Shown here piece after piece: positions 1-11,373 of a DNA stretch of 11,373 nt. The translations under genes were made by a program, and so were the position numbers. The notes under the pieces were generated by a model that did not search any database, had not been told where the DNA came from, and saw only the letters and a list, made by a program, of their open reading frames with translations. This DNA comes from a virus. Its lineage: Duplodnaviria > Heunggongvirae > Uroviricota > Caudoviricetes. Positions within the stretch are counted from its first letter, which is position 1. Each line of letters opens with the position of its first letter. The stretch covers positions 1 through 11,373 of IMG/VR virus record IMGVR_UViG_2654587772_000004; one strand, 5' to 3'.

Positions 1-1158
1 ATGCCGTCTCCACGATTCCGCATCCGCAAAATGACTCTCTCCCGCGCCCTGGACAAATACCTGAAAACCGTCTCCGTACACAAAAAAGGGCACCTTCAGG
101 AGTTTTATCGCGCGAATGTCATCCGACGCTACCCCATCGCACAGCGTTTCATGGACGAAATCACCACCGTGGACATCGCCGCATATCGCGATATGCGACT
201 CGCTGAAATTAATCCCCGGACCGGAAAAGCCATCACCGGCAATACCGTCCGTCTCGAGCTTGCACTGCTCTCGTCGATGTACAACATCGCCCGGGTCGAG
301 TGGGGGACATGCCGGGATAACCCCGTTGAACTGGTGCGTAAGCCCCGTGTCTCTCCGGGACGGGAACGACGTCTGACGTCTTCGGAAGAACGCAGGCTTT
401 CCCGCTATTTTCGTGAACGCAACATGTCCCTGTATGTCGCCTTTCATCTCGCGCTGGAAACCGCCATGCGACAGGGCGAGATTCTGTCACTCCGCTGGGA
501 ACACATTGACCTGCGACATGGTGTGGCTCACCTGCCGGAAACAAAGAACGGGCATTCGCGCGATGTGCCTCTCTCCCGCCGGGCGCGCAACTTCCTCCAG
601 ATGTTGCCTGTGGCGCTGCATGGCGGGGTCTTTTCCTACACCTCTTCCGGCTTCAAAAGCGCCTGGCGCATCGCCACACAGACCCTGCGCATTGAAGACC
701 TGCATTTTCACGACCTGCGCCATGAAGCTATCAGCCGTTTCTTTGAGCTCGGCAGCCTCAACGTGATGGAAATCGCTGCAATATCCGGCCACCGCTCAAT
801 GAATATGCTCAAACGCTACACACATCTCCGTGCCTGGCAGCTGGTCAGCAAGCTGGATGCCCGTCGACGCCAGACGCAGAAGGTGGCCGCCTGGTTTGTT
901 CCTTACCCCGGACACATCACCACTGACGACGGGCAGACAGTGAGAATTGATATCTGCGACTTCGACGACCTGTCCGTGACGGCGGCAACCCGGGAGGAAG
1001 CCCTGTCCCGCGCCAGTGAGGTACTGCTGCGGACACTGGCCATCGCCGCCCAGAAAGGTGAGCGCGTTCCGGCCCCCGGTGCACTCCCCGTCAATGACCC
1101 GGCGTTCGTCATGGTCTGCCCTCTGAATCCGCAGGGTGCCCTGACCGCACAGGTATAA
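1..1158 (+). CDS. Tyrosine-type site-specific recombinase/integrase (385 aa) with a ~110-aa C-terminal extension beyond the catalytic Tyr; size and layout resemble Rci-type (shufflon-specific) recombinases
   Basis: Long ORF starting at window position 1. Box I motif ...[23 protein letters not shown]..., box II ...[42 protein letters not shown]... (His-x-x-Arg and catalytic Tyr). About 110 residues follow the Tyr, which is atypical for lambda/P2/Xer integrases. Rci-like assignment is from memory only. Confidence 0.8.
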
Positions 1159-1176
1159 TGCATAACGCATACAAAG

Positions 1177-1197
1177 AGCGAGTCGCAACGACTCGCT
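1177..1197 (+). terminator. Perfect 9-bp stem / 3-nt loop hairpin (AGCGAGTCG-caa-CGACTCGCT) 19 nt after the recombinase stop; possible terminator or protein-binding dyad
   Basis: Inverted repeat read directly from sequence; no U-tract follows on the + strand, so intrinsic-terminator function is uncertain. Confidence 0.3.
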
Positions 1198-1301
1198 TAA
1201 CACATTCGATCTGCATGATCGAAATTACTCGTTTCACCACAAAAAAATGAATCGGTAAAATAACCTCATGAACTGAAAGATGTTTTTCAGGCGGAGACGT
1301 A

Positions 1302-1670
1302 ATGAAACTGAACACAACCGGCATAGCAGGTCAGCTGATGCTCTCGCTCGACAGAGACGTGATTGCCGAAAAGCTCATCCACGACCGCAGAATCAACCCC
1401 ACGCCGTTGCAGGTCCGCTACCCGCAGGGCGTCCGGGATGTGCTCGTCATGATGAGCGAACAACTGGCGATTTCTGTGGCCGATTTAACCCGTATCCTGC
1501 TTGAGGACACGCTGCACAACATGTTCCTGCCCGCCGGCAATGCCGCCGGTACCGTGGCAGAACGCCTTGAGCTGCTCATGCAGGCACACAACCTCACCGC
1601 GACAGAACTGTCGTCTCTGCTGTCGCCCTGGAATATCCGCGCCTCTGTTCTTCGGGAGCCGGAAAACTGA
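1302..1670 (+). CDS. Hypothetical protein (122 aa as written); the frame would continue to about 1873 (~190 aa) if one A were added to the A4 run at 1663-1666
   Basis: GGAG ribosome-binding site 6 nt upstream of ATG 1302. Stop TGA at 1668-1670 sits just after an AAAA run, and the +1 frame stays open to TAA at 1871-1873. No family recognised from memory. Confidence 0.5.
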   Translation: MKLNTTGIAGQLMLSLDRDVIAEKLIHDRRINPTPLQVRYPQGVRDVLVMMSEQLAISVADLTRILLEDTLHNMFLPAGNAAGTVAERLELLMQAHNLTATELSSLLSPWNIRASVLREPEN

Positions 1671-1867
1671 CAGACTGGCTGTCCCCTGACGCTCTGGGCT
1701 GGCTGGCAGACTGCTTCTGCGTCAGTCCGGACTGGCTGAGCGGGCGGGAAAGTTATCCTGTCGCCCGCGCGGGTGAATGGCCGGACAATGCAAATGCATT
1801 CCGGAAACTCATCAGTGACGAAAAAAATACGGATATTATTTTCTGGCACGGTTTTCCCGTTTGCCGG

Positions 1868-1969
1868 AAATAATGCCAGAGAATATTGCGGTGTGATATT
1901 GCGGCAATGCACACACGTAAATAATGCCAGAATATTCCCGGTACTTTCTTTATTACCGGTGGCAATGAC
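1868..1969. repeat. Imperfect tandem direct repeat (~45-50 bp units, 2 copies) in the intergenic region upstream of the outer-membrane protein gene
   Basis: Unit A 1868-1912 (aaataatgccagagaatattgcgg...gcggcaatgcac) and unit B 1919-1969 (aaataatgccagaatattcccgg...ggtggcaatgacag) share the AAATAATGCCAGA(G)AATATT head and a GGCAATG tail. ATATTnCCGG-like submotifs also occur at 1882, 1896, 1931, 1951 and 2081. Confidence 0.5.
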
Positions 1970-2218
1970 AGAAGAAATTAATTTGTGGTTCTCAGGTGCC
2001 CTGAAAAGCAGGAAGCTGCCTGTGATGCCCCGGGCTGTATCCCTGCGCCCTGCTGCCGCTGAGGCACTCATTGCAGGAAGAATATTACCGGCACTCTGCC
2101 TGAACAGCGATTTATTGCCCTGGTAAAAAAAAACCGGGCAAACCAGCAGTAAAAAAATAATGGCACTTCGTGTCACGGGACTGTGTTGTCTTAAATCCGG
2201 AAAACAGGAAATTAAAAA

Positions 2219-3424
2219 ATGCAGAAAAAATATATTTCGCGCACGCTGATTGCTTCCGCCGTTTTATTTTCTTTTAATGCGATGGCAGCAACTTCATATT
2301 TTGAAGCACGCAATGATTGCAATGGGTGGCACCGGGGTGGCATCCTCCCATTATGGTGTGGCTCCTCTGGCAAACCCGGCTTTACTGACAAAGCACAACA
2401 GCAATGATGATTTCAGCCTGTTACTGCCGTCCGTGGGCGCACAACTGTCAGACCCGAACGACATCGCTAACAAAGCCGATGACATTCAGGACGACTGGGA
2501 TTGCCTTCGACCGCGCGGTCGACAGCAATTACGGTGTTGACCAGGCAGCGGCAAACCTGGAGACAGCGCCTGCTGGAGTTCCGCAATATCCACGCTGATG
2601 CGCAGGTGGGTGTTTCTGCCGTTGCGGCACTGCCGAATGACACGCTGCCGGTTGCCCTGATGGTGAAATCCTACGGTACGGTCAGCGTTGACGGCAAAGT
2701 CAGCGACGCCGATCTGGACTATCTGGAGAAAGTCGCCAACGGCACAATCACGGATGTGGACAAAAACGCGCTCACCTCCCGCGCGTATGGTCGTGCCGCA
2801 GTGGTCACTGATGTGGGTATTTCCTTTGCAAAAGAACTGGAAACCGTCGGTCAGAAATGGTCACTGGGCTTCACCCCCAAATACCAGCGCGTGGACCTGT
2901 TCAACTACAACGTCTCCGTGCGCGATTACGACAGCAGCAACTTTGACGGCGACAAATACCACAACACGAAAAACGGCGTGAACGCCGACATCGGGGCATA
3001 CACCGACCTCGATGACAACTGGACGCTGGGTCTGGTTGCGCAGAACCTCATTTTCCGCGCAGCATCGACACGAAAGTGGTCGACGGCGTGAAGGAACCTA
3101 CAGAATCCGTCCGCAGGCCACTGCCGGTGTGTCCTGGCACAACGACCTGTTCAACCACTGCACTTGATGTTGACCTGACGCCGGCCAGCGGATTCACCTC
3201 CGACAGCAAACGTCAGTTCGCCAGCATCGGCGCAGAATTCAACGCCTGGAAATGGACACAACTGCGTGCCGGTTATCGTCAGAACATGGCGAACAACAGT
3301 GGCAGCGCATTCACGGCAAGGTGTCGGAATTTCACCGTTTGATGTGGTTCACCTGGACATCGCCGGTCTGGTCGGTACTGACCATGACTACGGTGCGATG
3401 GCCCAGCTGCAGTTCACCTTCTGA
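2219..3424 (+). pseudogene. Outer-membrane beta-barrel protein gene (possibly FadL/OmpP1/TodX-like transporter family) disrupted by at least four frameshifts
   Basis: Good ribosome-binding site (AGGAA, 8 nt before ATG 2219). Signal peptide MQKKYISRTLIASAVLFSFNAMA. N-terminal ...VAPLANPALLT (NPA-type hatch motif) and C-terminal ...GAMAQLQFTF ending in Phe, typical of beta-barrel proteins. The reading frame hops between all three + frames (ORFs 2219-2407, 2250-2540, 2404-2598, 2501-3091, 3076-3342, then the frame ending 3424). Family assignment is tentative. Confidence 0.5.
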
Positions 3425-3474
3425 TGAACATGCCCCCCGCTCCCGGGGGTATTCTGCAACTGAACTGACAGTTA

Positions 3475-3926
3475 TGCGTATCCTCAAAAATCGCTTTCAT
3501 CTTGTGCTGGCAGGCGTCTCACTCGCGATCGTGTGTTTCCTGTACTTTTCGGCCCGCCATGTACCGGAAATATCCCCGGATGCCGTGGCCGAACGCAGTC
3601 ACTCCGCCCGTATTCTGATCCTGATTCGACACGGGAGAACGTTGTGACCGCTCCGACAATCCATGCTCAGCCGGCCCTTCCGGCATTACCATTCCCGGTG
3701 CATATCGTGGCGTGGAAATACGGAACACAGTTCAGAAAGCACATACCGTTGTATGCCCTGTACGCCACGGGATACCGTCAGAACAATACAGACAGCCCGT
3801 TACTTTGGCAGACAGGAAGCTCAGGTCATTAAAGCACTGGGATATTGTGATGAACGCCTGCTCCCGCTTCTGAGGTCATTATCAGAAAGCACGCAGGAAG
3901 GCGTTTCCGTTATTTTTCACGCATAA
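3475..3926 (+). pseudogene. ais/pmrG-like periplasmic histidine phosphatase (LPS core heptose(II)-phosphate phosphatase family) gene with about three frameshifts and a 3' truncation
   Basis: N-terminal membrane/signal segment MRILKNRFHLVLAGVSLAIVCFLYF. RHG motif (ILILIRHG) followed, after a 1-nt shift at ~3636, by ERCDRSDNPC...GITIPG, then ...DTVRTIQTARYFG... and ...VSVIFHA in other frames. These match my recollection of E. coli Ais (…FRHAERCDRSTNQC…GITVKG…NTVRTIQSATWF…NIVIFTHNH…). The ORF stops where the homolog would continue for roughly 40 more residues. Confidence 0.55.
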
Positions 3927-4837
3927 TCACAGCCATCGTGTCGGCCAGCACCTGCGCGGTGCGGGTGTAGTTTTCAAAGAGGAACAGCGGGTCATCAGAG
4001 CAGGTACGGTTACCCCAGAAGCGGAAACCGTCGCGGCGAATCAGCGTAGTGACGCCTGACTCATTAAGCAGGTCAGCATCGGTGCCGGACTCCTGCAAAT
4101 CCCAGAATACAGAGGCGCTGATGCCGGTAACACCGTTCACCCCGACGTTGGACAGCGTTTTATGCCAGCCCTGCTCCTGGTCGATTTTAGCGCGCAGACC
4201 CAGCGCACGGGCGGTGGCATACGCGGTGGCGGTGGTACTGGTGACCGTATCCCATGCGAGGAAATCCGGCCAGATGACCATCAGCTCACGCTGGCTGAAA
4301 TTCTGGCGGTAGGCTTTCACCTCGGAAATGGTCTTACAGCCCCATGCGCTGATATATCCGAAAGCGCGCAGCTTCTGACAGACTGATGCCAGTGCAACAG
4401 CCACCTCTTTGGTGTCCAGTCCCGGCACGCCGAGAATACGCGGTTTAACACCGGTAACAGACTCCGCCGCCAGCAGGGCTTTCAGTCCGGTGTACTGACC
4501 GTTTTCGTCGGTGGTGCCGATGATATTGGAAACAGTCTGCGCGAGTTTCGTTTCCTCGTCGTCGCCGGTGCCGTCTTCCACACGCACGACAAACGGTGAC
4601 CGGTTTTGACTGGTCGGCGATGGCCTGCAACGATGCCGCCAGCGTGCCTTTTTTACCGGCCTTTGCAATTGCGCTCTGCACATTGGTAATCAGCACAGGT
4701 TTATTGAGGGGGAAGGTTTCCGCATCCGCATCGCTGGCCGTGCAGACCATGCCGACAATGGCAGTGGATACGGTGGAAATGACGCGGGTGCCGTCGTTAA
4801 TCTCCAGCACCTGCACGCCGTGATGATAGTCACTCAT
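3910..4837 (-). pseudogene. Phage tail sheath protein (P2 gpFI-like), frameshifted at ~4590 and 3'-truncated
   Basis: N-terminal ORF (4445-4837) [57 protein letters not shown]...QSKPVTV is sheath-like. The frame then shifts at an AAA/TTT run (~4590-4592) into ORF 3910-4683 (...[18 protein letters not shown]...[18 protein letters not shown]...). Total about 309 codons versus roughly 390-400 for P2-type sheaths. GGAG ribosome-binding site upstream of the ATG at 4835-4837. Confidence 0.85.
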
Positions 4838-4896
4838 CCGTTTAACTCCGTGGTTAATGGGTGAGTGATATTTTCAGTTGTGCCGGAGATGTCAGG

Positions 4897-5490
4897 CTAT
4901 TTGTCCCGGTTGGCTAAGGGATGACACAATTTATTCTTTATCGCTGATGAGGGAAATTTTTTATAGAGCGTGGACAGGCCAATATCAAAAATCAGTGCCA
5001 CGCGTTGACGTGACTCCCCTGCAGCCAGCAAACGCCCGACCTGCTCCCACTCACTCGTGGTGAGTTTAGGACGTCTGCCACCAATACGACCTTTGGCTCT
5101 GGCCGCTTCCAGCCCGGCCCGAGTCCGTTCGACAATGAGTTCTCGTTCCATTTCAGCCAGGGCACCCATCACATGAAAGAAAAAACGCCCCATCGGCGTG
5201 CTGGTATCAATAGCATCTGTCAGGCTGCGAAAATTAATGCCGCGTTCGCGCAGTTCCTCAACCAGAATGACCAGATGCCGCATACTACGCCCCAGCCTGT
5301 CCAGCTTCCAGACTACCAGAGTGTCACCTGCTGATAATGTTCTGAGCAGTTTTTTCAGCCCCGGTCGGTCGGACTTCGTGCCGCTGATTTTATCCTCAAA
5401 AATCAGCTCACATCCTGCGCACTCGAGCGCGTTACGCTGCAATTCCGTGTTCTGGTCATTTGTTGATACACGAACATAACCTATACGCAT
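4897..5490 (-). CDS. pin: Serine DNA invertase of the Pin/Gin/Cin/Hin family (197 aa)
   Basis: MRIGYVRVSTNDQNT... (catalytic Ser in GYVRVSTNDQ), resolvase core ...LVVWKLDRLGRS..., ...MGRFFFHVMGALAEMERELIVERT..., C-terminal helix-turn-helix ...ALIFDIGLSTLYKKF... Lies next to an invertible tail-fibre segment. AGGGA ribosome-binding site 6 nt upstream of the ATG. Confidence 0.92.
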   Translation of the reverse strand: MRIGYVRVSTNDQNTELQRNALECAGCELIFEDKISGTKSDRPGLKKLLRTLSAGDTLVVWKLDRLGRSMRHLVILVEELRERGINFRSLTDAIDTSTPMGRFFFHVMGALAEMERELIVERTRAGLEAARAKGRIGGRRPKLTTSEWEQVGRLLAAGESRQRVALIFDIGLSTLYKKFPSSAIKNKLCHPLANRDK

Positions 5491-5651
5491 AAAAATCCCT
5501 ATAAAAACAGAATAATGACACAGAATTATCTATATATGTACAAGCGGACAAGGCTATGGAGCTCTCAGTTACAGTAATCTTGCTGGATAAGAATATTTAC
5601 TGATAGTGGATACATAGCCCACTTAGCATTCCCATGTGAAACAAATAAGTA

Positions 5652-5660
5652 TGGTAAGAT
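5652..5660 (+). promoter_or_regulatory. Candidate extended -10 element (TGgTAAGAT) for the 5689-6006 ORF
   Basis: Sequence tatGGTAAGAT about 30 nt upstream of the ATG in an AT-rich stretch; no strong -35 identified. By-eye prediction only. Confidence 0.25.
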
Positions 5661-5688
5661 AGGTTGACCTCAATAAAAGGAAAATCTG

Positions 5689-6006
5689 ATGAACATCGAT
5701 ACCAATAAAAAAACTACCACACTGAAATATTTTGTCGAAGCCTATCCAGAGAGAATCACTGTTCAAGCGTGGGAACGCCTAGTCAATGAAATTGGTGATT
5801 TAAAAGAAGTTTATGGATATATCGCCTTTCTGCATGACGATGGGTATCTTACAGGAAAGGTAATCTTCGATGGTTCTCCTGAAAGTATTGATGGATGGAG
5901 TGTAGATACTGCCTCTCTAAGGATTACATCACAAGGTTATCATTATTGGAAAAAATTAAACCCTACAACACAAGGGAGTAGCGGAATCCTCAGAAGGAAC
6001 AGATAA
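5689..6006 (+). CDS. Hypothetical 105-aa protein of unknown function encoded in an AT-rich insertion (moron) between pin and the invertible segment
   Basis: Intact ORF with AAGGA ribosome-binding site 7 nt upstream of the ATG. Region 5491-6132 is visibly AT-rich (roughly one-third G+C by eye) against >50% G+C flanks. Followed by a 14-bp-stem hairpin. No signal peptide or transmembrane segment. No family recognised from memory. Confidence 0.65.
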   Translation: MNIDTNKKTTTLKYFVEAYPERITVQAWERLVNEIGDLKEVYGYIAFLHDDGYLTGKVIFDGSPESIDGWSVDTASLRITSQGYHYWKKLNPTTQGSSGILRRNR

Positions 6007-6012
6007 CTAATA

Positions 6013-6044
6013 AAGATGGTAGCACCATTTGGTGTTACCATCTT
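6013..6044 (+). terminator. Stem-loop (14-bp stem with one G-U pair, 4-nt loop) 7 nt downstream of the 105-aa ORF stop; putative terminator
   Basis: AAGATGGTAGCACC-attt-GGTGTTACCATCTT read directly from sequence. The downstream tract is A-rich rather than U-rich on the + strand and T-rich on the opposite strand, so it may act bidirectionally or weakly. Confidence 0.4.
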
Positions 6045-6132
6045 AAAATATACCGTTACAATCAGCACTTTCCATTTTTATCTAACAATCAATACTAGGA
6101 CACTCCCTTCTTTCAACATCATATTTAACCGA

Positions 6133-6158
6133 TTCCATAAAACGTTGGTTTGGGAGAA
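6133..6158. promoter_or_regulatory. Left crossover site (hix/gix/pix-like 26-bp site) of the invertible tail-fibre segment
   Basis: TTCCATAAAACG-TT-GGTTTGGGAGAA. Its inner half-site GGTTTGGGAGAA matches the inner half of the right site at 11/12 positions in inverted orientation, and the overall 12-2-12 architecture resembles hixL (TTATCAAAAACC-TT-GGTTTTCAAGAA). Confidence 0.75.
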
Positions 6159-6644
6159 GGTTCTGCGTTGCCTGTTGGCATACCAGTTCCTTGGCCTTCA
6201 GCTACGCCGCCAACAGGCTGGCTGAAATGCAACGGGGCTGCTTTTTCGGCTGAAGAATACCCGGAACTGGCAAAGGCTTACCCGACAAATAAATTGCCTG
6301 ATTTACGTGGTGAGTTTATTCGTGGCTGGGATGACGGGCGGGGGATTGATACAGGTCGCTCTATTTTAAGTATTCAGGGGTATGCAACGGAGGATCATGC
6401 TCATGGATTACCGTCAAGATCCACGATTGTGACTGATGCAACGATTAATTTCTATTTTGATGAAAGCTGGGTAAATAGTGGCACTGACATTATCAAAAGA
6501 GGAAACACAAACGATGCTGGATTACCAGCACCGGATTATGGAACCTTTAAAACATATAAACAATCAGTGGCTGGTTTAGGTGCCGCAGCCTCAGAAACGC
6601 GTCCGCGTAATATTGCATTTAACTATATCGTGAGGGCAGCCTGA
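6147..6644 (+). CDS. Alternative tail-fibre C-terminal variable segment (Sv'-type), promoterless and start-less in the present orientation
   Basis: Open frame begins immediately after the crossover core with no ATG (the ORF track uses TTG at 6150). C-terminus ...AGLGAAASETRPRNIAFNYIVRAA resembles the ends of Mu S / P1 S-type fibres (from memory). After inversion it would fuse in frame to the constant part of H (...AGLLAYLG-LGEGSALPVGIPVPWPSATPPTGW...). Confidence 0.75.
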   Translation, partial: GLGEGSALPVGIPVPWPSATPPTGWLKCNGAAFSAEEYPELAKAYPTNKLPDLRGEFIRGWDDGRGIDTGRSILSIQGYATEDHAHGLPSRSTIVTDATINFYFDESWVNSGTDIIKRGNTNDAGLPAPDYGTFKTYKQSVAGLGAAASETRPRNIAFNYIVRAA

Positions 6645-7246
6645 TGCATAAAGCAATATTAAATAGTGAGCTCATTGCAACAAAGGCAGGGGATGTTACC
6701 GTTTATAACTATGATGGTGAAACACGGGAATATATTTCCACTTCAAATGAATATCTTGCCGTTGGTGTCGGCATTCCGGCATGTTCCTGTTTAGATGCCC
6801 CTGGCACACATAAGGCTGGTTATGCAATCTGCCGTTCTGCAGATTTTAACTCATGGGAATATGTGCCAGACCATCGCGGTGAAACGGTCTATAGCACCGA
6901 AACAGGAGAATCAAAAGAAATCACCGCTCCGGGTGATTACCCTGAAAATACAACCACTATCGCCCCATTAACGCCATATGATAAATGGGATGGTGAGAAA
7001 TGGGTGACGGATACCGAGGCACAGCATAGCGCCGCAGTAGATGCAGCAGAAGCACAGCGCCAGTCGCTGATTGATACTGCAATGGCTTCCATCAGTCTGA
7101 TTCAACTGAAATTGCAGGCCGGACGTAAACTGACGCAGGCAGAAACAACCCGGCTTAACGCTGTGCTGGATTACATTGACGCGGTGACGGCAACAGATAC
7201 CAGCACCGCGCCGGATGTCATCTGGCCTGAACTGCCGGAGGCGTAG
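6644..7246 (+). CDS. Tail-fibre assembly chaperone (Tfa / Mu U-like), partner of the alternative fibre segment
   Basis: 200-aa ORF whose ATG overlaps the upstream stop (TGATG). C-terminus ...LNAVLDYIDAVTATDTSTAPDVIWPELPEA shares the conserved Tfa C-terminal motif with the convergent gene at 7218-7670. Confidence 0.8.
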   Translation: MHKAILNSELIATKAGDVTVYNYDGETREYISTSNEYLAVGVGIPACSCLDAPGTHKAGYAICRSADFNSWEYVPDHRGETVYSTETGESKEITAPGDYPENTTTIAPLTPYDKWDGEKWVTDTEAQHSAAVDAAEAQRQSLIDTAMASISLIQLKLQAGRKLTQAETTRLNAVLDYIDAVTATDTSTAPDVIWPELPEA

Positions 7247-7670
7247 GCCATTCAATATCTGGTGCACTGGAGGTATCAACCAGCTCCAGTGCATCCAGAT
7301 AATCCAGCCACAAATTATATTGCGCCAGTTCCTCACCTTTCAGACGACCAATAGCGGCTTTACCGGGCCATTGCTTACTGTTCATGTATTCGTTGGCCTG
7401 GTTAATTAGTAGCTGTCTTTCTGATTCAGTAATTTCAATAAGCTCTTCATGCGTGGGTGGAGGAATATCTGCCCACGCAGGCAGCCCATCATCTCCGGCA
7501 ATACGGATTTTTCCTTGTGGCGGTTCAGCCATAAACTCACTGATAATATTTTGATTTACTTCCTTAGCGTCTGATAAATCCCATCCCTCTGATTTATATT
7601 TATCAATCATATCCACAGGGAAAAAAGCATTATGCCTTGCGCTATAAACATATTCGTTCATATAAATCAC
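7218..7670 (-). CDS. Tail-fibre assembly chaperone (Tfa / P2 gpG-like), partner of the currently expressed fibre
   Basis: 150-aa ORF directly downstream of the fibre gene on the minus strand. C-terminus ...LWLDYLDALELVDTSSAPDIEWPTPPAVQAR. The 3' ends of the two convergent Tfa genes overlap by 29 bp (7218-7246). Confidence 0.8.
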   Translation of the reverse strand: MIYMNEYVYSARHNAFFPVDMIDKYKSEGWDLSDAKEVNQNIISEFMAEPPQGKIRIAGDDGLPAWADIPPPTHEELIEITESERQLLINQANEYMNSKQWPGKAAIGRLKGEELAQYNLWLDYLDALELVDTSSAPDIEWPTPPAVQAR

Positions 7671-7681
7671 CCTGAATAAAA

Positions 7682-8881
7682 TTACTCACCAACAGCCCAC
7701 CAACTGTAATTCATCGATACCGTGTCGCTGGTTGATGACGTTCTGTAAGCAGAATTAAAGCCGGTTAACGTTGGGCCTTCTGCAGTCATCACGAACCCTC
7801 GCCCAGCGCCTAAAGGCGCACCGCCATCACCAGAATGAGTAAGCATGGCGCAGTCCGCTTTTTTGGGGAAAGGGATGCTGAATGTAATTCTCATTGTTTG
7901 CGTCGATAATGTCGGCGTAACCGCACCACGACCATATTGCAGGATTTTCCCGTTGGGTAATTTCATCCATCCATCACCACTGGCAAAAGAGGCCATGTCC
8001 GGTATCTGATTTTCCCCTGTCCCCACATCCCGTTTTGCCGCTTCTCTCAAACCAAGGTATGCGAGAAGACCAGCTACATCCTTTCCACTCAAATGAGTCA
8101 GCGTCTCATCCAGTGGCTGCTTACCTGACAGCGCATTGTTAATGGTGGTGCTGAATTTCGGGTCATTGTTAATGGCCGCGGCAATTTCTTTCAGTGTGTC
8201 CAGTGTGGCTGGCGCACCGTTAATCAGAGCGGTAATAGCGGCCTGAACAAACTCAGTGGTCGCAATCCGCGTGGTGTTATTTCCTGCGGCAGGCGTCGGC
8301 GCTTTTGGTTCTCCGGTAAATGTCGGATTATGTTTCTGCGCATACTGGGTATGAGGATCCTGTGCGGCAATGTGGTTTCTCATCTGGTCATCCACATACA
8401 GCTTTAATTCCAGGACTTCATCATCCACGTATTTACGGGTCGCCAGTACCACCGACGGGTCGATTTTCAGCGTGATAGCTTCGGTATTCGTGACAACCAG
8501 AATCATGCGGATAGTCTGGGTACGACCACTGCCTTCCTGCAACTGCGGTTTGTACGTTTCCGGGCAGTTCGCCACCGCAATGAGTACGCCTTCATCATCA
8601 TAAAGCCCAATCTCACGGATCCAGAATCCGCCCTCGTTCTCAGGGATGATTTGCTCCGCAATAATCTGGCTCTGGTTGTTCGGGTCAACACTCAGAAGAT
8701 TCAGCGGCGCGATGCGTTTCTGGTTAATCAGTTTTGTCTGTGCCGGGTCTGGTGTCGGCAAGACACCATTCGCATCACCAACGGCCATTTGCGTCAGATT
8801 CAGCTTACTGCCGAGCATCGTCGCGTTAGCCAGCCGTGCTGCGCCCTGATTAGTCAGAATGGCGTAGTATTTCACTGTCAT
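7682..8881 (-). CDS. Phage tail fibre protein (P2 gpH-like), 399 aa; constant N-terminal part (~275 aa) plus the currently joined variable C-terminal part
   Basis: Lies between the baseplate gene and the Tfa gene in the canonical P2 order. Its ATG overlaps the upstream gene's stop (ATGA). Contains the right crossover site at codons ~272-280 (...AGLLAYLGLREAAKRD...). Confidence 0.85.
   Translation of the reverse strand: MTVKYYAILTNQGAARLANATMLGSKLNLTQMAVGDANGVLPTPDPAQTKLINQKRIAPLNLLSVDPNNQSQIIAEQIIPENEGGFWIREIGLYDDEGVLIAVANCPETYKPQLQEGSGRTQTIRMILVVTNTEAITLKIDPSVVLATRKYVDDEVLELKLYVDDQMRNHIAAQDPHTQYAQKHNPTFTGEPKAPTPAAGNNTTRIATTEFVQAAITALINGAPATLDTLKEIAAAINNDPKFSTTINNALSGKQPLDETLTHLSGKDVAGLLAYLGLREAAKRDVGTGENQIPDMASFASGDGWMKLPNGKILQYGRGAVTPTLSTQTMRITFSIPFPKKADCAMLTHSGDGGAPLGAGRGFVMTAEGPTLTGFNSAYRTSSTSDTVSMNYSWWAVGE
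8042..8067. promoter_or_regulatory. Right crossover site of the invertible segment, located inside the tail-fibre gene
   Basis: Top strand TTCTCTCAAACC-AA-GGTATGCGAGAA; bottom strand TTCTCGCATACC-TT-GGTTTGAGAGAA. Shares the core dinucleotide and the conserved inner half-site with the left site. Confidence 0.75.
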
Positions 8882-9489
8882 GCGTTTACTCTCAGGTTAT
8901 CAATTAAATGAATGGCCGAGGCCGGGAAATAATCCCCTCCGACAATAATGGCCTCCGGGGTGTAGGGATAAACCGTCAGGGCGTCGCCGTGATAGCATCC
9001 CGCACCGGCAAAAATGTTGCCGGTTGTACTTAAACTGATAGCCAGTCCCGTCAGATGGCGGCTCGCCGGTTTTGCATCAGCAACGAGGCGCTCCAGCTCC
9101 TGATACATTTCTTCGGTAATACCCTGCTCAAGCACGCCAACAACGATACGGAACGTCCCCGGCTCCTCGTTGAGCTGCCACCACTCCCTCACCTCAATCA
9201 GATAGCCGAGCGGCTCCACCACACGCCGGATTGCACCTATAGTGCCTTTATGACAGTGAATGAAATACGCATCGCGGATAACAGCGCGTTTTGTCGCTTC
9301 CGGCCACTTATCATCCCAGCGGTCAACCGAAAATGACCACGCCAGCCACGGCAGCAGATTTGCCTGGCAGGTATCCGGGTTCCACAGTTCACGAATACTG
9401 ACCGGCGTTTTTTCAATTTCCGCACAGGCTTTTGCGGCGGCGACTTCAAGCGGTGATGAGCCGGTCGGCAGCAGGCGCGAATCACTCAT
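8878..9489 (-). CDS. Phage baseplate protein, P2 gpI-like (203 aa)
   Basis: MSDSRLLPTGSSPLEVAAAKACAEIEKTPVSIRELWNPDTCQANLLPWLAWSFSVDRWDDKWPEATKRAVIRDAYFIHCHKGT... matches my recollection of P2 gpI; synteny J-I-H; translationally coupled to H. Confidence 0.85.
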   Translation of the reverse strand: MSDSRLLPTGSSPLEVAAAKACAEIEKTPVSIRELWNPDTCQANLLPWLAWSFSVDRWDDKWPEATKRAVIRDAYFIHCHKGTIGAIRRVVEPLGYLIEVREWWQLNEEPGTFRIVVGVLEQGITEEMYQELERLVADAKPASRHLTGLAISLSTTGNIFAGAGCYHGDALTVYPYTPEAIIVGGDYFPASAIHLIDNLRVNA

Positions 9490-10389
9490 CCGAGCCTCCG
9501 GTCACGACGCGGTATTCGGTGCAGAAAGACGCCTGCGTGCTGTTAAGCACGATATCGGCCAGCGGTGCAGCCAGTTCGACACGCTGCACGCCTTCCACAT
9601 GCAAAGCGGCATAAATGGCAGACAGACGGATGTCGCGCCCCAGCCGGTGCTGTGCCGTGACGTACGCTTCCAGTTTTTTCACGGCGGCGGCGCGGATGGG
9701 TTCGCTTTCGGGACCAGGGTAAAGGTAAAGCGTGGCGTTTATCTGGTATTCAACGATGGCGGCAGACTGCACGGTCACGCGGTCGGCCACCGGCCTGACG
9801 TCCTCGCCATTAAGGGCGTTACGCACCACCGCCAGCAGGTCTTCGGATGCGACACCGTTATTTTCACGTGACAGCACAGAGATGGTGACGCAGGCCGGAG
9901 AAGGACTGGTGACAGAGATATCCGCGACACGCCCGTCGGCACTTCGACCATGATACTGATAGGCCCCACCGACCCGGCGACGCTTAAACCTTCAAACGCC
10001 TGCTGAATACGCAGACGATAATCGGTGTCAGACTCCATCACTGCCGGTGTCGGCGGGATAGTCGAATCATCTGCCGGGGTGATAATCAGGCGCGTGGTGT
10101 TGTAATTGGCACCAATCACATCAAGGTCATTACCGGCGGCACAGGCCAGCATCACCGCCCGTGCGGCCTCATTCACACGCTGACGCCAGATAAGCTCACG
10201 ATAAGCATTTTCCTCCAGCAGTTTGACGAGAGGCTCGGATTCCAGCGTCAGGGTACGGGCGACCGCCTCCTGCTGGTCTTCCGGGTAAAGGGAAATCAGT
10301 GTCGCCTTGCGTTCGGCAAGAATGGTTTCAAAGTCCAGCTCCTCGACCACATCCGGTGCGGGTAGCTGGTTCAGGTCGATAATCGGCAT
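9482..10389 (-). pseudogene. Phage baseplate assembly protein J (P2 gpJ-like), split by a single-nucleotide frameshift in a G/C run at ~9964-9967
   Basis: N-terminal ORF 9775-10389 (MPIIDLNQLPAPDVVEELDFETILAERKATLISLYPEDQQ...SVAGSVG) and C-terminal ORF 9482-9877 (...SRENNGVASEDLLAVVRNALNGEDVRPV...YRVVTGGSDE) are both gpJ-like. In the +1 frame across the junction the sequence reads GAYQYHGRSADGRVADISV..., so adding one G to the GGGG run would restore a single ORF. Confidence 0.8.
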
Positions 10390-10393
10390 GGTT

Positions 10394-10741
10394 TCAACTC
10401 ACAGGGATGGTTAACGAAAGTGGCTGGCCGGTGTCGTTGTGCTGGCCGGTTAACGTGACCGTCATTCGCCCGTCAAAACTGCGCTCAGTGGTGACGGATG
10501 ACAGGGTGACGCGGGGTTCCCATTTCAGCACCGCCATGTAACAGGCGACCTTAATCTGCAACTCAAGCGCCGGGGTCTGCGGCTGGTCAATCATTGACTC
10601 CAGCAACGAGCCGTAATCACGACGCATCACCCGTGAGCCGACCGGTGTGCGCAGGATATCGCCGATACTCTGGCTGATATGCTCAAGGTCAGTGACAGTC
10701 AGGCCATCACTGCGATTCATTCCGAGATAACGCGCTGTCAT
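10394..10741 (-). CDS. Phage baseplate wedge protein, P2 gpW / T4 gp25-like (115 aa)
   Basis: Size, position between V and J, and sequence (MTARYLGMNRSDGLTVTDLEHISQSIGDILRTPVGSRVMRRDYGSLLESMIDQP...) typical of gpW. Start overlaps the stop of V (ATGA). Confidence 0.85.
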   Translation of the reverse strand: MTARYLGMNRSDGLTVTDLEHISQSIGDILRTPVGSRVMRRDYGSLLESMIDQPQTPALELQIKVACYMAVLKWEPRVTLSSVTTERSFDGRMTVTLTGQHNDTGQPLSLTIPVS

Positions 10742-11373
10742 AGAGGACTCCCGGTTGTGCCGCCGCTGTCGCCGGGGTGTTTATGGGTATGCAGTACCTT
10801 ACCGTTTGATGAGAGTTCACCGCCGGTGTGTTCAATGTTGCCGCGCATCGTCCCGCCCTTCTGCACTTCCAGCGTGCCGGTAATCAGCCTGTTGGTGCAG
10901 ACCACCTCCGGTGTGTCCAGGGTGACGCGGGTTGATGCTTTCACCGTGACCACCGGCACCGTGGCAGTAACAGAATCAGAAGCCGTCACGCTGGCCGTTT
11001 TAATTCCGCTTACCGTGAGTGCACTGGTTTCGGGTTCATACTCAATCACCGCCCCGTCAGGGAAACGGATATGCAGGGCATCCGCCGACGCAGACGGCGC
11101 GGGGTTATCGCCGGAATAAATCCCCGGCAGAACAAACGCCGTGTCAAGTTCACCGCCCACGGCCAGAATCAGCACCTGCTCCCCCACGGAAGGTGCCCAC
11201 CATGTGCGCGAACGCCCGGCACGACAGGTCAGCCACTGAAGCCAGTCGGTGCACATGCCGCCGGTCTGCACACGGCAGCGACCGGCGTTAAGGTCGGTTT
11301 CGATGATAATGCCGGTGCGAATCATGTTGCGCAGTGCGCGCGCGAGTTCCTGAATATTTGCGAGAGTGTTCAT
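10738..11373 (-). CDS. Phage baseplate assembly/spike protein, P2 gpV-like (211 aa)
   Basis: Full ORF whose ATG is the last three bases of the window (reverse strand). Sequence (MNTLANIQELARALRNMIRTGIIIETDLNAGRCRVQTGGMCTDWLQWL...) and position upstream of W fit gpV. Confidence 0.85.
   Translation of the reverse strand: MNTLANIQELARALRNMIRTGIIIETDLNAGRCRVQTGGMCTDWLQWLTCRAGRSRTWWAPSVGEQVLILAVGGELDTAFVLPGIYSGDNPAPSASADALHIRFPDGAVIEYEPETSALTVSGIKTASVTASDSVTATVPVVTVKASTRVTLDTPEVVCTNRLITGTLEVQKGGTMRGNIEHTGGELSSNGKVLHTHKHPGDSGGTTGSPL

Follow-up and report, generated by a model that had tools for sequence, protein, structure and literature searches.

Gene content of the locus

The window analyzed here (the whole stretch of 11,373 nucleotides) contains a set of plasmid genes followed by a part of a P2-like prophage. 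The plasmid part (positions 1-3929) encompasses an intact open reading frame for a tyrosine recombinase that almost certainly is the shufflon-specific recombinase gene rci (1-1158, + strand), traE (1302-2126, +), traF (2219-3418, +) and the 5' part of traG, which encodes a histidine phosphatase and is severed at the boundary with the prophage (3466-3929, +). The prophage part (3930-11373) includes a partial tail sheath gene, a serine invertase gene, tail-fibre genes, gpI, gpJ, gpW and gpV. The boundary between the two (3929/3930) is abrupt and is located inside the tail sheath gene. It had been suggested originally that the recombinase belongs to an element other than the one that carries the P2-type tail genes, and this agrees with the identity of its neighbours within window 1-3929, namely traE, traF and the truncated traG.

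The serine invertase (4897-5490, - strand) is of the Pin/Gin/Cin type, with Resolvase and HTH_7 domains, and represents a second, unrelated inversion system in the same window. Candidate inverted crossover sites for this system (AAACGTTGGTTTGGGAGAAG and ATACCTTGGTTTGAGAGAAG, matching in 17 of 20 positions) are found near 6140-6160 and 8040-8060, on either side of a segment with alternative tail-fibre C-termini and two assembly genes of the Caudo_TAP type; these sites were identified by a core-motif search and were missed by the default repeat search. Between the invertase gene and the invertible tail-fibre segment, there is a low-GC (38%) open reading frame encoding a 105-aa protein (5689-6006, +) that has no Pfam match and is annotated as hypothetical in RefSeq. 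Just past the end of the window, the ST2747 chromosome (L003 13545-15447) contains an annotated Pycsar-type defence pair, an adenylate/guanylate cyclase and an effector, which in this P2-like prophage has gpV on one side and the virion morphogenesis gene on the other.

Identity and domain architecture of the recombinase

Rci and the shufflon have been under study since the 1980s and are now employed in synthetic biology as a shuffling tool. The open reading frame in question starts with the ATG at window position 1 and encodes a protein of 385 aa. It shares 87% identity with the shufflon-specific recombinase of the IncI1 type; the canonical comparator for the R64-type Rci was the gene of an IncI-gamma/K1 plasmid that is annotated 'Shufflon-specific DNA recombinase'. 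A gene identical to that in the window is present on plasmid NZ_CP055049, which is typed as IncK2/Z, MOBP. The NCBIfam collection has no Rci-specific model, and the only matches in it are to Xer and invertase models, far under the cutoff. We assign the open reading frame at 1-1158, with near certainty, to rci, the gene for the Rci recombinase of an I-complex (IncK2/Z-type) conjugative plasmid. The Rci-like identity proposed from the sequence alone is thereby upheld by the 87% identity to the IncI1-type enzyme, and the gene encodes an already known, textbook plasmid recombinase of the Rci type, not a new one.

Three domains can be delineated in the protein with the help of AlphaFold2 (AF2) models for which a 21-sequence family alignment served as the input. 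The N-terminal, helical core-binding domain (approximately residues 13-111; window 37-333, + strand) is indicated by the AF2 helices, by the Foldseek comparison and by a weak Pfam match to Int_N (residues 50-114). The catalytic domain (residues 124-277; window 370-831, +) corresponds to the Pfam family Phage_integrase (PF00589, E 2.7e-24) and contains R157, K182, H237, R240, H264 and Y273, all of which are invariant across the 21-sequence alignment A2. A Foldseek search with the model retrieves the core plus catalytic domains of lambda Int and Tn1549 Int, as well as the catalytic domain of P2 Int, and the best match among PDB sequences is the HP1 integrase (E 1.5e-4). An arm-binding domain is absent, given that the first element of the model is the helical core-binding domain, which starts at residue 13.

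The catalytic tyrosine is residue 273 and is followed by 112 residues in an intact open reading frame, in good agreement with the original estimate of an extension of about 110 residues. In the full-length AF2 model (mean pLDDT 81), the core-binding domain (13-111) and the catalytic domain are followed by a low-confidence linker (281-286) and a compact domain with a beta-beta-beta-alpha-beta arrangement (302-372). We denote this region (approximately residues 299-375; window 895-1125, +), which has the fold of the HicB N-terminal domain (see below), the Rci-specific C-terminal domain.

Plasmid context and distribution

With window 1-2400 as the query, megablast finds 852 matching places, distributed over 796 of the 5426 complete E. 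coli genomes; 847 of these places are plasmid-borne. The two full-length, near-identical matches display the gene order pil operon, pilV, rci, traE, traF, traG and dot/icm-type T4SS, with the upstream neighbour of rci annotated as "shufflon system ... pilus tip adhesin PilV". The exact protein look-up returned 77 blocks of contigs, and all eight contexts that were examined contain the pil operon, a gene for PilV with the Pfam Shufflon_N domain directly upstream of rci, and then traE, traF, traG and the dot/icm-type T4SS. Among the loci that encode exactly this protein, PilV is 444, 447, 459, 467 or 485 aa long. Three plasmid records are at least 99% identical to the Rci of the window and 1239 fall into the 80-90% identity band; the window Rci is the allele typical of the rarer IncK2/Z-type lineage. 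The next band, at about 75% identity, consists mostly of plasmids of about 53-65 kb.

Neither pilV nor the shufflon nor any sfx site is present inside the window, which opens at the rci ATG, and it is because of this starting point that rci appears here apart from its shufflon. Judging from the eight other loci that encode an identical protein, all of which possess them, sfx sites and pilV are very likely to be present upstream in the source.

Target sites and natural rearrangement of the shufflon

In published descriptions (PMC11852207, PMC4176322), an sfx site comprises a core of 7 bp that is followed by a conserved right arm of 12 bp and preceded by a left arm of variable sequence. A search for sfx-like repeats in related loci, of the kind that had been proposed along with the original prediction, detects two to six sites in each of the eight exact-protein loci, with the 19-bp form GTGCCAA(T/C)CCGGTNNNTGG, and in all eight a distance of 55 bp separates the end of the last site from the rci ATG that follows it. 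Since this position is constant, the true targets of the recombinase should lie immediately 5' of window position 1; in the source contig, an sfx site on the + strand, CCANNNACCGGATTGGCAC, is expected 55 bp before the window ATG. The 13-mer GTGCCAATCCGGT is represented by four copies in L002 and eight copies in L001, in alternating orientation, which form clusters at the pilV 3' end and directly ahead of rci. This 13-mer is absent from the window, and a search of the window for the sfx core together with the right arm, allowing up to three mismatches, gives three matches compared to 4.35 expected by chance. The earlier proposal that the recombinase might act on sites outside the visible DNA fits the canonical sfx that directly precede the ATG in each of the complete loci.

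Comparison of the exact-protein loci reveals inversions and permutations, the breakpoints of which fall on sfx sites. For example, the segment 9407-9946 of L007 is inverted in L009 (99.8% identity), and L012 contains the same segments as L007 and L009 in another order and orientation. Just two sfx sites are found in L014, a state that is compatible with occasional loss of segments. The differences between these loci, with which the PilV lengths given above vary in accordance, are natural, comparative evidence that the shufflon served by this Rci allele rearranges, and we infer from them that the allele is active in inversion.

The C-terminal domain of Rci and the HicB fold

According to PMC11852207 and PMC4482086, Rci contains an additional C-terminal domain that Cre, XerC/D, HP1 and lambda Int lack. 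In these sources, asymmetric sfx recombination is described as requiring the C-terminal domain of Rci, on the basis of the R64 work (Gyohda et al., 2006, cited in PMC4482086), and cooperative binding that limits Rci to inversions is thought to be mediated by this domain.

The AF2 model of the last 109 residues alone has a mean pLDDT of 79, with values of 87-93 in the core blocks, and the whole C-terminal part can be aligned with the IncI1-type Rci and with 20 family members. When the domain is compared as a single sequence with the PDB sequences using phmmer, there is no meaningful match, and HicB is reached by the family profile only. A profile of 28 diverse Rci-family C-terminal domains matches E. 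coli HicB (6u0i and 6hpb, E 2-3e-6) and, over the same N-terminal domain, S. pneumoniae HicB (E 0.002). The HicB models of Pfam recurrently match the C-terminal region of Rci as well, in all cases below the threshold. We show that the C-terminal domain of Rci has a fold like that of the HicB N-terminal domain. A phmmer search against 1.84 billion representatives reveals no stand-alone relatives of the domain at that sensitivity; it returns Rci-like proteins, their fragments and two large repetitive proteins that look spurious.

Two sets of isolated sequences related to this domain were also observed. The first is a fragment of the Rci C-terminal region in NZ_CP007394 (L006 2510-2724), which PGAP annotates as a pseudogene and labels 'type II toxin-antitoxin system HicB family antitoxin'; the label is an annotation artefact, in agreement with the fold result. 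The second set comes from other E. coli plasmids, in which short stretches that carry no annotation (matches H65-H67) have 47-52% identity to residues 275-339 or 337-385 of Rci; these could represent either remnants of the Rci C-terminal region or independent copies of it.

The C-terminal domain of Rci is not a toxin-antitoxin component. Assignment to the HicB antitoxins of type II toxin-antitoxin systems was considered and rejected: the likeness is confined to the fold of the N-terminal domain, the domain is fused to a recombinase, the Pfam HicB matches are sub-threshold, and no HicA gene, whether by annotation or by Pfam match, is located beside rci in any context examined. A plausible origin of the HicB-like part is a fusion of domains that took place long ago, in the progenitor of the Rci family, and is thus a matter of evolution and not of artefact. 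We put at roughly even the chances that this is an exapted N-terminal domain of a HicB antitoxin, that is, a case of true homology and not of fold convergence, which senses sfx asymmetry or links protomers to each other, with the result that productive synapsis is restricted to inverted sites. In the searchable open-access literature, we found no published link between HicB and Rci, but annotation pipelines already give a hint of it, and structure or domain databases may record one; the HicB-like domain is only a mildly new element and makes for a modest structural note.

Alternative assignments of the gene, its extension and its targets

Several alternatives to this assignment have to be considered, the first of which is that the gene belongs to the neighbouring P2-like prophage, or to some other integrative element, as its integrase and that an att site is located at the window edge. 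Rci has been placed within the IntP2 subgroup of tyrosine recombinases, from which it differs by the loss of the arm-binding domain (PMC8138268), the catalytic domains of the HP1 and P2 integrases are among the sequence and structure matches, and P2-type tail genes fill the window from 3930 to 11373. These similarities notwithstanding, the gene is followed by the plasmid transfer genes traE, traF and truncated traG, which end abruptly at 3929, nearly all its E. coli matches are plasmid-borne as indicated above, the protein lacks the arm-binding domain, and in the RefSeq chromosome of the same strain an intact P2-like prophage adjoins yegQ/ogrK and has no such recombinase beside its tail genes. 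The assignment to P2-type prophage integrases is therefore rejected, with only a minute probability left to it; the gene is identical to a plasmid rci gene, and the protein is 87% identical to an annotated Rci. The original contrast between Rci and P2-type integrases holds with respect to architecture and function but not as a statement of phylogenetic remoteness, in view of the placement in the IntP2 subgroup and of HP1 as the top PDB match.

The extension could, in principle, be a separate small gene, for example, for a HicB-type antitoxin, that only an error in the frame or in sequencing has joined to the recombinase. Many single-base indel errors do occur further downstream in the window, the domain is HicB-like, and the PGAP label in NZ_CP007394 points in the same direction. 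Against this, the DNA of window 1-1158 shows zero differences from the WP_025211037.1 gene in two independent records, L001 and L002, and the fused architecture, with a length of 374-390 aa, is retained by distant homologues and across thousands of plasmids: at a query coverage of at least 80%, it is found in 2214 plasmid records, and the fusion is in frame in homologues with identity down to about 30%. Besides, no gene that is annotated as HicA or matches it in Pfam is found next to rci in the contexts examined, and the C-terminal DNA-binding half of HicB is missing. Because the DNA is identical in the two independent records and the fusion is conserved among homologues, we conclude that the C-terminal extension is not the product of a frame error, which had been named at the outset as a way in which the Rci reading could fail and which now appears exceedingly improbable.

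A third alternative concerns the targets of the enzyme, for which repeats containing ATATTnCCGG were put forward originally as a speculative candidate. The motif, ATATTNCCGG, is indeed over-represented, with 13 matches in the window at no more than one mismatch compared to 2.4 expected and with a cluster at 1864-2091, where two 17-nt repeat copies are 88% alike. The best copies are, however, direct and not inverted, are devoid of the sfx core and right arm, and are located within the traE coding sequence, where they encode the peptide RIFPVL or RILPAL in the traE frame. In the IncI1-type traE, the repeat is conserved as a peptide and not as DNA, and the repeat region is collinear across all loci compared. 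Given their direct orientation, their location in a coding region and the missing sfx core, the repeats are not Rci sites; the probability that Rci acts on them (1864-2091) is negligible, and the sfx sites upstream of the rci ATG are retained as the targets.

The plasmid-prophage junction and sequence errors

The boundary at 3929/3930 truncates both traG and the sheath gene: the alignment with L002 ends at window position 3929, within the CDS at L002 15466-16044. There is no IS or transposase-like ORF at this position, and no genome among the complete RefSeq E. coli genomes spans it. In the chromosome of E. coli ST2747, from which the prophage part of the window differs by two single-base indels only, the sheath gene is complete, the prophage adjoins yegQ/ogrK, and no such recombinase is found beside the tail genes. 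Two RefSeq assemblies of ST2747 include the plasmid segment in the "chromosome", with abrupt junctions that differ from the present one (at positions equivalent to window 3842 and 934) and with triplicated pil regions.

Between window 1-3842 and the ST2747 RefSeq sequence, there are 14 differences, all of which are single-base homopolymer indels, with 0 substitutions. The indels relative to the RefSeq copies map to 1658, 1852, 2125, 2317, 2501, 2559, 3051-3052, 3094, 3153, 3318, 3444, 3633, 3709, 3769, 4591 and 9963, and rci has none. Their density is about 5 per kb over 1159-3842 vs about 0.3 per kb in the prophage part, and the genes that they frameshift are traE (at 1658 and 1852), traF (which contains several), the truncated traG, the sheath gene and gpJ. 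These homopolymer indels explain why traE and traF look frameshifted, and the frameshifts in the tra genes are sequencing indels, not biology.

The juxtaposition of plasmid and prophage is, in our assessment, most probably an assembly chimera, given that the junction cuts two genes, that no RefSeq genome spans it, that the junctions vary among the ST2747 assemblies and that the differences are all homopolymer indels. The competing interpretation is that a plasmid segment is truly integrated within the chromosomal P2-like prophage, so that the junction is biological and rci is orphaned from the plasmid functions. This interpretation can draw on the contiguity of the window as given and on the ST2747 assemblies that place I-complex plasmid sequence in the 'chromosome'; the same assemblies, with their other abrupt junctions and triplicated pil regions, speak against it, as do the severed genes, the lack of an IS or transposase-like ORF at the site, the lack of a complete RefSeq E. 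coli genome that spans it, the exclusive presence of homopolymer indels and the difficulty of assembling shufflons, which is documented in PMC5430464. True integration accordingly appears improbable; if the junction were real, this copy of rci might be stranded. Under the chimera interpretation, the window is a mixture of two unrelated mobile elements, probably caused by misassembly, and the targets of Rci are to be sought upstream.

Proposed mechanism

In the native locus, rci lies directly downstream of pilV and the shufflon, and Rci would recombine inverted pairs of sfx sites, in which the 7-bp core GTGCCAA and the conserved right arm (T/C)CCGGTNNNTGG are combined with a left arm that is not conserved. 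The segments that are inverted and permuted in this process encode alternative C-termini of PilV, the adhesin at the tip of the thin pilus, and switching of the PilV tip alters recipient specificity in liquid mating. The 112 residues that follow the catalytic tyrosine are predicted to form a flexible linker and a compact alpha/beta domain. This HicB-like domain, which would be situated just behind the Tyr helix, might function as a module for protein-protein or nucleic-acid contacts, and its predicted placement is in the region where tyrosine recombinases make contacts in trans. We infer that the domain might enforce inversion-only behaviour through contacts of this kind, and it could guide the mutagenesis of Rci toward inversion-only tools.

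Comparison with known systems

The closest known system is that of the IncI1/R64-type plasmids, with which the present locus shares the gene order pilV, shufflon, rci, traE and traF. The Rci of that type is 384 aa long, compared to 385 aa here, and the 87% identity extends over the full length of the protein, including the C-terminal domain; the differences include a divergent extreme C-terminus and, in the C-terminal domain, small indels that affect its first strands. The sfx sites have the same core and right arm, GTGCCAATCCGGTNNNTGG. The same three-domain architecture, at 62-75% identity, is found in the plasmid homologues of the band around 75% (about 53-65 kb) and in chromosomal homologues from Salmonella and Pectobacterium, which share with the window protein the C-terminal motif FVPYPA...DF..L.V.A.T.E.A...A...LLR.LA.AA..GERVP.PG.

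In the P2 and HP1 integrases of the IntP2 subgroup, the catalytic domain is related to that of Rci, whereas the N-terminal arm-binding domain of these enzymes is missing in Rci, which possesses the extra C-terminal domain instead; in terms of function, Rci catalyzes inversion between sfx sites, in contrast to integration and excision at att sites by the P2 and HP1 integrases. The HicB antitoxins are stand-alone proteins encoded next to hicA that combine an N-terminal, HicA-binding domain (UPF0150/TTHA0281-like) with a C-terminal RHH or HTH DNA-binding domain. In Rci, the domain that resembles the N-terminal one is fused behind the catalytic domain of a recombinase, without the C-terminal DNA-binding half or the toxin-antitoxin function and, in the contexts examined, without a HicA partner gene by annotation or Pfam match.

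Follow-up and report, generated by a model that had tools for sequence, protein, structure and literature searches.

Frame-broken traF and truncated traG beside P2-like prophage DNA: a probable assembly artefact from an I-complex plasmid

The frame-broken gene pair at positions 2219-3929 of the window (the whole stretch of viral-record DNA analysed, 11,373 nucleotides) was identified with high confidence as traF plus codons 1-150 of traG, both from the transfer region of an R64-like I-complex conjugative plasmid of Escherichia coli ST2747 or a near-identical strain. This confidence is joint: it covers the plasmid identity, the frameshifts as errors of the consensus sequence and the junction with the phage DNA as an artefact of assembly. 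Taken separately, sequencing errors very probably account for the frameshifts, and a contig join very probably for the placement of the genes next to phage DNA. The main value of the result is for quality control: the label of pseudogene or of lysogenic-conversion module, as proposed by a first-pass annotation made from the sequence, would carry the artefact into annotation.

Plasmid and prophage parts of the window

The listing of open reading frames and the family scans divided the window into two unrelated parts (Table 1). From sequence comparison, positions 1-3929 are assigned to the rci–traE–traF–traG' region of an I-complex conjugative plasmid, typed IncK2/Z, and positions 3930-11373 to a P2-like prophage. 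The two co-directional frame-broken genes described by the first-pass annotation are present at 2219-3424 and 3474-3929. Upstream of them, rci showed no differences from the sister copy (L003) and was collinear with the recombinase gene located 3' of pilV and the shufflon in three of the loci compared (L002, L003 and L005). No Pfam or NCBIfam family was found for TraE (274 aa), yet this protein is conserved across I-complex plasmids. On the phage side, the tail sheath gene, cut in the window, was intact in the sister prophage (L004, 396 aa), and the rest of the late region (4897-11373) carried genes for a serine invertase, invertible fibre tips and their chaperones, and the H, I, J, W and V genes.

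Table 1. Coordinates and state of the features of the window
Feature	Position	Strand	Remarks
rci, shufflon-specific tyrosine recombinase	1..1158	+	Intact; Pfam Phage_integrase 2.7e-24
traE	1302..2126	+	Frame broken at 1658 (-C) and 1852 (+T); 274 aa once corrected
traF, predicted TraF_2-family outer-membrane beta-barrel	2219..3424	+	399 aa once corrected; 7 indel events
traG', putative Ais/PmrG-family histidine phosphatase	3474..3929	+	Residues 1-150 of 192 only; 4 indels
Plasmid/prophage junction	3929..3930		Blunt, mid-gene on either side
P2-like tail sheath gene, 5' part	3930..4837	-	About 302 of 396 codons; +A indel at 4591 (vs. L004)
Rest of P2-like prophage late region	4897..11373	-	Pfam hits; no substitutions vs. 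L004; gpJ -C indel at 9963

In a megablast search of complete E. coli genomes and plasmids, window positions 1-3929 were collinear, at 99% identity, with NZ_CP055049, NZ_CP134667 (typed IncK2/Z, MOBP) and CP057134, and the alignment ran from end to end in the first two. The same DNA was intact between rci–traE and traH–traJ in NZ_CP055049 and NZ_CP134667, and the gene order pilV–shufflon–rci–traE–traF–traG–traH–traI–traJ was that of annotated, typed I-complex plasmids; intact orthologous modules, which the first-pass annotation had suggested looking for, were thus found in both plasmids as well as in the sister assemblies described below. The next-nearest plasmid, an independent one, differed from the window by 17 substitutions, and the sister records by none; this places the window in the ST2747 lineage or in one that cannot be told apart from it, and its probable source is the third ST2747 record, CP007392. 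Other IncK2/Z-typed I-complex plasmids were more distant, with rci–traF about 86% identical at the DNA level to the window segment.

The gene pair itself is already known: an Ais-like phosphatase and an outer-membrane barrel are annotated in the transfer regions of more than a thousand IncI-type plasmids. The IncI1 plasmid pESBL has the same arrangement, and its TraG already bears the annotation of a lipopolysaccharide (LPS) core heptose(II)-phosphate phosphatase. Transposon sequencing in pESBL put all three Tra proteins in the non-essential class as regards transfer, at probabilities of 0.93 for TraE, 1.00 for TraF and 0.79 for TraG (PMC4288162); traF and traG are accessory genes, dispensable for transfer in that plasmid.

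The traG allele of the window was rare: among 1,440 plasmids with a TraG homologue, 3 carried it at 99% identity or more, and the other 1,437 were below 60%, typically at about 41%. In plasmids with divergent traG, the preceding genes rci–traE–traF stayed about 86% identical at the DNA level up to the end of traF (window position ~3425), a pattern that suggests either an abrupt mosaic breakpoint or rapid evolution of the locus.

Indels, junction and assembly quality

Two ST2747 records labelled as “chromosome”, CP007393 and CP007394, served as sister assemblies for the comparison. Over the whole window there were no substitutions and 17 indel events of one or two bases. Against CP007393, positions 1-3842 showed no substitutions and 15 indel bases (14 events); against CP007394, positions 934-3929 showed no substitutions and 17 gap bases, among which that at 1073 is a difference of CP007394 itself; and positions 3930-11373, aligned with the yegQ/ogrK prophage of CP007393, showed no substitutions and two indels, one of them in the sheath gene (4591) and the other in gpJ (9963). 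The seven events in traF were located at 2317, 2501, 2559, 3051-52, 3094, 3153 and 3318, and the four in traG at 3633 (inside the RHGE catalytic motif), 3709, 3769 and 3913; one more was in the spacer (3444), and traE carried, in addition to its two frame breaks, an extra A at 2125 within the A-run at its stop codon. The several frameshifts per gene claimed by the first-pass annotation were therefore real features of the sequence, with the amendment that the second gene is also truncated at 3929, and not frameshifted alone.

Thirteen of the events were insertions and four were deletions; all 17 added or removed a base identical to its neighbour, and six doubled a lone base outside any run. Many indels without substitutions, often at non-repeat positions, are the mark of an under-polished long-read consensus. 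Once the indels were undone, the proteins were identical to the sister TraE (274 aa), TraF (399 aa) and residues 1-150 of TraG. The distribution of the events was strongly non-uniform, as the first-pass annotation had noticed: positions 1-1657 were free of events, 1658-3929 had 15 (6.6 per kb) and 3930-11373 had two (0.27 per kb), so that 15 of the 17 fell in 20% of the window (binomial P = 3e-9). The accompanying statement that adjacent phage genes carry no frameshift did not hold, since the sheath gene and gpJ were both frameshifted, and so was traE upstream (1658, 1852). The opposite assignment, of the errors to the sister assemblies and not to the window, was rejected: independent plasmids from Hong Kong and France matched the sisters at every traF/traG indel, with intact open reading frames.

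According to the genome announcement, the ST2747 strains are a parent and the two derivatives that three platings yielded. PacBio RS II sequencing with C2 chemistry reached about 28x and left some 14 scaffolds for each strain, and these low-coverage scaffolds were put in order as one “gapless chromosome”. A control for consensus quality was available within CP007394, which contains, beside its plasmid fragment, a redundant 4.6-kb copy of the chromosomal pepN–IS1397–ssuB' region: compared with the CP007393 locus, this copy was free of substitutions and had 25 indel events confined to about 2 kb; its pepN was split into at least eight annotated pieces. Each sister record also has a blunt mid-gene joint of its own in this part of the plasmid, and the two differ: ssuB'|rci falls at 934 of the window and traG'|pilP' at 3842.

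At the junction of the window, the alignment with plasmid DNA stopped at 3929 and that with phage DNA began at 3930, with no shared bases; traG was cut after codon 150 of 192, and of the 396 codons of the sheath gene about 302 were left. Of the 5,426 complete E. coli genomes and 72,556 plasmids searched, none spanned 3929/3930, and exact look-ups of the junction open reading frame (3910-4683) and of the truncated forms of TraE (1302-1670) and of the sheath protein (4445-4837) found nothing either. The prophage was intact in CP007393, where the sheath gene was followed by the tube and tape measure genes, and in CP007394 traG continued into traH–traJ. In 10 related P2-like prophages the sheath gene was likewise followed by the tube gene, and tra genes were absent from this slot in all of them as well as in the CP007393 prophage; the pair had been read by the first-pass annotation as a phage-linked lysogenic-conversion module, a reading that gives way to that of plasmid traF–traG.

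Genuine decay, in which a prophage-linked, envelope-modifying cargo would have been inactivated by many frameshift mutations, was the interpretation favoured by the first-pass annotation. The frameshift density in 1658-3929, 25-fold higher than in the phage part, is in keeping with it, and the loss of TraE, TraF and TraG would be tolerable, given that they are dispensable for pESBL transfer. Against these points, 15 indels occur in 2.3 kb with zero substitutions; the six events that double a single base outside a run are unlike slippage mutation; the frames are intact in the two sister assemblies, which are isogenic, and in independent plasmids; the same signature marks the redundant copy of pepN, a housekeeping gene, and phage genes are hit too; and the supposed cargo is plasmid tra DNA, absent from the 10 related prophages. 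The absence of substitutions, the indels that mimic their neighbours, the intact sisters and the shared pepN signature therefore argue for error and not for decay, which we regard as very unlikely.

A real rearrangement at the junction is unlikely, and the particular form in which the frameshifts would be false and the junction true, a plasmid fragment having entered the P2-like prophage by illegitimate recombination, is likewise unlikely. Such an event would fit the physical presence of the join in the window, the passage of the strains on nitrofurantoin, a DNA-damaging agent, and the good quality of the sequence on the phage side; however, no microhomology, IS end or att-like repeat was seen at 3929/3930, the sisters of the same lineage carry an intact prophage and a traG that runs into traH, and the records of the same project show several other blunt mid-gene joints together with duplicated contigs. 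The position 3929/3930 is most likely, by strong inference, a contig join or misassembly.

As for the origin of the artefact, the frameshifts are probably leftover consensus indel errors from part of an early PacBio assembly where coverage was low, and the abutment at 3929/3930 probably arose when contigs were concatenated, or chimerically assembled, into a pseudo-chromosome. The joints and the duplicated pil genes would then be the expected look of concatenated contigs from a circular plasmid heterogeneous in its shufflon. One observation counts against this explanation: the dense errors are confined to the plasmid side, with one indel in the first 6 kb of phage DNA, which departs from the symmetry expected if two low-coverage contig ends had simply met.

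The RefSeq “complete chromosomes” CP007393 and CP007394 contained concatenated plasmid contigs, duplicated pil genes and an indel-ridden pepN (L001, 3253-7835; L003, 7734/7735). Annotations taken from these records call for caution.

TraF and TraG proteins

The first-pass annotation of the upstream gene as an outer-membrane barrel was borne out. Judged from its sequence, TraF belongs to the TraF_2 family of outer-membrane beta-barrel proteins: intact TraF from NZ_CP055049 (L002) matched TraF_2 (PF13729) with 244.9 bits vs. a cut-off of 25 (E 1.1e-72), and the indel-corrected TraF of the window was identical to the sister copy in L003, which is ~99% identical to L002 at the DNA level. The protein has a signal peptide (MQKKYISRTLIASAVLFSFNAMA/A), a C-terminal Phe and an NPA motif (N52 P53 A54) that was invariant across TraF homologues. 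Similarity to PorV_fam was weak (3.4e-14), and the Pfam profile of FadL/OmpP1 (Toluene_X), the family to which the first-pass annotation had pointed, gave no TraF match even at E <= 10. As regards the fold, an AlphaFold model built from 23 homologues (mean pLDDT 61, pTM 0.58, residues 1-76 below 50) had TodX, TbuX and FadL as its best Foldseek matches in the PDB (E 4e-7 to about 1e-6, TM 0.44-0.48), and PorV and BamG were also among the matches. TodX, TbuX and FadL are 14-stranded outer-membrane channels, and PorV is part of type IX secretion; TraF differs from the FadL family in having no Pfam FadL match, and the TM-scores were only about 0.45 in a model of moderate to weak quality. A FadL-like barrel is a plausible candidate fold for TraF on this model. 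No solved-structure relatives of TraF or TraG were found by sequence.

TraG (192 aa) belongs, as far as its motifs and family scores indicate, to the Ais/PmrG subfamily of histidine phosphatases, in agreement with the first-pass annotation. It passed the cut-off of the NCBIfam PRK15416 subfamily (172.5 vs. 142 bits) and matched Pfam His_Phos_1; the cut-off of the NCBIfam PmrG equivalog was failed (91 vs. 170 bits). Identity to K-12 Ais was 37% over 165 aa (E 1e-41), with RHGER and THNH conserved. In E. coli and Salmonella, Ais/PmrG is a PmrA-regulated enzyme, encoded on the chromosome, that removes phosphate from the LPS core Hep(II), an activity described for PmrG in PMC8129183; it shares with TraG the fold family of histidine phosphatase branch 1, the RH(G/A)ER and THNH motifs and a hydrophobic N-terminus. 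The genetic context is different: ais of K-12 adjoins arnB, whereas the TraG gene lies in a plasmid tra operon and not next to the arn (pmrHFIJKLM) operon.

By analogy with these relatives, TraG may be membrane-anchored or periplasmic and may dephosphorylate a substrate in the envelope, for example heptose II of the LPS core. TraF would be inserted in the outer membrane as a barrel; the hydrophobic N-terminus of TraG would anchor or export the protein, and the histidine of its RHG motif would strip phosphate from the envelope substrate, as in the analogy with PmrG. It is an improbable and speculative proposal that intact traF–traG, 3' of the shufflon and rci, form an accessory module for LPS-core remodelling, made of a FadL/PorV-like barrel and an Ais-family phosphatase. 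If this were true, the module would alter the donor surface met by the LPS-binding PilV adhesins, with, for example, less donor–donor aggregation or a tuned choice of mating pairs as the effect, and the diverging traG alleles (~41% identity, with traF about 86% identical at the DNA level) might track the LPS type of the host.

An Ais-like open reading frame, 42% identical to TraG, was also present in Escherichia phage GER2, an Stx1 phage (MG710528; L009, 6001-6489), between an Rz-like lysis gene and the packaging genes; this was one of 50,697 phage records. Phage-borne Ais homologues exist, though they are unrelated to the window.

Fibre region and neighbourhood of the P2-like prophage

The prophage part of the window included an invertible tail-fibre region (4897-8881), with a serine invertase gene on the minus strand (4897-5490) and alternative fibre tips and Caudo_TAP chaperones encoded on both strands. 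A scan of the fibre segment for inverted repeats gave weak pairs only. Within this region, an open reading frame of 105 aa (5689-6006) was AT-rich (37-42% GC) and had no Pfam family; its position was conserved in many P2-like prophages, and its look-up returned normal P2-like prophages only.

Directly after gpV, just past position 11373, the sister prophage carried a gene with an adenylate/guanylate-cyclase domain (L004, 13545-14270). In a related prophage the same slot was occupied by a cyclase gene together with a PycTM gene (L016, 15713-17615), a pair resembling an anti-phage system of the Pycsar type at a P2 hotspot.

Follow-up and report, generated by a model that had tools for sequence, protein, structure and literature searches.

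The window analysed here, the whole 11,373-nt stretch of IMG/VR record IMGVR_UViG_2654587772_000004, contains an ais/pmrG-like frame and a P2-type tail sheath frame that converge at positions 3900–3935 and overlap at their 3' ends. This raises the question of how the two came to lie next to each other. The initial annotation proposed a deletion scar, in which the sheath 3' end and everything that follows it in P2 had been lost and the prophage remnant had been fused to non-phage DNA.

A true breakpoint is indeed located inside 3900–3935. Sequence comparison revealed a sharp change in homology at 3929|3930, from plasmid DNA to prophage DNA, without shared bases, an N run, a repeat or a mobile element end. 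Eleven independent plasmid copies, eight plasmid contigs among them, cover window 1–3929, with homology ending exactly at 3929. A search using window 1–3935 as a query gave a plasmid match up to exactly 3929. When 2400–5600 was compared by megablast with 5,426 complete E. coli genomes, P2-like prophages matched in their thousands, and the matches listed all begin at query base 1531, which is window position 3930. By direct comparison, the sequence at the join is …CACGCATAATCA|TTGCCTGAG… in the plasmid and …GTGCGCCT|CAGCCATCGTG… in the prophage, and the window reads …CACGCATAATCA|CAGCCATCGTG…, continuous and with no N spacer. The two parents have no bases in common at 3929|3930, i.e. no microhomology, and no repeats, inverted repeats, IS ends or recombinase crossover sites were found at the join. 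Base composition shows no useful step across it. An exact search for the junction 27-mer in contigs from viruses, genomes and metagenomes gave 0 matches, and with the junction region as a BLAST query, phages and plasmids matched on one side only. No junction-spanning record was seen in any collection searched, including the E. coli genomes, among the matches listed.

The DNA to the left of the breakpoint (window 1–3929) is the rci-traE-traF-traG block of an I-complex plasmid. It is 99.1–99.2% identical to three complete plasmids, one of which is typed as IncK2/Z. The window starts at the ATG of rci (1–1158, plus strand), an intact gene encoding a shufflon tyrosine recombinase of 385 aa with a match to Pfam Phage_integrase. 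In the plasmids rci adjoins pilV and the shufflon, and the identical protein is present in many plasmid contigs. The following traE (1302–2128, plus strand) is collinear with the traE CDS of plasmid loci L002 and L006 and is broken by homopolymer indels at 1658, 1852 and 2125. traF (2219–3424, plus strand; TraF_2 family) is broken in the same manner at 2317, 2501, 2559, 3051–3052, 3094, 3153 and 3318. The last gene, traG (3474–3929, plus strand), encodes an Ais/PmrG-family histidine phosphatase and is represented by its 5' 452 of 579 nt, with +1 indels at 3633, 3709, 3769 and 3913. These four indels shift the gene, and the ORF at 3663–3926 is in the true ais-like frame only at about 3770–3917. 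Once corrected for the indels, the window traG equals the intact plasmid protein through residue 150.

The phosphatase gene is 579 nt long (192 aa) in every plasmid copy and is followed by traH (DotD), traI and traJ. The gene in the traG slot of the plasmids is annotated as “LPS core heptose(II)-phosphate phosphatase”. The intact 192-aa homologue matches NCBIfam PRK15416 (NF011945, Ais subfamily) with 172.5 bits against a cutoff of 142, and also matches Pfam His_Phos_1; the PmrG equivalog model NF052369 gives 91 bits, below its cutoff of 170. Judged from its sequence, the traG product belongs to the Ais/PmrG LPS core heptose(II)-phosphate phosphatase subfamily. It is not an orthologue of chromosomal ais/pmrG, the gene being located between traF and traH with no chromosomal arn/pmr neighbourhood. 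The ais/pmrG-like label was hence fair for the family, but the gene is plasmid traG and no chromosomal ais locus is present. Similarly, the DNA beside the prophage sequence is indeed non-phage, and comes from the transfer region of an IncK2/Z plasmid. In the IncI1 plasmid pESBL the same slot is TraG, with the same annotation, and was classed as dispensable for transfer from transposon-insertion data (PMC4288162). The window gene shares with the plasmid traG proteins the slot between traF and traH, and the same 192-aa protein is found in IncK2/Z plasmids, whereas the window copy is cut short and has four frameshifts. The traG slot of I-complex plasmids is thus occupied by a histidine phosphatase of the Ais/PmrG family, conserved at 192 aa (L002 9466–10044).

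To the right of the breakpoint, window 3930–11373 is a P2-like prophage carrying FI, a Cin/Pin-type invertase, an invertible tail-fibre segment, H, I, J, W and V. The FI-type tail sheath gene (3930–4837, minus strand) is represented by its 5' 907 of 1191 nt (codons 1–302) and has a +A frameshift at 4591. A second minus-strand ORF at 4445–4837 carries the true sheath N-terminus, which shows that the sheath gene is frameshifted internally. The subtilisin-like sheath domain PF04984 (Phage_sheath_1) was detected over the full model with 118 bits in the minus-strand ORF 3910–4683. PF17482 (Phage_sheath_1C), located at residues 280–382 of the intact homologue, gave no match in the window sheath, whose sequence ends after residue 302 of a full length of about 396 aa. 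The full-length sheath of this lineage reads …LADTMA-EAHMWAVDKPITATL… (…ADTMA-EAHMWAVDKP…), and none of these sheaths ends in …VIMREK as the window ORF does. FII, E, T, U and D are not present after the window sheath; plasmid DNA is found there instead.

The window DNA from 3930 on is ~98% identical to Peduovirus P2, and 3930–4837 corresponds to the first 302 codons of the FI orthologue. The upstream order of invertase, tail fibre, I, J, W and V is the same in the window as in P2-like prophages. Compared with the P2 FI-FII-E-T-U-D-ogr late operon, the window is without codons 303–396, and with them nearly the whole of PF17482, as well as the downstream tail genes, and has the +1 frameshift at 4591. 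P2-like sheath and tail modules of ~98% identity were also seen on large plasmids of Klebsiella, Enterobacter, Citrobacter and E. coli (e.g. NZ_CP025141.1, NZ_CP134387.1), which may represent phage-plasmids or else plasmids into which a prophage has inserted.

The invertase gene (4897–5490, minus strand; 197 aa) is an intact prophage gene. The invertible tail-fibre segment (6145–8058) has the orientation found in the E. coli ST2747 record CP007393 and is inverted relative to CP007394. The invertase has apparently been switching in culture, the tail-fibre orientation differing among records presumed to be of the same strain, to which the window is assigned by inference. A site-specific event at the join, mediated by either Rci or the Cin/Pin-type invertase, was rejected, as neither parental join sequence is repeated elsewhere in the window. 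The sole demonstrated inversion boundaries in the window are near 6145–6159 and 8041–8058.

The P2-type baseplate genes I, J, W and V occupy 8878–11373 on the minus strand, and the window ends at the start codon of V. J contains a frameshift at 9963, a run of C4 for C5 (ORFs 9775–10389 and 9482–9877), resulting in a 204-aa product. The same 204-aa gpJ product is encoded on an unrelated 1.3-kb Logan contig, ERR10499571_2716, at 98.6% identity. The frameshift may have arisen repeatedly, either as a real variant or as a homopolymer error. Just beyond the position equivalent to 11373, intact relatives carry a Pycsar anti-phage cargo (cyclase and PycTM effector) between gpR/gpS and gpV (L001 16545–18447, L018 5505–7407).

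Turning to the convergent ends, the two ORFs were found with the coordinates originally reported. The plus-strand ORF 3663–3926 (…VSVIFHA) ends with a TAA at 3924–3926 and the minus-strand ORF 3910–4683 (…MAVIMREK) with a stop at 3910–3912, giving an opposite-strand overlap of 17 nt. Both are shorter than their families, for which the intact sheath has 396 aa and the intact ais-like protein 192 aa; at 3929|3930 the sheath gene is cut without its 3' third and the Ais/PmrG-family gene without its 3' fifth. An overlap of convergent ORFs alone has little meaning, and it is the homology breakpoint that goes beyond chance. The run at 3913–3917 is T5 in the window and T4 in every reference, and this single extra T produces both the TAA at 3924–3926 on the plus strand and the TAA at 3910–3912 on the minus strand, both of which are located in plasmid-derived DNA. 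When the extra T is removed both stops vanish; the plus frame across the join becomes …VSVIFTHNH|SHRVGQ…, and the minus frame is also open past the former stop. The ais-like stop and the exact position of the sheath stop are consequently due to a homopolymer indel and not, as had been suggested, to the junction. We suggest that each ORF would continue beyond its own gene, in foreign DNA or in the frame that results from the miscalled T run, until it meets a chance stop, and that the neat convergent stops would be by-products of a join plus a homopolymer miscall.

Intact versions of both partners were identified in closely related genomes. Window 1–3929 has 0 substitutions relative to the E. 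coli ST2747 records CP007393 and CP007394, and the mismatches of window 3930–11373 to these records are confined to the margins of the inverted segment. Among the matches listed, the E. coli prophages ranking next are 97–98.5% identical. This level of identity points to the same strain as CP007393 and CP007394 for both halves of the window, and the window likely derives from the third ST2747 record, CP007392. In CP007393 and CP007394 the prophage is complete, with FI (396 aa), tube, E/E', tape measure, U, D and ogrK next to yegQ. An independent assembly, GCA_038714055.1 (99.93% identity), has the same FI-to-ogr layout beside yegQ. The independent and intact prophage L018 gives a collinear match to window 3930–11373, and the genes from FII to ogr follow the sheath in L001, L005 and L018. 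The plasmid stretch of CP007394 contains full-length traG and continues into traH-traJ. In other ST2747 assemblies, both partners thus occur intact and apart from one another. The proposed loss of FII-E-T-U-D is contradicted by two sister assemblies and an independent relative, which retain FII-E-T-U-D-ogr immediately behind a sheath gene of full length. The initial annotation itself had named tube and tape-measure genes adjoining the sheath, as found here in the closest genomes, as evidence against its proposal.

An old deletion within a chromosomal P2-like prophage, taking the sheath 3' end together with FII-E-T-U-D-ogr and fusing the remnant to a chromosomal ais locus, with subsequent decay, would be in line with the truncation of both genes at one point and with the frameshifts in several window genes, which superficially look like decay. 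However, the left flank is plasmid rci-traE-traF-traG and no chromosomal ais locus, the right end of the prophage in this lineage adjoins yegQ rather than ais, and the apparent decay consists of homopolymer indels only, resembling sequencing error. One side comes from the transfer region of an IncK2/Z plasmid and the other from a chromosomal P2-like prophage at yegQ; a deletion cannot join two separate replicons, and therefore no deletion has taken place. Nor is the event old, since there are 0 substitutions relative to the intact copies of the same strain, and an old, decaying remnant was rejected for this reason. A junction of a cryptic P2-like prophage to its native flank, traceable in related strains, was not found in the collections searched. 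We regard this explanation as scarcely credible. Position 3929|3930 does bound the phage-derived DNA in the window, as would be expected of a right-hand prophage limit, but not by deletion, and overall the earlier interpretation is partly supported.

The differences between the window and its relatives are unevenly distributed. In window 1–3929, 15 sites differ from both sister records, and all are changes in the length of mononucleotide runs, 14 by one base and one (3051–3052) by two. One more difference, at 1073, results from an error in the CP007394 record. In a comparison with 11 plasmid copies, it is the window that deviates at every indel site. No indels relative to both sister records were found in window 1–1657, and all 15 events are in 1658–3929, a density of 6.6/kb. 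The prophage side, 3930–11373, contains two indels, at 4591 in FI and at 9963 in J, a density of 0.27/kb (binomial p = 3e-8). Indel-only differences are a signature of sequencing error and not of pseudogene decay. From the pattern of indel density it follows that the consensus degrades towards 3929 and recovers beyond it, a discontinuity in consensus quality located at the join. Such a change fits two consensus pieces of unlike coverage, with quality falling towards a contig end.

The history of the ST2747 assemblies is relevant in this respect. For the genomes CP007392–4, PacBio C2 reads at a low coverage of about 28x were assembled by HGAP, giving about 14 scaffolds per genome (Xavier et al. 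2014, PMC3983296), and the scaffolds were ordered into a “gapless chromosome” (PMC3983296). The three clonal isolates, which include nitrofurantoin-selected mutants (the drug acting via toxic reduced derivatives), were reported to have chromosomes of 5.054, 4.999 and 5.090 Mb (PMC3983296), a spread of up to 91 kb. The RefSeq collection lacks CP007392. The map used for ordering offers no position for scaffolds from plasmids or from strain-specific prophages. In the two sister records, plasmid pieces are found near the ends, at about 4.96–4.98 Mb of 4.999 Mb and at about 5.02–5.04 Mb of 5.090 Mb, surrounded by sequence that is clearly spurious. The same plasmid block is cut in a sister record at the window equivalent of 934, beside a partial ABC-protein gene, IS1397 and a copy of pepN in 8 frameshifted pieces; a cut at the equivalent of 3842, with pilP within about 25 bases, is likewise present in a sister record. 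In CP007393 the plasmid pil region occurs twice, with 0 mismatches and 21 gap openings between the copies (L004 496–6083 vs 11999–17567), and a hairpin-like inverted duplicate is also present (L004 1–495 vs 12702–13196). These duplicates are direct evidence of concatenated redundant scaffolds. Some hundreds of bases past the plasmid piece of the same record lies a truncated lambdoid tail-fibre gene annotated as “partial in the middle of a contig”. The window and the artefacts of CP007393 and CP007394 have in common a 0-substitution sequence, a plasmid fragment beside unrelated chromosomal or prophage DNA, indel-only errors and redundant copies, whereas the traG|FI junction is in neither record.

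Based on the error pattern and the published assembly procedure, we infer that the junction at 3929|3930 is very probably an assembly artefact, either a gapless contig join or a chimeric contig. Two separately assembled pieces of one ST2747 isolate would have been joined head to tail, or fused in a chimeric long-read contig. The first piece would be an IncK2/Z plasmid contig that breaks off within traG and whose end is of low coverage and rich in indels, and the second a fragment of the P2-like prophage of the strain, beginning inside the sheath gene FI. Some caution is called for, as the window is continuous, without an N spacer, and the prophage side is not especially error-rich near the join, the first indel there being 660 nt away.

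The main alternative to an assembly artefact is a real illegitimate recombination of the end-joining type, which fused the IncK2/Z plasmid to the P2-like prophage and truncated traG and FI. The plasmid could have integrated into the sheath gene, or it could have picked up a tail fragment of the prophage. The clean and continuous junction sequence is consistent with such an event, as is the occurrence of P2-like tail modules on plasmids of Enterobacteriaceae. Reduced nitrofurantoin derivatives damage DNA and could promote rearrangement, and the presence of mutants selected on this possibly mutagenic drug among the isolates also speaks for it. On the other hand, the join has no microhomology or mobile-element signature, the consensus error rate shifts sharply there, both partners are intact in two sister genomes, the same plasmid region abuts different unrelated DNA in each sister record, and the assemblies were built by gapless scaffold concatenation. 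Taken as a whole, real recombination appears unlikely. Marginally less probable still is a more specific version, in which the resident prophage and the plasmid recombined in a single ST2747 isolate, possibly one of the nitrofurantoin-selected mutants; a module of P2 baseplate, tail-fibre and invertase genes would then lie beside plasmid shufflon and transfer genes, either in an Hfr-like cointegrate or on a plasmid with a partial tail module. If true, it would be a modest example of illegitimate recombination between plasmid and prophage.

The window extends from the ATG of rci to the ATG of gpV, and its resemblance to an integrase-containing prophage may explain how the region was delimited. 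The match of a plasmid shufflon recombinase to Pfam Phage_integrase, beside P2 tail genes, mimics a prophage remnant with an integrase and a deletion scar. In this case the resemblance most likely stems from low-coverage long-read scaffolds that were stitched into a pseudo-chromosome, and the junction would then imply nothing biological about a loss of FII-E-T-U-D-ogr. Artefacts of this kind are marked by differences confined to indels, by a sudden rise in error density and by intact partners in sister genomes, and recognising these joins prevents them from being miscounted as prophage decay or as gene flow between plasmids and phages.

What the first reader, a model, noticed from the sequence alone, without database searches (positions are those of the whole stretch)
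5491..6132. Intact AT-rich moron with a 105-aa ORF inserted between the invertase pin and its crossover site, in the P2 tail-fibre/sheath hotspot
About 640 bp of strongly AT-rich DNA sits exactly where P2-like phages carry variable cargo (between the tail-fibre genes and the sheath gene; in P2 this position holds Z/fun). It encodes one intact 105-aa protein (MNIDTNKKTTTLKYFVEAYPERITVQAWERLVNEIGDLKEVYGYIAFLHDDGYLTGKVIFDGSPESIDGWSVDTASLRITSQGYHYWKKLNPTTQGSSGILRRNR) with a good ribosome-binding site, a plausible promoter and a downstream hairpin. It is intact while the neighbouring sheath, J, outer-membrane and ais-like genes are decayed, which suggests selection. Its compositional contrast with the flanks suggests recent horizontal acquisition. 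The insertion also separates pin from its crossover site, which are normally adjacent or overlapping, and the gene is divergently transcribed from pin across a shared AT-rich control region. I do not recognise the protein; a small cytoplasmic protein here is a plausible superinfection-exclusion, anti-phage or anti-defence factor.
Basis: partly seen in the sequence, partly recalled or inferred. Interest (0 to 1): 0.75.

Follow-up and report, generated by a model that had tools for sequence, protein, structure and literature searches.

The report
Winged-helix moron beside prophage invertase
A 586-bp AT-rich cassette carrying its own promoter and one small gene for an uncharacterised winged-helix protein has been inserted between the tail-fibre invertase gene and its recombination site in a P2-like E. 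coli prophage; it is a real, selected accessory gene of an ordinary kind, and its function is still unknown.

Summary
Window 5491-6132 is 36% GC against 53% in the flanks, and it carries an intact 105-aa ORF (5689-6006, +).

- **Insertion:** An uninterrupted pin/crossover-site junction occurs in 753 complete E. coli genomes. Comparison with it defines a 586-bp insertion (5523-6108), present in only 24 of 5426 genomes.
- **Real gene:** dN/dS against a 76%-identical Citrobacter homologue is 0.23. An extended -10 promoter (TGnTAAAAT-like) lies upstream of all eight homologues examined.
- **Mobility:** The gene travels alone between different phage accessory-gene spots.
- **Inversion still works:** The 1.9-kb tail-fibre segment is exactly flipped in a sister assembly of the same strain.
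- **What fails:** The argument "intact while neighbours decay" does not stand. The frameshifts are two single-base homopolymer indels, with no mismatch over 7.4 kb, relative to an intact copy of the prophage. The window copy sits in a suspicious chimeric stretch of IncI plasmid genes.

Function is untested. I favour a lysogen-expressed nucleic-acid- or protein-binding accessory factor. Verdict: a new member of a known kind (a moron in the P2 Z/fun hotspot), of modest interest.

The parts
4897..5490 (-). pin-like serine DNA invertase, 197 aa, intact
   Evidence: Pfam Resolvase E 4e-52 and HTH_7 E 4e-13. It is 86.8% identical at DNA level to K-12 e14 pinE across the junction query.
5491..5522 (.). 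Native 32 bp upstream of the pin ATG, retained to the left of the insertion point
   Evidence: Identical to the empty-site sequence in O157:H7 TR01 (L003).
5523..6108 (+). Inserted moron block, 586 bp, 37% GC. A GACAC microhomology lies near both junctions (5517-5521 and 6099-6103). There are no IS-like ends.
   Evidence: Empty-site alignment. The uninterrupted junction is found in 753 genomes and the insert in 24. GC.
5652..5660 (+). Extended -10 promoter element TGGTAAGAT
   Evidence: TGnTA(A/T)AAT lies 34-81 nt upstream of the start codon in all 8 homologue loci. It was missed by the -35/-10 scan.
5677..5681 (+). Shine-Dalgarno AAGGA, 7 nt before the ATG
   Evidence: Sequence. AAAGGAG is conserved in homologues.
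5689..6006 (+). 105-aa ORF encoding a winged-helix protein with an acidic core and a basic C-terminal tail (GILRRNR)
6013..6044 (+). Hairpin, 14-bp stem and 4-nt loop, 7 nt after the stop codon, with no U-tract
   Evidence: z -5.5. Not called as a terminator.
6133..6158 (+). Crossover site 1: TTCCATAAAACG TT GGTTTGGGAGAA
   Evidence: The inversion breakpoint in the sister assembly falls here.
6145..8055 (.). Invertible tail-fibre segment. It holds the alternative fibre C-terminus (6150-6644, +), two tail-fibre assembly genes (6644-7246 + and 7218-7670 -), and the current H C-terminus (7682-8054, -).
   Evidence: Pfam Collar, Caudo_TAP x2 and Gp53-like_C. Window 6145-8058 is exactly inverted in NZ_CP007394.
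8042..8067 (-). Crossover site 2 inside tail-fibre gene H: TTCTCGCATACC TT GGTTTGAGAGAA

Best explanation
The block is a classical prophage 'moron': a self-contained promoter-gene-hairpin cassette of foreign, AT-rich composition. It was inserted by illegitimate recombination into the 56-bp gap between the pin invertase gene and its crossover site, in the tail-fibre/sheath (Z/fun) hotspot of a P2-like prophage.

**Shown**
- It is an insertion relative to a widespread empty site.
- Its single gene is under purifying selection.
- The gene moves on its own between several phage accessory-gene hotspots: after tail-fibre genes, after the lysis cassette, and in a satellite-like element.
- It always carries an extended -10 promoter.
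- It is oriented against the adjacent phage late genes in the tail-fibre and lysis contexts.
- Its product is predicted to fold as a stand-alone winged helix of the YjcQ/PadR/MarR type.
- The insertion has not stopped tail-fibre inversion.

**Inferred**
- The gene is transcribed in the lysogen from its own promoter.
- The protein acts in trans as a small binding factor. It would use the highly conserved helix-3/wing surface together with the conserved arginine-rich C-terminal tail (G-x-[IL]-R-R-x-R) to bind nucleic acid.
- This would modulate transcription of host or incoming-phage genes to the benefit of the lysogen, for example by exclusion of competitors.
- It is not part of the inversion machinery.
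- Because everything more than 32 bp upstream of the pin ATG is now cassette DNA, pin expression must now depend on sequences in the cassette or in those 32 bp.

**Confidence by step**
- Moron encoding a real winged-helix accessory protein: about 0.85.
- Nucleic-acid-binding regulator mechanism: about 0.4.
For: **Insertion**
- Empty-site alignment with O157:H7 TR01.
- A synthetic empty junction is contiguous in 753 genomes, including K-12 e14. The block is in only 24 of 5426 genomes at 97-100% identity, always next to pin.

**Composition**
- 0.37 against 0.53 GC. Homologue coding sequences are 0.34-0.44 against locus values of 0.45-0.53.

**Selection**
- dN/dS 0.23 at dS 0.60. For more distant pairs, pS is about 0.8 (saturated) and pN 0.25-0.32.

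**Independent mobility**
- Homologues lie next to tail-fibre assembly genes of three different tail modules, one of them between sheath and tfa.
- Others lie after a lysis cassette, between terminase and lysis genes, and in a D5-primase satellite-like element.

**Promoter**
- TGnTA(A/T)AAT is found in 8 of 8 loci.

**Fold**
- AF2 pLDDT 82.8, pTM 0.70.
- Foldseek PDB and BFVD top hits are PadR- and YjcQ-like.
- Weak Pfam YjcQ hits, E 0.0047, in 3-4 members.

**Conserved C-terminal basic motif:**

**Inversion still active**
- Window 6145-8058 is exactly inverted in sister assembly NZ_CP007394.
- This is consistent with enhancers working over kb distances (PMC3798978).
Against: - There is no expression data.
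- The -35/-10 scan found no promoter upstream of the ORF.
- The hairpin lacks a U-tract.
- The folded core is acidic (pI 5.2, charge -3.3). The family pI is 4.5-7.0, and helix 3 has no conserved basic residues. That is atypical for a sequence-specific DNA binder.
- No operator-like inverted repeat is conserved in its own promoter.
- There is no significant sequence match to any named DNA-binding family.
- The winged-helix fold is also used for protein-protein contacts.
- The first AF2 model, from 6 sequences, was poor (pLDDT 50). The fold therefore rests on a 13-sequence alignment.
Confidence: 0.6

Rival explanations
1. The protein binds a protein, not nucleic acid. It would be a small acidic winged-helix adaptor whose conserved C-terminal RRxR peptide, or its helix-3 surface, sequesters or inhibits a host or phage protein. 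That would give exclusion of other phages or inhibition of a host defence.
For: - Acidic core (pI 5.2), family pI 4.5-7.0, and no conserved basic residue on the putative recognition helix.
- A conserved terminal motif sits after a variable low-complexity linker, which resembles a short linear motif.
- Hotspot neighbours include defence cargo: Pycsar in the same prophage, and HipA_2+DUF3037 beside a homologue.
- The Z/fun hotspot is known for defence genes.
Against: - No match to any PADLOC model.
- No partner was identified.
- The best structural neighbours are nearly all DNA-binding regulators.
- Its position against the flow of late genes, with a constitutive-type promoter, fits lysogen expression. 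That argues against an early-lytic anti-defence role, though not against exclusion.
Confidence: 0.25
2. It is an accessory factor or regulator of the pin inversion switch. It would control pin expression or inversion frequency through the shared divergent region.
For: - It lies immediately next to pin and is divergently oriented from it.
- The insertion replaced pin's upstream region beyond 32 bp.
- One metagenomic ORF (P0008) fuses an invertase N-terminus to a homologue fragment.
Against: - Homologues in seven other contexts have no invertase nearby.
- 753 genomes, including e14, run the same pin switch without it.
- No operator-like repeat lies in the shared region.
- P0008 sits on a 1.3-kb contig truncated by an IS and looks like a rearrangement or a chimera.
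Confidence: 0.05
3. It is an orphaned half of a two-gene module, such as a toxin-antitoxin-like or regulator-effector pair, retained here without its partner.
For: The 46%-identical Citrobacter cluster (P0007) always sits 65 bp upstream of, and co-oriented with, a DUF2442 gene in a non-phage chromosomal island.
Against: - All other contexts examined lack DUF2442 or any recurrent neighbour.
- The window has no second ORF in the cassette.
- Purifying selection persists in the solo state.
Confidence: 0.07
4. It is hitch-hiking AT-rich DNA with a fortuitous or no-longer-functional ORF.
For: - There is no functional annotation anywhere: every source calls it 'hypothetical'.
- It is rare, in 24 of 5426 complete E. 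coli genomes.
- It is absent from 50,697 phage records.
Against: - dN/dS 0.23, with the reading frame kept at 25-85% protein identity across Enterobacterales.
- Conserved promoter and ribosome-binding site.
- A confident fold prediction.
- The exact protein is seen on 717 contigs.
Confidence: 0.03

Closest known systems
P2 Z/fun hotspot cargo (the variable region between the tail-fibre genes H/G and the sheath gene FI of P2-like phages)
   Same: Same genomic slot in a P2-like tail module. One homologue (L012) sits exactly between the sheath and tail-fibre assembly genes. The hotspot is described as mixed-purpose and often holds an invertase plus other cargo.
   Different: No sequence relation to any described cargo was found (PADLOC, PHROG, Pfam all negative). 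Here the cargo lies inside the invertase unit, between pin and its crossover site.
Lambdoid 'morons' (promoter-gene-terminator cassettes such as lambda bor and lom; Hendrix/Juhala concept, from my own knowledge)
   Same: It is inserted between genes that are adjacent in relatives. It has its own promoter, a downstream hairpin, deviant base composition, and an orientation against the late operon.
   Different: The product is a cytoplasmic winged-helix protein, not a membrane or surface protein. The hairpin lacks a U-tract. Expression in the lysogen has not been shown.
YjcQ (PF09639; B. subtilis prophage-region protein, NMR structure 2HGC)
   Different: The window protein itself has no Pfam YjcQ hit even at E up to 10. 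It has an extra C-terminal helix, a linker and a basic tail. YjcQ itself has no known function, so the resemblance does not transfer a mechanism.
PadR/MarR-type winged-helix transcription regulators (e.g. 3nrv, 5x11) and the Reut_B4095 putative DNA-binding protein (2obp)
   Different: No sequence-level membership. It lacks the MarR dimerisation helices. It has an acidic core and no conserved operator in its own promoter.
Din-family invertible tail-fibre switches (Mu Gin/G, P1 Cin/C, e14 Pin/P, Salmonella Hin)
   Same: This is the host structure into which the cassette is inserted: a serine invertase, 26-bp inverted crossover sites resembling hix/gix (AAAAC-NN-GGTTT core), alternative fibre C-termini each with its own assembly gene, and an observed flip.
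   Different: A 586-bp foreign gene cassette separates the invertase gene (and presumably its internal enhancer) from the nearest crossover site. That gap is 642 bp instead of 56 bp.

Membership tests
Moron (phage accessory cassette) | Lies between two elements that are adjacent in related phages | tested here: met
   Empty-site alignment. Contiguous junction in 753 genomes against the insert in 24.
Moron (phage accessory cassette) | Own promoter | tested here: inconclusive
   A conserved extended -10, TGnTA(A/T)AAT, is present in 8 of 8 loci. The consensus scan was negative, and there is no transcript evidence.
Moron (phage accessory cassette) | Own terminator | tested here: inconclusive
   A strong hairpin at 6013-6044 without a U-tract, not called by the scan. 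Some homologues have canonical terminators downstream.
Moron (phage accessory cassette) | Base composition different from the surrounding phage genes | tested here: met
   0.37 against 0.53 GC. The same trend is seen in all homologue loci.
Moron (phage accessory cassette) | Expressed from the repressed prophage | not testable with these tools
   Needs RNA-seq or a reporter in a lysogen.
P2 Z/fun hotspot cargo | Located between the tail-fibre genes and the sheath gene of a P2-like tail module | tested here: met
   The order is sheath, pin, cassette, invertible fibre segment, H, I, J, W, V. The hotspot is described.
YjcQ (PF09639) | Sequence match above Pfam's gathering score | tested here: not met
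   The window protein has no hit at E up to 10. The best family member reaches E 0.0047.
YjcQ (PF09639) | Same fold as the solved YjcQ structure | tested here: met
MarR/PadR winged-helix transcription regulators | Winged helix-turn-helix fold | tested here: met
MarR/PadR winged-helix transcription regulators | Sequence membership (Pfam or NCBIfam) | tested here: not met
   No hits. No PDB sequence hit below E 0.09.
MarR/PadR winged-helix transcription regulators | Binds a palindromic operator, usually in its own promoter | tested here: inconclusive
   There is no inverted repeat in the window promoter region and none is conserved across loci. Binding itself cannot be tested here.
Known anti-phage defence systems (PADLOC-DB v2) | Match to a defence-protein model | tested here: not met
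   0 families at E up to 1 for the protein and three homologues.
Din-family DNA inversion system (context) | Serine invertase with Resolvase and HTH_7 domains, plus two inverted 26-bp crossover sites | tested here: met
Din-family DNA inversion system (context) | The segment is actually found in both orientations | tested here: met
   Exact inversion of 6145-8058 in sister assembly NZ_CP007394. Many insert-bearing genomes match only up to window 6159.
Din-family DNA inversion system (context) | Fis-dependent enhancer within the 5' part of the invertase gene | not tested
   Assumed from Gin, Cin and Hin (my own knowledge). The distance tolerance of enhancers is taken from PMC3798978.

The most novel reading that the evidence does not exclude
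The 105-aa protein founds a new single-gene family of prophage-encoded exclusion or defence (or counter-defence) factors. It would be a minimal winged helix with a conserved arginine-rich C-terminal peptide, expressed in lysogens. It would block competing phages by binding a phage nucleic acid or protein, and it hops between moron hotspots of unrelated Enterobacterales phages and satellites.
Probability: 0.2. Interest if true: 0.55.

Novelty: new member of a known kind. Interest (0 to 1): 0.3.

Why it matters
- **A clean test candidate.** It is a single gene with its own promoter, under selection and mobile between hotspots. That suits the phage-challenge screens that have turned P2 hotspot cargo into new defence systems.
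- **A natural experiment on inversion.** It places 586 bp between a Din-family invertase gene and its crossover site without abolishing inversion. Isogenic pairs could show whether enhancer distance or loss of pin's upstream region changes switching rate.
- **Limits.** Neither point would overturn current understanding. Small hypothetical proteins in this hotspot are common.

Tried and rejected
- **Sequence annotation.** Pfam, PHROGs, NCBIfam, PADLOC and PDB sequence searches gave nothing significant for the window protein. tblastn against 50,697 phage records gave no hit. Among plasmids there was one 32%-identical Kosakonia hit.
- **First structure model.** The model from 6 close homologues was unusable (pLDDT 50). 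It improved only after a full-library profile search added distant members.
- **AFDB fold search.** The afdb50 library was unavailable.
- **Autoregulatory operator.** I looked for one in the promoter regions of four loci and found none conserved.
- **Promoter and terminator scans.** Consensus scans gave nothing upstream of the ORF, or upstream of pin in the empty site.
- **Non-coding RNA.** Rfam gave only sub-threshold chance hits.
- **Literature.** A search for the RefSeq protein accession found no paper. Papers mentioning YjcQ gave no functional lead.
- **'Neighbouring genes decayed' as evidence of selection.** Rejected after comparison with the sister assembly.
- **Role in inversion.** Considered and largely rejected because homologues occur without invertases.

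Full report
**1. What is in the sequence**

The interval 5491-6132 is 36.1% GC. The pin gene to its left is 51.9%, and the rest of the phage part of the window is 53.4%.

To the left lies a 197-aa serine recombinase (4897-5490, -) with Resolvase and HTH_7 domains. To the right lie a tail-collar fibre C-terminal cassette (6150-6644, +), two tail-fibre assembly genes (6644-7246 + and 7218-7670 -), and the tail-fibre H gene (7682-8881, -).

A 26-bp crossover site, TTCCATAAAACG-TT-GGTTTGGGAGAA, lies at 6133-6158. Its inverted partner, TTCTCGCATACC-TT-GGTTTGAGAGAA, lies inside H at 8067-8042. From memory, both resemble hix/gix sites. This is therefore a Din-type invertible tail-fibre switch in a P2-like tail module, and the AT-rich block sits between the invertase gene and the nearer crossover site, as claimed.

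**2. Where the window comes from, and the 'decayed neighbours'**

The window is 100% identical to E. coli ST2747 assembly NZ_CP007392, positions 4975493-4986865. There the phage piece (baseplate V to a truncated sheath gene) is embedded between duplicated IncI-type pil genes. It sits next to a recombinase adjacent to the pilV shufflon, and to traE and traF.

The same strain's sister assemblies carry an intact P2-like prophage near yegQ/ogrK. Window 3930-11373 differs from that intact copy by 0 mismatches and two single-base homopolymer indels: an extra A at 4591 and a missing C at 9963. These two indels are exactly the sheath and J 'frameshifts'.

This is the signature of sequencing or assembly error, or of a very recent duplication. 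It is not gene decay. The argument that the ORF is 'intact while its neighbours decay' carries no weight.

**3. It is a genuine insertion**

In O157:H7 strain TR01 the pin ATG is followed by the same 32 bp as in the window. It then runs directly into TCTTTCAACATC...crossover site, so the gap is 56 bp in all. The window has 586 extra bases (5523-6108) at that point.

The junctions show only a GACAC microhomology. There are no IS-like ends.

I built a synthetic 'empty' junction from 332 bp of pin plus 332 bp of crossover site and collar cassette.
- It is found as one contiguous piece in 753 complete E. coli genomes, including K-12 e14 pinE at 86.8% identity.
- The block itself is present in 24 of 5426 genomes, at 97-100% identity, and always beside pin.
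- Other P2-like prophages have pin about 30 bp from the segment.
- One has an IS66 at the same spot.

The literature describes this tail-fibre/sheath (Z/fun) region of P2-like phages as a known, mixed-purpose hotspot that often holds an invertase.

**4. The gene is real and mobile on its own**

Homologues form a small family restricted to Enterobacterales. There are 14 representatives at 50% identity among 1.84 billion proteins. All are named 'hypothetical' and none has a Pfam domain. The exact protein is on 717 contigs.

Selection: against the 76%-identical Citrobacter gene, dN/dS is 0.23 at dS 0.60. For more distant pairs, synonymous sites are saturated (pS about 0.8) while pN is 0.25-0.32.

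Genomic contexts differ:

| Context |
|---|
| Convergent with the tail-fibre assembly gene of three different tail modules, one exactly between sheath and tfa |
| Convergent with a lysis cassette |
| Between terminase and lysis genes |
| Inside a D5-primase satellite-like element |
| In a Citrobacter chromosomal island, upstream of a DUF2442 gene |

No invertase is nearby in any of these.

What travels with the gene is a short upstream stretch. All eight loci have an extended -10 element, TGnTA(A/T)AAT, 34-81 nt before the start codon. In the window it is TGGTAAGAT at 5652-5660. They also share an AAGGA(G) ribosome-binding site and a coding GC below the local average.

The window has a strong hairpin after the stop codon (6013-6044, -22.5 kcal/mol, z -5.5), but it lacks a U-tract. 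Some homologues have canonical terminators.

This is the textbook anatomy of a moron.

**5. What the protein is**

With the six close homologues, AlphaFold gave a poor model (pLDDT 50). With a 13-sequence alignment that includes distant members, it gave pLDDT 82.8 and pTM 0.70.

The topology is H5-18, H25-35, H38-50, a beta-hairpin wing, H81-90, and a disordered tail.

Structural searches agree on a winged helix:
- Foldseek against PDB and BFVD agrees, with PadR and YjcQ-labelled phage proteins on top.
- At sequence level only a weak YjcQ signal appears, in 3-4 family members (E 0.0047). It does not appear for the window protein itself.

The protein has no hydrophobic segment (maximum Kyte-Doolittle 19-residue mean 0.51). 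Its core is acidic (residues 1-90, pI 5.2). Many members, including distant ones, share a basic C-terminal motif G-x-(I/L)-R-R-x-R after a variable linker.

**6. How it most likely works**

Shown:
- It is a foreign cassette.
- It is under purifying selection.
- It has its own conserved promoter motif.
- It is predicted to fold as a winged helix.
- It is independent of the invertase.

Inferred:
- It is expressed in the lysogen.
- It acts in trans through the conserved helix-3/wing surface and the arginine-rich tail.

My preferred reading (about 0.4) is a small nucleic-acid-binding regulator that alters transcription of host or incoming-phage genes. The main rival (about 0.25) is a protein-binding inhibitor. 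The acidic core and the lack of conserved basic residues on helix 3 favour that rival.

A role in inversion is unlikely (about 0.05). An orphaned two-gene module is possible but weakly supported (about 0.07). No PADLOC model matches, and no autoregulatory operator is conserved.

**7. Consequence for the switch**

The insertion moves pin, and presumably the enhancer inside its 5' end (by analogy with Gin, Cin and Hin), from 56 bp to 642 bp from the crossover site. It also replaces everything beyond 32 bp upstream of the pin ATG.

Inversion still happens. In sister assembly NZ_CP007394, window 6145-8058 is exactly inverted while the flanks stay collinear. Most other insert-bearing genomes match only up to window 6159.

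This agrees with the known ability of Fis-bound enhancers to act over kilobases. Longer enhancer-site loops are reported to permit processive strand exchange (PMC3798978), so switching behaviour could be altered. I did not test this.

**8. Verdict**

The selection argument given is wrong, although selection is shown by other means. The proposed function remains untested.

This is a new, uncharacterised member of a well-known kind of element, so interest is modest (0.3). If the protein proved to be a new minimal exclusion or defence factor (probability about 0.2), interest would rise to about 0.55.

Noticed in passing
window 1-3929 (L002 1-9930): The left third of the window is IncI-plasmid-type DNA. 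It holds a 385-aa tyrosine recombinase next to the pilV shufflon (Rci-like by position), traE (frameshifted) and traF (split). It is joined abruptly to a truncated sheath gene at about 3930. In NZ_CP007392 the phage fragment is flanked on both sides by duplicated pil genes. This looks like a chimeric assembly or a very recent rearrangement.
   Followed up: partly
window 4591 and 9963: The only differences from the intact prophage of sister assembly NZ_CP007393 over 7445 bp are two 1-bp homopolymer indels (AAA against AA; CCCC against CCCCC). They create the sheath and baseplate-J frameshifts.
   Followed up: yes
L001 15076-16978 (just right of the window end, beyond gene V): The intact prophage carries a Pycsar defence pair (cyclase plus effector) as cargo between baseplate V and the virion morphogenesis gene. 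In the window's own assembly (L002 17474-19135) the cyclase is split and the effector truncated.
   Followed up: no
window 7682-8881 (-): The tail-fibre H gene is one intact 399-aa ORF. RefSeq annotates it as a separate 'gp53-like domain protein' plus an 'incomplete' tail-protein pseudogene. This is probably an annotation artefact of the chimeric, invertible fibre.
   Followed up: partly
L028 127-414 (protein P0008): A metagenomic ORF fuses the first ~52 residues of a serine invertase in frame to residues ~27-69 of a homologue of the moron protein. It lies next to an IS3-type transposase on a 1.3-kb contig. It is either a rearrangement or an assembly chimera, and it hints that invertase and this gene are neighbours elsewhere too.
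   Followed up: partly
L017 5001-5607, also L018 and L019: The 46%-identical Citrobacter homologue sits in a non-phage chromosomal island, 65 bp upstream of a co-oriented DUF2442 gene. This may be a two-gene module.
   Followed up: no
L005 4152-5707: In one Citrobacter prophage a HipA_2 plus DUF3037 gene pair is inserted right next to the homologue. The spot is therefore itself a variable cargo site.
   Followed up: no
L016 3813-6149: An IS66-family element is inserted at the 5' end of pin in E. coli P21_SE1_04.20. This is the same place as the moron in the window.
   Followed up: no
window 6074-6047 (-) and 6035-6062 (+): The only two consensus sigma-70-like sites in 5300-6300 lie downstream of the ORF, around the hairpin. 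The minus-strand one would read antisense through the ORF towards pin. The count is no more than expected by chance.
   Followed up: no
protein residues 91-105, window 5959-6003: A C-terminal G-x-(I/L)-R-R-x-R motif follows a variable Ser/Thr/Gly/Pro-rich linker. It is conserved even in members only 25-30% identical. It could be a short linear binding motif, a nucleic-acid-binding arm or a degradation signal.
   Followed up: partly

Follow-up and report, generated by a model that had tools for sequence, protein, structure and literature searches.

Tail-fibre inversion switches of the Gin, Cin and Pin type are textbook systems, and the locus considered here raises the question of whether such a switch still flips or has been domesticated. 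The first-pass annotation of the stretch of DNA that was analysed (11,373 bp, hereafter the window) had arrived at this question by describing a switch and invertase gene that were intact while the rest of the tail module was crippled. The switch still flips, as both of its orientations occur among public assemblies of the same strain. We put the probability at roughly 90% that the locus is a functional host-range switch of the Pin/Gin family, that is, one driven by a Fis-dependent serine invertase, in a P2-like prophage of Escherichia coli ST2747.

The invertible segment lies between two crossover sites and holds two alternative ends for a single tail fibre, each followed by its own chaperone gene. 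The following features make up the segment and the constant part of the fibre next to it:

6147-6644, plus strand: alternative fibre C-terminus, StfE-like and silent in the window orientation (Pfam Collar, E=9e-16)
6644-7246, plus strand: tail fibre assembly chaperone of the alternative tip, TfaE-like, 200 aa (Caudo_TAP, E=3.5e-33; RefSeq name tfaE)
7218-7670, minus strand: tail fibre assembly chaperone of the currently expressed tip (Caudo_TAP, E=2e-31)
7682-8053, minus strand: currently expressed variable fibre C-terminus, Gp53-like_C (PF21882, E=1.6e-11, residues 307-398 of 399)
8055-8881, minus strand: N-terminal, constant portion of a tail fibre of the P2 gpH type, not included in the segment (Phage_tail_fib N-terminal domain PF12571, E=1e-62)

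Pfam domains and the positions of the open reading frames agree with the earlier description of two convergent pairs of fibre C-terminus and Tfa gene between the sites. The two tfa genes run towards each other with a 29-bp overlap, and the product of the minus-strand copy is 54% identical to TfaP of e14. In the window orientation, the locus encodes a fibre of 399 aa (...AGLLAYLGLREAAKRDVG...). Exchange at the core, carried out in silico, yields an in-frame fibre of 441 aa (...AGLLAYLGLGEGSALPVGIPVPWPSATPPTGWLKCNGAAF...) that is identical to WP_025234922.1, a protein annotated whole in NZ_CP007394. The in-frame alternative fusion proposed at first pass is thus matched by an annotated product. 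Automatic annotation wrongly labels the fibre as a pseudogene in one of the two orientations.

The left, pin-proximal crossover site (6133-6158, plus strand) reads TTCCATAAAACG-TT-GGTTTGGGAGAA, with its TT core at 6145-6146. The right site (8042-8067, minus strand) lies within the fibre gene and reads TTCTCGCATACC-TT-GGTTTGAGAGAA on the bottom strand, its core appearing as AA at 8054-8055 of the plus strand. Both 26-bp sequences are exactly as first reported, and because the plus strand carries TT at the left core and AA at the right one, the two sites are inverted. They are identical to each other at 19/26 positions. Scored against the palindromic invertase-site consensus TTCTCNNAAACCNNGGTTTNNGAGAA, the left site reaches 17/20 and the right site 19/20, and nowhere else in the 11,373-bp window is a score of at least 15 attained. 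Shuffled windows (n=200) contained a mean of 0.03 sites scoring at least 15 and none scoring at least 17, and the same consensus scan recovers the known sites of e14 and Mu. A third crossover site, as would be expected of a shufflon-like switch, is absent from the segment even at a threshold of 13/20, at which the sole additional match in the window falls at 2365, in its plasmid part.

The first-pass annotation had suggested aligning the sites with known ones. For this comparison, the reference gix and pix sites were read directly from the Mu and K-12 records, and both sites of the window closely resemble pix of e14 and gix of Mu, which have been defined by experiment. Positions 6145-6160, beginning in the left site, are an exact copy of TTGGTTTGGGAGAAGG, which PMC12529663 reports as the 16-bp inverted repeat in the P segment of e14. 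In its outer arm the left site is different, reading TTCCATAAAACG here and TTTTCATAAACG in pro483 and e14.

Public genomes answer the question of flipping, which the first pass had left open. NZ_CP007394, a record named E. coli ST2747, matches the sequence computed for the flipped state (5500-8500) at 100.0% identity across 3,001 nt. NZ_CP007393, likewise named E. coli ST2747, matches the unflipped sequence at 100.0%, and the two orientations come from separate assemblies. Near-clonal poultry isolates, in which the chromosomal position of the locus is the same, include both states as well (unflipped in CP160112, flipped in CP160108 and CP160104), and the O157:H7 strains EC4115 and TW14359 are unflipped and flipped, respectively; in both groups, the difference is one of orientation only. 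Among 5,426 complete E. coli genomes, the unflipped fibre junction is present in 197 and the flipped junction in 534, a junction being counted when at least 80% of a 200-nt probe was spanned. The place of the exchange can also be read from these assemblies. At position 21, in the inner arm, the sites differ (G/A), and this difference is found on the opposite side in the flipped assembly, the outer arms being unmoved; the exchange therefore lies within TTGGTTTG, an 8-bp interval that contains the core. Orientation polymorphism among public assemblies can in this way replace a test of orientation by PCR or long reads.

The same data bear on the idea of a fossil switch, in which the two orientations would be assembly artefacts or separate recombinant alleles rather than products of site-specific inversion. 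The ST2747 assemblies are indeed poor, with plasmid DNA inside chromosome records and many indels. However, the inverted repeat common to both ends spans only ~15 bp with one mismatch, which is too short to make an assembler invert 1.9 kb. At both junctions, moreover, the flipped assembly equals the computed product base for base, and the same polymorphism appears again in independent modern assemblies of near-clonal isolates. A fossil switch is hardly credible on this evidence.

Which enzyme performs the inversion is a separate matter. The pin side of the left site contains the following features:

4897-5490, minus strand: pin, a full-length open reading frame for a serine DNA invertase of 197 aa (Resolvase PF00239, E=4e-52; HTH_7 PF02796, E=4e-13)
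5406-5469, minus strand: presumed Fis-dependent recombinational enhancer within the 5' end of the invertase gene (pin nt 22-85)
5515-6136, boundaries approximate: AT-rich insertion or replacement of ~620 bp between pin and the left site (GC 36%, against 52% in pin)
5689-6006, plus strand: ORF105, an orphan gene of 105 aa in the insert (RefSeq hypothetical protein WP_025210643.1)

The earlier claim of a Pin-type serine-invertase switch with an intact pin holds, as the 197-aa frame has its domains and catalytic residues in place. Pin shares 87% of its residues with e14 PinE and 79% with Mu Gin over 180 aa. Its catalytic Ser9 lies in a VRVSTNDQ motif that aligns with Gin and PinE, and R42 is also present. 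In Hin, the invertase-specific residues that contact Fis and the enhancer are K47, K/R48, K/R51, Q151, R154 and L155 (PMC3798978). Pin, whose numbering is that of Hin minus one, keeps the basic helix-B residues K46, K47 and R50 (Hin 47/48/51) as well as the Fis-contact residues Q150, R153 and L154 (Hin 151/154/155). On sequence grounds, Pin is placed among the Fis-dependent DNA invertases, the Hin/Gin/Cin/Pin subclass of small serine recombinases. Residue 2 of Pin is Arg, where pro483 Pin, PinE and Gin have Leu, and its C-terminus is 12-13 aa longer than that of PinE. A promoter/terminator scan of 4800-9000 detected no promoter-like site upstream of pin; the six promoter-like sites in this region compare with a shuffle mean of 7.4 and are not above expectation.

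Natural flipping is no proof of the activity of the adjacent pin, since invertases acting in trans share the same kind of site. The adjacent gene might accordingly be idle and the segment flipped by another Pin-family invertase. Cross-reaction is documented for Fin on the Salmonella H segment and for PinQ, PinR and PinE, each of which inverts the e14 P segment (PMC12529663). The unusual L2R change in Pin and the replacement by the insert of the region upstream of pin lean the same way, as does the frequent occurrence of several matches to the locus in one E. coli genome (median 2 places). In contrast, Pin is full-length, and every catalytic or regulatory residue checked is conserved. Moreover, there are two lineages that bear the insert, and both show both orientations despite differing Pin proteins (WP_025210642.1 in ST2747, WP_052933248.1 in the poultry isolate). 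We regard an idle pin as unlikely, and the adjacent gene, rather than another invertase in trans, presumably encodes the responsible enzyme. Inversion in trans and an active adjacent pin are mutually compatible.

Fis and an enhancer presumably take part in the reaction as well. A 15-mer, GTATCAACAAATGAC (pin nt 22-36), is identical across pin, pinE and gin, and a second 15-mer of the form G-N13-C is conserved at pin nt 71-85. Nucleotide identity over nt 16-100 barely exceeds that of the remainder of the gene, at 78% vs 70% for gin and 82% vs 77% for pinE, and conservation at third codon positions over the presumed enhancer, taken in 15-codon bins of pin against gin and pinE, shows no clear excess. 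In Mu, e14 and pro483, the centre of the nearest site is 95.5-96.5 bp away from the first 15-mer, which agrees with the distance of roughly 100 bp reported for Hin from hixL to the proximal Fis site. In the window, this distance is 683.5 bp. The insert of ~620 bp, which moves the presumed enhancer from ~96 to ~684 bp from the left site, is the sole departure from the canonical switch layout.

The insert has no counterpart in pro483, e14 or the O157:H7 prophages, and its right boundary falls within the outer arm of the left site. By BLAST, homology to pro483 ends at the start of pin and resumes at 6133, and in a side-by-side alignment it picks up again at CATAAA(A)CGTTGG. ORF105 is a moron carried by the insertion. 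It belongs to no family in Pfam, PHROG or PADLOC, has no tblastn match among 50,697 phage records, and is matched by only 5 small clusters among 5.8 billion proteins. Those relatives whose source is named come from Citrobacter freundii, and the loci of relatives that were examined lie just past tail fibre and chaperone genes or adjoin a sheath gene.

Could this insertion have rewired the switch, changing the rate, bias or topological control of inversion, or driving an orientation-dependent exclusion function like that of StfE2? The insert replaces native DNA upstream of pin together with the outermost bases of the left site, and it puts the presumed enhancer about sevenfold farther away. Work on Hin reportedly found that long spacers between site and enhancer allow processive rotation and DNA knotting. 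Alternatively, if transcription ran from ORF105 into the segment, the tip fragment facing ORF105 in the lysogen might be expressed, whichever of the two it is. Rewiring of either kind appears quite unlikely. As a natural long-spacer variant, the insert between pin and the site could be used to ask how the distance between site and enhancer affects inversion in vivo.

The question of domestication turns on the state of the surrounding prophage. By sequence, the locus is assigned to the tail module of a P2-like (Peduoviridae) prophage of E. coli ST2747. Among phage records, Peduovirus pro483 comes closest, and the RefSeq gene order around the locus in NZ_CP007393 and NZ_CP007394 is V-W-J-I-H(-G)-FI-FII-E/E'-T-U-D-ogr, with the switch and pin between H and FI. 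The description of the rest of this module as crippled did not survive comparison with sister assemblies. Against NZ_CP007393, the prophage part of the window (3930-11373) shows just two differences, each a 1-nt homopolymer indel: in the sheath gene AAA instead of AA (4591), and in gpJ CCCC instead of CCCCC (9963). In the part of plasmid origin (1-3842), comparison with the sister assembly gives 15 differences, all 1-nt indels, with 0 substitutions. Because all 17 differences are 1-nt indels without any substitution, they point to sequencing error rather than gene decay, and the neighbouring tail genes most likely look broken only through errors of sequencing. The truncation of the sheath gene at 3929/3930 is the junction to IncI plasmid DNA; this junction is spanned in 0 of 5,426 complete E. 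coli genomes, and no microhomology was seen at it. A genuine rearrangement may or may not underlie it. The annotation of CP007393 and CP007394 shows an intact tail module from gpV to gpD and ogr, and the ST2747 prophage of the sister assemblies is annotated as intact except for a frameshifted capsid gene. A module should be declared degenerate only after the frameshifts in a window such as this one have been checked against sister assemblies.

The premise on which the suspicion of domestication had rested is consequently unsupported. A domesticated switch would be one in a defective prophage whose host keeps pin and the segment for turning on a fibre-derived protein that prevents other phages from adsorbing. 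There is a published precedent in e14, where inversion of the P segment makes StfE2, a Gp53-like_C fragment that inhibits T2 (PMC12529663). Half of the segment in the window is 94.7% identical to e14 stfE-tfaE, and the flipped state places the Gp53-like tip fragment beside the left site, where RefSeq annotates an open reading frame of 122 aa (7651-8019 of the CP007394 stretch). The frameshift annotated in the capsid gene would also suit a defective prophage. However, the evidence for a crippled tail is gone, with 17/17 differences being 1-nt indels and the tail genes annotated as intact in the sisters. The start codon of e14 StfE2 lies outside the segment on the pin side, in DNA that the insert replaces here. 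The sole start codon that could serve here, a TTG within the site, lacks an obvious ribosome-binding site. In addition, the Gp53-like tip has no significant similarity to e14 StfP (E=0.32). Taken together, these points make domestication very improbable. Membership in the e14 PinQ/StfE2 type of anti-phage system was considered in its own right and set aside: the pin-side DNA of e14 is replaced, and no open reading frame in the window runs in frame across the left site.

In a functional Pin/Gin-family switch, which remains the preferred reading, Pin dimers would bind both 26-bp sites, of which one is part of the tail-fibre gene and the other is found 1.9 kb from it, towards pin. After synapsis of the bound dimers, presumably at an enhancer occupied by Fis within the 5' end of pin, the central TT/AA dinucleotide would be cut, and the strands would be exchanged by subunit rotation, inverting 6147-8053. 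In the window orientation, the constant fibre N-terminus (276 codons) is joined to the Gp53-like tip and followed by the Tfa chaperone of that tip. In the other orientation, the same N-terminus is joined to the StfE-like tip with its Collar domain and followed by the TfaE-like chaperone. A population of lysogens would then give rise to phage of two receptor specificities, and flipping would presumably change the host range.

Beyond good annotation, these results carry little weight, as active inversion in E. coli prophages of the P2 type has been published before. Their place is best seen beside known systems. The G segment and gin of Mu share with the window the recombinase family, a 26-bp imperfect dyad site with a 2-bp core, and a layout in which the constant fibre N-terminus lies outside and the alternative C-termini and chaperones lie inside the segment. 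The conserved 15-mer also occupies the same position in the 5' end of the invertase gene. In contrast, the gix core is TC/GA rather than TT/AA, and the fibre genes are unrelated in DNA. Further systems of this kind are the C segment with cin of P1 and the H segment with hin of Salmonella.

A published case within P2-like prophages is that of enteropathogenic E. coli E2348/69, in which fibre C-termini are exchanged by inversion of fibre segments, as established by sequencing and PCR, and both genotypes coexist in culture (Goldberg et al., 2014, PMC4272514). One of the loci in that strain has three repeats and four variants and is shufflon-like, whereas the locus in the window has only two sites.

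The e14 P segment of E. coli K-12 (stfP-tfaP / tfaE-stfE, with pinE) is similar in that the invertase gene diverges from a segment of ~1.8-1.9 kb, which contains two convergent pairs of fibre tip and Tfa gene between 26-bp sites with a TT/AA core. The pin-proximal cassette of the window (6140-7373) accounts for the 94.7% DNA identity to stfE-tfaE. However, e14 is a defective lambdoid element, whereas the switch in the window belongs to a P2-type tail module; at the DNA level, the distal tip of the window (Gp53-like_C) and the stfP end are unrelated; and pin and site are 55 bp apart in e14 rather than separated by the ~620-bp insert.

Escherichia phage pro483 and the P2-like prophages of O157:H7 that carry an invertase share the gene order V-W-J-I-H, switch, invertase, FI, and are ~95-96% identical to the window over the matched parts, with the same cassette pair, right site and inner arms. 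They differ in being without the ORF105 insert: their left site, TTTTCATAAACG TT GGTTTGGGAGAA, is 56 bp from the start of pin, and the conserved 15-mer lies 96.5 bp away.

The invertible segment at 6133-8067 is very probably (roughly 90%) a working Pin-type switch in an apparently intact P2-like prophage, and its inversion would be expected to change the host range of the phage. The features involved are as follows.

4897-5490, - strand: Pin, intact, 197 aa, with a Resolvase and an HTH_7 domain
5689-6006, + strand: ORF105, 105 aa, carried by an insert between pin and the left site
6133-6158, + strand: left crossover site, TTCCATAAAACG-TT-GGTTTGGGAGAA
6150-6644, + strand: alternative tip, Collar domain
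6644-7246, + strand: chaperone for the Collar tip, Caudo_TAP, 200 aa
7218-7670, - strand: chaperone for the current tip
7682-8053, - strand: current tip, Gp53-like_C
7682-8881, - strand: tail fibre, 399 aa, with a P2 gpH-type N-terminus and Gp53-like_C tip, containing the right site
8042-8067, bottom strand: right crossover site, within the tail-fibre gene, TTCTCGCATACC-TT-GGTTTGAGAGAA

The two 26-bp sites are present letter for letter as the first-pass annotation gave them, and are identical at 19/26 positions. Their central dinucleotide on the + strand is TT in the left site and AA in the right, which confirms the inverted orientation proposed for them. Scored out of 20 against the palindromic invertase-site consensus TTCTCNNAAACCNNGGTTTNNGAGAA, the left site reaches 17 and the right 19, and no other position in the 11,373 nt scores ≥15; shuffled windows (n=200) gave a mean of 0.03 matches at that threshold and none at ≥17. 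The same scan recovers exactly the two known sites of the K-12 e14 record and both annotated G-segment boundaries of phage Mu. At the left site, 6145-6160 is identical to the 16-bp e14 repeat TTGGTTTGGGAGAAGG (Kirigo et al., PMC12529663), whereas the outer arm reads TTCCATAAAACG in the window and TTTTCATAAACG in e14 and the Peduovirus record pro483.

Pin, described as intact, is indeed full length. It shares 87% identity with PinE of e14 and 79% with Gin of Mu over 180 residues, and has the catalytic Ser9 and R42. It also retains K46, K47 and R50 of helix B and, in the DNA-binding domain, Q150, R153 and L154 of helix 1, residues whose conservation McLean et al. (PMC3798978) describe as specific to Fis-dependent invertases. 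Two convergent fibre-tip/chaperone cassettes lie between the sites, as had been claimed. On the side nearer pin, 6140-7373 matches e14 stfE-tfaE at 94.7% identity; the distal half has no DNA relationship to e14 stfP-tfaP. Inversion of 6147-8053 in silico yields an in-frame 441-aa fibre (junction ...AGLLAYLG-LGEGSALPVG...) identical to the protein annotated in CP007394, and the predicted alternative fusion therefore stands. RefSeq calls this flipped fibre as a single gene (locus L006, 9057-10382) but splits the intact unflipped 399-aa fibre into an 'incomplete' pseudogene and a Gp53-like fragment (locus L001, 11883-12293 and 12693-13082), so that switch orientation alters automatic annotation.

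The first-pass annotation had asked whether the switch still flips, and in natural populations it does. A flipped form of 5500-8500 was built, and both forms were searched against complete E. coli genomes. NZ_CP007394 holds the flipped form (100.0% over all 3,001 nt) and NZ_CP007393 the unflipped form (100.0%), both records being named strain ST2747. Three poultry isolates carry the switch at identical chromosomal coordinates, CP160112 in the unflipped state, CP160108 and CP160104 in the flipped one. Two O157:H7 strains also differ, with the unflipped form in EC4115 and the flipped form in TW14359. Probes of 200 nt across the fibre junction found the Gp53-like fusion in 197 genomes and the Collar fusion in 534. 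A single base, G or A at position 21, distinguishes the inner arms of the sites. It has swapped sides in the flipped assembly while the outer arms are unmoved, placing the exchange inside TTGGTTTG, core included. Assembler error, which could in principle produce two orientations, is unlikely because the inverted repeat common to both sites is only ~15 bp with one mismatch. Inversion thus takes place in natural populations, with the adjacent Pin as candidate enzyme; in published work, PinQ, PinR and PinE each act on the e14 segment (PMC12529663). E. coli TUM11352 carries the switch twice at 99% identity (NZ_CP134384, NZ_CP134387; H70, H99), flipped on the chromosome and unflipped on an 88-kb plasmid record, which may reflect either a plasmid-borne P2-like element or a faulty assembly.

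Pro483 and e14 have about 56 bp between pin and the site, in place of which the window has an AT-rich insert (36% GC, about 5515-6136) whose right end takes in part of the left site's outer arm. ORF105, within it, could be assigned to no Pfam, PHROGs or PADLOC family and is unmatched in 50,697 phage records, and only five small clusters match it among 5.8 billion proteins. Its few relatives come from E. coli and Citrobacter (those named by a source are Citrobacter freundii), and at every locus examined (L009-L012) they adjoin phage tail genes, either just past fibre and chaperone genes or beside a sheath gene; ORF105 looks like an orphan moron at a tail-fibre/sheath hotspot. Just past its stop lies a hairpin with a 14-bp stem (6013-6044, AAGATGGTAGCACC-ATTT-GGTGTTACCATCTT), followed by a T-rich run on the - strand, which could terminate ORF105 transcripts or fibre-operon read-through; it is absent from the output of the terminator scan.

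The insert also changes the spacing of the presumed enhancer, which we place at two conserved G-N13-C 15-mers, at nt 22-36 and 71-85 of pin; gin and pinE carry the first of these unchanged. Synonymous-site conservation in pin gave this assignment no added support. In Mu, e14 and pro483, 95.5-96.5 bp separate the first 15-mer from the centre of the closest site, in agreement with the roughly 100 bp from hixL to the proximal Fis site; with the insert, the distance between the presumed enhancer and the left site grows to 683.5 bp. Studies of Hin suggest that subunit rotation is less tightly limited when the spacer is long. Among the seven insert-bearing genomes with full probe coverage, three are unflipped and four flipped, and the insert variant evidently still inverts.

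The question of domestication arose from a tail module described as crippled, a description that the comparisons do not support. The tail region of a P2-like E. coli ST2747 prophage makes up 3930-11373 of the window, 99.97% identical to NZ_CP007393, where the prophage adjoins yegQ in the P2 order ogr, D, U, T, E, FII, FI, pin, switch, H, I, J, W, V; the closest phage record is pro483 (95% over shared parts). Window 1-3929 is IncI-type plasmid DNA (an Rci-like recombinase, a hypothetical gene, traF and part of a phosphatase gene), which breaks off within a gene, the sequence continuing halfway through the P2 sheath gene. Relevant positions are listed below.

1-1158, + strand: tyrosine recombinase, Rci-like, 385 aa
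4591, sheath gene: homopolymer change, AAA in the window, AA in CP007393
9963, gpJ: homopolymer change, CCCC in the window, CCCCC in CP007393

These two 1-nt changes are the only differences of the prophage part from CP007393, and between the plasmid part and the sister assembly there are 15 differences, each a 1-nt indel, which fragment the 825-nt hypothetical gene and traF. Seventeen indels and no substitution are a signature of sequencing error, not gene decay, and the annotation of both CP007393 and CP007394 shows intact tail genes. The sheath-gene truncation is the junction at 3929/3930 itself, which cuts two genes without a mobile element; in 5,426 complete E. coli genomes, no record spans it. 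The join is probably a chimeric, error-rich assembly, and the crippled tail, judged from these comparisons, is most likely an artefact of it. Both ST2747 'complete chromosome' records (loci L004 in NZ_CP007394, L005 in NZ_CP007393) contain IncI conjugation and pil genes, partly duplicated, and many frameshifted genes; during assembly the plasmid seems to have been merged with the chromosome. The counterpart of the 385-aa recombinase (L005, 6001-7158) lies directly downstream of pilV and a shufflon region, which marks it as a shufflon recombinase of the Rci-like kind. Two unrelated DNA-inversion systems are therefore represented in the window by their recombinases, the shufflon itself lying outside. 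Between gpV and a virion morphogenesis gene, also outside the window (L001, 15676-17578), the prophage has genes for a cyclase and a Pycsar effector, so that its tail/late region includes cargo for anti-phage defence.

The e14 segment was recently tied to phage defence through the StfE2 chimera (PMC12529663), a precedent that makes a similar role for the ST2747 switch conceivable, if tenuous. However, the insert replaces the DNA that gives the StfE2 start in e14, no ORF is in frame across the left site, and the Gp53-like tip lacks similarity to e14 StfP. A host-range switch is the better reading, and the insert is a minor architectural variant of the Pin-type arrangement. Gin, Cin and Pin are the classic invertases of tail-fibre segments. 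The ST2747 switch belongs to this known kind, and Goldberg et al. (PMC4272514) have already used sequencing and PCR to demonstrate such inversions in P2-like EPEC prophages.
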